64,000 bases of DNA from Orbicella franksi (lineage: Eukaryota). The translations under genes and the position numbers were made by a program. The stretch covers positions 31,620,001 to 31,684,000 of the forward strand of contig OZ116699.1 of the NCBI GenBank assembly GCA_964199315.1, in the 5' to 3' direction. Position 1 is the first letter of the stretch. Each line of letters starts with the position of its first letter. Of the stretch, positions 1 through 64,000 are shown piece after piece. The notes under the pieces were generated by a model that ran no database searches, was not told the DNA's origin, and was given only the letters and a program-made list of their open reading frames with translations.

Positions 1-146
1 GCATTACACATTATACTGTGCATCAACTCTTCAAAATTGCATATATAACAATGGCAAAAGTTAGTCTTGGTCCCTATGATGAATGAAGTGATGTAGTAAG
101 GGTTGCTATTGTTAAGGTACATTTCTGTTCAACATTGATCACATAC

Positions 147-988
147 AGAGTCTAGCAGTTCACTAAAGTGGAAGAACATCCTGGCATCTCTGTCGCAGCA
201 TTTTATGAACCCAAAGCCTTCCTTCAGTGATGCAACAACACCCTGATACAAACAAAGGGCTTTTTTAGATTAGCTTGACAAAATTAATATTGGCCATACA
301 TCAACAGTATTAAGATAACATGTACATGTACAATTGTAGCAACATATGAATTAATGATCAATTTTAATAAATCTCAATTAAAATTTCATGTGGCTGAATA
401 TTATATGCCAAGTTAGTTTGAGCTAATGCACCTAGCAGTTCTCCACTTCTGAAGTACATGACCTTTTGGGGGGCCTATGACTGCTATAACTGCTATAACT
501 AGGGCCCACACTTTGATGGTTGCTCTTTTTTGATATTCATTTATCCTTAGTAGTTTTATTACAAGTGGACAGCTGTATTGTTCACTTCCTAAATGGTGTT
601 CCTCTTTTCAGGTGACAAGTAAGTTTGTTTCTCACTCTTGAAGGGCAAGTATGAAGACTACACGTAGATTTGAAATCTGTAGAGAGGCATTCACCTAAGC
701 ACTCAATGATGTCAACCCATTGAAGTTATTTCTGACTTGTACCCATGTACCCTGTAGTAACCTCATGTGTTATATATTATATGTTATAGGAGACTATTGG
801 ATTACCATTTCTCTTGGCTCCCCGTCATCTGGTTCTGCTACATCAACCAAGCTGATTTGTGTAGCTCTCTTTAGTGAGTCGCGGCGATCTAAATAACAAT
901 GTAACATGAATATTACTGCAACATCACAATACACAGTTCATGAAATGAATAAGCTCAGAGAAACTTTACATCCATACAAGTCATACAA

Positions 989-1023
<35 letters not shown>

Positions 1024-4000
1024 TACAGAGATATACTTGTTGGGCACTGGGCAAACTGACTGCTGTGAGGACAATTTTGCCCACCTAGTTTGACCATCAA
1101 GCGGAAAGGTTTCTTTATAAAGAAGTTCAGTTCAAATACTTTTGCCGGCCTGTGAAAACCAGTTGCCCTCCTACTGAAAACCTTAATGGAACCTAGCTGC
1201 ATATTTTATTGCAACTCTCTAAAAAGGGTTTTCAGTTACAGGACTACATAATTAAATCACATGTATCATGTGTAATATAACTCAAAAAGGCACACATGTG
1301 ATGTAGGCTGCATGGTGTATTCAGCTATGATGAACAGGAAATGACCATTTGTAGTGCACACAATTCTCTCCACATTTTATGACTTACAAACATTGGATGC
1401 AGCAATCACAACCTACCCACTGCAATGTTGAATTCCACTACATCTCCAGCTCTGAGAGAAAAGTCTCCCTGCAAGTCTCGTTCAGAAAAGACAATCTCTT
1501 CCTCAACATCTTCATTATCAGGTGAAGTGAAGACTATTTTTCCATGCAGTGGATCATTTTGCCGTTTTGCAGCTGATTTACTCAAGGGCCGATCCACAGT
1601 TCCCTGATATCTCACACTGCTCACGTCTTCAAACTTCACAGTACCCTCAGGAAGTTTTTCCACATGTACTGCAACTTCTTTACCCTGCTTGGAAAGTGTA
1701 TCAAATTAGTTTGATAGCATCTGATGGTACAAAAAGAGTAGCTACATACTTTAAACCTGAAGCATAATCCATTGACCATACCTAGTGCCTTATTGGGGAT
1801 ACGGGTCAACAAGTCACAAGTATACAGTCACAAAAACATCAAAAAGAACGAACTACATGAAATTTTAATTACAATGTAAAATATGTTAGGACTACTGATA
1901 AAAGAAAAATTTAAACCAGATCACCTACATGTAAGCAAACTATAGTGCAGCAACATAAAACAACTAAATTTATATGTTAAAGTACTGAAACAGCTTGTGA
2001 GTGCTGGTACTACTCAGTCAAAAAAACTTTTATGTGAGGGATAGTCCTAATACTGTAGCTTTTCAACCTTGAACTGTAGGTAGTATTATTTATGGCAAGG
2101 GATAAATTGCATGTACATGTATATGTATATATACAATTACACAATTTCACACAACACAAAACACTGAGCCATACATTTCTTGCTTGTATCCCAAATTCCA
2201 CATCATCTCCTAGCATGAGCTCATTAATATTCCCTCTGAATTCACTGTAGTGGAAGAAGATCTACCAAAACAGAAAAACAACCATACTGTAAGAGTTAAA
2301 GGGGACGCGAAGCTTGGGTTAGGAGCAGATTTCAAACCTTGCAAAAGACGGCAAGACAGTTATTACTGTCAGAGTTTAAATTAATTGAAAGAGAAAGGCT
2401 ACATAAAAAGCTATGCACCAGTCACACACTTGTAAATTAATCTAAAAACTGACAAGAATGAGGAAAGCTGTGACCAAGGAAATATTGATCTATCAAAAAC
2501 ACGTCCAGGGCTTGAAAAAAAAACTTGAATTCCTGCTTGCCCTTTGTATGAGTAGCTCTCAAAGTTTGCTTGCCCTGGGTAAGTCTTAGTTTACTTTTCT
2601 TTCTATTTAGTTGGCAGACAACTTGGGCCCTGGGTCCTTGCCCTTTGGGCAAGTGAATATGAAAAGTTGCTTGCCCAAAGGTAACTCTACCTGTCCCGGA
2701 CAACTAGATGACACTTTTTTGAGCCCTGATACACTATACTGCCAACTTTACAGAACAAATAACAAGAGAAATGCCTCCCTCCATTTCAAGATTGACACTA
2801 AAAGGAATAAAATAAAATGAATCTTACCTCGCTAACTTTGTCTGCTCTCTCAATGAATCCAAATGATTCTTTCATTGATGAAACAACACCCTGTAACAAC
2901 AGATCAAAGATCACATATAGCTTATTATCTTTATTGATGCCCTGCCACTAAAGTTTAAGAGCACAAAATGTACATTGTAAACACTGCATAACAGTCCTTT
3001 GAACAACTGTCACTATCCTTTAAAGCTTGTTAGCCACAAAATCTGAAGTTGGGATGCAAATTGAAATGAGAAACAGTGAGGATAAATCAGTACTGTTAGG
3101 AAAAAAACAAACAAACAAATAATCCTACTTTGAAATGAGAAACAGTGAGGATAAATCAGCACTGTTAGGAAAAATACAAACAAACAAACAAATAACCCTA
3201 CTTTGACACTGACACAACATACCTGGCATTTCTCAGTATCTGCTGCCTCTAAAAGGGTAACTTCACGAGCTCGGATAACTCCAGTTCTTTAAGAACAAAA
3301 CTCAGATCAGCAACACAAAAAGATTATACATGTACATAATATTAGTCTGAGCAAGCAAACTGTATTTCGAACCCTGAGACAAATTAAAGCTATCATACAC
3401 ATCACCATAGTCCCAATTATTAGCAAATCTTAGGAAAATGATTTCCACGAAATAAATGGTTTTCAGTCATTTCACTTTTAAAGTAACTTTACACTGTAAC
3501 CGTTAAAAAATAAATTTCCAGGTGGACAAAAAGGTAACCCCCAATAAGGTAACAGTACAAGTTTATGTTAAGTTCAGTTTATGTTAAGTTATTGGAGCAT
3601 ACCTCTTATCAGTGGCTACATAAAATTCAACTTTGTCTCCCTTGTGGAGAGGTGTGCCAGAATTATTGACATCACTTGCAGAGAATGAGAGATAAAAGTA
3701 CTCCTGGAAAAAATAGAAAATATCACATTAGATCTGTTACAAAAAGAGACCAGGCTGTCTGGCAACCTGGATCAATTAAGTGAATTATTGCATTTATTTG
3801 TAACAGATATTTTAGAAAACTAAAGATCTTTTCTGTGTTGACTTACTCCATTTCTCTGATAGCTGACCCGTCCCATGTCAGGATCAACAAGTCCATTTGA
3901 TGGCTGAATGCAAAACAGATACAAATATATTATTGCACACATGTTATAATGCCTTATTATGAATTATAGAATATAACTGTCTTAAAAATGTTTTTTTTCC

Positions 4001-7000
4001 ATTAGTCAACCTACAGCATTGACATTTTATTTCTAGTCAATCAAGAGTATGATATGATGCAAAAATTCTAACACTCTAAGGAGATCTAAAGATCTCTTCT
4101 ATATATTCAATAACTTTGCATATCCAGGAAAGAGATATTCAACCATTTTCCATTAAATTTTATTAAATAATAAAATAATACAGTTTAATGTAATCTAACC
4201 TCCTTTGAAATACCTTTGGAGCCATTGACAGCATACATTTACTAATTTCTCAAGACATACACATGGTTAAATATGCATGCACTAACTTAAAACTTAAATT
4301 TATTAGTAATGGCTACACGTAATGAATCAAGAATAAGCACTTACAGATTTTGCAGTGTTTTTCAAGAACAATTTGGGCTCAGCATCTATGACTCCATTCA
4401 CTTTGTCTTCACTTCGAATCTGAAAACCAATAGTGAAGAAGACCCAAAGAAGCTCAGCCTACAGACATACATGTACACACATGCATGTACATACACAAAA
4501 AAAATATGTTAATGTGGTTATTCATGGGAAAAATATATTAAATTACCCAGAAAAAGGAATTTTCTGAGGTTGTCTCTTCATAAACAGTGAGGTCTAGCCA
4601 GTTTAATCAGAATCTTCCTGCTGTGTTACACTCTTGCTCTAGGTTTTTCCCTTCATGTTTAGGACTTTACAAAGATAACAATATAATAATTGCTTTCGAC
4701 AATAAGGAGATCGCATACTGATCACATCCCACAAGTTTTCTGTCCTGTAGGTATTTTAAATGATGCCAGACGATTTCAGACGTTGGACGCCATCTTGGAA
4801 TGACTGACTAGCTAACACATCACCTCAATCTCATGTGATAATTCTCAGTGCACATGGTACGGTACAGTACCAACTGCATGCAGGCATCTGAGCAGAGAAA
4901 AGACTGCAGGCTCGGAACTTGTATTCTATGTGCATGCAGTTCACGTTTTAGCGAGTGCTTTGAGATGTTTTTGCTGTTATACCTGGGGTATGCGAAGTTG
5001 TATTGGCAAGCCTTACCTCCTGGCAATCACATTGCTCTAATATGGTCATAAAGTTGTACATGTGACAAGTGTGGGGCGAAGACAAAATCTGAGTTCCAGA
5101 CAGGAGTTGAATCCTCAACTTCCCAGATATGGGTCAGGCATTTTAACTAGCTATTGAGCTAAAGAGAGACTATGTTGAGCTGATCAATATGTTAGCTAGC
5201 TCAAATGTAAAAACCTCAATAGACAAACCTCAAAGGACACAGATCCTGCTTCAAGTCTAACCACACGGCAAGCAATTGGCTTTCCTGTCCGCTGATCTGA
5301 TGTAACCTCAAATTCCATTTCATCTGAAAGACAAGAACACATGACGAAAATAAGGCAATGATTATGAATTAAGGAATTTCACAGACACAAGTTGCTGCTC
5401 TGAATGGCAAGAATATTTCCACAATCAAATTTTTTATAGGTAGGGGATTTGGTTGGAAACCTGCCTGAGCACAATAATTCCCTAAGTTTGTGTTAATCTA
5501 CATTGCATAATTATGATACATGATGAACAGCTGTACATAGCATGTCACAGTTTTCATGTGTTGTTGAAAGAACAGAATAATAGGGCGTGGAAATCTATAT
5601 AAACATGAAAAATCACTGCTGGCCAATCTTGTTAGGAGCTTCGTTTGCACAAAATGTTCTCAAACCTCTGGCACCTTCATGTTGTTTTCACAGGGGTATT
5701 CTTTTCCTCTTTGCTGCCTTGGGAATTTGTCCATGATAAAATTCGCAAATCATAATTTCAAATTGAGGCTTTGTGGAGAAATTAGCAAAAAGAAGTCGGA
5801 TGTCGAGGTAGTTAAGGGTTAAATAAAGAACAGTTTCTCTCTTAAGAACAACGCAGGTGCAATCATATTCTTGCAATGAGTAGATTGTGAATAGAACAAT
5901 TCAGATACATGGATTACCAATACAACTCTCCAATGTCTACTAACACACTCGTGTGTAGATTTCTATCTGGAGTGATATTGACAACAATGAATGTCTGGGA
6001 TTTAACCAATTTAAACAACATCATTTGCTGTAAGCTACATCACACCAGCTGTAAGTATGTAATGTGCTTTAAAGAGCAGATGAGATATCAGCAGGATGAT
6101 CATTTTTCCCTGTGTCTCATATCATTGTCAAAACTGGAGATATTGGAAATAAAAAGTAAACTTCACACCGAAAGATATCGAACCAGAAAACTCCTTGTGT
6201 ATACCTCCAACATTCAGGTCCTCAGGGTCTTCATTGATTTGACTGTAATGGAAGAAGATCCGCAGTGCTCTCTCACAGCACTGGATAAAACCATATGAAT
6301 GCTACAACAAAAAAGATACAGAATGAAAAAATATAGATATATCTCAGATTATCCTAAAGAACATTTAAATAATCAGGGCTATCAAAAAGTGCCATCTGGC
6401 CCTCCTCCATGGACAAGTATATTTTCCTGTAGCTAGGGCATGTAACTTTTCCTTGTCACTTGTCAGACAGGCAAACAGGCAAGCCTGGTGTAGGGTAAGT
6501 TGTTTGCCAATCAAGTCATAAAAAAGGAAAGCAAAAACAAGCATACCATTACCCTGGGAAAAAAAACATTTGGGAGCTAGTTGTCCATAACGAAAGCTGG
6601 AATTTAGATACTTTTTTCAGCCCTGATAATGAAGCAGACACATAACCAAAAAACATTGTTTTGTAAATGCTATTTTACTCTTTTTTTTTTTTGACCAGAA
6701 AACATTTAGACAGAATTCATGACTGCTGGTTATGAAAGAATAATGACCACTTACCAAGAGTTTCTCAACTACACCAGTTTCTCTTGCTCTGAAAGGAAAA
6801 TCAGAACAGCGCCAATACAAGCCAAATATCACCACTCGTCTAGTATTCCAGTATTGCCATAATTCTCAATTTTTATTTACAACACGAGTTGGTTACAATT
6901 TATAGATTAACAAAAATATCTAATGACCTAATCAGTTCTTACCTCAATGACTAAAATGAAAGAACACTTCTTTAATGAACATGTTCATGGAAAGCACGTG

Positions 7001-8744
7001 ACATTTTAAATATTTTTTATGCTTTATTGTTTGTCAACTTCTAGATAATGTCACTAAAATTGTCGCATCATTCAGAACAGATCTACATTACAGAGGATAA
7101 GCAGGACTGTGCATGAAGTGACATTTTGAACTGCATACAAAAACCAAGACAGTATGCCAAGATAAACCCAAATCATAAAGAAAGCCAAACATGATAGTAT
7201 TTTTATTTACATGTAGCACTTCCTTATGAATCTGTTTGGAAGGGAATGGGTGAAAATGACAATAAATCACTGTACATATACTCTCTTATTTTTTACTGTT
7301 TGCATGATAGTGATGAAAAAAACTTACCCAGAATGTCCAGAGAAAGAACTACTATATGAGTAAGTCCTTCCCTTGTTGGTATTGCCAATATAAAAATCAC
7401 GCTCATTAAAGTCGTATGATGGTGTTCTGGTCCGATCCCTGCGTTCAGAACCCTGCAACAAGAAATCCACCCTTCACTGAATTCGATCAACACTACTGCT
7501 ATCATGACAATTACTGTACATACACTGGAATGACACTTTAAATCATATCGTGACCAGCATCATAAATATACCCAAGATGGCAAGTTATACTGTATTCCAT
7601 CAAAGGTTACAGTATACTACATGTAGCTACACTTTGCCATCTAGCTCCAGACAAAGCACTCACCCACTTTGGTGCTTTTCTGTTAGAGGAGAAGGTCACT
7701 CCAAAAAGCTTACTTTTTTTGTCTTCACCTATAACAAGTAAACATTCAGCTTTTCCACGCACCTAAGGTTAGTTTCAGCCTCTGAAGTGCCTGTTATCCT
7801 GAAGAAATTCATCTTGAAAGAAGCGACTTAGGAGACTGCCACTTTGAAACTGTCTTGGTAGCCAGGCCGAGGTTATGTGACGTCATTCCGTCCGACTCAA
7901 AACTGGCAGGAAGGAGAAAATCCTGCCACTGACTTGGCATCCTTCACAAGGTCAGCAAAATCTTTTTTTTTTTTCCACGTGATTATCCACTTCACTATCT
8001 TCAATGCTATCATTTCAGAGTTTGGAGCATGTTTGGCTCAAAATAATATGGCTCAAGAGCAGCCATAACCCAGAGTGGTAGTTAAAAGGCTCTTTGGAAG
8101 CCATTTGGACAAAATCTCACGGGCAGAATGACGTCATGAAAACGTGGCCTCGCTGCTGAGTACTGTTCAAAATGGCCGAAACAATGTTCGAATTTTGGGC
8201 TTCTTTGGAGACGAATTTCATAAGGAAAACCTGCACTGTAGAGGCTGAAACTTCAGTGAGTGGCTAAACTTAGTGCAAGGTTTTTATCAGTGTTGACAAA
8301 AAATATACGGTTTTTGGAGTGACCTTCTCCTTTAAGGCACTGACCCAAATAATTCAAATTAAGTCTCTATTACAATACCTCTGCAGACGATAGGTCTGTG
8401 GTATGAAACCCAGAGCTCTGATTGGTTAATCATATGCATAATACCCACTGAGAAAACACGTAATTTTTATATTACTCTATATTGCAATAATATAAACAAA
8501 ATTTATTTATTTATTTATTTGACTTTATTTATACACGGGTAAAACATCAGGACTTAAAGTAAACACTAAAATTGCATTAATTACATTGTTAAGATACTAA
8601 TCTACTACTAATTAAATCCAATAACAACAAAAATAAAAACAATAACGAAGTGCCTGCTTTCCATGAATGCCGTGTGATTAATTAACTTATTTATTATGAA
8701 AAAGGAAACCTCTGCAGCTGGATTTAAAACTAGCAAGAGTTTGC

Positions 8745-8776
<32 letters not shown>

Positions 8777-8942
8777 CAGCACCGCAGCACTATATATAGC
8801 TGAAACTGTTTTTTAGAAAATCGGTGCGGGGAGTGGAACAGCTAGTTAAATCCTACAGATTTTAATTCACGACAATTTGGACTATAAATACACAAGCATG
8901 CCTAAACAGCAAGATTCTTACCTTCCAAGTTTCAGTTGCCAT
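147..8942 (-). CDS. CSDE1: Cold shock domain-containing protein E1 (UNR) homologue, 3'-partial (continues beyond position 1)
   Basis: 14 GT-AG exons join in frame (1266 nt, 422 aa): 8942-8922, 7452-7328, 6788-6755, 6301-6205, 5323-5229, 4419-4345, 3903-3847, 3703-3603, 3286-3223, 2890-2828, 2261-2175, 1684-1417, 888-806, 242-147. The translation contains [137 protein letters not shown]. These are collinear with CSD1-CSD3 of animal CSDE1/Unr. Confidence 0.95.
991..1022 (+). repeat. (AGAC)8 microsatellite in a CSDE1 intron
   Basis: Perfect agac x8 read directly. Confidence 0.95.
3061..3202 (+). repeat. Tandem duplication, two ~70-bp units, intronic
   Basis: ttgaaatgagaaacagtgaggataaatcag(t/c)actgttaggaaaaa..caaacaaacaaataa(t/c)cctact occurs at 3061-3129 and 3130-3202. 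Confidence 0.9.
5055..5170 (-). mobile_element. Degenerate tRNA-derived repeat (SINE-like head)
   Basis: The minus strand reads tagctcaatagc..ggattcaactcctgtc, resembling decayed A and B boxes. No intact cloverleaf. Confidence 0.4.
7687..8331. mobile_element. Kolobok-type non-autonomous DNA transposon (645 bp) in a CSDE1 intron
   Basis: Perfect 21-bp TIR AGGAGAAGGTCACTCCAAAAA, flanked by TTAG (left) and TTAA (right). RR..YY termini plus a TTAA target are Kolobok hallmarks. Confidence 0.8.
8502..8850 (-). mobile_element. 5'-truncated L2/CR1-type LINE 3' end
   Basis: A frameshifted ORF2 C-terminus ([39 protein letters not shown]) is followed by acacggcattcatggaaagcagg, shared with the copy at 63.5 kb, and an (AAAT)n tail. 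Confidence 0.8.
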
Positions 8943-10449
8943 CTTCAGAATTTGATAATGCAAAGTTTGCCAATGAAAAAAATTTATATAAATCTTTTGA
9001 ACTCCTTTTAAACCAGCTCCTCTAAATAACAAAATCTAACTATACAAAAATGTTTGGGGACATTAATTTGGCCTTGAAAACTCCAATCTCCAATGTTTGC
9101 CTGAAAAATTAAAAAACACCATGATTAAAATAGTACAATAATTGTGACTTGATCAAGAAGTTAAATGCTTAAAGATTTTTCAAACAGATTCAAAAAAGTG
9201 AATGACATTTCAGTGCCACATTACACCATTATCAAGTTAAAAAGTGAAAAATAGAAGGTGTAATAAGAATATATAAAATATGAATAACAATACTAAAAGT
9301 ATCTAACTAAATAAACAAATAAAAAGTTGAATTTGTGTACATATTAAAAGAGAAATTTACGTAACATATAATTTTCAAATGTTCCTCAATGTTTGTATTC
9401 AAGTTGATGCATGTTCCTTTAATGGAACTACTAAATTTTGTCGATTTCTCTGCATCTCTGTAAGAGGTTTAAAACCACTACAGTGTATTTAAAATTTATT
9501 TAAATCACTTCTAGCGGTAATTAGTAGTAAAGGGATGACACGAGTACCCACCAGAAGACAATTAACAAAACACAGCCTTTGCTATATATCAATCTTGGGT
9601 ATGAATATTGAGTTCCAATGAGTTTGAAGAAAGGAAGGCCCCTACAATTAGGTCTGTTGGCAAAGGTGAAGTGTACAAAGGCATCATCTCGTTTTCATTT
9701 GCTTCCGGAGTTTCCTGAGTAAAGAAAATCCAAGAGTTGAGTAAATGATCTCAATATCAGAGATGGGTTTTAAGCTTAATTATATTGACAAATTCGCAGT
9801 CAATAACGATTAACTCGAAGCACGTTGAGTGAATTTTACCTAATAACAGTAACAAGGCAAAAAAAAAAACCCAATCATTTAAAAGAAATGAAAGAAGCAA
9901 ATAACCAAATAATTACAAGCTACAATTGTTAAGACTTTCATACTGCGACGTCTGAACCTTACTTTAAGAATATTTGATGCGAAGAGGTCTTCTACGACGT
10001 CAACACGCCACAAGCAAAGGACACACGTTTCTTCACACTACTGTTTATATAAATGTTCACGATAACTTTTGACTCATTCGTCAACAACATGACTTACCCT
10101 CATCTCAAATTGGTAGTTCTAAGACACTGGGCATGGCCAGAAAATACCAGGCACGCAGCAGATAACTTTTAAAGTAAGCCATTAATTAGTCGTGTCTGTC
10201 CCCCAGAACCGAAAACGCATTTTCAGCAAAATATTTCTAACAATGGTACATTTCTCTTCGCACAGTTGAAGCTAAATCATTTTCTCCATAACCTGTCAAG
10301 TATTAATCACGTCTGGAGACGATAAAGCGACGTTACACTTGTTGAAACAAATCTGTTCGGTAGAAATTTACGTCTACCCAAGAACGTTCATTTCCTTCAA
10401 GCAATGTAATTAGCATTCAAATCTTCTCTCTTCAACGCCCGCATGTCAC

Positions 10450-10600
10450 CTTTTTGAATTTTTCAAGCAACTAAACACATAGACTGGGAAATTATTCATC
10501 GAATAGAGTAGTTTTACAAACCTTCGGAAGGAATATCGCGTAGAAGGCGAGTTATTCCTCCCAGTGTCATGGAACCAAAAAGCAGCCATCTTGGATCTTC
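10450..10600 (-). promoter_or_regulatory. Probable first exon / TSS region of CSDE1 with YY1-type AAGATGGCTGC motif
   Basis: The minus strand has AAGATGGCTGC at 10592-10582 and a donor-like AAAG|gtgaca at 10450/10449. The region is locally CpG-richer and lies upstream of the ATG exon. Confidence 0.55.
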
Positions 10601-10722
10601 TTTCACCATAACACTGATCATGTGACCACTTCAGCCACATGTGCCCCGTCTTATGGGCGGAACCTTCAAAGAGCGATGATTGACGCAGCTGATCTTTGAC
10701 GAACCGACAAGGGGGGCCGGCT

Positions 10723-10866
10723 NNNNNNNNNNNNNNNNNNNNNNNNNNNNNNNNNNNNNNNNNNNNNNNNNNNNNNNNNNNNNNNNNNNNNNNNNNNNNN
10801 NNNNNNNNNNNNNNNNNNNNNNNNNNNNNNNNNNNNNNNNNNNNNNNNNNNNNNNNNNNNNNNNNN
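10723..10866. other. Assembly gap (144 N)
   Basis: Run of n. Confidence 1.
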
Positions 10867-11326
10867 CTAAAGGTTCAACTGGAAAAACTTTCCCATCTAG
10901 TCCAAAAAACGTTTTTTTGAGACAATCCAGTCGACCTGTCTTCTCCGAGCGCCTGATAAAATGTTTGTCGCTCTCATAGTAGCAATTCCTCCCCTTTCTA
11001 AACCTGTTCGTAAATTTGTCTGTTTATATTTTGTGCCAATCAAAATTAACTTGCAATGGAGGGCTTCTGAGCTGAGCTTTCTTCGCACTTTCTTCATAGC
11101 GGGTAATTTTCAATTCTCAATGGCACATGTCACTGGATAAAACAGGTTGGCACCAAATTCTGTTTAAAATTCGTAGGTCAGCATCACCGGTTTAACTGTC
11201 TAGGACGACATCTTCTCAGGGTTTAATCGAGGGTACAAACACAAGAAGAAAAATTAACACACTTGATTGTGAATAGGCGTAATTTATAGTAATAGTTTTT
11301 GTTGATTTTCAAGTAGTTTTTATTAA

Positions 11327-11807
11327 CCCTTTCAATACCAAACTTTCGCCAAAAATACCGTTTTTAACCATTTAGTCAGGTTTTTTAGCTGCCATGACGC
11401 TAAATAAGCCTAGGTTTTGCTAAGAAAGCTTTTTTTTTTTACTAAAAGGAGAGATGTTTCGAGGATTAGGTACAATATTGAGCAAAATTTCAATTCCGGG
11501 CATGCGCATAAGCCAAAATTTGGACTTCTTTTTGCCATTAACAGTTCTCAATTTTGTTTGTTGCCCCTTTCCTTTCCGTTTTTCTCGGCCCTTTTACACT
11601 GGCTACCTTTTGCATTGTATGTTCTTTTTCGATTTGCGACGTCGGAATGTCGTCGATATCTAAACCTGACCATTGTGCGGAAAGGCCTAGCCTAGTACTA
11701 CTATCTGCTTATCCAGAATATCTGATGACATTTAAATTGATGACGTCACAAGTGGTACAAAGAACACGACCATTAATTACGCATATGCGTAGATGGTATT
11801 CAAAGGG
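11327..11807. mobile_element. piggyBac-like MITE (481 bp)
   Basis: TTAA at 11323-11326 and 11808-11811. The TIR CCCTTT(C/G)AATACCA is 14 bp with one mismatch. CCCT termini plus TTAA TSD are piggyBac hallmarks. Confidence 0.85.
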
Positions 11808-12008
11808 TTAATGGTTTTAATTGGTATTTTGATTAATAGTTTTATTAATTTTCAAAAACAAACTTCTGGGGCGGATGTAAGAATTTAGAGAAGGGGGTTC
11901 GAGACAGGGACCGCCAAAGGTGGTCCGAGGGCATCCTCCCGCGGAAAATTTCTCGGAAATAAGATTTCCCGTTTCCGGCATTCTGAGGCATAGTCAGCGC
12001 GTTATAAT

Positions 12009-12312
12009 GGGTAGGTAGGTTAAGCCTGCATACGGGCCAAGTGGCCCACCAGGCCGGAGCTTATGCCGGTTTCTGTAGCATGAAGCGACTAGTAGTATTT
12101 CTACTCCCCCCTAGATGGGATGCTAGTCCATCGCAGGGTTACCCCCAGCAATCGTGTTTTAAGTGAAGGATTTTACTTACTTTACTTACCCATTTATACA
12201 CCTGGGTAGAGAGGGTTAGGGGCACTGTGAGAGTAAAGTGTCTTGCCCAAGAACACAACGCAATGTCCCCGGCCAGGGCTCGAACCCGGACCGCTCGATC
12301 CGGAGACGAGCA
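12009..12312 (-). mobile_element. tRNA-derived SINE (CORE/MIR-like core), 5'-truncated, inserted in a GGGGCGGAT-type MITE (~11867-12383)
   Basis: The minus strand has a B box GGTTCGAGCCC, then gttgtgttcttgggcaagacactttactctcacagtgcc (CORE-like), and an (ACCT)n tail at 12009-12020. The A box is missing. Confidence 0.75.
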
Positions 12313-13017
12313 CTCCAACGACTCATTTTTTTTTTAAATTTAGGGGGTTCGACCAAGCCCCCTCCCTCCCTTGATCCGCTCCAGAATATTACAATAATTA
12401 GTTTTCGAGTTCCCTTACCTGTTTCAAAACGAGTCTTGGCACACAACTTTTCAAAGGGAAATGAGCTTTTCTTGCAAGTTCATTGTCATGCAAATCAAAT
12501 TCTTTTCCATATGAAAGGTTGTGACAGAGATATAAGGCAACTCGGAAGTGACCTCTTTAATTGCAAGTGTAATAGGTTTTACTGTAGGAGAACTGGGCGT
12601 AGCAGGGAAGGTGAAGAGAAAAATCAGCATAATGTTTTCAGGAATCTAAACATGGATTCAGACAAATATCAGACATTCTTTATAAAAACTTCTATAACTT
12701 TAATTTTGGTACAGAAGAGAAGGTAACGAACATCTCCTTCAACAATGATCATTTAATCTTAGCTAATAATTAATGCTTAATTCCCTCAATACTTTACAGA
12801 TTAATAGTCTCAATTACAGACATTTTAGGTCCAGACCCTCGCCCATCCCCAGGGGGGGAGCACAACTCTCCCTTAGAGGCCATCAGAAGACCATAATGTA
12901 CTTACAAGCGTATATGATTGAAGAGGAGACAGTCTATTTGCCATGGCAAATCTAGATTATGGAAGCACTAGCACGCCCACATCATCCAATTAATAAATGT
13001 TTTGAGACTGAATTTAA

Positions 13018-13212
13018 AGGAGCTCAGTAATGGTATTTTGAATATTTTTGGACATGCACAAAATTACATTTAAACTGAAGCAAACCTGAAAATAGTAGTT
13101 TACAAAGTAAGAAAAACACCAAAGAGATAACAATAAACAATCAAAGAACAAGGACAGTTAAGGATGGAGAAGATTAACACAGATTGCAAAGTATGAACTT
13201 GATGTAGCTCCT
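13018..13212. mobile_element. Kolobok-type MITE (195 bp)
   Basis: ttaa|AGGAGCT...AGCTCCT|ttaa. The interior is related to the copies at 41678-41909 and ~50044-50290 (aaggatgg..agattaac..gga(t/c)tgcaaa..gaacttga). Confidence 0.75.
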
Positions 13213-13994
13213 TTAAAATTTTGTGTTAACTGTGGCAACACTTTGTTTTGTTACACTTGTTGACATTAATTTTCATAAACAAACTTAATTAAAGTTCAGA
13301 AAAATAAGGAATTGATATTTTCAATCTCTGCTACTTAGTCATGTCAAACTACCAAAAAACACCGCCATAATTTAGAACATTACTGCCCTAATTGGAATCA
13401 ACTTGAGTGTGATGAAAAGCAGATAAGTTGAAAACCAAAAATGGTTGAAAACCGCAATGTGAGCACCATGGGGCATTCTTCTATAAGTAACCCCAAATAT
13501 ACAAACATTTAGATCTTTTAGTCTCCCAGTTGTATTGCTGTAACAAAAAATATAATTGGCTTTGAGGTACATGTGCAGGCATGTGGGGTGGAAGACAACA
13601 GCAAAATATGGAAGACTTAAAAATGGCTTCAGGAACAATTTTTGTTTTTTGTAGTCATAGCTTAGGCTAATATTGTTAAGAACCATTAGCCAAATGAACG
13701 AAGTAATGAGAGTAATAAGCAGAGAATGGCACCCTGATTCAGATGAATCTTGCTAGGCAGAGAATGTCATCTCCTTAAGGTACGTATTATTGTAGAATAG
13801 AATCTTTGTTAGGCAAAGAATACATCTTAGCCAGGTGAAGTAACACATCTTCGTAGGCAACAAATTGTTTATAGTTAGCCTAATAATTGTCTGGGTTACA
13901 AGCCTAACTGGGGAGAAAAAACCAGGGAAATAAATTGATGGTAATATCTATTTCATAAAGGAAGAGTCTAAACCAAACAATATAATATTTCTTA

Positions 13995-14447
13995 AGGCTG
14001 ATTTTCACTAGTGATGGAGTCGTCGTGTGAGTCAGAAGCATAGTTTGCAATCAGAAACGTAGAGTGATACAATCTAGTGAAAATCAAAACTGACGGAGTT
14101 GGAAGTAGAACACTCATTCCGCTTATGGCTCTGTCGTTTACAATCTAGTGAAAACTAGATTGTTGGAGTCGGAAGCAGAAGTGGAAGATTTAACCAATCA
14201 CAATGCTTGATTCCAGGCCTTGTGATTGGTTAGTCATTCTGCTTCCGCTTCCGACTGTGACAATCTAGTTTTCACTAGATCATTAGTGACAGAGTCGTAA
14301 GAAATGGAAACGTTCTGATTCTTCCGACTCCGATTCTGTCGAGTTTTTGACTCCACTTACAAACCCAATTTTCGATTTTCACTAGGTCATAAGCTCTCTT
14401 ATGACTCAGACTACGGCTCCGACTCCGTTGCTAGTGAAAACCAGCCT
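13995..14447. mobile_element. Harbinger/PIF-like MITE (453 bp)
   Basis: TTA TSD at 13992-13994 and 14448-14450. The ~28-bp TIR is AGGCTG(A/G)TTTTCACTAG..GGAGTCG. Internal CTAGTGAAAA/TTTTCACTAG repeats are present. Confidence 0.8.
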
Positions 14448-16226
14448 TTAGTAGCTTTGTAATCAAAGGCCAGTTCGTTTTATAACTCATTATACATAAC
14501 ATTTTTATGAAAACTAATTCAAGCGAAGACATTTAACACTCAGATAAAAAAAATCTATTCACCTTAGCTTTCAGTAGCTTTATGTAAATGGTATGAGGCA
14601 AAACATGCATAACACAGAGTCTCTTCTTTACCTCTCCCAAGGGGTAATGAACCTTTTTACTGAACTGCTTGATTCTTGCAAGTAAAGGTAGAAGGTTACT
14701 ATGCATAATTAGTACAAATCTACTGGCATTTCATCAGGAAAGCCGTTCTCTGATTAGCTATGCTACTCACTATCTATTCTGTTGTAGAGAGTGAGTAGGC
14801 TAGCAGTGTGCAGTTAACAAAATGATGGCTGATTCTTTGTGTTTTCAAAGTGACTGCAAAGAGGATTTAGATAAAGTTTTGAATGACTAGTAGATTATAC
14901 TAAAACAAATAGATTATGCTCTCGATCTCTATGTGTGATAGTTGACTTGGGCAGCCCCCCTTGTCAACTATCACATGATAGAAATCTCAAGGTCATAATC
15001 TAATTGTTAAAGGTACATATAATTATCTAAGCCACTGTAATGGCTTGTAGATTTAATTTTGTTGAACTATGATTGTCGCAGGGTTTCAAAACAAACTGGA
15101 AATGACAATGGAAAACAAATGGTAGTTTTGATTTGCATGACACATATGACAGTCCAACATTCAGGATGCACAAAATGAAATGTACTAGGTACAATTACAC
15201 AAGACACCTACACTGTCCAATTACAAGCATGCACAGTGTCCTACTGGGGCTACAATCGTGCCTGCTGATAGCCAATCAGATGTAGGAAGTTTGCAAACGT
15301 TTTGACCAAAGAGAAAATCAAACAGTGCAGTAAAAAGATTGAACTCTCATTTTGGTAAACGTCCAAGACAAAGAATCTCTGTTCATGGGAAGAGGCATTA
15401 ATGAAATTTTAGAGCTTTACGAAATCAATACATACATGTCAAGTACAGCTGTACTTTCCCATAATTATTTTCAAATTTGTATAGGTATGCAAGTGCAATT
15501 GAGAATTTACACTACAAGAGATATTTGAAAATTACCTCAAAATTACGCAAACCTTTAGGCAAGTGCAATTTGAAATTTTCAAATATCATGAGTAGTGTAA
15601 ATCCTTATTGCTCGAGCCTTCATACTTTTACTCATATGTTGTATGACTGGGAAAATCATGAAAGTGTGAGAGTTAATTTGCACTGCAGTGCAAATCAAAA
15701 ATTAATGATAAATTGGCCTGCTCTCAGCCAATCACAATGAAGTCATTTTCTCAGTTATAGATAATAAGTTGGATTATCCCTGCCCTTTCTACTTCTACTA
15801 CATACAATATTCAATGTTAATTTGCAAGTTGTAAGTTACAGTGGGCTTTCAATCCCACAAATATTAATAATATAAAACTTCCAATCCACAACTCATGAGA
15901 TTTCACGTTTCTGGACGGTAAACTGTAGTTCTTATCCATTTGAAAAATGTCGAAAACATGTATTTCCGGTCATTAGCAGTTTCTTTGCTTCTCAGACACA
16001 TATATGTAAGCTAATGGGTCAAGAGGAACTGTGCCATTATCCTGCTTTGTTTCTCTCTTTTAGGCTGGGATTAGCATGTCGCCCCTAACCACCTTTTAAA
16101 TGAACATTTCGTATTATTCTCCATTACCTCTACAGAATTTAGCTCTCTGATCATGCCTTGCATTCATGTCTTGCCTACATGCACTTTTACTTTGTTATAA
16201 AAATATGACTGTCTCATAATTTATAA

Positions 16227-16388
16227 TGAGAGGGTTTTCAATAGAGTGTCAAAAAGAAACAGGAAATTACTTTGGTTTTGGACTAATTTACTACGAATAG
16301 AGATTGGCTGAGTAGTCTAATTGGTAGGTAATTGATTTGGATTTGGTGTTGGTTTTGGTTTTACAACACTCCATTGAAAACCGTTCTA
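16227..16388. mobile_element. Short TIR MITE
   Basis: The ends gagagggttttcaatagagtgtc and acactccattgaaaaccgttcta are imperfect inverted repeats. Confidence 0.6.
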
Positions 16389-16933
16389 GTAGGAATTAAA
16401 TGCTTATACATTTTGCTGATTTTTCTTAGCAAACAGCAAGATGAATCATCAGTCTGTTATAATCACATTCAACTCTGGAACTTGATGTTCAACATGTTAA
16501 ATCTGATCTAAAAGGCCTCATGCACTGTACATCAAACTGTTTGTTACCATCTCTAGCAACATACAAAACTAATATATGACCTTCCAATCACAGGCCACCT
16601 CAAAACAATAGTTCACTGAGGCTTAAGGACAATTTTAAGTCCTAAAAGAGACTGGAAAGTCAAGACTGGGCAAGATTAAGATGGACTGCAAATAGTGCTT
16701 CATGTTACAAGCCTGTGTTACAACCACCCTCCCTGTTGCATGCACATGTCTGCGTTACTGATCAAGCAACTTCCCAGATAGATGGCCTTCTTTTGCGTAA
16801 AGTTCACATTTCCACCACCTTGACCCATCAGTTTAAATACAGCTTGTCTTGTTGATGTAAGCAAGGAGAACACTACTGTCAAGTACATTTTGACGTAGTG
16901 ATACTTGCACAAAGAATTCTAAAAATTAATATT

Positions 16934-19900
16934 CTACAATAATGTGCAGCGAAAAAACCCTCTGGATTGTTTAGGTTGTTGTGTGACATGGATTGTTGAT
17001 GTTGCTTGGGGACTTGATTGTTCCTGAAAAATTAAAAAATAAATAAATAGTGTATATAAATGTAACCACAGACATCTTAATTGATAATACAGTTGAACCT
17101 CTTGTAAGCGACCACCCAAAATGTCAAGCCTAGGCGGTCGCTTACGAGAGGTGGTGGCTTACAAGAACTTAGACCATATTGAGTCAAACTTTTGCCTTAT
17201 TTAAGACTGATCAATAGAGTACAGTATATGTGCATTTTTTTTCTTTAATTTTTTAACTGTGTTTCCTTGTGAAAAGCCAATTTCAAGAAAAAACTCCAGT
17301 TATTCCCATTTGAGAATTTCCATCTCTTAAACAACCCAGGAGTGCAACTCCTTATTATCCAATTTCTGCTCTATTATCTGTCAAATGGTTGTTTACCGGA
17401 GGTTAAAAACAAAAGAAAATTTCAAACTTTTAGCTCTAAAAGTGGCCACAGTCGCTTACAAGAGCAGGGCTCGACACTAACGGTAGCCAACTAGCCACAG
17501 ACTAGTAGAAATTTACAATGTAGTTTTGGCTAGTAGGTTTTTGCTTTCCGCTAGCCACTTTGGCTAATCAGCAATATAAAATTGGCTGAACTAGTTTGTC
17601 TTCCTCAAGGAAGACAAACACAAAATTTACACTTTTCTCGGAAACAATGTCAGAATTTCATTGTGGACACATCATGGTACAGTACCAGGCATGTGCTGTT
17701 CAGCATGTATGTCTACTCTTCGCTGTGTGGTATGTAAACAGGGAACTGTACATGTTAATCTTGTTGAAAGAAATATTTGACTAACAAGACAGCATTTTCT
17801 GAAAGCACACATCAATGCTCTTTTTTGTTACAAAATTTTTTTCACGTGCAAAATAGTGCGGAACTGTAAAGGGATAACATTTCACTTAGCGTAACAATAA
17901 ATGGGTGATTTGTCGTTGTATGCATACTTACGAACTTACCACTACAGAAATAATTAGATGTGAAAGATTTATTTCCTTCAACATTTAAACCAGCTGTTTT
18001 TAGCAGTCGAATTTTGCCAACGACAGTTTATAGTATTGTTCAGATTGTTGTTTTGCTTTTGAAACAATTCTACGGCACCTGTCTGCGAAGAAGTCTTGAC
18101 AGTTTTTACAGTGATGTCTTGGGGGTCTCGATATTTTTCCACGGAAGTGTCAGAGAAAAACAGTCCTGAAAGTCTTTTCGGGAACTAGAACTGTTTTGAA
18201 ACCAGTTTAAGTACAGTATAATTATCAACATTATGTATTAAAGAGAGTCGCTTGCATTGTGCTCTCAAGTCTTGCTAGTAATCCTGTTGTTACTGGACCT
18301 ACCTGAAATTTTCGCGACACATTAATTGGGTGGATTTCGCGATTTAAAACACATAATGTTACTGTTGACATATAGTACCGCCATTGCGTTTTACATTTTT
18401 ACTTTTGACATTATTGTACCTTTGATAAAGTCAGTTTACTAAATTCAAAGACATGTTTAAGTAACATTGCCAAGGAAATAAATTTTGTGTTACTCAAAAA
18501 CGCGAAGTTAAAGTGATTCAAAATACAAAATTTTAGCAAAACCGCTGAATTTAAGTGTCATGAAATATGCGTACCCCCAAATCGCAAAATAAACATGTTG
18601 CAAAAATTTAATGTAATAAGGTAGCCAACCACAATGTTTGGCTAGTGAAAGAAGGTTTTGGCTAGTAACATCTAAGTTAGCACTAGCCACTAGGCTAGTA
18701 AGTTGAAAAGTTAGTGTCGAGCCCTAGAGAGGTACTATAACGATACACTTGATTTTGGAAGAGAAACTTACCAGTTTCTTGTCCATTTTTAGTTTTATAT
18801 CTCTTGCAAGGGTGAAAAATGCCTGCAGATACAAAACAATTATCAGGTTATAAAATGGAAGTTCTTCATTGTACTTTCTGCAAAGGTTACTTTATTTAAA
18901 GCAACCTAATAACATAAACACTATGGCCTGTGACACTCACTTACCTCTTCTACATTGATACTAGCTTTTGCGCTTGTCTCCATGAATTTAATTCCATATT
19001 CTGTTGCCAACTGCAGCAAAGGAGACAAGACATGAAATACAGCCAAACAGTTATAATGTAGATGGACTAATGTAGATGTAGACTATAATGACATTTAGAT
19101 GTAACTTAACATTTGTATCCAGCTCTTAATGGATACAGTAGTGCAGGAACTACATGTATGTTCAATACCAGATCACTGTTAAGCTGACCCTGTACAGGAA
19201 ATGGACAGACAAGGAAAACATGGCAGTGTTTTCTAGTCTACAGGTCAAATGTCAGTACAAGCAAATTGCAAGAGAACATTAAGATTTTAGAAATTACTGA
19301 AGAACATTCCTTTACAAGTAACAGCATGGATTAGACTGTCTTAAATTAGAGTGTGCATTCCTGCAAGATATACGAGACCATTATTGCTGTTTCCCAAATG
19401 TTTACTTATAAAATAGGACACTAAAATCAAACAAACAACATAAGCTACATGTACTTACATGTCAAAATGGACAAGTTTACCTTGCTTCTCTCATTTGACA
19501 GGAAAAGGGAAAATCCGCTCACAAGATGTTTTTCACGGCAATTAATGCTGGACAACCATGTGCCTAACATGTGATGCTCTATTAATTGTTTATCATTTAA
19601 CTTTGGATCAACAAGCATGCAAGAGTTGTTTTTGTACATCTCATAGGTACAAGAAAGTTCACAAAATAAAACCTGGCTGTTTAGTTAAGCATACATGTAA
19701 CTTCTTCTTAGGGTTTCAACAATGCCACACAAACCATCCAAAATTATAAACTTCAGTGTACGCCACATGTAAGTCTACCTGTGTTCCTCTTTCTTTAGAC
19801 ACTGATCTTCTGTCCTCCATGTCACACTTGTTTCCCAGCACCATTTTCTCCACATCAGATGATGCATGCTGAACAGACCAATCAAGAGGCAAATTATCAA

Positions 19901-20006
19901 AAGTAAAGAAGTACACGGATGTTCGCATTGTTTCTAAGTAAGTTCCTAAAACAAAAACATCAACATTGCCTCAAACTTCCTTGTACCCCCGGGGGGAGGG
20001 GGGGGC

Positions 20007-20037
<31 letters not shown>

Positions 20038-22436
20038 CGCTGTGAAGGGTATGGTTTTCAAGCAGTTTACTCTAGGATAGGGTATATAAATCAGAGCGTT
20101 TGGGTCGACACCGCGGATATACGTTTTTTGGGGCGCGATACAGTATTTTGCTGGTCAGCGGTACACCCCAACAAAACTACAAAATGCCTGCAACTTTTAC
20201 ATTGTTTTCGCAGTGAGTCTTATCGACAGTCAAAAAGATACAAAACTTAGAGCGCACACTGTAAACTTAGCTTTTAAACTCCGCTCATTTGTTGGATAGT
20301 TCTCAGTTAATATTATATATTGTGCCAAAGCCAAACTGAACTTGCACATGGTGTGAAATTGTTGTTGTTTCGTGAGAGTTCATGCTCGCAAGCGGCGAGC
20401 CAGTGGCAATTTACGTTACGATGTGCGCTAAGGCTAAAACTAGGCAGCTTTTGTGCTGCTGTAACGGTGTTCTGAGGACATCAACTTCTCAAGTTTGTTG
20501 AATTGATGGGCTTGAACCGTATGAATCGGTATGTCAACGGCATTTCGATCAAATTCGTCGGGAAGACATGCTCGTGTTCGTCCTCTTGTTCGAACTAAAT
20601 GCAATAAATATTAATTTGTAAGAAATGTATCTGTTCTTTAATACATGCTTTTGTGTCTAGTATCTGAGTTAGATGTAGCCAAGATATATTACCAATGGTT
20701 TGTAGACAACAGTAAGCCAATTCAGAGACACAGTGGCATAAACAAACCCACTTGTTAGCCAATTTATCACAGGAAAAAAAAAATACATATAATAATATTA
20801 CACATATATAATTCATTGCCATCAGGTTCTATTATGTCTTGTAATAAAGTGGTTACAAGTTAAGTCAGAATCTTACAGAAGGGAGGATGATACAATACTA
20901 TTACTAAGGTGATCATAATTAATTTCATATTGATTCAAAGCACGTGATATGTACATGTATGATTACAATGTAAAAATTATTTTGTAGTGATTGTGCAAAG
21001 CTCATCTGAATTAAATTAAATGAAAGGAAAAACAACAACAGTCAATTATTTATTAAAGTTGATACAATGCACATGTAAGATAGAGAAATAGAAATCGAAA
21101 AGCTTCAAATGACTGACAAAATGACAAAATGACAAAATAAACTAGTGGGTTTCATTGAGGAGTTGATTACTGCCTCTCTGAAATGTTGAATGTCTTTTCA
21201 GCATCAAAAGTAGTGAAACTTGACCACATCCCATAAGTGGAAGCGGTTTCGTGTAAACAAATACAGGTGTTTGGGCATTTTAAAATATTTAGTTACATGT
21301 GCATACATGTACAGGGAAACGGTCTTGAAAATTTCCATGTGCTATCAACATTTAATTGATGGAAACAAAAAAGACCTCAAAAAAGGAAAAATTGTCAATG
21401 AACCGAAGATATTGAGCGGTCTTAAATGTTTTCAGTATTTCCAGCATTCGCTGCGGCCAACAAATTATAATATTTTCAATTTCTACTCCCTTCGCAAACG
21501 CCACCATTATATAAATGTAGGCTTAAACAATCTTTACTGAATGATAGAGAAATATCTTGTGAATGAAATGAACAAATGTTTTATTCTTACAGCAAACGGC
21601 AGGTACAAAAAAAATATTTCACCCGTTCCAAAAGGCGCAGAAAGTCAGAAAGGTGATAGAAAGGCCAAAACGCCAGTCTTTAAAGACAAATTCTTATCAA
21701 AGTTTCTTTGAAGCGTTGCGAAATATAATCTCAATGAAAGAGCACCATACGTCGGCGCAAAGTGAGTGTGAACAAAACGGTCCCGACTTACATGTACCTT
21801 AACCATTTCGTGCAAATTACACTTTAAATCCAACCAGTCTTCAAAATCCTTGCAAAAGCTGCACACAGGACAAATTTTCTGCTTTGCTGGATACCCATCG
21901 TTGATTTTCACAATTCTGAGGCGAGGGCGGCTGAAGCAACACGATCCACGCTTCGTCCGCTCGAGCTGGCTCGATTCAGCAAACTACACATTACTCCACA
22001 CAAAATGACTCCCCTGTACCGCTATTTTTTACGAACATTGCTTGAGTATTAAAAACCCATTTAAGGACGTCAAACTCACCAATAACGAGAACTATCAAGG
22101 ATATTTTCGACCTTAAACCGAAGCAAAATACCGATCTCAGAGACTGCTCGATCGAAGAACAGCACAGCCCGATGGTGATGACCACTGACCAGTTACTGTG
22201 ACGTCAGAAAACGTATTTCCGCGGTGTCGTTTGGGTCTAGAATAGGGTATCATTTTTCACAAAACTGACTGGTTGGTTGAAAATTTTATCTAGAGTAGGG
22301 AAACCAGAAATTGCCACTCAAAAATAGAACAAAATCAAATCAGCAAGTTTAAATTTATGCAAATCAGCCTCAGCAGTGTCAATAGATGGGGGGATTCGAG
22401 GATTTTACTCTAGTATAGGCTGGAAAAATTCAGCTG

Positions 22437-22467
<31 letters not shown>

Positions 22468-25400
22468 GGATGACAGCGGCATCCCCACCCAGAAATTCCC
22501 AAAGTACATCCCTGGGCTTGTACCCTGTAGGCTGTCCACAGCAAATACATTTTACAAAAGTCTATACCCACATAGGTGTTATTTGACAGTTCTTAAACTT
22601 TTAGCTATAATCTAAATGCACGTTAAAACCTAAATTAACAGTGCTCACCTCTTCAATATTTCTGATCCAGTTCTTGATATTCTCAAAGGATTTATCATTT
22701 GTGATGTCATACACAAGCATGATTCCCTAGTTATCAAAGCACAAAGTGTATGTAAATCAACATTCTTTGGCAATATTTTTTTAACTGACATAAAAATCAT
22801 CGCCAACTGATGAACTTAGGAAAGGTGCCCTACGGATGGTGGAGCCAAGATATGCGCCTCAAGCAGAGTATGCAAGTATCTATGGCAACCCTGAGAGTGG
22901 CAACCACCAGGCACTGCTACACTAACAGAGTCAGTGGAGATACTTACCACCACTTACCGTCGCCAGCGAAAGGGAGGGAGGTGAGGGAGCAAAAGCACTC
23001 AACAGGCATGAATGGCACTCAAAAGCAAACTACATGTTCTCACACAGCTGGCAAGTAAAACACGTAAGCCCTGCTTAACGCCCAAGTCGCTAGTGGAGGG
23101 AAGGTGCCTACAAAGCCTGGGGGCTGCAACTGCAGTCACATCCCCAAGGCGCTAGAACACCTGACTGGCCTGCCCAACCCGCAACTAAGCCACGAGCCCC
23201 CCGCGCCAAGCCCCCTACAGGCACCCATCACACTCAAGCCAGATGGCATTGGTGGAAAAAAAAAAATGCTGAAAAGAGGGGGGGAATAGGGAGGGAACGC
23301 CGAGAACTGCTAAACTATAATTCAATCCACAACGCCTCACTAACAGAGCGATGAACACACTGCGAGCACGTGGGACGACAACACACGTACTAACCAAAAA
23401 TACCACTGGACAATGTCAGCCCCAGGGCTCTCACGACCATATGACTGCTGCAAATGCTACAGAACGTACCAAATGCTAAAAAAAAGCTAACAGATGGCTA
23501 AGGCACTATCACACGCCTACAAAAAACGCTACTGACCAGACTAGCTCCTGGTCATAAACTATGTAAAATTTCACTGAACTATATCAAACGCTACAGAATG
23601 CACCAAACGCTAACCAAACGCTCACAGATGGCCAAGACACTAACAACCGCCTATAAAAACGCTACTTACCAGACTAGCTTCTAGTCGTTAACTATGTTAA
23701 ATTTCATTTAACCATATAAAACCCTGTATGAGACCCCACCGAGCATGATTGCCCTGATCGCTGGCCAGCATTGCCTCGACTCAAACTTCTCTTAAATTAC
23801 ATTTAGCCCCATAAAAATTTTTAAAGTTTACATTTGCCTTACCATTGCACCACGGTAGTAAGCGGTGGTGATGGTTCGGAACCTCTCCTGGCCAGCTGTG
23901 TCCCTAAAAGCCAAGAACATACATAATAACCCATCAGCTTCTACAGAAGTAAACTCTAATATCATGTGGTACAAGTTTTTGTGGCTACCAATGTAGATCA
24001 GAGTGTTTACTAGGGACAAACTCTCACGACCAAAATTACTTTCTCTGTTTTCTCTAAATACCAAATGAATAAAGGTTGTTGAGAAAAATGTATAAACCAT
24101 TAAGTAACAATATAGCCCAGAGATATTCTGGAAAAAGTGTGAACTAAATGTAAACTCCTGCTCATATTCAGAGTAATTGTACACAAAATTGTGTACATAA
24201 ACTATATGTTTTAGTGCCATGTTTATTCTTTAAGTCTAAAGCACTAGAATTTAACAAGATCAGCACTGAGCTGTGACCAATCAATGTAACAAAGAGAAGG
24301 TCTTGAATAACACACATTAATTCAGTCTCCTTTATTCCTTATGGTGGTACCATTTGTGGTTTATGCTAGTAACCTTTTTCTGTCAGGGACATTTAATATA
24401 ACTACAACTTACTGCACACAGTTTATGACAAAAAAAAATCCAATGATAATGGTGTCACGAATAGGGACTTTAACCAAGCTGGAGCCTCTTTGAACGTCCA
24501 AATCTATACTATGAAGTCCCAAAATGTTGTTTGCCCACCAGATAAGAGATGGATAAGGTTCAATTATCTGATGGACAAATCCACCAGCCTAAGATTATTT
24601 GTTAATCAAAGTATCTCTTTGTCTAAGAGGCCTGAGCAAAAGTGGTAATGCAGGTTTGTCACAAAGTTATCAATTACTGGTAAGTAGCTTTATCTTTTGG
24701 AGAAGGTGGCTGACATTGTAATTTTTTCTAATGATATGAGGAGGGGAGCAGGGGAGCAGGGATGGCGAAGTAGTGAGAACGCTCGCCTCCCACCAATGAG
24801 GCCTGGGTTCGATTCCAGCCCGGTGCCATGTGGGTCAATTTTGTTGTTGGTTCTTGCCTTGCTCCAAGGGTTTTTCTCCAGATTCTGCAGTTTTTCTACC
24901 TCCAAAAAAACTGATATCTCCAAATTCCAATTCAACCAGCATAAAGGACCCGCATGAAAACCAGCTGAGGCTGATGCAGCTTCCTCTCTAAATATTGTAA
25001 TTTTTTGTATTCATTCACTTATTTATTCATTCATTCATTTATTCTATTTAGGGCAACCTAGAAGAATAGCTGGCTAAGATCATAAAGCAGTAGATGGTGA
25101 TTTTCACTGGCAGCCACCTACTTTTGACAAACCTGGGTCATATGATAAAGTAATTAATTAGTGACAATCACATGCTTACTTCCCATCATTTCCAAAAATT
25201 ATCTTTAGTTAATGTGATAAGGAAGATGCTGGCACAGCACTGGCTTGACAGAGGCCATAAAGCTATGTAAGTACTTTAAGAGGTCTTTAAAGATAAATTC
25301 ATCATACATCTCATAATAATGTCCACCTTATTTATAATAATCAAGAAAAGTAAATTCAGGTCAGAAATAATACCTTGAAAGTGAAGATACAAGTCTCAAC

Positions 25401-26156
25401 CCTACTAATTTTAACAAGCTGTGTGGCAATTTCTACATAAAGTTCCTGTACACGCTCTTACTGATTTTCTTAGCTACAGAAAAATAGATCTGGAATGCAC
25501 GACATTTACAGCAGGTCTGACAATGGAGTTAAGTTACTTAGCGAATTGAAAACAACCACAAAATCGACAAAATGCTTGTTTAGGCAAATTACTAATGCCT
25601 ACATTGTATGTCTCATCCGTCAGACGTCTGCGGATTTTGAATTAAACCAAAGAATTCAACAAAAAGTTAGAGTCAATTCTAAGCGCTACAGGTAACATAG
25701 ATTCGGGATGAGCGGCTTTATAAGGAAAAGAGCAGTGCATTGGGTCATACAATGACAACAAAAATCTGCTTCGTTCTGGAGTGTGGAGTTGACAATCTAA
25801 TAACGCTTCATAGATGGGCAAGGAGAAATTTTACTCACCATATCTGAAGCTTTATCTTCTTTCCATCTAATTCTATTGTCCTTATTTTAAAATCAATGCC
25901 TGAAAGCCACAAAAAGAAGTGTTAAATGCCTTGACCTGACGAGACAGCTTGATCACACGAAGCCAGTTAAATTCTCCAGCAATTCACATAAAGCAACAGG
26001 CAAACTTTGCACGGCTTCTGAAGTTCACCGACCTATGGTGGAAATGAATGTGGAATTAAAGGCATCCTCGGAAAATCGGAACAACACACAAGTCTTGCCA
26101 ACGCCTGAATCTCCTATCAGTAATAATTTAAAGAGGAAATCATATGTCTTTGCCAT
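16934..26156 (-). CDS. RAB8: Ras-related protein Rab-8 (206 aa)
   Basis: 8 exons join in frame (621 nt): 26156-26033, 25899-25839, 23903-23843, 22726-22649, 19868-19779, 19010-18945, 18822-18772, 17023-16934. Translation [155 protein letters not shown] is near-identical to vertebrate RAB8A in the G domain and ends in a CAAX-type motif. Confidence 0.97.
17090..18738. mobile_element. Tc1/mariner-like MITE (TA|CAGTTGAACCTC) interrupted near its right end by a hAT-like element
   Basis: Left end ta|cagttgaacctcttgtaagcgacc. The right-end motif gtcgcttacaagag..gagaggtactata is split by the 17465-18726 insertion. The right terminus is degraded. Confidence 0.55.
17465..18726. mobile_element. hAT-like non-autonomous element (~1.26 kb) in Rab8 intron 7
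   Basis: 17-bp TIR (C/T)AGGGCTCGACACTAAC with subterminal (GG)CTAGT repeats at both ends. The TSD is not cleanly recoverable. A further cgcgac/cgcaaaa-type MITE remnant lies inside (~18300-18622). Confidence 0.7.
19988..22516. mobile_element. CCCGGGGG-type MITE split by the Mutator-like insertion
   Basis: Left half 19988-20106 and right half 22229-22516. Removing the insert restores the contiguous agagcgtttgggtctagaatagggtatc. Confidence 0.6.
20107..22228. mobile_element. Mutator (MULE)-like non-autonomous element, 2122 bp, in Rab8 intron 4
   Basis: Perfect 9-bp TSD GTTTGGGTC at 20098-20106 and 22229-22237. TIR GACACCGCGGA(T/A)ATACGTTTT. No intact transposase ORF. Confidence 0.85.
22850..23815 (+). 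repeat. Unclassified interspersed repeat with an internal 2x134-bp tandem duplication (23452-23719)
   Basis: Shares ggca(a/g)ccctg(a/t)gag(t/c)ggcaaccacca, cagtggagat and a terminal aaattacatttagcc with 29965-30302. The unit aaa(t/c)gctacagaa..cagatggc..accagactagct..aactatgt(a/t)aaatttca is repeated twice. Confidence 0.65.
24752..25045 (+). mobile_element. Full-length tRNA-derived SINE (V-SINE-like core) in Rab8 intron 2
   Basis: A box TGGCGAAGTAGTG, B box GGTTCGATTCC, core gggtttttctccagattctgcagtttttctacctcc, and an (ATTC/ATTT)n tail. Confidence 0.8.
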
Positions 26157-26367
26157 TCCAGAACAGTGCTAAAGTGAAAATCGTTGTTCCGTCTTTCCGA
26201 CTTTACGACTGTTGAACTGGGCAGGCGTGGCAAACAGACCCAAACTGCGCTTGCGCATTTCCAAACTCAGAGTAACCAGGCGTGAGGAACGTGCCAGTCT
26301 GGGACGAGTCTCCACTTCCGTACTCGGCTTTTTATATCCTGTGGATTGTTTGCAGCTTCGTTACGTT
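26157..26367. promoter_or_regulatory. Bidirectional promoter between Rab8 and the Rab8-like gene
   Basis: Only 211 bp separate the divergent ATGs. The region is CpG-rich and has an NRF1-like near-palindrome TGCGCTTGCGCA at 26246-26257. Confidence 0.8.
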
Positions 26368-29300
26368 ATGGGAGAGAAAGAGTACGAAGCAACATACAAA
26401 ATTCTTATTCTTGGGGATAGCGGTGTTGGAAAAACCTGTCTGATCTTTAGATTCATAGAGGATGTATTTTCTGACTCGTATATTTCAACGATTGGTAAGC
26501 TGTTTTGCAAGTCTAGCTAGTAGATTTTTCCGCTTTGAGCTAAAGCTGAGCTGAAATCACTTAAGACTAGAGCTTAACTTCTCCCAAAAATTTTGGGCGG
26601 CCATTCCCACCAATCGGTCAAAGAGACTTAAAGTTTGAACTTGGCCACGTGTAAACATCCAAAGTGAGAACAGAGATTGATCATAACAAAACTTGTATTG
26701 TAAATTTCTACGTCATTGTATCGGCTCGCGAGTTGAAGTGGACTCTAAAATAGCAAGCTAGAGAGGCTAATATTGTTTAGAGTAAGAGTGTAGTGTTTTC
26801 CCTATAAGCTTGTTGGTTGTTCTGGAGGTGTCCTCGCTTTGTCTATTTTCTTTTTCCGCTCAGAAACATTTTCACAGAAAAATTTGGCGTTTTCCATTCA
26901 CAAAAATATTTAGGCTCTTCTCTCGACCTGCACCTTTCAGCTTCAATACAACAACAACAATACTAGAAAGAACAATCTCCTACACAATATAAGCTCATTG
27001 TTTGTTAATTTTCTGTTTTCGTTTTCCAACTAGGAATATCGATCAGCTTGCAGCTTGATTTTCTTGATGTTTGTTTCAGAATTAGTTTGAATTCTTCTTG
27101 CAGAAATAGTCTCGCTAGAGCTCTAGACCGGAACAGATTTAAAATTAGATCCTCAAGTTTAAAGGTTAAGCTTACATGTTATGTTATTTATACTACAACA
27201 ATTAGAATTCTCGCTCTTATTTTCTATGAGGATAGTACCTCAACTCGGCTTAGAGTGCCACGTTGACTATCAGCTCAAAGAAAGGTCTAATTGTTGAATA
27301 GTGCATGACAGTTGACAGCCATACCTGTAAACAGAATGATAGACAACTTAAGGTTTGTAATACTAGTTTATTACCAGTGACAGAAGCATATCACCTTAAA
27401 GCGTTTAACCCTGGTGATAAGCCTCTGCCAGTGAGTATTAATGAAAAGACAAACAAATAATAAAATGATAGCATAGTGTACCATCAATTTCTTGTTGTTC
27501 AAGGTATTGACTGTAGAAGTCGAGTTGTAAATCTAGATGGAACAAAAGTGCGCCTCCAAATCTGGTAAGCTATTAAACACACAAGTTCTACTCATTAGTT
27601 CTAGTTATTAATTAATAATAGTCATGAAAGACTTCAAGACCGACATATTCACTATAGTACTCTTTCATGATCGATCAGCTTAGATCTATATGTTTTGACA
27701 TGTACTCCAAACTATCAGGTACAGCTTAGTGTGTCACATGTACAGGAATCAAAATGCTTCTCCCCTGAATAAATCCATGGATGCATTCTTTAACCCAAAG
27801 AAAGAAATCTCTAAAAACATTTTCATTAAATATTAAACAAGACGTGTTTCTTTGTTTTTGTTATTTACAGAATAAGACCTACAAGTAATTAATATTATAT
27901 GCATTTGCTTTTGATTGAAGGCTGCTGGGCACCTTATAAATTGTTGTAGGATACTGTTCTTAAACTTGCCTTTATTTCTGGCCAAGGCTCTTTTGATAGC
28001 TCTTATCACAGACTGAATTGATTAACCCAAAATCTTATGCTATACATGTACATGTATACAGTATGTACTCAGGGTTACAAATGTAACAAACTCTGGTGTT
28101 AAATGTCATGCTACAGTTATAACAATGTTAATTTTCTGTCATAATTACAGTGTTCCAGACTGTAAGTGAGGGGTCTCGGGTCAAAAACCTGCCAAGATCA
28201 GCTACATGAACCGAAAATATTACTACGAAATGTATAATGATTTGTTGGGTGCAGCTTGGGAACTGATCCACTGGAATTTCCTTTTTGACACCCTACCTTG
28301 AAAACTAATCTGGAACCCTGAATTGATGTCATGGGAAGGGCTCTGACGGTCTGAACTACCCACTTTCCTGTTCTCTTGCAACATATTTAATAATATATGC
28401 AAAACTGTGAATTTTTTTGTTTCCCCCAGACTTCTCACTCACTTTACCCCTGGCTCTCTATCCCCTTTTCCTCTCCTTTGCCCCCCACCCTTTTCCCCCT
28501 TGTGTTGTTATTTATGGGAGGTAGTACTGATCTGAGTCTATCTGTTTTTGGCCCCATCATTTAACATGCCTTCTGACTTGGATCTTTTTATGTGATGCTT
28601 ACAGTAAGACCTGGCAACTGCAGAAGCCCTGGCGAGTATTCGGAAATTTGTTTATTACAAGTGATATTAAAAAAAAAAAGTGTTAACAGTTTTAAAAATT
28701 AGTCTTTAAGAGGAGGTTGTTATGGACTCCTCTTATTGTTCTCGGACAGGTACTGGGCACACCAGGGCAGCTGTACCTGTACTTTCTTCAAATCTCATTG
28801 AAAGCACTGTACATGTTATCTTTTTGTCATAACCAGGGACACAGCTGGTCAGGAAAGGTTCAGAACTCTCACCAGTGCATATTACAGAGGAGCAATGGTA
28901 TCTATACCTTGTGTTGTTCCACAAAATGCCCAGACACCCAGTGGAAGGTTTTTTGGGTTAAGCCCTCCTGCTACACTGGAAATTTCTCCCCACTATCCTG
29001 AAAAAATTTCCAATGACCTTCCCTGGTATGCTGAGATATTTTCTGGCACTGCATCTTTACGTAGAACTTATAATTAGTGAGTGAATACACAGATATTGTG
29101 GAGATCTATAAATTGATAAAATGGCCATCCCAGCTGTAACTTGTTTATAAAACAACTTCACAGTGGCCAATTTGGACACTACAATGAAAAATATTGGTCA
29201 TTATAGAGAGGCCTGATGTGTTGCATGGTCCAATTAAGGACTGATGATTATTACTGGAAAATAGTTACATGTACTTTAATGGGAAGGTGATTCAGGCCCA

Positions 29301-32300
29301 TTGTTAAATTCAAAGTTTGCAACACACGTGTACTTTCCGTTCAAGTGATAATTAACTCTATATACGTGTATGCTTTTTGTCAATTTCAGGGTATTATTTT
29401 AGTGTATGACGTCACCACTGAGGATTCGTTTAAACACATAGCACAGTGGCTACAGAATATTCAGGATGTAAGTACATGTATAGCCAACAATTAACAGTTG
29501 TAAGTCCTATGGCAAATAAGCACAAGCATATTGAGCCAGTCAGAGGACACCTGAACTTATGCACACGTATGAGAACAACTGAGCAGATTAAACCTGTCTT
29601 TCTTCTTATGCCTGCATGAACATACATGTATGCTGTACTTTCATGTCACAGTGAGGATGCGGGTGGCATAAATCAAGCATACACTGTAAGTACAAGAAAG
29701 CCAACCAGTCTTAACTCCCTATGACCCAAACTTCTATTAAAATATTGCAAACACAATGTGACAGCTAGACTCCACCATATTGTTCAAGAACAACAATTGA
29801 TGAGGGTTGGTGTCAGTTCTCATCCTGAGAGCCACACATCTATTTGACTGGTAAGAATGAGCTGAGTCTAGTATGTCTCAGTCATGTATCTATTTTTCGA
29901 CAACTCAGATGGTTACATCTGACATTAAAATCATCAACAATAGATGAGGTTGGGGGTTGGTGCCTGGAAGGATGGTGGGACTGAGAGCATAGGGGCAAGC
30001 GCCAGGGTATCCCTGGCAGCCCTGTGAGCGGCAACCACCATCTGGCACCGTCACAATGACAATTCAGTGGAGATGAATTAATACTTACTAAGAGGAGAGG
30101 GGAAGGGAGGGACAGAACAGCACGAAAGCTAGCAAATGCAAGAACACAAGTGATTGCACAATGTCTCACAGAAACCAGAACTGTACAAAAGTCAAGCCCT
30201 GTCACTTACCGGGCAACCCCACGGCAGAGGTGAGCTGCCATGATGAGGACCACTACCTGCATTGTCTTGATTTTAACTATGCCTAAATTACATTTAGCCA
30301 CATTAAACTGAGAGCCTCACCTCACATCTCATGATGCTTTCTTTGCAGAATGCTTCACCGGATGTTTGTAAAGTTCTAGTGGGTAACAAGGTGGATGCTG
30401 AAGATGAGAGAGTCATAGAGAGTTCAAGAGGAAAATTAGTAAGATCAAATTTGTTTAGTACTTCAGAGTTCTCAGTGCATTAAATTTACAAATTGCCTGA
30501 CTACCTAATGTACTATCTAATTTTCTAACTGGAATGTGTGAATAGCAAGAGTGTTAATTTTTCTCTCTTTCTTTCAGATAACTGAAAATTCTGATTCAGA
30601 ACTAGAATTTTTTGAAACCAGTGCGCGGTCAGGAGAAAATGTGACAGAGGTGAGAAGAATATTAAGCGTTCCAAAATCTTTGCCACTTGGAACAAATACA
30701 TCCCATTCAGTGAAGATCTGCACTTTTATACTTCAGTAGATGTCAAAACTTCCTACCCTATTCCAGGGTCACTATGTCTCTGAAACTATTCCACTAACCA
30801 CAGTCAGTTGCTTGTAAAGTTGTCATAAAATGGTATGCATTGTCAATGCATCAATTAGTAAGGTTCTTTCAATTTCAAACTCAATTCCTAGTCTGGACTG
30901 AACTGATCATACCGACCTGACTGATCAGTTTCCTGGCATTAAATGACTCCCTGTTTCACAGAACCCCTTACTTTTAGCATCAGCACACTATTCCAGACTG
31001 ATCTACCAGAAAACCCTACCCAGTGACACATACTTGCACCCATATAGATGATAAATATCAATGCATGGAACTGCTCCCACGCTCCCACTTGGTTGCTAAT
31101 ATGTACTGTGGGTTTCCAGCTGCAGCTGAACATGGTATGGTATAGGGCAAAGGGCACAAACTCACCTGATTCTACACAGAGTACCATATCCTTTGTGGGT
31201 AGAGCAATCCCTGTGTTGTAAGCAAATTGATTTTGGCCTGATTAATTTGTAGTCAAATTATATCATGGCATCATTATGTCTCATTCTTATGTATTCCTCC
31301 CCGCACATCAAATTATGCAGCAATTTGTTTTTAATGCATTTAATCTGTAGTTTTAGGTGAAATATAAAATGTGTTACTTTCAGGCTTTTATGGCAGTTGC
31401 CAGGAAGATCAAAGAATTCAGGGAAAGAAAGGTCAGTTTATCAGTTACACTGCAAGGCTAAAACAAATCTTACTTAAGGTTACAGTATACCTTCAGGGGT
31501 GTCTCGCGCGCAGGCTATGTAGCGCGTGCAGTTTAAGCTGTAGATACCTAAACCCCTATATCAAATTAAAGCTTATGGAGCTTGCTATCAAACTATACCA
31601 AGAATTTTGAAAGAAAATGAATTGTCGAATTTTTCACGGCCACTAAATGCGAGCGCCCGAATCACCTTTCGAAAGCTACAAGTCAAAGCGAATTTCGTTT
31701 TTCGCCAATTTAATTTTTTCCTCGGTTTCAGGGCCCAAAGCGCTTAAAAAGCGTGTCTGCCTTTTGGCATATTCAATTGCAGTAAAAAGTTACAGAACAT
31801 TTTCGAAATAGAATTTAAAAAATGTGGAGTGATCGTACAAAAATCGCTCTCGAAGAAAAAGTATTTCGAAATTAACAATTCCCAGACACGCTTTTGTAGT
31901 TTATATGTTAAACTAGCCACTGTCCAAATTTAAGAGCAATTGAACAAATTCCCTTTGAGTTATAACTCTTTAAAGTGTCTGCTTCAAGTGAAAAAATTTA
32001 TTCGAGAAAACAGCGCTAAGAAAAATTTTCTGCTTCGCAAACAAACTCCGCCCACAAACGCCTTCAACTGGGTTCTCAGATAACTAAGCCAATCAGTGCA
32101 GGGAAAGTTTACTACCGTTGACCTCCTGGTGAAATTTACGCGTGAATCTCTAAAAAAACTCTTGTGTTTCGCAATGCGCTCAAGGAACCGAAGTCAGAGA
32201 GAGAATTTTTCTGTAGCTCGGTTTTTCTTGAAGCTGGTCTGGCAAAATGGGGAAGACTAAAAAGGATACGAACGCTAGAGTGGCTGAGCGAAGGAAACAA

Positions 32301-34008
32301 ACAAAAGAAAGCGCGGAGAGCAACTGTGTGTGGGCAACTGTGCATGAATAATATTTCAAATGGTCTCAATGAGTCCGACGATTCGTCGATATCGGACTCA
32401 TCAGAAGAGTCTCTGTCAGCATCCCTGTTATTGCTGTCAAGTTCCGATACTTTTACAGAACCTTTCTTTTCTCTTACCACAAATATTTGCCCGCCTTATA
32501 CGATAACTATAACTTCATCCGCGTGGCGAACTTTCGCTTCTTCACTCATTGATGTATTTTCATTCGTTCTTCGCTGTTTTCGCTTTTTCGAACTGGTCCA
32601 TGGTTTAAACGTGGCCTATGTTTACTTATAACTTAATAGAGACACGCCTAATATCAAAAATGCTGGGTAGTCAGAACAACAATGCTGATCAACTGAGTAG
32701 TCACTTCGTGAGATCCATACGGGTAATTCCCGCGAAAATCGTCTCGGTTGATTGCATGCGCGCCATAGGGCTGTCAATCAAGAGGTAAACTTTTACTTCC
32801 GGTGAAAACGTAAAACCGCCATTTCTCCGCCAATATTTAGCCTTTTTCAAAAATTTTTTTCAGAAGTTAGAGATTATTCTTCGACCACTATTTTGACCCA
32901 AAAATCCAAATTTGAAGAAAATTGCCGACCCGAAGGTATACTGTAACCTTAATGTAACATGTAAAAAATTTCTCCACGAGCTCCAAGCGCAGGACCATCT
33001 GACTTTTGAGGGGGTGTGTGGGTGATTTTGAAAAAAAATATCCTGCAAGAATGCTTGTACCCAGAAAAATTCATGAACATGAACACTGCCAAAAAAAAAA
33101 CCAAATCCTTCAGTGAGCCGGAAAAAGGGCTCCATGTTACAGAGAAAAAAGATGCCATGCGTACACACATCTTGAGCAAAAAAATTTCTAGTACACGAAA
33201 AGTCAAATGTCCCACCCCTTATTACTCAGTTAACTTAATAATTGTTGTGCTTTGTTTGCCTGTCACGTAGAATTTAGATGAAAATTGTTAAGTAACACAA
33301 ATTTATCGTAAGTAAATTATACAGCAAAAAGTAATTTTAATGATAATAAAACATAAAATTATGCAATTATATTTTTCACCTGCTATGGTAGTAAAAAATA
33401 AAAATGTTTAAGGTTCTGTTGTCTGCTGTGTAATTATACGCCGAGTTGAATTAAATACATTTGTCACTTTGGTAACTCCAGGGTTGCAAAACAACTTTTT
33501 AATAAATTATTTAAGTGGTTTGAACCCAGGAGTTACACTGTAAATAATGAGTAGTTCGTCATGTGTGATCGTCCAGTGAGGGTAGTTCTGAAAAGAACTG
33601 TTTTTGGTGACTGACGTTTCTGAGCTGAGCAGAAGTTATTTTCAAAGTCAAATGAAAATGCTTTGTCCGGCGATGGTGTCATAAGACTGATTGGTCAGTT
33701 TAGCCGTGATGGCATTGGCTGTAAGACTCGTGTGTAAAGTTTTTTAACAGTCACTGGTCATAATATCAGTCCAATTGAGTTTCAACCACTCTCGTGGTAC
33801 AACTCTCTGAAAGTTGTGGCCCGTCTTATTCTCAAAATTCTTGAAACAGGATCTTCTGTTTTTTAATCGTTAAGGTAAAATGATCCAAGTTGTGTTCTCA
33901 CTTGATTTCCAGGGTGCAAGGTTTGCTTATCAAGATGGCCTTAATCCCGTACTTGAATCAGAACAGCAACAAGAAAATTCTCACTCCGCTGCTTGTTGCA
34001 GTTCGTGA
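26368..34008 (+). CDS. Divergent Rab8-family small GTPase (210 aa), C-terminal CCSS
   Basis: 8 exons join in frame (633 nt): 26368-26494, 27504-27564, 28837-28897, 29390-29467, 30349-30438, 30578-30649, 31384-31431, 33913-34008. Translation [211 protein letters not shown]1-G5 boxes are present. Confidence 0.93.
29965..30302 (+). repeat. Shorter relative of the 22850-23815 repeat, in intron 4 of the Rab8-like gene
   Basis: Shared motifs ggcagccctgtgagcggcaaccacca, cagtggagat, gcattgtcttga and aaattacatttagcc. Confidence 0.6.
31478..32948. mobile_element. Kolobok-type element, 1471 bp, in intron 7 of the Rab8-like gene, with a decayed acidic ORF
   Basis: TTAA at 31474-31477 and 32949-32952. 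Perfect 17-bp TIR GGTTACAGTATACCTTC. Minus-strand relic [45 protein letters not shown]. Confidence 0.85.
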
Positions 34009-34522
34009 AAGGCTCAGTTTCCATCAATTTTATAATGCCTGATCACAGGAATTGAATGGCCGTATCCGTAGGAAGACGGACATTACGTCTCAAATACATT
34101 ATGCGTCCAACTGACATAATCACAAGACTGTTAAGTTCGTCCTACGCTTGTTCTACCATAAATACGTCTTATTTTCCGTATTTAACTAACCGCATAATAC
34201 AATTGAGACCTATGATAAGTCTTCCTAGGTAGCTACGGCCATTGACGCACGAGTTAATTAAAGGTTATTACTATAATTAAGGACAAAAATCAGCGATAAT
34301 AATTTCGAATGACGTTTCGATGACACGTTCGTCATTTTCAATTCATTGTAGAGTTTTTAATCACATGCAAAGAGACTTTCACACGTATTCTCAATATATA
34401 AAGAATCCGTACGAACCTGACATTTAGAATTTGAAAACGATGAACGAGTCAGTCGAAATTTTTATGGCTGATTTTTATTCTTAATTGTTTGTCGAAAGCC
34501 TCCGTTATCACTATAATAACAC

Positions 34523-34684
34523 TAGTTATGCAATGCTTTTCAGTGGTTTACCGTGAAATATCCCACGATCAAGTCACTTGTATTTTCTCGTTATACACAC
34601 GAGGCTTTAGGCGAGTATACCAAAAAAATACAAATGAAAAGTTCGCTGTCTCATGGTACACCATTCGAAAGCATTGCATAACTA
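34523..34684. repeat. Palindromic interspersed repeat
   Basis: Perfect 17-bp inverted arms TAGTTATGCAATGCTTT (34523-34539) and AAAGCATTGCATAACTA (34668-34684), with further imperfect pairing inside. Confidence 0.75.
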
Positions 34685-36792
34685 TATTATACCATGCCAT
34701 GGAAAATACAGTGGCCAACACAACCTATGGCATGGTATAAATAAATGTAAAATACAACAAAATCATGCTATTATAAGGTATTATCAACGGTTTGTAAATT
34801 TTGGAAGCTTTGTACCCGTTTGCGTTTTACACCTTGCATATATATATTTAAAGATGCGTTAAAGCGTGACGTGAAAAGTTTCTCGATTTTTCCATGGGAC
34901 TCTCACTTCTCGGGGGGAAAAAATAATCAAATTGAGTTCGAGGAATGAATAAATAATATTTTTTTGTTATATTCCAAAGCATATTCGTATTCTCGGTATT
35001 GGACTGGAACTAGCTTGCGATCGAGGCTCATGCGGGGGAATATCATTAAAAAGAGATTTATGTCATTTGCATTTGAAAAGATTCCCCGCATTAGCCTCGG
35101 TTGCAAGCTAGTTCCAGTCTATTACCGAGAATACGAATATGGCCTATTGGCAGCACCTCACAGCTCTAGTGTGGGTCAAAACTACTTATCTTATGCGCAA
35201 CGAAAACTTTGGTGAATATTCAAATTGGGATAAATATTTTATTAGAAATCGCACATAGCTTTTAAATATACTTTTTATTTTGTAGCATAAGAGGTAGTTT
35301 TTATATTAGTTGTTTTAATAATAGTCAGAACGTTACAACTAGATTTATATTTTGTTAAACATTTTTAAGTAGAAGTAATTGAATATTTACAGTATTACAG
35401 CTGATGAAGACATTGTCCTCTGTTGGGGCTTCCTAGGGTAGTGGAGGTGGGAAGGAAGAGGGCGTGGAGACGATGGGTAGAGGGAAAAGGGGGGCTCTTT
35501 TTCCTTGCCAGTGTTCCCTGTGCGCTTTCTTTCTTCTCTCCCCAACCTCTAAACTGCTCTGAGCCTACACGTAACGGTCAAGACAGCACTGAAGAAGGTT
35601 CTACAGAGGAGAGATCTTCATGCGTGAAGACTGGAGGCCACGCGCGTTCGTACTTTGTTTTGAGCATAATAATCAACAATCTTGTTCTTTATATTTCGTT
35701 GAACCCAATCAAGGACGAAAGATTTTTTCTCTTCTGTCACATAAGAATTCCTCTGTGCAGCTTATAAAAAACAAAAACAAAAAAAGGTGGGATTTAAATA
35801 ATAATTTTGGTCAAAATTTTGTCCAAAAACAAAAAAAAAAACATTTCAGTCCAGGCCTAGGATTACTCTTCACTCATAAAAAACATCCATACGTTTGTCT
35901 GTATTTTTTTTCCCGCGAACCGCGTCTGGACGTCCGTCTACCCAGCCAAATTTTACAGACAAATGTATGGAAAATTAGAAAAATTAACTGAGCGTCTTCT
36001 AGCCAAGCTACATCCTCCAAACTTTTCTACCTAGTATTTCAACGGTTTGATTCACAAATTGTGTAAAATTCAATTTTCGAAAAAGTTATTTGCAATCGGG
36101 TTCCCATACAAACACTAATTTCTGACCGCTTTGCCTACCCTTCAAGATGGCGGCGAAAACCGCGATAAGGTCTATTTAAAGTGAAATAGTTAGTGGCAAC
36201 TCAAAATACCGGGAAACAAAATATATTAATATATACCGATGTTTAGTCTAAGAATTTTATCGCAATCCGAGAGTTTTAAGAACTTTCTTTGAGGTCATGG
36301 CGAGTGATTAAGGATCGTTAAGGTAATATAGTTAAACTAGCGGGAATCCCGCCGGATATCCCGGACTCTTGCAGTACGAAACCCTTGCCATTTTACTAGC
36401 GTTTAAAAATTTTACATGTTTCTGAATGTTTGTAGTTGTTTTTTCAATGATGTATGTTTTTATAGTTGTCAGATTGCACTTTATACGGATAGTGCGTTGG
36501 TGACGCAATAAGCGATTCTAGAAATTCTGACCAAGTTGGCGGGCTCGTAGAACAACACAAAATAGATATAATAGATATCCTTGTGAATGAATTAAAATGA
36601 ATGAATTAGTCATGCCTGTTTGATTTCTTTTACTTTATTACCTTCTCCTGCCAACGTTTGTAGCATTGTCAATTTCAAGAGTTCATTGGACCCTTTTTTC
36701 GCGAACAATTGACATGGTAAGGAGTTAGCGCTGCTGGATGGCGAGCATAGAAACGTTAAGTTAACCATGTTGATGCAAACACCCCATACACG

Positions 36793-36931
36793 AATAGACC
36801 ATTACTTTCCTTTTGCCTCTGTGTCAAAACGAATCTTCATGCCAAACCATTCATATGAAAATATGTTCGCCCTACAGGTTAATTTTCATGTAAATCAAAA
36901 GGTAACTCGGAATTGTCGGAAATGGCCTATT
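36793..36931. mobile_element. Short AATAG(A/G)CCATT-TIR MITE
   Basis: 11-bp TIR with one mismatch. The interior (tcaaaacga(a/g)tct..tcatg(t/c)aaatcaaa..aactcgga) is shared with ~12400-12560. Confidence 0.6.
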
Positions 36932-37039
36932 TCCAGGCGTTAACGGCCTAAATACATTACAAACCGATTGCAATACCTCTTATCGTTTCTTTCTTTCTTT
37001 TTTTCGTTACCCTCTATCTTGGGCAAAACTTATAACATA

Positions 37040-37212
37040 GCGCGCTCAATTCCTATTGAGCCACTAACAACTGGATCATTGGAAAATGCAATTCGAGAGT
37101 TTTCATTGGCTTAGCCATCATGGGTTATGAGTCATTATACCATGCTCCAAGAATATGGTAAGCGTACGCGTGATTTCTTGGAACTTTTTTTCAGTTTAGT
37201 TTTCTATATTTG

Positions 37213-37265
<53 letters not shown>

Positions 37266-37340
37266 AATTATAGCCAACTCGGCGCACGCCTCGTTGGCTA
37301 TCTACCATCGCCAACGCGCGCTCGTGGAACAATAATATAC
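37040..37340. repeat. Hairpin-ended interspersed repeat (no TIR/TSD found)
   Basis: Terminal palindrome attattccactcgcgcttgttgg..atagccaac-tcggcgcacgcctc-gttggctat..ccaacgcgcgctcgtggaa. A similar architecture occurs at ~14710-15010, ~15480-15770 and 54885-55007. Confidence 0.55.
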
Positions 37341-38797
37341 GCACGGCCGTGCGTATATAACATGACATGAGCAGTTTCATTTTGGTTGCTAAGTTTCTGT
37401 CGAGTTTAGCTTCGAATTCCCTTAGTGAAAGTGTCGGCAATGTGAACATCATTCTGAACAATCCAAACTCTACTTTTACCAAGCTAAGATGTTTACTAAA
37501 GCCTGAGTACTTTGACTGTGTTTGCCTACATTTTGATTGAGTATTGTGACTTTGTTTGCCTACATTTTCATTATTCAAAGCGAATTTTTTAACAATTTTA
37601 GAAACCAGCTTAAGCGTTCTCGCTCAACAGCCGTCGCTCAACTGATTGTGGCGTTTTTTTAACCAGCAAAAAGGATCAAAAAGGCCTCGAGCAACTCTAA
37701 CGCTTCTCTCGTGCTCTCCAAACTTCCAAAGTGCATCCATAACTACTGATAAACGCACAGCTAAAGCATGAACCAATTCTTTTACTCAAGAAGCCAGAGT
37801 TGCTCTCGGCTTCTCTTGCACTCTCCAAACTTCCCGCGTGCATCCATAACTCGATACGTACGCTAAGCATGAAACAACAATTCTTTAGTAGCTTTTAGTA
37901 GCTTTGGAAAATTGGCCGGTGAAATGTAATTAATCCGAGGGCCGGAAGAGAACCTACGCGGATCGTAAACACGAAAAAATGAGTGACCTGTTCACTAAAC
38001 ATGTGAAAGCACGAGTCTACTACCATGCAAAACACGATCAACATTAGTAGCAGTGAAATCCCACGCATCGGTCAGTACTCCTCCTTGCGTTTCATACCCA
38101 TATATCAAACCGTCTTCCTAGTAACAGCGCTTTTTTGCTTCCGTTAACAGTGCATGAACAGCAAGAACCGGGACACTCTCCTCACTAAGCAAGTCAGCTC
38201 ATACACATCATGCTCAAATTCCTCATCCAAAGTCTGCGGGACAGAAAGCAAACTCAAAGTTTCCCCTGCTGCCAAATGAAGTGTTCACGTTACTGACCCC
38301 GCCTTTGGAGCGACACCATGCGGATTCTTCAGCTTATGCTTCCCTTAACTTTCTTTAACATTACTGCATGCCAATTTTTTTTTTAATATTCTAGTTTATG
38401 TCGTACATTTCCCCTCGTTTCGCACCTCCACTTGCCAGCCGAATAGTCTTTCTGGAAGGGTGTCTGGAAAACCCGAATAACGAATAGCGGATAGTCGCGA
38501 ATAGTGACGAATAGTCGTTAATAGTCACCGTTTTGTTCAGCACTGATCTGGATTCATTGAAATTGATCACGTGGAGCAATAGCGTTTAGCAGCGAACGCT
38601 GATAAATTCGACGAAGCACGTTCTGTGAAAAAAATGATAATAAAATACAAATGTGAGGCATGTGGTCTGTGATGAATTTATCAACTGAAAAGACACAAAC
38701 GAGCTGCTCTGATAACTGGTTATAAAAACAAAAACATCTAGGCTATATCTTGCGTTAATTCATTATCCAAGTAAGTAACAGAATTTCAGTGAATTTA

Positions 38798-39382
38798 GGG
38801 ACTGTGCAATAATTACCTGGAGGGTGGGGGTTGGAAAATTAGGGGGGCGCATAGGAGAAAATGGCAACAAGAGAGAGCGGGGCTTGGATGTAAAATTTAA
38901 TACATACATGGGGGGGGGGGGGGGGCTTAACAACAAGCAGCTGAAAATGTATCTAAAGCAAAAAGGTCTTAAGATAAAGCAAGCAAGAAGCAAGGCCGAG
39001 TTGATTGATCGAGTTCTCACCCACGCACGCGGGAACCTTAGTGCCAGAGATGCTGTAGGAGATGAGGAATCTCCCAAGCCATGCGAAGACGACACAAGCT
39101 CAGAGTCCAGTGATTCTGATGACTCTTCAAATGACTCTTCGACATACGTTGAAGAGTCATTTGAAGTGATGTTTGTACCGGAGGAAGAACTCCAACAAGT
39201 AAACTGGATATGAGGGAATCAATGGGAAGGGACTTCAAGGGGGGGGGGGTAGCCTTAATATTATCATTATGTGAGGGGAGGAGAACTTAATTTTTGTTTA
39301 ATGAGAGGGGGGTATGACTTAGTTTTGGGGCATATTTTACCCATTTTCCAGCCCCCCCTCCAGGTAATTATTGCACAGTCCC
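38798..39382. mobile_element. Harbinger-like MITE nested in the MULE-like element
   Basis: Perfect 27-bp TIR GGGACTGTGCAATAATTACCTGGAGGG, flanked by TTA (left) and TTC (right). Confidence 0.8.
38926..39213 (+). pseudogene. Captured coding fragment: SAP-like domain plus Ser/Asp/Glu-rich tail
   Basis: The open frame LNNKQLKMYLKQKGLKIKQARSKAELIDRVLTHAR..DDTSSESSDSDDSSNDSSTYVEESF..* fits the SAP pattern LxxxxLKxxLxxxGL..xxKxELIxR. It is bounded by G16 (38910-38925) and G11 (39239-39249) runs. Confidence 0.6.
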
Positions 39383-40042
39383 TTCTTACCTTTTCTTCTC
39401 AGGACTCAGGCTAGGACTGTGCATCGCCGATATTAAGAAAACGGAAAACACAAGGATAACCTAACAAAGAGGTATTTACGCTTTTGCAGCGATGAAAACT
39501 GAAAAAAAATTACGTTTAGAAACACCTTTTGTCCTGATAGGCGTCTATACTTTTTTAGCTGGACAATCCCACCCCGGTACCAAATTTATGTCATTCGTCG
39601 CTATTTCCCTTCCCTTCCCGCCCCTATTTGCGACTGTTCGCCACTATTCGCGACCATTCGCTATTCGGGTTTTCCAGACACCCTTTCTGGAATCTGATTC
39701 CAAAATGTTCGTAAACAGCGAAGAGACAGTGCAATATACACTCCAGACGAGAATATTGCGTACCGTCTCCAGCATTCTCTCTTGTATTAACGCGATTAAA
39801 TATTGGATATTGTATCGCTAAAATGCGGACAAAATTCTAAGCTGGGCTTTTGTTAACTGCTTTTTACAAGGATCTTTGAATTTCTCATTGGCGTCGACAA
39901 GTGCCCTTTTGGCTGGTTGATGTGGGTTAGTTCTCTAAAGCGTATATTTATCTTCGATCTTATCGCGGTCTACTTCACTAACTCGCTACGGCGGTTACCT
40001 TACTTTCATCGACTTCACGTTGAGAAAGAACCAAGTTATCCA

Positions 40043-40479
40043 CATCCTCGGAGACCCAGAGGCAGATAATCGGGACGAGGCGATATTTTAGGGCGATCTC
40101 TTCCACTCTTGTTTTCACCGTCACGCAATAAAAAAAATATATCCAAAACCATTTAGTGGATAACGTCAAGAAATTGTGATCTTATAGGAAATAGATAGAG
40201 AAGGCACTTCTCCGAGTTTTAGGTTTGTGCGTTTTCCTAGGCTGTAGATATTTGTCGAAATGATTCGCAGAAATTTACAAAGCCCAGTATGGAAACGCCA
40301 TGTTGGTACACCTCTGTGGTGCACCCCTGTGTTGCACCAATATGGCGGCCGGAAAATAGTGTGAACATCTGGAACTGACTGTGGCTATCTAGACGACTGA
40401 TTATCTGTACTGAACAAACAAACTTTCGCCCGAAAATATCGCTTCGTCCCAACTATCTGCCCCTGGGTCTCCGAGGATG
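40043..40479. mobile_element. Non-autonomous TIR element, CA..TG termini, 9-bp TSD (AcademH- or MULE-like)
   Basis: Perfect TSD AGTTATCCA (40034-40042, 40480-40488). The ~46-bp TIR is CATCCTCGGAGACCCAG(A/G)GGCAGATA..GGGACGA(G/A)GCGATATTT. Confidence 0.85.
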
Positions 40480-41275
40480 AGTTATCCAGGTAGCTTGCAA
40501 GAAAGCGCTTTGCAAGCAAGCTGTCTTGACAGCACTCGGAGCAGGATGAGAACCCCAACTCCAAAGCGAAAATCAAAGAATCCTCGCAAAATGAACTTTC
40601 AAAGGGCCTGAAAAAACTGGAAATCAGCAACAGCTATCACAGAAGTCATGTGTACTACTTAACTGCTGCACAAGCATTAAGCACAAGCCATTAATAAAGA
40701 TGGGTCTGCAGATATTTGAGTCGCCTTAGATACGTTGTTAGTTGATGTTTCTTACTTTTCCAGTCGAGGCCCGTGGTTATCAGTGAATTGTTAAGAGTGT
40801 GATCCCAAATAATGCAACGTGTCCCAATGAAGGTCGCCTGATTAATTCAACCTTTTGCCAAAAAAAATCAATTTCTCTTAGGTCTTTAATTACGTTGCTT
40901 TGTATTAGTTCCCACTGGGATAATCGGGCCTTTATATACCACTCCTTGTGAATATCACACCGCTTGGCGCCGACCAGTTTACTCGAGGCTGTTTTTTCCT
41001 TATTGTTTATATCGCTGTTTAAAATAGCGTGTGACATTTTCTTATATTCCTTGGATTGTAACCTGTATTCAGCGTGTCTCAGAGTCTTGTAAATAAACTC
41101 GATCATTGCTGCGGCTCCCTCCACTATTTGTTGTATTATTTGTCTCCCGGCTACTTGTAACAGAAATGTTTTCTATTCGGCTGAGCGAAGCGAAATAGAA
41201 TAGAATGCACCATTCTGGCATCGTTTGAGAATATTTATTGAAGACCCAACCTTTTCCCCGCCAAATTTGTTCAAC

Positions 41276-42401
41276 CGGAGTCGACAAAACCTGGATCGGA
41301 CCGCACCGGATCACGGATCGGATCAAGGAAAAAAAATTCAAAATTCAAAATTCAAAATTTTGTTGAGCAAATTACACAAGAGTGACTACTGTGAGCGGAA
41401 CGTTTTATTTAATTCAGCTGTGATATTCCTTTATTCTTTTATAATATCAAGCCAACTGGGAGCTGGTCACAGATAAATATTTTTCAGGCTGTTGGGTTTT
41501 GATTGCGATGATCAATCATGTCTTCATATCTTTCTCCGCAGTTCAGATAAATGATATTTCGTATATTCGCTTACATCAAAGGTAAGCTGTCATGAAACGA
41601 GTCAGCATGGTAATAATAGGACGAACGTATGAATCGAAACACAAAAACTAAAAACACTAAAAAAATTACAACATTTTAGGAGTTACGTCACGAGTTTTAG
41701 AGTCATTTTTAGGGTCGTGAAGAGTTGCCTTTATGTGGAATAAAACCTAAAACGATCGTGTTCTAGGATAGAAAGCACTTAAAAGGCAAGAACAAATCAA
41801 AACGGAATGAGGATCGTTAAGGATGGCAAAGATTAACGAGGACTGCAAATAACGAACTTGAAAAACTAGGCTAGTTTTTTCAAGATGCGCAAATCGTGAC
41901 GTAACTCCTCTAAAGCAAGTCATGTCCCTAAGCTTTCGTACGTAAGCTTTCTCATTAACTGTAACGCTAACTGTAACACTCACATCTGACACGAAAAAGT
42001 AGCCGAGAATTAGCTACTGATACTAACAGCAATTTCAAAAACGAGAATGGGAGGTTCACCCAAGCTTCGAGCCAACTAACGTTCAAATATAACTACATCT
42101 GCCTGTTCATTACAATTTAAATTTGTCCTAAATTAGGCGCTTATGTGGCTTTTTAAATGACCTCTTGTCATTCTCTGTAATTAACATGTCATTGCGTCAA
42201 ATTCGGGATTTTATTTTTATTTAACATATTTTAGTTTTCTACTTTTATTTTTTATTTATTATGATCCTATAAATGATTTGATTGTTTTTTTTTTTAAACT
42301 TTTTTTTTTTTCCTGTGATCCGATCCGTGATCCGATCCGCGATCCGGTCCGTGATCCAATCCGTGATCCGGTCCGGTCCGATCCTTGTTTTGTCGACGCC
42401 G
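41276..42401. mobile_element. TIR element with (GGATC/CGGATCA)n subterminal repeats
   Basis: Inverted ends CGG(A/C)GTCGACAAAAC..GGATCGGACCG..CCGGATCACGGAT. The flanks ttgttcaac / aaattcaac match at 6 of 9 positions, consistent with a decayed 9-bp TSD. Confidence 0.65.
41678..41909. mobile_element. Kolobok-type MITE nested in the 41276-42401 element
   Basis: Perfect 16-bp TIR AGGAGTTACGTCACGA. The flanks tttt / ctaa are a degenerate TTAA. Same family as 13018-13212. Confidence 0.75.
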
Positions 42402-43285
42402 AAATTCAACCAACATTTCAAAAACCGTGTCCAACATTCTGACATCGTTTGAGCATATTTTACAAGGCCCAACGATGTTTACACGAGGCCATTGATTAAA
42501 ATACTTTGACAGATCAACCACGGCTTTACTTGGTTTCCGTCAAAAAAAAAAAAACAGTCGGCCGTTATCAACGAAAGATAAAGTTAACCGACGTAGGTAA
42601 AGGCCAAAGCCCTGCCCTAACCAAGAGTGTTTTGGCGCTCGTCATCAGCTTAACTACGGCTTCCTAGCGAAAGAAAATAAGACTAAAAAAATGGCTACTT
42701 CCCCTAGATGAGGTGCCATTCCATGTCAGATCGCCCTTCCAGAGGATTTGACAAGGCTTTCTGTTTTGATCTGGTTTTATTTTTATTTTATTTCAATCAA
42801 CCATCTAGCCACGCTTTTGTGTATCTCAAGTTATCGACGCAACTCGATCTCCATAGAAGACATTTATTCCATTATAAACTATATAAAAGCATAAATTTGA
42901 CAAAACTTATAAACTATTATATTAATTAAGGATAAAATCCTGCAAACGAGATTGAGGGAAAATTTCTTTAAAACGATCTGCAGGTACCAAATAACCTCTC
43001 TTACAGCAGTGGAAATCACATTGCTAAGTCTTCAAAACTTTAAAGATTCCGAGAAATTTGCTATTTACAAAGATAAAAATAGCTAACTTTGATCACCTTT
43101 AACTTGTCGAAATGCAAACACTGCTGACTGGAAATAACTTGAATTTTTATGCTATTACACAATAAATAAATTTGAGGGATTTGGTAATACATTGCAGTAA
43201 ATAAAAAATCACTATATCCCCAATTTCTCTAATGACAAAACTAAATGCCGAACACCGAGTACAATTATTCGCCACAATTTTTACC

Positions 43286-46200
43286 CTAACTAAAATGTGA
43301 ACGCTCGTGTGCGGAAAGGTGGTCTTTCCTCTTGGCGGCATATCCACAAATGGCACACTGGAAGGGTTTTTCATCATTATGTCGGCTGTTCATGTGACGA
43401 AGAACGGATCTTTTCTGGGTAAACAAGGAGTGACAGATCTCGCACTTGAATCTCTTCTTGGACTTGGGCTTGACAAATTTTCCTGGACGTATTGATGACA
43501 CTTCATCTTGTTTGTCGCATGTTACCTCGGGACAAGATACGTGTCGTTTTCGCAAAGATTTGAGATTGCTCTTGCTCTGTAAAGACCACAAAATGGTTCT
43601 CAACGGCTGTCTGGGCAATCTCTTGATATTGCACGAGGATTCGCCAGTGCACCCATGATGAATTTTGTCAACGTGTTTACTCCATTCGCTTTTTGTGCGG
43701 AGAGTTGTACAACAAATCTCACATTTGTATGGTTCACTGGTCGTTACAGCCACGGAAGGTCTAGTCTTAAGGCAGTTTCCAGCATCGGAACTACCATCTC
43801 GAAGGATGTTTCTTTGTGAAGGGGAAATATGTCGCCTTGTTGGGTCTCCATGAGAGTAACTGGACGCACTTTCGTTGCATACAGCATTGAACGAGTCTGA
43901 CAACTCGGAAACCTTCATAGTCGGCAATGCCTTCGAATCCGTGACCCCTTGATCGGCTAAGGCTTGAGACCCAGAATGAACAAGGAAAAAGTGCTTGTAT
44001 TGGAGACTGAACGTAGAGAATCTCTTGTCACAAAATTCGCACGGAAATGGTTTACTGCTAGTTACAGTTTGCCTATTGAAGGACCACATTCCCGCAGGGT
44101 CGCCAGATCCGAAGTTGACATCGTGCCTTCTGAATTTCTTGTTTTCAGGTTGACAATCTAAGTTTGATACGTCTTTCTTTCTTTTTATAGGAGTTGATGA
44201 AGATGCAATGCTTCGATCACTGCAAAACAACGGCATTGCTGCACTAGTCTTGTCAGTGGGAACTTGTGGTTTCAACTGGCAGACCTTGGAAAAGGCGTTG
44301 GTAACTCCAGTGTGTGCAAGCATAACGTGTCTGTAACGACTAGTAACTTGGAGGAATTGCTTAGGGCAATATTCGCACGGAAATGCCTTGTTCCTTGGAT
44401 AGCACTTTTTTGCGTGCGGTCCATCTATACAAGCTCTTGATTTACCCTCGCGGTTATTTTCATCTTTACTCCATAGTGGCCTCTCGTGCAAAGTTTTGCT
44501 GATGAAAGTCTTATCCACATCAAGTTTGGGCCGCAAAGACGAAGGTGCAACTTGATTTCCATGCGATTTTATCTCATGTCTGCCACGGCAACCTCTACTA
44601 AGGAACTCTCTTCTAGAGTACCAGCATCTAAACCGATTACATTGGACGGTGTGTTTTGTCCCTCGTGTACCCGCTTTCATTCTAACCGTCTTGAATTTCA
44701 CCCCTCTTGGCTGAGCATTAAGATTCCTGGCTACTCTGTGATCTTCACAATTCTGGAAAGCCTTTACGCTTACATTTGCTGCACAAGCTTGGGGAATAGA
44801 GCTGTTCTTCCTTTCAGACTGATTAACAAAGCGTGTGCATGAACCATGATAATTCGATCCAAATTCCTTTCCGTGTGCAATCATGATGTGCTTGTAAAGG
44901 CTATTAATTTTAGAAACGCCTTTTTGGCAGTATTGGCACTTGAACGCCCTTGCTGAGGCCAATAATTGACCATTTTTCTTCTGACGAAGGCAATGCATCT
45001 CGTCCTGAATAACACTACTGACAAACTCGTCTTCACACCCAGACCCGTTGTCATTTCCTTCGAGAGACAATTCTTTATTACAATGAATACAATAGACACA
45101 TTTGTTGCCACTTCCGAATGCAAAGAATCGAGCTTTGCAACGACGGCACACTTCCAGTGCTCCCAGGGTCGTTCCACTGTTGGTGACCTCAGTGCCATCT
45201 TTTCCTTCCTGCTTGCAGTCTTGGTCAGGAGATTGATACCTCTTCTTCCTGGAGTGCTTTTTCGTGACGTGTTTTTTCATACCACTTACACTCTGGAAGA
45301 CCTTAATGCAGAACTGGCATTTCCAAGGAGCAATTTTTGCCGGTACTGACCACGACTGCGTTCTCTCGGTTACGTTGCTGTTGTCGATCTCGATGCCATC
45401 TTTCTCCTCTGGCTTGCACACTTTGTGAGATGCTTCAGACTTTATCCGACTGGAGTGTCTTTTCTTGACATGTTTTTGCATACAACTGACACTCTGGCAT
45501 ACCTTACTGCAGAACTGGCATTTCCAAGGAGCAAGTTTTACCCATTCTGACCACGACTGCGTTCTCTCGGTCGCTTTGCTGTTGTTGATCTCGATGTCAT
45601 CTTTCTCCTCTGGCTTACACCCTTGATGAGATACTTCAGACTTCCTTCTCTTGAGGTGTTTTTTCTTGACATGTTTTTCCACACCACTGACACTAGGGAA
45701 TACCTTACTGCAGAACCGGCATTTCCAAGGAGCAATATTTAGCCATTCTGACCACGACTGCGTTCTCCCGGTTACTTTGCTGTTAGTGGTCTCGATGCCA
45801 TCTTTCTCCTGTGGCTTACACCCTTGGCGAGAAGCTTCAGACTTCCTCCTCTTGGAGTGGTTTTTCTTGACATGTTTTTTCATGCCACTGACGCTCTGAA
45901 ATACCTTACTACAGAACTCGCATTTCCAAGGGGCAATCGTATCTGCTTCTGAACACGTGTGTGTTCTCTCGGCCACTTTGCTGTTGGTCGTCTCGATGCC
46001 ATCTTTGTCTTCTTTCTTGCACCCTTGTTGATCTTCAGACCTCTTCCCCTTGGCGTGTTTATTCTTGACATGCTTTTTCATAGCACTGCCATTCTGGAAT
46101 ACTTCACTACAGTACGGGCATTTCCAAAGTCCAACTTTGCTCTCCTCACTATGGTACTTTCGCATGTGTTTGTAGCGACCCTTGCACGTCATGAATCGCT

Positions 46201-48654
46201 TATCACAATGCAGACAACAAATCTGTGGAACCCTTAACGCTTCACATTTCACTGGATCAGTCTCGGTCGATGAAGGGCACTTCTGGTCCTGCTTTACAGA
46301 GTCGTGTTTCAAAAAGTGTCTTAGTCGTCCCTGAACAGTTCGGAATCCTTCACCACAGCGTTGACATTTGTATGGCCGATCGTGCTGATTTCGTTTGTGT
46401 CGCAATAAATTTTGCTTAAACGAAAACCCTTTACGACAGAAAGGGCACGCAAAAGCGGTTTTTATTCCAGCATGCGAACGCTTGTGTTGAGACAAGGAAC
46501 GTCTGGACTGGAATGACTCGCAGCAAACTTTACAAACACGAGGTTCCTGTGTATTTGCATCAACGACTTGTTTGGGTAAAGTAAACTGCATCTTACCAAA
46601 CCGAGAGTGATGACTTTTATGCGATCTCAATGAATCTTTTGAGGTGAATTCTCTTGCACAAACATCGCATTTGAAGCGTTTATCTTCTGATAGAAATTTT
46701 GAAGATTTGGGTGATGGATTTGGCGGTGACGAATGATTAGAATGAGAAGTGTTTCGACTGTGGTGAGTCATGTGAGAGCGTAAAGATGTTTCCTTATGGA
46801 AAGATTCGTTGTAGACCTTACAATGGACAGCTGAACTTTCGACCCGTTTCACAGAAGACCAAGAGACACTTAGGGCATTTTCAGCACGGTGGCATTTATG
46901 CTGGCGCAGTGATTCTTTCGAATTGAATGGTTTGTCACAACGATCACAGGACATTTCTCGAACTCGTTTCTTTTTCCGAAAATGGCAACCTTTGTGGCAG
47001 TGCATCAACCGCAAAGAAGGGAACTCTTTACAGCAAACTCCACATGTGAACTGTCCATTCCTGGGTTGAGCCGTGTCCAGGCGTGGAGTTTCCTTATTTG
47101 GCGTTATGGATGAGACACCAAACGGATTCAGTAGTGCTCGATTTTTCTTCCTAAAGTGGGCAGCTCTGTGGCAATACATCAAGGACAAAGAAGAAAAAAC
47201 TTTAGCACAGAATTCGCATCTAAACTTCTCACTACTGTATGCTGTATGATCTTGAGAAGAACTCTGGGAAATGTTGTATTTGCCGTCTAATGCTTGCATA
47301 GTTCTCGCGGACTCGGATTCCTGCGCGGTGGCACCTTCGTTCATCGATACCTTTCGGTAAATGTATGGACTTTCCTTATTTGACACTTTGGATGTCACAC
47401 CAAGCGAAACCGGCAGGGTTGGATTTTTCTTCCTAAAGTGGGCAGCCCTGTGGCAATGCATCAAGGACAAAGAAGGAAAACCTTTGGTACAGAATTCACA
47501 TCTAAACTCCACGCTGCTGTATACTGTTTGATCTTGCGAAGGTCTCTGAGATATGTTGTGTTTTCCATCTGATGCTTGCACAGTTCTCTTGGACTCGGAG
47601 TCCTGCGTCGTTGTACCTTCGTTCACCTTTGCCTTTTGGTAAACGCATGCGTGATTGAGTAGCTGACATTCTGGAAACGTAAAGTTACACTGACTGCATT
47701 TAACAGATTCAAGTGAGGATTGTTTGGAGTCATATTTTCTTGTTTCATGTTTCATGGCAATGTGTACAGCTAACTCACGTTTAGAAACACACACCTTTGC
47801 GCACTTTCTACACTTGATAATCTTAACCCGTGGGTGCTTTTCTCGAATGTGCCTTGCTAAGTTGAAAGAATAAGCAAAGGGAGCCTTACAAATCTGGCAA
47901 ACATGGCAGGTCGAGTACTTTTTACCTCTTACTACCAATAAACCTTTTGTGGGAAAATTCTGCACAGAGTTTGAAGTTGTCTTCTGAGAAATCCCTCCTT
48001 TGTCAGACTTGCCTTCGCTCACGTTTTTGTTAACATGAATTCTCTTGTGATTAGATAAACCAATTCCAGACGTGAAACAAAGACCGCAATGCTGACACTT
48101 GTAGGGTTCTGCAAGGAAGGAAGGCTTATGCAAAGCTTCATGCCTAAGTAAATTCTCTTTCTTTCGAAAGAGCTTACCGCATGTTTTGCACGTACATGCA
48201 TCAGCATTCCTGTGTAGCAACCGTTTCTTGTGCCGCCTCAGACATTTCCAGTCAGCAAACGCTTTGTCACATTCAGTACATTCAAACTTGCCATTGGAAA
48301 GACGTCTGTATGCGTGAACTGTCTTTTCATGGTGTCCAAGACTAATTGAATTGCTAAACACCATGCCACACATCTTGCAACTGCAAATCATATTGAAGTG
48401 CAGGCTATGGTGCCTATTTCTCGACGATGGATGGGAGAAGACTTTGCCACAAATCCGACATGCATAAGGCTTGAGGCCTTTATGGATGTTCTTGTGTCTT
48501 TGTAGACTTTGAGGTGTTTTAAAGCTTCTGTCGCAGTGGATGCACCGCCAGAGGTGGTGCTCGTTGTTTATTTGACAGCGGAACTTGTTGTGAGTGGCCA
48601 GGGAAGATGGTCCTGAACAGACCATGAAGCACTTTTGACACTGTATCGGTCCAT
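43286..48654 (-). CDS. Terminal 5.37-kb exon encoding the zinc-finger array of the PRDM gene
   Basis: Uninterrupted 1789-codon frame with about 28 C2H2/C2HC fingers plus several degenerate ones (counted by eye). Acceptor tttttatacag at 48655. Confidence 0.95.
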
Positions 48655-51600
48655 CTGTATAAAAAGAAATATACAGGAAAAGTCTCATTTACAGCTACCG
48701 CTATTTTCTTTTTGTTGAGTTCTGAAATACAAAAATCGAAGCCAATCACATCATCAAAATAGTGGAACACATGCCTGCAATTTTGTCAGATTCATCTTTA
48801 TTTAATATATCCAAATCGCAAGCGTATCTGTCTCCGTACCACACCAGGAGCTCCATGCCGGGCTCAATTGTCTTGTAGGCGCGATAGTAAATTTCACCTC
48901 GGAACTGGAAGGCTACAAGATTCTGCTCATCATCATTACGGGCACAGTTCACAAAACGTAGCCAATTACTGTTTTCCTCATCCCGAGCATCAACAACATG
49001 CGTGACACGTCCATTTTCAATTATCTGCAAATGAGAAGAGTTCACCTGAGACGCAGTAGAACTGTTTCACTGCTGGTTTACAAGTTTTATGCCGAGGCAA
49101 ACGCAAAATTAAACTATGTTCACGCAAGCGACATGAATTCGATACACCTTTCTACAAAGGTGGATGTTCGGTTTGTGTTTGCGATGTTAACAAATCAAAC
49201 AAACGCAAACCAAAATGCTAGAAAAGGGACAACCTGCGATTTTTTCCGACGCCTAGTTTTATTATGGTAAATATCCTCACATGTTCTTGCGTGTAAACCA
49301 TACTTTATGGGTAGGAAAGATAACTACAACGCTGGCGGATTTTACTCCTTAGAACTGAATAACGACGACTTCGAGTTTTTATCTTGCCTAGACCTAATAT
49401 CTTACAAGTGACCCTACAACGTTAGACGGGAAAACAAGTTATAGCTTAGTGAGAAGTTTGACTCAGCCCTAAGTTTTTGATACCGAAGTTGCTAAGCAAT
49501 ATTACGGTTTCTGAGAACGACTACTCAGCGAACTTGTACTAATTATAAGGTTCTTTCTTACATCCCACATGTAGCTCTGATCCATGCTTGGAGTTACATC
49601 TGTCACGCCTATCTTTTGGCCCCAGTAAGGGCCAAAGACTACATCACTTTCAAATCTCTCTTTGGCAAAGATTCCCAATCCGGCATCTAAAACGAACAGG
49701 CACAATTTAATACCACTGAACAAACACTTGACTCTTTTGCATTCTTGACCACAACAAAACAACAAAATTTACGTTCTCACAGAATATTGCTTCAAGGTGG
49801 TCGATTGGCCAATCTTAACTTGCTTCCTGTCATAATATTACTATAGGAAACTGAGTTACGATTCAGATTTGCCACTCATAAGACTGGATATCTCCGGCTT
49901 TTCCCTGATTTTTCAGTTTACCACAAAAAATTCAAATTGTCAATTTCTTACTTTTCCTAGAATGTGGAAACTCTACAAGATGCTCTGCTAGTGTTTTTGA
50001 CTGACCATCTATCTAGTTGTTAGCTATCAAGATGTTAGTTGAAGGAGTCGTGTCACAATACTTTTAGTTGTTGTCTGCGAGTCACAAAATTTGGTACCTT
50101 CAAAATGTAAGAGACCTCAAAATCATACTGTGCTACAACATGTAAGATAAACAAGCATCAAAAGGCAACAATTAAACAAAAATGCTGTGCGGTTGTTGTA
50201 GAATGGGGATGTTTACAAAGGATTGTGACTGAAAACCGTGAAGAAATTAGGCCAAACTTTTCAAGATGGACAAACCGTGACCTAGCTTTTATCAACAACT
50301 TTTGAAACAAATTGCGCTAGTAATCCAATCGAGACAATCAGATTTTACCCACCCGGTATACTTGAAGTCTTCAAATCCATGTTACTTGGAATAGTGGACC
50401 TTGCTTTCGTCAGTCCTTCTTTTACGAACACATCTGTGGGTTCCTTAACCCACTTCAAACTACCATGAACGGAACAATTACCAATGCGCAGTTTGTCACA
50501 CTGACTGCAAACTAAACAAGACTCCCAATGTTAGTTTCAAGGTTTGGTCATGAAATGAGACAGATGCCCGAGATTGAAAGGGCATGACTACAAAACCATG
50601 CAATCGGAAGTTGGCAATATTTAAAGGACTTGGTTGATAGATGATAAAGTTTGTCTCCAGCAACTTTTTCCATCCAAACCTTTTTATTTTAAAAAACTTT
50701 CAAAACGCCACAAAAATGTGCAGTATAAAGAAAATTATCTAAAGAATCAATGGTCTCAAAATGGACAGTCGCACAAGTCCATGCTTGACTAGTTTGTCAT
50801 GCTCTTTCCATTTTTGGCATCAAGTTCGTTTCACAGCTAGTTTTAAACAGGTAAGGTCATGTGACAAAGTTATGCAATGATCTTAATACTCAGACCCTAC
50901 AATATTTACCAGTGTAATCATGCAGAAAAGCTTTTAAAGATTGTGAATTTTATTAAAAAAAAGAAACAGCTTAATTTCTCATCAAGATACATCAGGGTAA
51001 GTCTGCATGTACTTGCCGATATGACACAAAACTGTACAACATACAAGAGTCAAACAAAACAGATCAAGTTTTGTGTAAGAAAGAACAGTTTCCCTTACAT
51101 ATACAATATCGTTTTCCTGCGAAAGGACCTCATCAAAAACTGAATTGAATGCTTATGACAAATTTTGAAAAATAAAAGCGCTGAGAGACACCAGTCCAAT
51201 TGTATCCCTAACAGGTACCACTTCTAATATCTTTGCTTGCTGAGATGTCAGTTGTTTCTTTTATTTGGAATGTACTCAAAGAGAGACGACTATCAAAACT
51301 TAAAATTGAAATCCCTAAGCAATACTAAAATACAATTTTCAGCTCCTAAAAAGTAGAGTGAGCATTGGCAAGTTCCCATACTAAGTGTGTTGTTTATGAA
51401 TCTACTTACAAATATACTCATCCTCTTCCAGTTCTATTCTCTTGTTGATGCAATTTGTAGTAAATCTTAGTTTCTGAAAATACATTAATTTTACAGAGCA
51501 ATAATGTGCATCATATACACATACAGTATTACACGTTCCATTAATAAATTTGCTGCCTTTGTTGAGAAAACTAGACACCCCATTTGTAACTTTGAGTCAT

Positions 51601-52951
51601 TTTCCTCCCTTCTCAAAACCACCACTCCAAATTCTAATTCAACAACGGTGCAGGAACACATCTGACAAGTCCATGAGAGCTCCTCTGGTTTTCATGGGCC
51701 GATGAAAATCACATTACATTTTCCATAGTTTAGAAAAATTGTCTTTGTTTATGTCCATCTGAACTGCAGCAGTTCTTACCTCCAAAGGAATTGAAAATTC
51801 CTGAATTCTTGGTTCACATCTGGGTATACCAGCAGCAGCAGCATCAGAGGGTACAATCGGTTCTTCAAAGCCCTTAACAGAGAAATCATGAGAACATCCA
51901 TTTACAGCAATTGAAAAAAATAAACAAATAATCAACAGTTCCGAAACCTGTCCTTAAAAACATGAAACCAGTTGTGATGTGCCAAGTTGTTCAAAGTAGC
52001 CCCAATGAACAAAACAGTGGGAGGGAGGGTTGTGCACAAGAGCCCTTTCCCAGCTGTATCAGTGTATACTACTGTAAACTTTGTGTAGTAGCAATGGTTT
52101 TATTAGGGTAGGGGAACGTGGAGGCCTTTTCTATCAATATCAACCACCAGTATTTCTCTGAAGCAGTACATGTGTATATCAGCATTCACGTACAAAAAAC
52201 ATGGCAGAAGACTGTCAGGCTAATTGAATAAACAAGATGCGACAACAAATGTCACCAGCTCCAGGTAGACCAGAAAGGGCTAAGCTTCCAAAAAACAGTG
52301 AAGTACGAGCATGAGGAATGAAAGCATTCCTTCCTGCCATTTTTGTGGCAGACAATGAGACCCGGGCTAAAGTTTTTGCTTGCATGTAACATCTGCTAAG
52401 CTTTGTTTTGAGAAATGTGCAGTCACAAATTGGCAAGTCATTTTGTTTAAATGACTAATAATTTGCACGGAAGTGAGAATGTTGACTAATAATTTGCACA
52501 GAAGTGAAAATGTTCTAGTGATAGTGTTTCAAGTGAAAATTTACCCACCAGTTTACCAAACATTTTTGTAAACTAAGAGATGAATTAATCTCATTTATTG
52601 CAACCCAGATAATCATTTAGAGAGAATCAAGTACATCCTTGAGGAGTGATCTAGATATGGCAAAGTTTAACAAAGTTAGGTTGGATGTTACCTCACAAGG
52701 GAAAGCATCAACAACTTTTCCCTCCTCATAAGAGGCAATGTCAATAACTCCTTCTTCTTCATTGTTGACTTCAGCTTTGACATCAGAAGTTGTGTTAGAC
52801 CCCTAAGAATAAAATAAATTTGTGTTTAGTACCTTCTTGTTGCTTAATAAGTAATTGTATTCTGACCATTTGCCACAAGCATCACAGGGACAAAGAAACA
52901 ATTATTATGGAAGACCAGCTAGTTACATGTAGAATTATACCCTGTACACCC

Positions 52952-52988
<37 letters not shown>

Positions 52989-54920
52989 TGAACAAACCAA
53001 GCCAGTGAATCTGTTTGGGCATCTTTCATGGAGAAATGAGAGGCCCATTTGGGCTTGAGGAAAGCCCCCAGGGCAGGAGAGAGGGTAAACAAAAAACTGA
53101 AACAATCAAATGAACAAGATGAAGTGGTTATATTACAACTGATTTCGACTAGATTTCGACTAGTGTCCCTGTGTTCCTTCAACCATTCTTCTTGGGTACA
53201 GTGACCCACGGTCGCTCAGAGCCAAAGATTTTGTTCGACCCTGAACCTGTGGGTTCCACCAGATTTTTGCCTCTTTGGCTTCTTCAAATATGAAAATGGG
53301 CAAGGAGTTTTCTTGCATTTTCGTCCTGACATAAAGAAAATTTGAAAAGAATGAAAGCTAACTTGCGATGAAACAACCAGATTGAGAACAGCTCACGTGC
53401 ACAAATGAAATATCACACTGCAATTCGCATTACACGTGACAACTGGCAGTGAACAGACTTAATCATGGTTCTTGACGCCATCTTGATGGCTAGGCAAAGC
53501 GGTTAGAAGTTACAGTGTTTGTATGGGAATTCGATGGCAAATAACTTTTTGTAAAATGGAATTTTACACAATTTGTGAATGGCAATGTTAAACTAATAGG
53601 TGGAAGATTGTATTCACCAAGTTTGAAGGATGTAGCTTGGCTAGAAGATGCTCAGTTCATTTCTCTTATTTTCCATACATCTGTCTGTAAAATTTGGCTG
53701 GGTAGGCAGACATGTAGAGGGGGTATGCAAGAAAAAAATTACAGACAAATGTTACCTCACATGAGACAACATCAACTTCTTCTTCCTCACAAGAGACAAT
53801 GTCAATAACTCCTTCCTCTTCACTGTTGACTTCAGCCCTGACATCAAAACTTGCATAAGAGTCCTGACAATAGAATGAATTTGTGTTGCTTAGTAAATTA
53901 CTGTATTTTGAACACACTGATGGCCTGATTTCAAGTCTATGATCTTCCAAAAACTGGTTGGATGCTCTCAACTGCTGACCTACAGGAGACTTGTGTTGAG
54001 CTGCTAGGCCATTTACAAGGTTCATATACAGGATTCTTGTTAAGTTTTCATTCAGGCAGTTAGAAAGAAGAAATAGCAGGTAACATTGTTACCTGCCCCA
54101 CCTGCCGGGGGTGTGGGGACTCTGCCCCAGTGGGGGTCTCCTGGGTTTTCAGTGCATCCAAGGATCTTTCCACATGTCTCAAGGCACTCTTTTTCATATA
54201 ATGTTAAAGGAAGTATTAACCATTTTTATACCAAGCTGGCAGAGGCCGTTTTCGAGACATGACAAGATGGATTACTTCAACACATCCTTTATTTTCAATG
54301 CAATGATGTCTTCTAGATTTCTCAACTTAGGGTTAGTGACTAGAAGGAGTGACTAGAAGGAGAACAGCAAGATTTTCCAAAACCTTCAACACAATGGGTA
54401 TTCACTTTTGAACAAACAAGCATCCATCATAAATTTGATAAATACTCCAGTGAAATAGGTAGTAACTTTTACTCAAACAGCTGGTAAAATGAACTGGTTA
54501 CAGACTCTTAACAAGAACCCTGATGCGTGATATACATTGTTACATACATCCAGCATACTACAAGGAACAGTAACAGCCAGTGAGAAAAGTGTGATGATAT
54601 ATACAAAGCAGGGCTCCAAACGAACTCCAGCTTGCCCTTTGGACCGGTAGCTGTCAAATTTTGCTTGCCTTGGATGAGGCTTAGTTTGCTCTTTATTGAT
54701 TTAGTTGACCAATGACATACCTGAGCCCTTGCCCATTGGGCAAATGAGAATCTAAAGTTACTTGCCCCAGACGACAGGATGGCACTTATTTTGTGCCTCG
54801 CAAAGGTGGTAAATCTTTCGCTTATTCATACTTACTGTAATAGCCGTGAGCTATGATGTTGAGAACAAGAGGCGATATATACATATCTTATTAGATGTTT
54901 TGGTGTGTAGTATCGCTGTA

Positions 54921-54962
<42 letters not shown>

Positions 54963-57900
54963 TCGTCAAAATACAAACAACAAGTAAAAACATACAGCGA
55001 TACATGCATGTGCTGCATGGAGCTTTGTCAAGATTTCCTTCTGTAGTACAGTGGGGATAATGATGCGGTGGCTTTTCATGGCCGTACCATCTTCTACAGC
55101 AAGTTCATTGCAAAAGGGCTAATAAGGTTTTAAGGGCACTGGGACTTGCTGGATGGTTGACGGCCAACCAGAGTGGATCAGTTCCTTAAGTGCGTTGAGC
55201 TCTGGGTCCGACGCGGTTTGTCCTCTAATTCTCTGCAGAATGCTGTTACTGAATTGAGGGTGGATGTCGTGCACTTGAACATTCATCCCAGGGATGGCTT
55301 CTTTTTCTTCTGGTGATAACCTGGAGAGTGCATCCACAATTTCAATGCTTTTGCCTTGTTGGTAGCGGATGACAAGGTCATATGGTTGCAGTCTCAGTAG
55401 CATTCTCTGAAGATGCAGGGGTGCGGCTGTCAAGTGTTTTAGGTGTATATTCTCAAGGGGCTTGTGGTCAGTATTGACAGTGAAACTGTGACCAAATAGG
55501 TAAGTGTGAGACTTCTCACACCTGTACACCACAGCAAGTAGTTCTTGTTCAATGTTTGTATATCTTGTTTCCACATGAATGAGTGCTTTGCTCGCAAAAG
55601 CAACAGGCATGTGTTGTCTTGTCTGAGTGCTCTGCCTAGGCCTTTCAGCAAAGTGTCAACTTTTAACATGATCTCCTTCTTTGGATCAAAGTAGGTTAAA
55701 CTAACGTCACTACTGACAGAGTCTTTGCTGTAGGCATCTTGCAGTGCTGGGCTCTAATCAAATTGGTGGCTTTCCTTTAGGAGCTCTTGAAGTGGGGCTG
55801 TTAGAGTGCTTAAATTTGGGATGAAGGGACCCATGTAGATTGCCAGACCTAAGAAGGTCTGCAGTTCTTGGCGGATAGTTGGAGCTGACATTTGTTTCAG
55901 TGCTGAGATTTTGTTTCGATCAGGCTGGAGCCCACCTTGGCTACAGACAACACCATAAAATCTGATTTTCTCCTGCTTCACATAGCATTTATCAGGGTGC
56001 AGTTTCAGGCCTGTATCTTGGCATTATCTTAGCATACCATGCATGCTGTGGTCATGTTCCTCACTAGTTTGTCCAAAAACTACGATGTCGTCTGTAATTC
56101 CTGCCACTACTCCACAGCCCTCAAATGTTTGGTCAATTTTGGGCTGAAAGATGTCTTATGATATTTTCAGCCCAAAGTGCATGCGGTTGAATCTGTATCT
56201 GCAGGGTCTCAACCTCCCATTTTGTTTCTGTCAGTAGACTAGACTGTTAACCCAGGGTGGGGGTTCACCTTCCTTAAGTTTTGTGATGCAATTCTTGGCA
56301 ATATCATCTAATTCACTTTTGATGTCATGCACGATGGAGGGTGAATCACTGGTGGAATATTGGGGTCGACTGCGATGTGGTATTCTCCTTGAAACTTCCT
56401 GACAATATTAAAACACTCAGGGTATTGTGTAATCAGATCCTGCTTGTCTCTTATCAGGATGGTTTCCTTGGCTTGCTCAGGAGTCTTGTCCTTTAGGCAT
56501 CCATTAATGCTGGTTGGGGATGTTGTGTCTGTATAGCAAAATTGAACTGTAGCAGATTCAGGTCAGTGGAGGTTGGCAGGCCAATGATTGTGGGACCTGG
56601 TATGTCAGTGATGCAAAAGGGTGCGAGTGTGCTCTCTTTCCCATAGTTGTAGGGTATAGTGACTTTGCCACTTGCGAGCCTCCGTAGACAGTGGGCACAA
56701 CATTCAAGGACAACTATGCATTGGGTTTGAGTTTATCATTGTTGTTTACTTGATCTGGGTACATCTCACAGTAAAGCCTCATGGGTAGTATGTTGCACTG
56801 GGCACCAATGTCAAGCTTGGCTCTCAGTGTGGTCTTCCTGTTATTGCTCTGCGCCAGGTTTACTTGAATGGATACAAATACTTCATCTCGACTAGACTCT
56901 GGTGTCCCATGTGTTAAATTTGCTACAGTGCCTGATTAAAAAACAATAGATTCGAAGGATGTCTGAGCTGCAGAATCTTCCCAATCTTTGATGACGTGAA
57001 TCCATTGTCTGATGCGTTGAGGGTGACCACAGTTCCCACAATCCCCTGGGAGGCTTGAAAGATGGAGATGGCTGATTTGGTGGAAGGTGTGCTAAGTATA
57101 TGGACCCATCTGCAGTTTCAGCTGCCATGGCTGTGAGCTGGGCTTGAGAGGATGCATGTGACCTTGCAATCTCTAAAATTTCATCCAGCACGAGCTTGGC
57201 TCCCTTTGAGATTAACTTTTCTCTGACTTTGAGTGAGTTTGTTTTGAAAACTATTCAGTCTCTCATCATTTCTTCTGGGTCTTTGAAATCGGGATCTTGG
57301 GCTAGAATCCATAATGCCATGAGGAATTTCTCTGCCATTTCTGACGAGTCTTGGACTGGACTGTGTAATTTGAACCTGGTGAAAACAGGATTTGCTTTGG
57401 GACTTATGTGACTCTCAGAACGTTCGTAGTATGTTCCTAATTTCCTATGTTCATCATCGTGTTGTGGATATCCCTTCCTTTCTGACCAACCCAGATGAGC
57501 AAATAGCTGCATTTTTCCTCTTCTGTTCTGAATTTCAGAGGTCCTGTAAACATCAGCTCGACTGCTTGAAACGCCACCAGTTTTCTTTCGGGTTGTCGCC
57601 TTTCCACTACATAACCGGGCATTTGATGATGCTTAACACCATGTTTCCGAGGTTTTTGGTTTACTTCTGACACCATGTAATAGCCACAGGCTATTATGTC
57701 AAGAACAGGAGGCGATATGTCAAGACAGGAGGTAACATAGCTTTTTATTTGCTTTAATATCTAAACAACAAGGGGAGAACTACATACAAAAGAACGCAAG
57801 GCACAATGGTTCACATGCTGTTTGCGTCACCAGAAGTGCATTCGAAGTACACAGGGTTCTCCCTTGTTTTCAGTACAACAGGTAAAAGAGCATTTTAAAC

Positions 57901-60900
57901 CGGTAAAGCAATCAGGTGAATCGCAGCCTTGTTTATTAGGTCTGCTCTGTACATTACATGAAATGAAAATTTGCCCCATTCTTGTCTTTCCAAGACAGGT
58001 GTGTCATTCTTGAGTTGCAAAGCCACTTCATCGCCGATGTTGTCGTTTCCTAATAAAAACATTTTCTTTGAAAATACCTCCATCTAATATGCCTTACAGT
58101 TTACTAATTTTACACCTTTGGCTGTAGATGTGAAATGAAATCAAACAGCACTTTCATCTTTAAGTGTTTTATTCTTTGTCTTAATTCTCTTGCCCTAAAG
58201 TCACAGAAAACTTCCAGGGTATCCTCGCTGTGCTTACATGAAGTGTCACTACAAAATCAGCGGTCGTCTCTCAAAACCAAACGAAATCGCTGCATATTCA
58301 TTTTCATTCACGTTCTGGAAGGGTTTTATTGTCAAGGATTCTCTCAAAACGTCGTCTGAAAATAGATTTCAAACACTTTTGACCTGAATGTGGAGCATTT
58401 CGTGACGAAGATGAAGTTTTCGATCACCACACGTGAATGTTGGTCAATTTAGCAACACCAGTTTTCTAAAGCCGATAGTTAGGTGGGGAGTTCATGGAAC
58501 TGATTTCCCCACATTGCTTGCAAATCAAATACTTGTAACGTCTAAAATTACTTTATTTGTAACTGTTTCCATTCGTGACTTCTTGCCATTGCTGATGGAA
58601 AGAAATGAGAACAATGTTCATAGTCGCTTCATCGTGAAACTGAACGTAAACAACTACTGATGCATGTGTGAAGAAATGACATCTGCCACGATGGAATGGT
58701 GGCAGAAAGCCCGCCAAAAATTTGCGGATCTTGCCTCGAAGTTCGAAAGCCACAGATACTACTTACAAACCATAGCCTGCGCAGTTTATCTTTTAATCTG
58801 TTTATTTATTTATTCTTTTACAAGGATAATATACCGATTATGTCGGTGAAACAACTATATATTTTTTTTCTTTTACCTGTTGAATTTTCAAGAATTCCAA
58901 GGGATTTTAGGTGGTAGCGAGTGGTGCTACAGGCCGTAAATTTTACCGGTTACCGCCTGAAAAGGAGAACGCTGAGTACATATCATCACACTTACACAAC
59001 GTAAAAATTTCATTCACCCCCTTATTTTACTACTTCAAAATTTTGATACCTTTTTCTTGACACCTTACAGTATTACAATATTTACAAACTATGAACTGAG
59101 TATTTAGCAGTTCTGTCAATATTTGTATGTACACTGTGCAATAACATAAACTGATGAGGGGTACCTCACAAGAGAGTGTGTCTCTAAGTACTTCCACTTC
59201 AGTATTCACTTGACCTTTGGCATCACACGTTGTTTTTTGATCCTGTGAATTAGAAATATAGAAAAGAAATTTGAGGACCAAGCTGGAAGGGGGGTTGGCA
59301 GTACAAATAAAAAATTCTAGAGATATACATTAGATGATATTAAATGGTGGTGCAAAGATATGGACTTAAGTTTCAAGTGGTAAAAAGAAGTATAGGAATA
59401 AAAATATTGCTTTTAACATGAGAAAATAAAATTTATATCTTCCTGCCATCAAGCAGTTTTCTTTTTACAATATAGACAAACTGACTGTTTGCACAAACAC
59501 TTGTGAAAAAGTGGGAAATAATGTCATCACTGTCCTCACCACTGACGGTATAAAAGATGTGCAACTTGAGTCTCAGATGTAGTTTCACATGAATTTTAGA
59601 AATAGTGTATTTTCCAGCAAAATGCTTATTTCCATAACTTTAATAAAATATAGTACTTGTTGCATTATTATTGCACATGGCAGCTGGCACACACACTGGT
59701 GATCACCTGTTAATTTCAGCTCATCAAAATTAATGCTCTTGCATGATTAAACCAGCATAAAAGGTCAGTCAAAGGATATCAACCCTCTCTGTATGGCAAT
59801 TTGTGTCTGCAAGTCCACATTGTTAAAACTTTGTGATCTTCTGTATATTGATTTGAAAACTTTGTATCCTCTTACAGGAATTGCCCGCTGGTTATTTCAT
59901 TGATTTTTATTTTTACCCATAATTGCATTTTTTAGTGTCAAACACATTATTTTGTTTTCATGTGCCTAGCAATGTCACATATCTGCTTTTTTTGTCCAAA
60001 TTTATAATCAGAGTTGAACAATTCACCCACATTTACAGCCAATGTGCCACCTGGCAGCTGACAAGATGTTACCTCACAAGGGACAATGTCAACATTTGTT
60101 ATGTCTTCCTCTTCGCTGTTTGCTTCATGTTTGATATCAGAATTTGCCTCAGCATCCTGAAAGTTAAATAAAGAGTGGGCACTAATTTTATTTGTTGCCT
60201 GGTTTAACACAAATTCATGGTTCAATGTTTACTTAAGTTTTCTTGATATGTATTCAGCTTAACAGTAGAATGATATGAGACTGTGGCTTAAGGCACTTTG
60301 TTAAAAATACAGAACAAACTGTAACATCAACTGAAATGTCACCTCACAAAAAACCATGTCAAGACTCTTTTCATCTTCACTGTCCACTTGAGGTTCTACA
60401 TCAGAACTTGTCTCAGAGTCCTGGCATTTTCACAAAAATAGCTACATAAGTATGTAAAGCTTTCTGATTCTTCATACATTACTACAGTCATACATAATAT
60501 TATATTACAATAAATTAATCACCAGCCAGTTGGGAAGGGAGGAAAATTAAAAAATGGTCAAGCACACCATGCAAAGAAAGTCTAATCCAATAGTCTGGGC
60601 CAGTGATCTTTGTTTACAAGATGAGCATGAAGGAAATTAAGTCAGAAAGTAATACATCATTTTAAAAAGGCTAGTGAGAGAGTCTTTTGGACAAGTACAT
60701 CATAGGTATTAAGAGCTTGCCAGAGGGGCAGGCCTGAAAATTGGTTTCCACTGCATTCTGCAAGGTTTGAATTTCTTTCACTCTGTTGGCTTTTACAAAC
60801 ACATCTTCTAAAAAGAGTGCTCTCAAGCTACATATATTTTCTAACTTCATACATGTAGTTCTTGTTATTATTACTACACATACATGCAGAGTTCTAATGG

Positions 60901-61258
60901 TAATAAAAAAAAGTTTACCTGAAATTGGGACATATGATGGTCAAAAAAAAAAAAAATTAAAAGTTCCTCATAGCATATTAAATGAGACTTCTAATTTAGT
61001 ACAGTAAACCCTACAGTTAGGCTTAAAAAGTTGCTCATCAAAGATTATCACTGCATCTCCATGGCAACTCACATTCCCAACTGTGAGGACTTTTCAAGAA
61101 CACCACTGAGATCAAAGGATTATACAAGACTGTAATAAGTGAACCCATAATATATTACTAACCTCAAAGGGTACTGGCCCATGTTCTTTCTCAAACAGAT
61201 ATTGAAATTTTGGTAGAAGGTCTGGTTCTGTCAGTAGTTGTACTATCTGTACAGGCAT
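43286..61258 (-). CDS. PRDM7/9-like PR/SET-domain zinc-finger protein (~2204 aa): acidic exon repeats, zinc knuckle, PR/SET, ~30 zinc fingers
   Basis: 12 exons join in frame (6615 nt): 61258-61163, 60420-60343, 60156-60073, 59242-59165, 53863-53756, 52802-52692, 51872-51780, 51473-51410, 50511-50353, 49686-49562, 49024-48775 (GC donor), 48654-43286. Zinc knuckle [88 protein letters not shown] closely matches the PRDM9-type domain. The six PR/ZF-proximal exons are firm. The six upstream exons rest on splice sites, phase and mutual similarity, and the true start may lie further upstream. Confidence 0.88.
45170..46126 (-). repeat. Coding minisatellite: five ~201-bp units, each one C2H2 finger plus a ~43-aa linker
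   Basis: WKC codons recur at spacings of 198, 201, 201 and 201 bp (catttcca at 46119, 45921, 45720, 45519, 45318). Unit consensus APWKCxFCSKVFQSVSGMKKHVKKxHSKRxKSExSxQGCKPEEKDGIExxNSKxTERTQSWS. Confidence 0.95.
47085..47645 (-). repeat. Coding tandem duplication, 2x282 bp (94 aa), each with one C2H2 finger
   Basis: aaagtgggcagc(c/t)ctgtggcaat at 47435 and 47153. The peptide FRCEFCxKxFxSLSLMxCHRAAHFRKKN occurs twice, with a third related finger downstream. Confidence 0.9.
50044..50290. mobile_element. Older, decayed Kolobok-type MITE copy
   Basis: The ends aaggagtcgtgtcaca / accgtgacctagct and the interior aaggattgtgactgaaaaccgtgaa..ttttcaagatg resemble 13018-13212 and 41678-41909. Confidence 0.45.
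54885..55007. repeat. Hairpin repeat at the Gypsy 3' deletion junction
   Basis: Perfect 16-bp stem GTATTTTGACGAGCCC-ata-GGGCTCGTCAAAATAC (54940-54974) inside a longer imperfect palindrome. Confidence 0.75.
55008..57622 (-). pseudogene. Decayed gag-pol of the Gypsy element
   Basis: gag-like ELMFTGPLK..EEEKCSYLLIWVGQKGRDIHNT; protease LRAKLDIGAQCNILP (D-T-G altered); RT RYRFNRMHFGLKIS*DIFQ..GITDDIVVFG with the N-terminal RT segment deleted; RNase H PVAFASKAL..RYTNIEQELLAVV..TDHKPLE; start of the integrase Zn domain ELAVEDG..EILTKLHAAH, then truncated. Many stops and frameshifts. Confidence 0.92.
57852..58974. mobile_element. hAT-like non-autonomous element (1123 bp) with a 6-bp TSD, inserted in the Gypsy 5' LTR
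   Basis: TIR CAG(G/C)GTTCTCC. AGTACA at 57846-57851 and 58975-58980. Extending the duplication to 8 bp gives no match. Confidence 0.8.
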
Positions 61259-61964
61259 CTGCAATATAGTTTAAATAAACAAAGAACTTTTGAACTTTAA
61301 TTTTCTTTTCTTTACTTATGCAGAGTTACAAGGTAAAGGGTATAGGTTAGGATAGAGACAGTTAAAGACAGTAGGTTTAGAGTTTTTTGAGTTATGAAGG
61401 ATATTTTCAAGCCTGGCTGGGGTTGTCTTTTTTATAAAAACACTCTACTGTCATTACCGTCTCTAACCTAACCCAAAAATTTTATAGAATACCATACCAG
61501 TCAGTGAGGCAAAACATAATACTTGTTGCAGTCTTGGTCATTATTTGTACTACTGTTTTATTTTCCTATCTTTGGATGATAATGTATGCAAAAAATAATG
61601 ATACTAGCAGTAATCAAAGATTATGAGTGTGTTTGTCGCCTTCACTTAAATCATGATAAATAGCAGTGATGAAACTTAAATTGTCAATTTTTGTGTTTTT
61701 TTCCGCGATTTGCAAAAAAAAAAAATCCCCCCCAAAAATTCTCGCAAAAATTTACTCCCCTGGCGAAAGTATACAAAGAAACATCACAAGTAGAATCTTG
61801 TTGCTGCCATTTATTTAAAGTCTCTTTCCCTCAGAAACAAAACAATGAAATGACAAACAAAACGTTCAGAAATAAAAGGTTAACAGGAAAGGATCACCTA
61901 AAGGTACTCCATTGAAAAGAGCATCTACAATTCCACACAAGAACAAAATGTAACTGTGATAGAG

Positions 61965-63195
61965 TAGACTGTTCACAGCCTCTCTATTCACACACGCGAA
62001 AGAAAAAGCGAGCAAGGTGAGCACGAAGCAAGCAGGGGTGGGGGGTGGGGTCTGTGAGCAAAGTGAGCAAGAAGAATAGAGAGTGTAGACATCTTTGGAA
62101 AAAAAAGGACTTATTAGGCTCCTCCCCCTGTTATCGCCTTGTTACTAACAGCTCTGCCCCTTGACCATTTCATTAAATCGGACCAATACAGTCTGAGCCA
62201 TAAATTGCTTGTTTAATTGATTACAAGTATCAGTTTGCAAACAACACATACATGCATTCGGCTGTCATCTCAGATGACTTCAACTCCAAAAAAAAAGTTG
62301 CTTAAAAGGGGAGAAAGCCGAAATCAAACGGTCTTTCTGATTTTTGTAGGATAAGCGCTTGTTCTTTCGCTATTCACCTTGGGAATTTTGGCAAGACAAC
62401 TTACATATCTATGGATAATCTTTTTCTAAAGGTGTTACATGGTGTGGCACTCGTGAACTACAATGAGCATGACAAAATTGTTAAGTGGAGAATCTTCGTT
62501 CTAGAACACGTTTTGGAATTTTGCATCCAAAAAGTCTTCTGCTGTCTTCCAAAAACAAGCTTGTATTTCGCTTCTCCAATAAGGAGAGGCATGTCGTCCT
62601 TTGTTGACAAAACGATGGAAGGAATCCAAAGCTCTTCAGTCTCTTCTACTTATGCTTTCAAGATGCTTTTGAGTGGTGAAAATATGAGAACAACATTCGC
62701 ACCATTTGCATTTCTTTTGCTGTTGCGTAGAGTTGATGATATATCAGACTTTCCGCAAAGCCGGTCTGCAAAAATTGCAACATCTTTCAACCAAAGAAGA
62801 CTAACAGCAGCCTCTTTCTGCTCATCTTTGAGCAAAGAAATGTTATAATTTCTCTTAACAGGATTCTATATTTTTTAAAAACAACCCCTCCATTATGAAT
62901 CACAGCACATGTCATTGATGACAACTACTGCAAGCCGCATAATGCACCTGGATGCAATCATGATCGGCCATTGTCAAGGTGATGACACTCTTGTCACCTT
63001 TCAACCAATGGGAATTTTACATTTCTGGAAAAATGGGGAATTCACTTTTTTTCCAAAGATATCTACAGCCCCTCTCCCCATCCCCTACCCAGTCAAGTCT
63101 TCAGTTTTGCGCTGGTGTCCAGTTGTCTCAGATTCAATCTACATGTTCAACGATCGAATAAAACTACAAGAAAATAGAGGGCTGTGAGCAGTCTC
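61965..63195. mobile_element. AcademH-like DNA transposon derivative (1231 bp)
   Basis: TIR TAGACTG(T/C)TCACAGCC..CTCTATT with the terminal base mutated on the right. The 9-bp TSD GTGATAGAG / GTGATAGAC (61956-61964, 63196-63204) matches at 8 of 9 positions. An internal RecQ-like helicase relic is present. Confidence 0.8.
62444..62850 (-). pseudogene. Decayed RecQ-like SF2 helicase fragment (motifs Q, I, Ia, II)
   Basis: Across frameshifts: LKDEQKEAAVSLL..KDV..LQTGFAESLIY (cf. LPTGxGKSLxYQ), VVLIFSPLKSIL (cf. VxSPLxSL), KYKLVFG..AEDFL, LIVVHECHT (cf. vvDExH). Confidence 0.8.
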
Positions 63196-63254
63196 GTGAT
63201 AGACTTCATCAAACTATGACATAGATGTCGATTCCTTTTTTCACAAATTTAGCT

Positions 63255-63696
63255 CGAAAGACTTGAAATCTCAATGTCAAATTCAGAACGCCTTAATGGT
63301 TTTCAAGTCTTTAAACTGTCTTGTTCTGGAATATCTCACGTCTAAATTTATAAAGCGAAATGAATCAAGCTATTCTCTGAGGGACTCGGTAAACAAACTT
63401 GTTGTCCCCTTTCCAAGAACTAACTACATGAAAAATACTTTTAGTTACAGCGGCGCTACCCTTTGGAACAGCTTACCCTGTAACATTAGAGAGTCAGGTT
63501 CATTGGACAAATTTAAACGCCTTCTCTACCATAATTTTTAAACACGGCATTCATGGAAACCAGGATTTTTCTTAAGTGGCATATTAATGTAAGTTACTAT
63601 AATGTTAGGATTTGGATTTTTAGTCATTATTATGTAATTTTTTCTACCTGATGTTTTTACCGTGTATAAAAAATGATTAAAGATTAAAGATTAAAG
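63255..63696 (+). mobile_element. 5'-truncated L2/CR1-type LINE 3' end
   Basis: ORF2 C-terminus MVFKSLNCLVLEYL..YSLRDSVNKLVVPFPRTNYMKNTFSYSGATLWNSLPCNIRESGSLDKFKRLL*, a 3' UTR starting acacggcattcatggaaaccagg, and a (GATTAAA)3 tail. Confidence 0.88.
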
Positions 63697-64000
63697 TGTG
63701 ACACCAATAACTTGATTACTGTTTTACTTCTCTACAAGTTGTTTCACGAGTTGGTCGAATGCAGTTGAAAAAAAAGGAAAAATGATATAATTTCAATTAA
63801 ACACGAATTCCTGAAGATCGCAAAAATTAGTACCCAGCAAGAAAATAGCCAGTCTTCTTCTGTCGCAAAAGTTAGTTCCCACAAAATACAAAATATTGCC
63901 TATTCATAAAAATAGACTCCTACAAAAATCAGCGCCACAGTGTTCCTAAATTCAATATCTTTCTGTGAACAACCAAAGTTTTACAGACAGATATAACAGG

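Follow-up and report, generated by a model that had tools for sequence, protein, structure and literature searches.

A coral orthologue of RabX4 lies head to head with Rab8 across a putative shared promoter in Orbicella franksi

Gene models and transcription of the divergent Rab pair

Two Rab GTPase genes lie head to head in the window analyzed here (the whole stretch of 64,000 nt from Orbicella franksi), which raises the question of what the second gene is and how it came to start next to Rab8. An earlier interpretation made from the letters alone, here called the sequence-only reading, had let the genes diverge from the ATGs at 26156 (minus strand) and 26368 (plus strand), 211 bp apart. This was confirmed by gene models rebuilt from the sequence, with GT..AG at every internal splice site, and by spliced polyA RNA-seq reads. 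Both genes have eight coding exons.

16934-26156, minus strand: Rab8 gene, CDS span (model from sequence); 8 coding exons, 206 aa, CAAX-type end CTLL
26156-26033, 25899-25839, 23903-23843, 22726-22649, minus strand: Rab8 exons 1-4
19868-19779, 19010-18945, 18822-18772, 17023-16934, minus strand: Rab8 exons 5-8
26157-26367, no strand: intergenic region, 211 bp between the ATGs; both 5′-UTRs and the putative shared divergent promoter
26368-34008, plus strand: RabX4 orthologue (model from sequence); 8 coding exons, 210 aa, double-Cys end CCSS
26368-26494, 27504-27564, 28837-28897, 29390-29467, plus strand: RabX4 exons 1-4
30349-30438, 30578-30649, 31384-31431, 33913-34008, plus strand: RabX4 exons 5-8

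Exons 2 to 5 measure 61, 61, 78 and 90 nt in both genes. All seven introns had been described as identical in position and phase, which holds for introns 1 to 6; intron 7 is one codon off, exon 7 being 51 nt long in Rab8 and 48 nt in the plus gene. The two proteins are identical at 50% of all positions and at 56% within the G domain. The plus gene is present as a single copy in the O. franksi genome, and its model differs from the annotated Orbicella faveolata protein P0152 by a single residue (V91I). The window has a run of N at 10723-10866.

Transcription and splicing were demonstrated for both genes. Introns 1 and 2 of Rab8 were crossed by 40 to 57 polyA RNA-seq reads per sample (X23, X24) and introns 1 and 3 of the plus gene by reads from the same samples, while loose read ends at 27565 and 29467 matched plus-gene exons 3 and 5. 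The sequence-only reading, which had named a lack of transcription as evidence against itself, is supported on this point in X23 as well as in X24. The Rab8:RabX4 ratio of junction reads was about 8:1 and 2.6:1 in these two samples of bulk unstranded polyA RNA-seq, a threefold difference between them. The co-regulation proposed by the sequence-only reading is putative. A further RNA run, X21, contributed one aligned read only.

Phylogenetic identity of the two genes

Judged by sequence comparison, the minus gene is an orthodox Rab8, and the plus gene of the coral is orthologous to RabX4. The minus protein was placed within the metazoan Rab8 clade (Rab8A/B, Sec4/Ypt2 lineage) with a support of 96/87 in the maximum likelihood (ML) tree, and with its CAAX-type end it is a full member of that family. 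Its identity amounts to 96% with Rab8 of Montipora, 89% with that of Nematostella and 82% with bat Rab8A.

RabX4 (Drosophila CG31118-type) has been described as a metazoan duplicate of Rab8, which is found in Nematostella, Amphimedon, sea urchin and insects and is absent from vertebrates (Kloepper et al., 2012, PMC3425129). In the ML trees, the plus protein fell into one clade with RabX4 of arthropods and with sequences from octocorals, jellyfish and hydroids as well as sponge-like ones, with a support of 99/97 in the first tree and 100/100 in the second (stem length 0.97). It was set apart from Rab8, Rab10-like, Rab15-like and Rab3 proteins within a reference set without vertebrate Rab13, Rab12 and Rab15, where the coral labels "Rab10-like" and "Rab15-like" are our own reading of the sequences; a PDB search with exon 1 of the Rab10-like gene gave a tie of Rab8A and Rab10. 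Two imperfect gene models of the C3 cluster were left out of both trees, and a Rab27-like model, likewise imperfect, was used in the first tree only. The exon-1 library search had returned mostly exon-1 fragments, one of which (P0007) led to the full-length orthologues; P0152 was used from then on.

The plus protein keeps the P-loop and the DTAGQE, NKxD and ETSA motifs as well as the prenylatable double-Cys end CCSS; its G1 to G5 motifs are intact, as in RabX4, and it scores 203 bits against Pfam Ras. Several motifs are common to the plus protein and RabX4 and absent in Rab8, namely ATYK[IV]L, RFRTLT, [DE]NASPDV.KVLVGNK, FFE and ARKI.E.RER. The identity to arthropod RabX4 is only 51-54%, and the plus protein differs from the arthropod copies at two sites. 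The Phe of the RabF1 motif IGIDF is replaced by Cys in the anthozoan copies (IGIDC in the plus protein) and by Ser in the medusozoan ones, and the coral protein ends in CCSS whereas most arthropod copies end in CXC.

The sequence-only reading had taken the plus gene for a lineage-specific partner of Rab8, that is, for one copy of a cnidarian- or coral-specific inverted Rab8 duplication that diverged fast. Adjacency and shared introns agree with such an origin, as does the best human match, since Rab8A (212 bits) was the top PDB hit before Rab10 (202) and Rab1 (197); vertebrates, though, have no RabX4. Orthologues with 51-60% identity were found in arthropods, jellyfish, hydroids and octocorals, and the Rab8 clade does not include the plus gene. 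A tree uniting the cnidarian RabX4-like and the cnidarian Rab8 proteins in one clade, a grouping chosen after inspection of the tree, was rejected in the AU test (delta lnL 79, p 7.7e-25). The exon pattern, which had been read as a RAB8 signature, also occurs in the Rab10-like and Rab15-like genes of O. franksi with the same 61, 61, 78 and 90 nt, and is therefore no specific mark of a Rab8 duplicate. The two genes are, moreover, not adjacent in sea anemones. A lineage-specific duplicate is thus very improbable. By joining an old separate subfamily, the plus gene corresponds to the first half of what the sequence-only reading had itself named as its refutation. Its remark that one copy stayed almost invariant while the other diverged strongly proved correct: Rab8 evolves much more slowly, the identity between coral and anemone being 89% for Rab8 and 74% for the plus gene. 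The latter also differs from Rab8 by the missing CAAX box, although intron positions and about 56% of the G-domain residues are in common.

Since long branches lead to RabX4 as well as to the cnidarian clade (stems of 0.64-1.1), some attraction between them is possible, and the cnidarian sequences could in principle form an independent fast family of the Rab8 group that was pulled to arthropod RabX4. The identity values are compatible with this, as those to RabX4 (51-56%) are no higher than that to the Rab8 G domain (56%) and the G domain alone is equally similar to both (56% each). Pairwise scores favor RabX4 by a slight margin only (223 bits for beetle RabX4, 207 bits for the adjoining Rab8), and cnidarian C-termini of the form CC, CCX or CCXX contrast with CXC in most arthropod sequences. 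Nevertheless, the clade retained its support of 100/100 under the site-heterogeneous model LG+C20 PMSF, several short derived motifs are shared up to the tail (RER[KR]..F), and an independent study assigned a Nematostella protein to RabX4 (PMC3425129). We consider long-branch attraction as the whole cause unlikely, if less so than a lineage-specific duplicate.

The intergenic region and the ancestral Rab8 promoter

The 211 bp between the ATGs show a CpG o/e of 1.07 at a GC content of 0.50, compared to 0.5-0.6 and 0.39 in the flanking gene bodies. The mean column identity with the 205-bp counterpart of Porites lutea is about 80% (296-column alignment including coding flanks). RNA-seq reads cross position 26194 on the Rab8 side and positions 26344/26355 on the RabX4 side, and no 5′-UTR splice joints were seen upstream of either gene in the polyA reads. 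Because the RNA library was unstranded, the transcription start sites (TSS) are bracketed only; that of Rab8 probably lies near 26195-26225 and that of RabX4 upstream of 26344. One RNA contig (X7) departs from the window at 26190, and its loose sequence, without a match in the window, may represent an alternative leader, derive from another allele or species, or result from chimera formation.

26247-26256, no strand: NRF1-like palindrome GCGCTTGCGC (GCGCAAGCGC in Rab8 sense), 100 nt upstream of the Rab8 ATG
26214-26231, minus strand: conserved box of the Rab8 promoter, GCCACGCCTGCCCAGTTC in Rab8 sense, a short way downstream of the palindrome
26314-26320, plus strand: tentative ETS-core-like motif ACTTCCG on the RabX4 side, possibly a site of an ETS-type factor

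A very short intergenic region with an NRF1-like palindrome had been proposed by the sequence-only reading, and both features were confirmed; the region is also CpG-rich. The palindrome GCGCTTGCGC has one mismatch to the NRF1 core, at its center, and GCGCNNGCGC was matched only there in the 64-kb window (0.05 matches expected). Its Porites counterpart is GCGCAGACGC, and Rab8 is preceded by a perfect GCGCATGCGC in Nematostella (at −91) and in Xenia (at −80). The box, in short GCCACGCCTGCCCA or GCCACGCC, lies at −60 to −75 of the Rab8 ATG in Orbicella, Porites, Nematostella and Xenia. The aligned sequence is GCCACGCCTGCTCAGTTG in Porites and GCCACGCCTGCCCAATTC in Nematostella, and has diverged to ACCACACCTG in Xenia. 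On the RabX4 side, the TTCCG core is kept in the alignment of Orbicella and Porites.

Palindrome and box form a module which keeps its distance upstream of Rab8 whether RabX4 is adjacent or not, and which is absent from the upstream region of Nematostella RabX4. The conservation of this module is demonstrated, and by sequence comparison the NRF1-like palindrome and the GCCACGCCTGCCCA box constitute the ancestral Rab8 promoter.

CpG-rich bidirectional promoters with NRF1- or ETS-type sites are a class described in mammals. A bidirectional pair is defined by divergent, transcribed genes whose start sites are less than 1 kb from each other, which applies here. The coral region resembles the mammalian promoters in the 211-bp distance of the ATGs, the CpG o/e of about 1, the near-consensus NRF1 palindrome, the ETS-like core and the expression of both genes. 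It differs in that the partners are ancient paralogues and that the promoter can be traced to Rab8 before the pairing, while bidirectional activity is putative here.

Gene order in cnidarians and origin of the pair

In Porites lutea, Rab8 and RabX4 are arranged head to head in the same way with a distance of 205 bp, followed downstream by a PRDM gene. Such a pair was absent, within the flanks read, in Nematostella, Exaiptasia, Dendronephthya, Xenia, Hydractinia and Rhopilema. In Nematostella (OW051987.1), Rab8 (5956143-5959196, plus strand) is followed by a WD40 gene, CSDE1 and RabX4 (5981777-5986198, minus strand), so that the two Rab genes lie tail to tail, 22.6 kb apart with two genes between them. 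In Exaiptasia no Rab8 was found within 10 kb upstream of RabX4, and the distance between both genes is 0.6 Mb in Hydractinia and 5 Mb in Xenia. All cnidarians sampled carry both on a single chromosome, and in Hexacorallia the linkage is close. The window also contains CSDE1 exons, which have the same orientation as Rab8 and lie downstream of it; it showed no homologue of the WD40 gene of Nematostella. The Acropora sequence P0163 is a 901-nt transcript contig and carries no synteny information.

The sequence-only reading had regarded the pair as an old inverted duplication. The duplication is indeed old, but since the head-to-head arrangement is not kept outside stony corals, an inversion in situ is unlikely and a later local rearrangement is favored. 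We therefore prefer, with a probability of roughly 0.7, the reading that RabX4 was an old Rab8-derived neighbor which a rearrangement in the stony corals moved onto the ancestral promoter side of Rab8. The subfamily would have originated from Rab8 before the split of cnidarians and bilaterians and would have been lost in vertebrates. The ancestral order would have been that of Nematostella (Rab8 > WD40 > CSDE1 > < RabX4), from which RabX4 would have been transferred from the far side of CSDE1 to directly upstream of Rab8. As the move left its strand unchanged, the two 5′-ends would now be opposed at a distance of about 0.2 kb. The direction of this change, probably from the anemone-like to the coral order, is deduced from sequence comparison of two anemones, two octocorals and one hydrozoan, a sampling without corallimorphs, zoanthids and antipatharians.

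The opposite view is that the inverted duplication which gave rise to RabX4 produced the head-to-head pair directly, and that this pair was kept in stony corals and broken in anemones, octocorals, hydrozoans and others. It is a priori unlikely that a later rearrangement would place two paralogues 0.2 kb apart, and the linkage of both genes in all sampled cnidarians fits this view, as do the Sanderia gene models of the two proteins, which are numbered 6518 and 6522. This view would require three or more independent breaks, however, and the orientation in Nematostella is convergent. A convergent order also results when the neighborhoods of Hydractinia (Rab8, Tropomodulin) and the octocorals (RabX4, a DPP-like gene, Tropomodulin) are combined; Tropomodulin adjoins Rab8 in Hydractinia, lies near RabX4 in two octocorals and is 0.38 Mb away in this coral. 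Furthermore, an Anthrone_oxy gene faces RabX4 in both Nematostella and Exaiptasia, so the anemones have another head-to-head partner in common; the coral Anthrone_oxy genes are on the same chromosome, 234 kb off. An ancestral head-to-head pair is thus improbable, though less so than attraction between long branches.

According to the rearrangement in stony corals, the intergenic region would essentially be the ancestral anthozoan Rab8 core promoter, CpG-rich and with the NRF1-type palindrome and the GCCACGCCTGCCCA box, and RabX4 would now start just past it. Transcription of coral RabX4 may then depend on Rab8 promoter elements, as expected for a true bidirectional promoter.

Fly RabX4 is enriched in the nervous system and synaptic, and null mutants have a reduced viability (PMC8016483). 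A broader scenario, which we regard as possible but rather doubtful, is that Rab8 and RabX4 have shared one small neighborhood since a local duplication in the first animals (>600 million years ago) and that stony corals then put a neuron-type RabX4 on the NRF1-type housekeeping promoter of Rab8. If this were true, place and time of RabX4 expression would have changed compared to sea anemones, and the locus would be a natural experiment in which one ancient paralogue captured the promoter of another.

The result is a modest one, as the RabX4 family is already known; the coral-specific bidirectional arrangement is what is new. It would provide a dated case of old paralogues that came together on a single compact promoter, with the origin of this promoter traceable to one partner. 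The pair occurs in the two major clades of stony corals and is missing in sea anemones; whether RabX4 expression differs between corals and anemones as a consequence is a testable question. A literature search found no paper that links RabX4 with corals, and no connection of the pair to symbiosis was found. The annotation of the plus gene is corrected to RabX4, and the idea of a coral-specific partner Rab is thereby removed. Public names of the plus gene are "Rab-8B-like", "Rab-13-like" and "ypt2", and arthropod RabX4 is entered as "Rab-8A".

Structure of the gene pair

The sequence-only reading of the pair is partly supported: Rab8 and the neighboring gene, a RabX4 orthologue, are paralogues of ancient origin that in stony corals share one compact promoter region. 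These two elements of the sequence-only reading were retained; a lineage-specific partner gene and, probably, an in-situ inverted duplication were not. The novelty is the arrangement, since both gene families are already known, and the main value lies in a corrected annotation and a testable question of promoter capture.

The gene models were obtained by reading positions 25900-26700 and translating the flanks:

Start 26156, stop 16934, minus strand: Rab8, 8 coding exons, 206 aa, C-terminus CTLL
Start 26368, stop 34008, plus strand: RabX4, 8 coding exons, 210 aa, C-terminus CCSS

Both models are complete, with GT..AG at every internal splice site, and confirm a head-to-head Rab pair with 211 bp between the ATGs. 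The RabX4 model is validated by the annotated Orbicella faveolata protein (P0152), from which only a single residue differs (V91I); this match also assigns the window to Orbicella or a very near relative. The identity of the two proteins is 56% in the G domain and 50% overall.

The two genes agree in the lengths of exons 2-5 (61, 61, 78 and 90 nt). Introns 1-6 share alignment position and phase, whereas intron 7 is shifted by one codon. The pattern had been taken as the mark of a Rab8 duplicate. In paralogue models from this coral genome, the exons of a Rab10-like gene on sequence C12 (..., 61, 61, 78, 90 and a fused exon at the end) and a Rab15-like gene on C4 (124, 61, 61, 78, 90, 66, matching Rab8) follow it as well; both labels are our own sequence reading, and a PDB comparison of the Rab10-like exon 1 gave a tie. 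The 61/61/78/90 pattern is a property of the whole Rab8-derived group and not specifically of a Rab8 duplicate.

Three Rab8/Rab10-like genes form a tandem cluster at G000:C3:33259000-33267150 (loci L020 and L028). Each has only two or three coding exons. They carry an 'ANKCD' G4 motif, and two of the three models are incomplete. The cluster resembles an expansion on the coral side that was accompanied by intron loss. Two Rab open frames that lack introns and have long tree branches, L006 (G000:C1:38834643-38837756) and L008 (G000:C1:37078919-37082038), one Rab1-like and one Rab8-group-like, may be retrogenes.

Identification of the plus-strand gene as RabX4

An exon-1 search of a representative library returned mostly exon-1 fragments, and the extended region of one fragment led to full-length orthologues in stony corals (Desmophyllum, Orbicella, Montipora, Acropora, Porites) and sea anemones (Nematostella, Exaiptasia). 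The full-length protein search added octocoral, hydrozoan and scyphozoan matches and a large arthropod block, in which two entries are named RabX4 and most others 'Rab-8A'. Derived motifs that are absent from Rab8 are common to this block and the coral protein. RabX4 has been described as one of the metazoan Rab8 duplicates, with records from insects, Amphimedon, Nematostella and sea urchin and a loss in vertebrates (Kloepper et al. 2012, PMC3425129).

Two maximum likelihood trees were calculated with IQ-TREE (LG+C20 PMSF), using references without vertebrate Rab13, Rab12 and Rab15. In the first, the coral protein grouped with other cnidarians, a sponge-like sequence and arthropod RabX4 (support 99/97), and Rab8 and the Rab10-like, Rab15-like, Rab3-like and Rab27-like genes of this genome fell outside. 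After addition of ten cnidarian Rab8 proteins, the RabX4 clade reached 100/100 and a metazoan Rab8 clade including the minus-strand gene 96/87. A constraint uniting cnidarian RabX4-like and Rab8 proteins in one clade, picked after tree inspection, was 79 log-likelihood units worse (p-AU 7.7e-25). The trees place the gene in RabX4 and speak against a lineage-specific Rab8 partner, with the caveat that the branches are long.

Compared with Nematostella, the coral proteins are 89% (Rab8) and 74% (RabX4) identical; coral Rab8 is 82% identical to that of bat, and coral RabX4 51-54% to that of arthropods. The contrast of an invariant and a diverged copy stands, but the divergence spans the whole RabX4 history and is not a coral event.

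Public names of cnidarian RabX4 are inconsistent (Rab-8B-like, Rab-13-like, ypt2, Rab-1). In the Rab 'IGIDF' motif, the Phe belongs to a conserved hydrophobic triad. It is retained in arthropod RabX4, replaced by Cys in anthozoan RabX4 (IGIDC; exon 2, 27504-27564) and by Ser in medusozoan RabX4. Its loss could alter effector binding.

Transcription and 5′-UTRs

Raw reads of two unstranded polyA RNA-seq samples (X23, X24) were placed on positions 23700-29500.

Reads spanning introns
Rab8 intron 1: 50 (X23), 57 (X24)
Rab8 intron 2: 40 (X23), 39 (X24)
RabX4 intron 1: 6 (X23), 22 (X24)
RabX4 intron 3: 7 (X23), 9 (X24)

Loose read ends at 27565 and 29467 continue into RabX4 exons 3 and 5, respectively. 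The Rab8:RabX4 ratio of junction reads differed threefold between the samples (n=2), which leaves the co-regulation proposed from the sequence putative. On the Rab8 side, reads extend across 26194, and on the RabX4 side across 26344 and 26355; within 23700-29500 no read in X23 or X24 joined the first exon of either gene to a non-coding exon further upstream. Both 5′-UTRs therefore lie inside the 211 bp, as had been proposed. We infer a Rab8 TSS near 26195-26225 and a RabX4 TSS upstream of 26344, both bracketed from an unstranded library with no read-start pile-up reported.

A contig of another RNA library (X7) departs from the window at 26190 with 30 unmatched bases, and in some reads the T run at 26194 differs in length by 1 nt; another Orbicella species, a different allele or an alternative leader of Rab8 could account for this. 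Fixed differences between RNA samples and assembly were found at 26344, 26355, 28855 and 29411 (G>A, giving V91I in agreement with the public O. faveolata protein). The window and the RNA samples thus derive from different genotypes or sister species.

Promoter region

The 211-bp region is CpG-rich (o/e 1.07) and contains the palindrome GCGCTTGCGC at 26247-26256, the sole GCGCNNGCGC in the 64-kb window. The 260 nt upstream of Rab8 were aligned for six species. In Orbicella, Porites and Nematostella, a module of the palindrome and a following GCCACGCCTGCCCA box occupies -60 to -100 relative to the Rab8 ATG; in Xenia the palindrome is kept and the box has diverged (ACCACACCTG). In Nematostella and Xenia, where the upstream neighbor of Rab8 is not RabX4, the palindrome is a perfect GCGCATGCGC. 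The module is absent upstream of Nematostella RabX4. Because it precedes Rab8 where RabX4 is not adjacent and is missing at Nematostella RabX4, the putative 'bidirectional promoter' is read from these alignments as the ancestral Rab8 core promoter, which RabX4 now abuts. Conservation between Orbicella and Porites is lower in the RabX4-proximal half, where an CCAGTCTGG block and a TTCCG core are retained.

Synteny and origin of the arrangement

The gene order around both genes was compared:

Window, ~147-3930, minus strand: CSDE1 (cold-shock domain E1) homologue exons, Pfam CSD and CSDE1 matches, single exons
Porites lutea: Rab8 and RabX4 head to head, 205 bp between ATGs, PRDM downstream, matching the window
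Nematostella: Rab8 (+) 5956143-5959196, WD40 gene, CSDE1, RabX4 (-) 5981777-5986198
Nematostella and Exaiptasia: Anthrone_oxy gene head to head with RabX4
Hydractinia: Rab8 and RabX4 on one chromosome, ~575 kb between
Xenia: Rab8 and RabX4 on one scaffold, ~5 Mb between

Head-to-head adjacency was recovered in Porites lutea but not in the flanks read of Nematostella, Exaiptasia, Hydractinia, Xenia, Dendronephthya and Rhopilema, the last two of which held no Rab8/RabX4 partner. The Nematostella genes are convergent with 22.6 kb between them. Window CSDE1 shares the strand of Rab8 and lies downstream of it, extends past the window start and is collinear with Nematostella CSDE1, which there stands between Rab8 and RabX4. 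With the Rab8 > CSDE1 block as the reference, coral and anemone RabX4 agree in strand but lie on opposite sides of the block. Three Anthrone_oxy copies are present in the coral, at a distance of 234 kb along this chromosome (G000:C2:31888105-31893180). Tropomodulin adjoins Rab8 in Hydractinia, is near RabX4 in both octocorals and lies 0.38 Mb away in this coral.

Taken together, synteny and the positions of CSDE1, Anthrone_oxy and Tropomodulin suggest an old shared Rab8/RabX4 neighborhood in convergent orientation. The head-to-head state would have arisen later, in stony corals, a polarity that we infer. The pair is probably not an in-situ inverted duplication.

Given its head-to-head Anthrone_oxy neighbor, anemone RabX4 is likewise part of a compact divergent pair, with another partner. 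This gene (DUF1772) is small, and its coding-end gap to RabX4 is 252 bp in Nematostella (locus L017, 9389-10001) and 368 bp in Exaiptasia (L014, 9156-10001). In the window, a run of 144 N (10723-10866) lies between CSDE1 and Rab8. The Sanderia gene models of Rab8 and a RabX4-like gene carry the numbers 6518 and 6522, a hint that the two genes lie close together.

Follow-up and report, generated by a model that had tools for sequence, protein, structure and literature searches.

The window (the whole 64-kb stretch of DNA analysed here) carries a minus-strand gene that spans ~61258 down to 43286 and encodes a protein of ~2,200 aa (an open frame of 2,172 codons counted from e1 onward), in which a 153-aa acidic array sits between a short conserved N-terminus and a pre-SET zinc knuckle, with a PRDM9-type PR/SET domain next and C2H2 fingers dispersed over the last ~1,790 aa. 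Five acidic stretches are coding exons (e1 to e5) near the 5' end of this gene, and the anatomy of the gene and of these exons, listed below with the matches to a repeat-unit HMM, is assigned with high confidence.

61163..61258, minus strand: upstream coding exon e0, 32 aa; ATG immediately after the AG acceptor; ends in phase 0
60343..60420, minus strand: acidic exon 1 (e1), 26 aa; HMM E 4.5e-7
60073..60156, minus strand: acidic exon 2 (e2), 28 aa; HMM E 6.8e-8
59165..59242, minus strand: acidic exon 3 (e3), 26 aa; HMM E 0.017
53950..59113, minus strand: inserted DNA in the e3-e4 intron; boundaries approximate
53756..53863, minus strand: acidic exon 4 (e4), 36 aa; HMM E 1.2e-11; RNA joint 53756/52802
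52692..52802, minus strand: acidic exon 5 (e5), 37 aa; HMM E 1.9e-9; RNA joints on both sides
51780..51872, minus strand: linker exon, 31 aa, phase 0-0; kept in all orthologues (tblastn); RNA joints
51410..51473, minus strand: exon leading into the pre-SET zinc knuckle (K-L-R-F-T-T-N-C-I-N-K-R-I-E-L-E-E-D-E-Y-I)
50353..50511, minus strand: pre-SET zinc-knuckle exon; RNA joints, frame and relatives
49562..49686, minus strand: PR/SET exon 1 (G-L-G-I-F ... F-G-P-Y-W-G); RNA joints; Pfam PRDM2_PR/SET on orthologues
48775..49024, minus strand: PR/SET exon 2, followed by a GC-AG intron; RNA joints
43286..48654, minus strand: terminal zinc-finger exon, 5.4 kb, ~1,790 codons of dispersed C2H2 fingers

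The upstream exon e0, which is absent from the exon list of the first-pass annotation, showed 66% identity with the N-terminus of the Desmophyllum model P0014 (tblastn) and matched no Pfam family. A 7-codon first exon (M-A-Y-x-L-x-Q in relatives) was searched for in the window and not found; upstream of 62011, collinearity between the window and the relative does not hold, and this exon would possibly lie outside the 64 kb. The e3-e4 intron, ~150 bp long in relative L002, is enlarged in the window by inserted DNA and contains a degraded LTR-retrotransposon pol remnant (RT_RNaseH at 55122-55610, E 1.7e-17).

Our translations of the five acidic exons on the minus strand agreed exactly with those of the first-pass annotation, and each exon is preceded by AG, followed by GT, has phase 0-0 and ends in TGTGAG, with lengths from e1 to e5 of 78, 84, 78, 108 and 111 nt and donors gtgacat, gtaacat, gtacccc, gtaacat and gtaacat. 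They resemble one another more closely than chance allows: when the repeats of other species alone, with the window and its close relatives left out, were used to build an HMM, the five exons were its five best matches in six frames of the 64-kb window, followed by the internal sub-repeats of e5 and e4. Exon e3, with a V-E-V-L core and a weak donor, is the most divergent unit and clearly the weakest member by HMM E-value. The internal repeat of ~30 nt reported for the last two exons was recovered with 23/30 identical positions in e4 and 19/30 in e5; e4 consists of one full unit (V-I-D-I-V-S-C-E) and a 30-nt internal duplicate (E-E-E-V-D-V-V-S-C-E). Duplication of exons together with their flanks, as originally proposed for the whole set, holds well for e4 and e5 only, which share 81% identity across 142 nt, including 24 nt of the upstream intron, and match in another block of 31 nt upstream, whereas in the other pairs the likeness ends a few bases from the splice sites. 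A symmetric 78-nt exon was duplicated in tandem to form the array. These duplications are old, with exon types 1 and 2 common to Desmophyllum and Oculina, while the e4/e5 split is younger and the 30-nt piece, which holds only the hydrophobic core, underwent further duplication within exons.

That the acidic exons belong to the PRDM gene was borne out by RNA contigs (X1, X2, X13), which run from e4 to e5 and on through x6, x7, x8, x9 and x10, i.e. via five PR/SET exons, to the zinc-finger exon. Raw polyA reads also show joints (three of them cross from e5 to the next exon), with strandedness that agrees with the minus strand; direct RNA joints were read within 48500-54100, that is, from e4 onward. 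The X13 polyA contig is single, unbranched and 1367 nt long and runs across the array, with a length that fits upstream of e4; from this length and the overhang mismatch count we infer an e3-e4 junction. All three words sampled from e3 were present in at least 14 RNA runs (single-exon word search), matches that are only consistent with inclusion because some libraries also hold unspliced RNA (the X2 intron contigs). Inclusion of e1 to e3 is supported indirectly, by the orthologues of e1 and e2, by intact splice sites in a relative and by the length of the X13 contig. Positional orthologues of e1 and e2 occur in the Desmophyllum and Oculina gene models (Oculina KAL9985669.1 for e1), and in a close relative the counterpart of e1 has AG and GT intact and is 95% identical in nucleotides, while that of e2 likewise retains its splice sites. 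The suggestion that the array is splice-tunable found no counterpart in the RNA, where only the constitutive chain of joints was seen (the unbranched contig coming from one polyA run), and the proposed link to meiotic axes is without basis, the transcript having been assembled from ordinary colony RNA runs. Breaks in the X1 and X2 contigs at e4/e5 were considered as exon skipping and rejected, since an unspliced-intron contig reaching 27 nt into e5 (X2) explains the branch.

The PR/SET domain is of PRDM9 type: Pfam PRDM2_PR matched the orthologues with E-values of 1e-39 to 3e-41, and the window PR/SET exons are 84-93% identical to orthologues and 43-52% identical to PRDM9-like proteins throughout Metazoa, with PRDM9-like proteins as the best database matches. 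The proteins matched by a search with P0014:1-470 were all PRDM9-like PR/SET proteins from other animals, with no N-terminal protein of the window's species among them. Direct reading of the window PR/SET domain places FGPY, IYYR and VWYG at the three catalytic tyrosine positions. The absence of KRAB that had been assumed was upheld in the N-terminal 340-480 aa of three orthologues, where Pfam searches gave no KRAB match at E<=1 and PR/SET was the sole domain; PF01352 (KRAB) was likewise missing from the precomputed Pfam lists, and SSXRD (PF09514) had no Pfam match in orthologues. A short K-L-R...E-E-D-E-Y stretch was seen, by direct reading only, at the place equivalent to SSXRD. Compared with canonical PRDM9 (KRAB-SSXRD-PR/SET-tandem ZF), the window gene thus has the pre-SET zinc knuckle and PR/SET in common but lacks KRAB and SSXRD, and its fingers are not arranged in a tandem C2H2 array but scattered over ~1,790 aa. 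Given the lack of KRAB and SSXRD, the gene is therefore placed, at class level, among the KRAB-less ('truncated') PRDM9 paralogues of cnidarians.

Such truncated paralogues ('SZ'/'S'), which like the window gene have a PRDM9-type PR/SET without KRAB/SSXRD, are conserved across Scleractinia with a function stated to be unknown (Rudler et al., bioRxiv 2026, doi 10.64898/2026.09.07.749791). The architecture had been put forward as undescribed; the KRAB-less cnidarian paralogues as such are already in that preprint, whereas the acidic array and SUMO have 0 occurrences there (doi 10.64898/2026.09.07.749791). The same preprint reports the SZ paralogue as lost in Montipora, whereas the window gene has a Montipora orthologue (doi 10.64898/2026.09.07.749791). 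Distinct PRDM9-like genes whose N-terminus is KRAB-like (P0131, P0135 and P0139 types) are present in corals as well.

The 26-aa unit gave 10 matches among 1.84 billion representatives, all of them orthologous fragments of this gene in corals, and PDB sequences searched with either the unit profile or the Oculina array yielded nothing at E<=10, while the best score in an ESM Atlas feature search was 0.57, with no meaningful match. Orthologous units precede PR/SET in Desmophyllum P0014, Oculina P0008/P0249 and Montipora P0020, and each unit lies between AG and GT in Desmophyllum and in L002/L004, L005 and L006. The survey of exon number across corals proposed at the outset gave 0 units in Acropora, 1 in Montipora, 4-6 in robust corals and about 6 in Desmophyllum; the 0 and 1 of the first two indicate that the array is dispensable for the core function of the protein. 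The units follow the consensus [S/T]-S-D-V-K-x-E-V-N-S-E-E-E-x-V-I-D-[I/V]-V-[S/T]-C-E, in which D7, E16, D21, C25 and E26 reach at least 90% conservation. Over about 8 coral genomes, conservation in the unit is highest at the hydrophobic core with its acidic/Ser flank, V/I-V/I-D-V/I after S-E-E-E being kept in 20/24 units when a core is counted as at least three V/I/L out of four at the aligned position; psi-K-x-E is kept in 12/24. The core is also the piece amplified inside exons, occurring twice in window e4 and as a run of four in Oculina. Comparison with the closest relative of the window gives 19 nonsynonymous against 6 synonymous codon changes in the array (those in the cores conservative), and constraint on it is therefore weak; in one relative e4 carries V-T-D-I and half of e5 is gone, and in another, L002, e3 has decayed through a 2-nt indel and loss of the GT donor.

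A SUMO-interacting motif (SIM) is defined as a four-residue core with at least three hydrophobics, especially V/L/I, plus flanking acidic residues and phosphorylatable Ser/Thr (PMC12751080). As first suggested, cores that fit this published definition are found in e2 (VDIV), e3 (VEVL), e4 (VIDI and VDVV) and e5 (VIDI) (PMC12751080). Looser cores occur in e1 (LDMV, the weak form L-D-M-V-F, in an exon without a psi-K-x-E site) and in the degenerate second sub-unit of e5 (e5b, VVDA), and the flanks fit as well, with N-S-E-E-E just upstream of the core and [S/T]-C-E just downstream. Because the second half of the unit fits a SIM (V/I/L core with an acidic, CK2-type Ser cluster), the array is read, as the likeliest of the explanations but tentatively and at somewhat less than even probability, as a multivalent SUMO-binding platform, and SUMO binding by it is plausible. 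Its 32% D/E composition suggests disorder; an AF2 single-sequence model of P0014:1-470 was uninformative along its whole length (mean pLDDT 31, even in PR/SET). Such an array would anchor the methyltransferase/zinc-finger protein to chromatin proteins that carry several SUMO groups or SUMO chains, or alternatively would bring such proteins to the DNA sites of the protein.

Known SUMO systems offer partial parallels. The mutated SIM cores of RNF4 (IELV, IVDL, VVDL and VVIV) lie within about 35 residues (residues 36-70; PMC11550450), and those experimentally mutated in RNF111 are VVVI, VEIV and VVDL (PMC3678163). The window array resembles both in clustering several cores of the same type in a short acidic stretch; it differs in that each core lies in its own duplicated exon, in its Cys-Glu and upstream psi-K-x-E, and in its effector, which is PR/SET plus zinc fingers, RING being absent from the gene model and from the Pfam lists of the orthologues. 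Neither PDB nor profile searches gave a match between the array and the poly-SIM regions of RNF4 and RNF111, i.e. no sequence homology. The preference of RNF4 and RNF111 for SUMO chains comes from multivalency. The SIM of SETDB1, a histone lysine methyltransferase, links the enzyme to SUMOylated factors of chromatin (KAP1, Sp3, PML bodies), an established case of recruitment to SUMOylated partners through a SIM (PMC13108219). The array would follow the same principle; SETDB1 has a single N-terminal SIM, a different SET class and an H3K9 target, and is not related by descent to the window gene.

In about half of the units psi-K-x-E precedes a stretch of acidic residues (NDSM-type), and for this reason the array itself may be SUMOylated. 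An NDSM is psi-K-x-E/D followed by an acidic stretch (PMC5727262), a description that fits e2 (I-K-H-E, then S-E-E-E-D, then the V-D-I-V core) and e5 (V-K-A-E, then N-N-E-E-E, then V-I-D-I); short patterns of this kind often arise by chance, and this one is kept in half of the units only. We consider it unlikely, but worth stating, that each exon is a paired module of a predicted SUMO acceptor (psi-K-x-E plus acidic tail) and a SUMO reader (V-I-D-I-type core), such that the array, when SUMOylated, would engage itself as well as other SUMOylated factors and seed SUMO-dependent assemblies centred on the PRDM9-derived methyltransferase.

Weighing against SUMO binding are the weak constraint, the decay in relatives, the 0 units in Acropora, the near-invariant Cys-Glu that closes each unit and is outside every SIM definition, and the looseness of the motif itself, which many V/I-rich acidic stretches fit. 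In a rather unlikely alternative, a disordered acidic array acts mainly through charge, as an intramolecular DNA mimic or autoinhibitor of the basic zinc-finger region or as a histone-binding patch, with the V/I cores adding beta-strand contacts to a non-SUMO partner. The array has a net charge of about -41, set against a very basic zinc-finger exon (334 K+R versus 154 D+E), weak amino-acid constraint and a copy number of 0 to about 6 are both typical of charge-driven disordered regions, and the SIM model leaves the invariant Cys unexplained; charge alone, however, accounts neither for the peak of conservation at the V/I-V/I-D-V/I core nor for the renewed amplification of this same piece within exons. 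An acidic transcriptional activation domain that contacts coactivators through acidic residues and interspersed hydrophobics appears improbable, notwithstanding the acidic plus hydrophobic composition of the array and the frequent role of PRDM paralogues as transcription regulators (doi 10.64898/2026.09.07.749791). The hydrophobics of the array are beta-branched V/I in a fixed psi-psi-D-psi-psi pattern, and Cys and the S-E-E-E run are position-specific. Typical acidic activators, by contrast, use aromatic/Leu residues. Least probable is that the repeats lack a specific function, being in-frame exon duplications that are tolerated while they drift in an N-terminal tail the protein can do without, as the near-neutral nonsynonymous/synonymous ratio against the close relative, the decay of exons in relatives and the absence of the unit in Acropora would allow, since robust corals and Montipora share the unit pattern, exon phase and splice sites, and position-specific features of exon types 1 and 2 are retained in Desmophyllum and Oculina.

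In many stony corals, then, one KRAB-less PRDM9 paralogue has a lineage-specific N-terminal module of duplicated symmetric exons, the best-conserved feature of which is a SIM-type motif, and SUMO binding is a candidate role for a paralogue described as of unknown function. The module is a clean case of a linear-motif array growing in two ways, by whole-exon duplication and by intra-exon duplication of the motif alone, and corals provide a natural comparison, from Acropora (0 units) through Montipora (1) to the robust corals (4-6). If the paired acceptor-reader arrangement were true, the array would stand in for the lost KRAB in a way tunable by exon number and would supply a concrete mechanism for this ancient coral PRDM9 paralogue.

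The PR/SET portion of the minus-strand gene matched PRDM9-like proteins throughout animals (43–52% identity), and Pfam analysis of the first 340–480 residues of three orthologues returned PRDM2_PR/SET alone, with no KRAB or SSXRD match in that region, in agreement with the first-pass annotation of a PR/SET gene without KRAB. Other PRDM9-like genes in corals, separate from this one, have a KRAB-like N-terminus. KRAB-less 'truncated' PRDM9 paralogues have been described in 28 cnidarians, some being >540 My old, with their function stated to be unknown (2026 preprint, doi 10.64898/2026.09.07.749791); the text of that preprint mentions neither an acidic array nor SUMO. The protein of the terminal zinc-finger (ZF) exon (43286–48654) was only 74–77% identical to that of relatives (P0002–P0006) with introns 79–88% identical in DNA, so that the finger region is evolving about as fast as non-coding DNA.

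Exons of the gene (window positions, all minus strand; x6–x10 are the linker, pre-SET and PR/SET exons)
61258..61163, minus: e0, coding, 32 aa, ATG immediately after the acceptor
60420..60343, minus: e1, acidic, 78 nt, donor gtgacat
60156..60073, minus: e2, acidic, 84 nt, donor gtaacat
59242..59165, minus: e3, acidic, 78 nt, donor gtacccc
53863..53756, minus: e4, acidic, 108 nt, donor gtaacat, RNA joints
52802..52692, minus: e5, acidic, 111 nt, donor gtaacat, RNA joints
51872..51780, minus: x6, RNA joints
51473..51410, minus: x7, RNA joints
50511..50353, minus: x8, RNA joints
49686..49562, minus: x9, RNA joints
49024..48775, minus: x10, RNA joints, GC-AG intron next
From 48654 downward, minus: ZF exon, RNA joint

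The five acidic exons are real. Re-translation gave peptides identical to those first reported; all five lengths are divisible by 3, each exon is preceded by AG and followed by GT, and the shared TGTGAG ending (5/5) and the donors were as originally read. Mutual similarity was assessed non-circularly with a profile of the 26-aa repeat unit made solely from other corals (Desmophyllum, Oculina, Montipora and two further assemblies) and run over six frames of the whole window, where the top five matches were precisely e4 (E-value 1.2e-11), e5 (1.9e-9), e2 (6.8e-8), e1 (4.5e-7) and e3 (0.017), the last a marginal member of the set. The next-ranked matches were sub-repeats inside e5 and e4, the rest of both strands being far weaker, and the predicted internal repeat of ~30 nt was present in both exons (23/30 identical in e4, 19/30 in e5). 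At the DNA level e4 and e5 were 81% identical across 142 nt, extending into the upstream intron, whereas the remaining pairs (68–76%) were alike essentially over the exon and the first 7–13 intron bases; the proposed exon-plus-flank copying is therefore demonstrable for this youngest pair only.

RNA mapped across 48500–54100 gave a single chain of joints, e4 to e5, x6, x7, x8, x9, x10 and the ZF exon, in contigs of three runs; three of these joints also occurred in raw reads of a polyA run, whose strandedness agrees with minus-strand RNA. Joined together, e1–e5 and the downstream exons form a 2,172-codon open frame ending at 43286. Splicing of the array into the PRDM transcript, as first proposed, is thus carried by RNA joints for e4 and e5 and by indirect evidence for e1–e3. 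All five acidic exons are symmetric and skipping would preserve the frame, but the suggestion that the array is splice-tunable was unsupported, as the joints in the mapped region were constitutive only; contig branching where e4 meets e5, seen in two runs and considered as exon skipping, is accounted for by unspliced RNA. The GC-AG intron (48655–48774, minus, donor gcatgt) separates the last PR/SET exon from the ZF exon, its joint being found in contigs of three runs. Within the e4–e5 intron, 53175–53735 had an RNA word depth of 430–1450, against 10–70 in the exons of the gene, with many loose ends, and probably represents an expressed repeat present in multiple copies. The same intron contains a compound (GT)n(GA)n microsatellite at ~52955–53000; a shorter depth spike lies at 50183–50369.

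Towards the 5' end, e0 and the N-terminus of the Desmophyllum protein shared 66% identity. An unbranched polyA contig (run X13, 1367 nt) carries 399 nt 5' of e4, which would leave a 63-nt leader beyond the 336 nt of e0+e1+e2+e3. Its 11-nt intron-aligned overhang had 2 mismatches to the end of e3 and 3 each to those of e2 and e1, in a comparison that used three reported 'other letters', one of them a listed SNP, and so appears to fit an e3–e4 junction better. Exons e1 and e2 have orthologues that retain both AG and GT in the close relative L004, have positional orthologues in Desmophyllum with the same peculiarities (V-E-P-Q-V in type 1; A-N-S-D...V-P..P-C-E in type 2), and are joined with e0 in the Oculina model KAL9985669.1. 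Among e1–e3, e3 is the doubtful exon: all three of its sampled words occurred in at least 14 RNA runs, weak evidence of inclusion since some libraries hold unspliced RNA, and its counterpart in relative L002 carries an indel of 2 nt and no longer has the GT donor. The e3–e4 intron is ~5.3 kb here against about 150 bp in L002, the extra DNA (~53950–59113) including the degraded remains of an LTR-retrotransposon pol in the same orientation as the gene (RT_RNaseH at 55122–55610). Relatives have a 7-codon first exon, M-A-Y-x-L-x-Q (M-A-Y-A-L-T-Q, L004 14335–14315; M-A-Y-V-L-S-Q, L003 3001–3021), which was not found within the window; over 62011–64000 the window and the upstream sequence of the relative are not collinear, and the exon may lie beyond the window end.

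Across corals the unit consensus was D-S-x-T-S-S-D-V-K-x-E-V-x-S-E-E-E-x-V-I-D-I-V-S-C-E, with D7, E16, D21, C25 and E26 at least 90% conserved. Scans of 10 kb upstream of the ZF exon, together with annotated proteins, gave no unit in several Acropora species, one in Montipora, two and four at loci L006 and L005, six in Desmophyllum (one per exon), and in Oculina two units, one partial unit and one unit with three further cores in tandem behind it; L007 and L008 had none within 10 kb. In relatives L002/L004, e1, e2, e4 and e5 are intact and e3 is decayed, and in L001, within the same 10 kb, e4 carries V-T-D-I and e5 is half lost. Against 1.84 billion representative proteins a profile of the unit had only 10 matches, all coral ORF fragments or models of this gene, indicating a module restricted to the lineage of this one gene and turning over by birth and death. 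The Oculina patagonica annotation appears to split the gene into P0249 (ACROYT_G008095; e0-e1-e2) and the nearby P0008 (ACROYT_G008097; remaining acidic units, PR/SET and fingers). In place of the acidic array of robust corals, orthologues from acroporids have another short repeat, of the G-A-L-Q-x-E-L-T-P-P-x-S-L-K-D type (P0020 residues 34–110, P0027 residues 1–60).

The core of a SUMO-interacting motif (SIM) spans four residues, three or more of them hydrophobic and above all V/L/I, and is aided by adjoining acidic and phosphorylatable Ser/Thr residues, often CK2 sites, and by a beta-strand extension on the other side (PMC12751080). In sequence the units fit this description, as had been claimed: an S-E-E-E run precedes V-I-D-I-V and [S/T]-C-E, with a SIM-type core at the aligned position in 20 of 24. 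The 153-residue array holds five strict cores (VDIV, VEVL, VIDI, VDVV, VIDI) and two looser ones, of the same types as functional SIM cores that have been mutated in the ubiquitin ligases RNF4 (IELV, IVDL, VVDL, VVIV, residues 36–70; PMC11550450) and RNF111 (VVVI, VEIV, VVDL; PMC3678163). The piece amplified again within exons is the core itself, as expected if motif valency matters. In half of the units (12/24) psi-K-x-E/D stands 7–9 residues upstream with the acidic run next, an NDSM-type SUMO acceptor pattern (PMC5727262); in the window it is present in e2 and e5, e4 has R for K, and e1 and e3 are without it. PDB sequence searches with the unit profile and the Oculina array found no homology to solved SIM peptides. 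Neither the SIM model nor any of the alternatives explains the near-invariant Cys-Glu closing every unit (e.g. 53756–53761), which reflects more than splice-site constraint since it also closes exon-internal units.

Our best reading, tentative and drawn from sequence, is a multivalent SUMO-binding array, a putative platform that would anchor the PR/SET/zinc-finger protein at chromatin factors rich in SUMO; SETDB1 offers the nearest parallel, its SIM bringing that methyltransferase to SUMOylated KAP1, Sp3 and PML bodies (PMC13108219). Somewhat unlikely, but a serious competitor, is action by charge, the array masking the very basic finger region or binding histones; an acidic activation domain is improbable. 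The four alignable acidic exons were 91.9% identical to the closest relative (79–88% for intron-rich stretches), with 19 nonsynonymous against 6 synonymous codon changes, a sign of weak constraint, and with conservative core substitutions (M/V to I, D to E). Functionless exon copies under drift are the least probable reading. Absence in Acropora and decay in relatives show that the array is modulatory, not essential. The first-pass annotation knew of no description of the architecture; the gene itself falls in a recently described class, its N-terminal acidic module is undescribed within the literature searched, and a SUMO-binding role for that module would be a reasonable and testable proposal.
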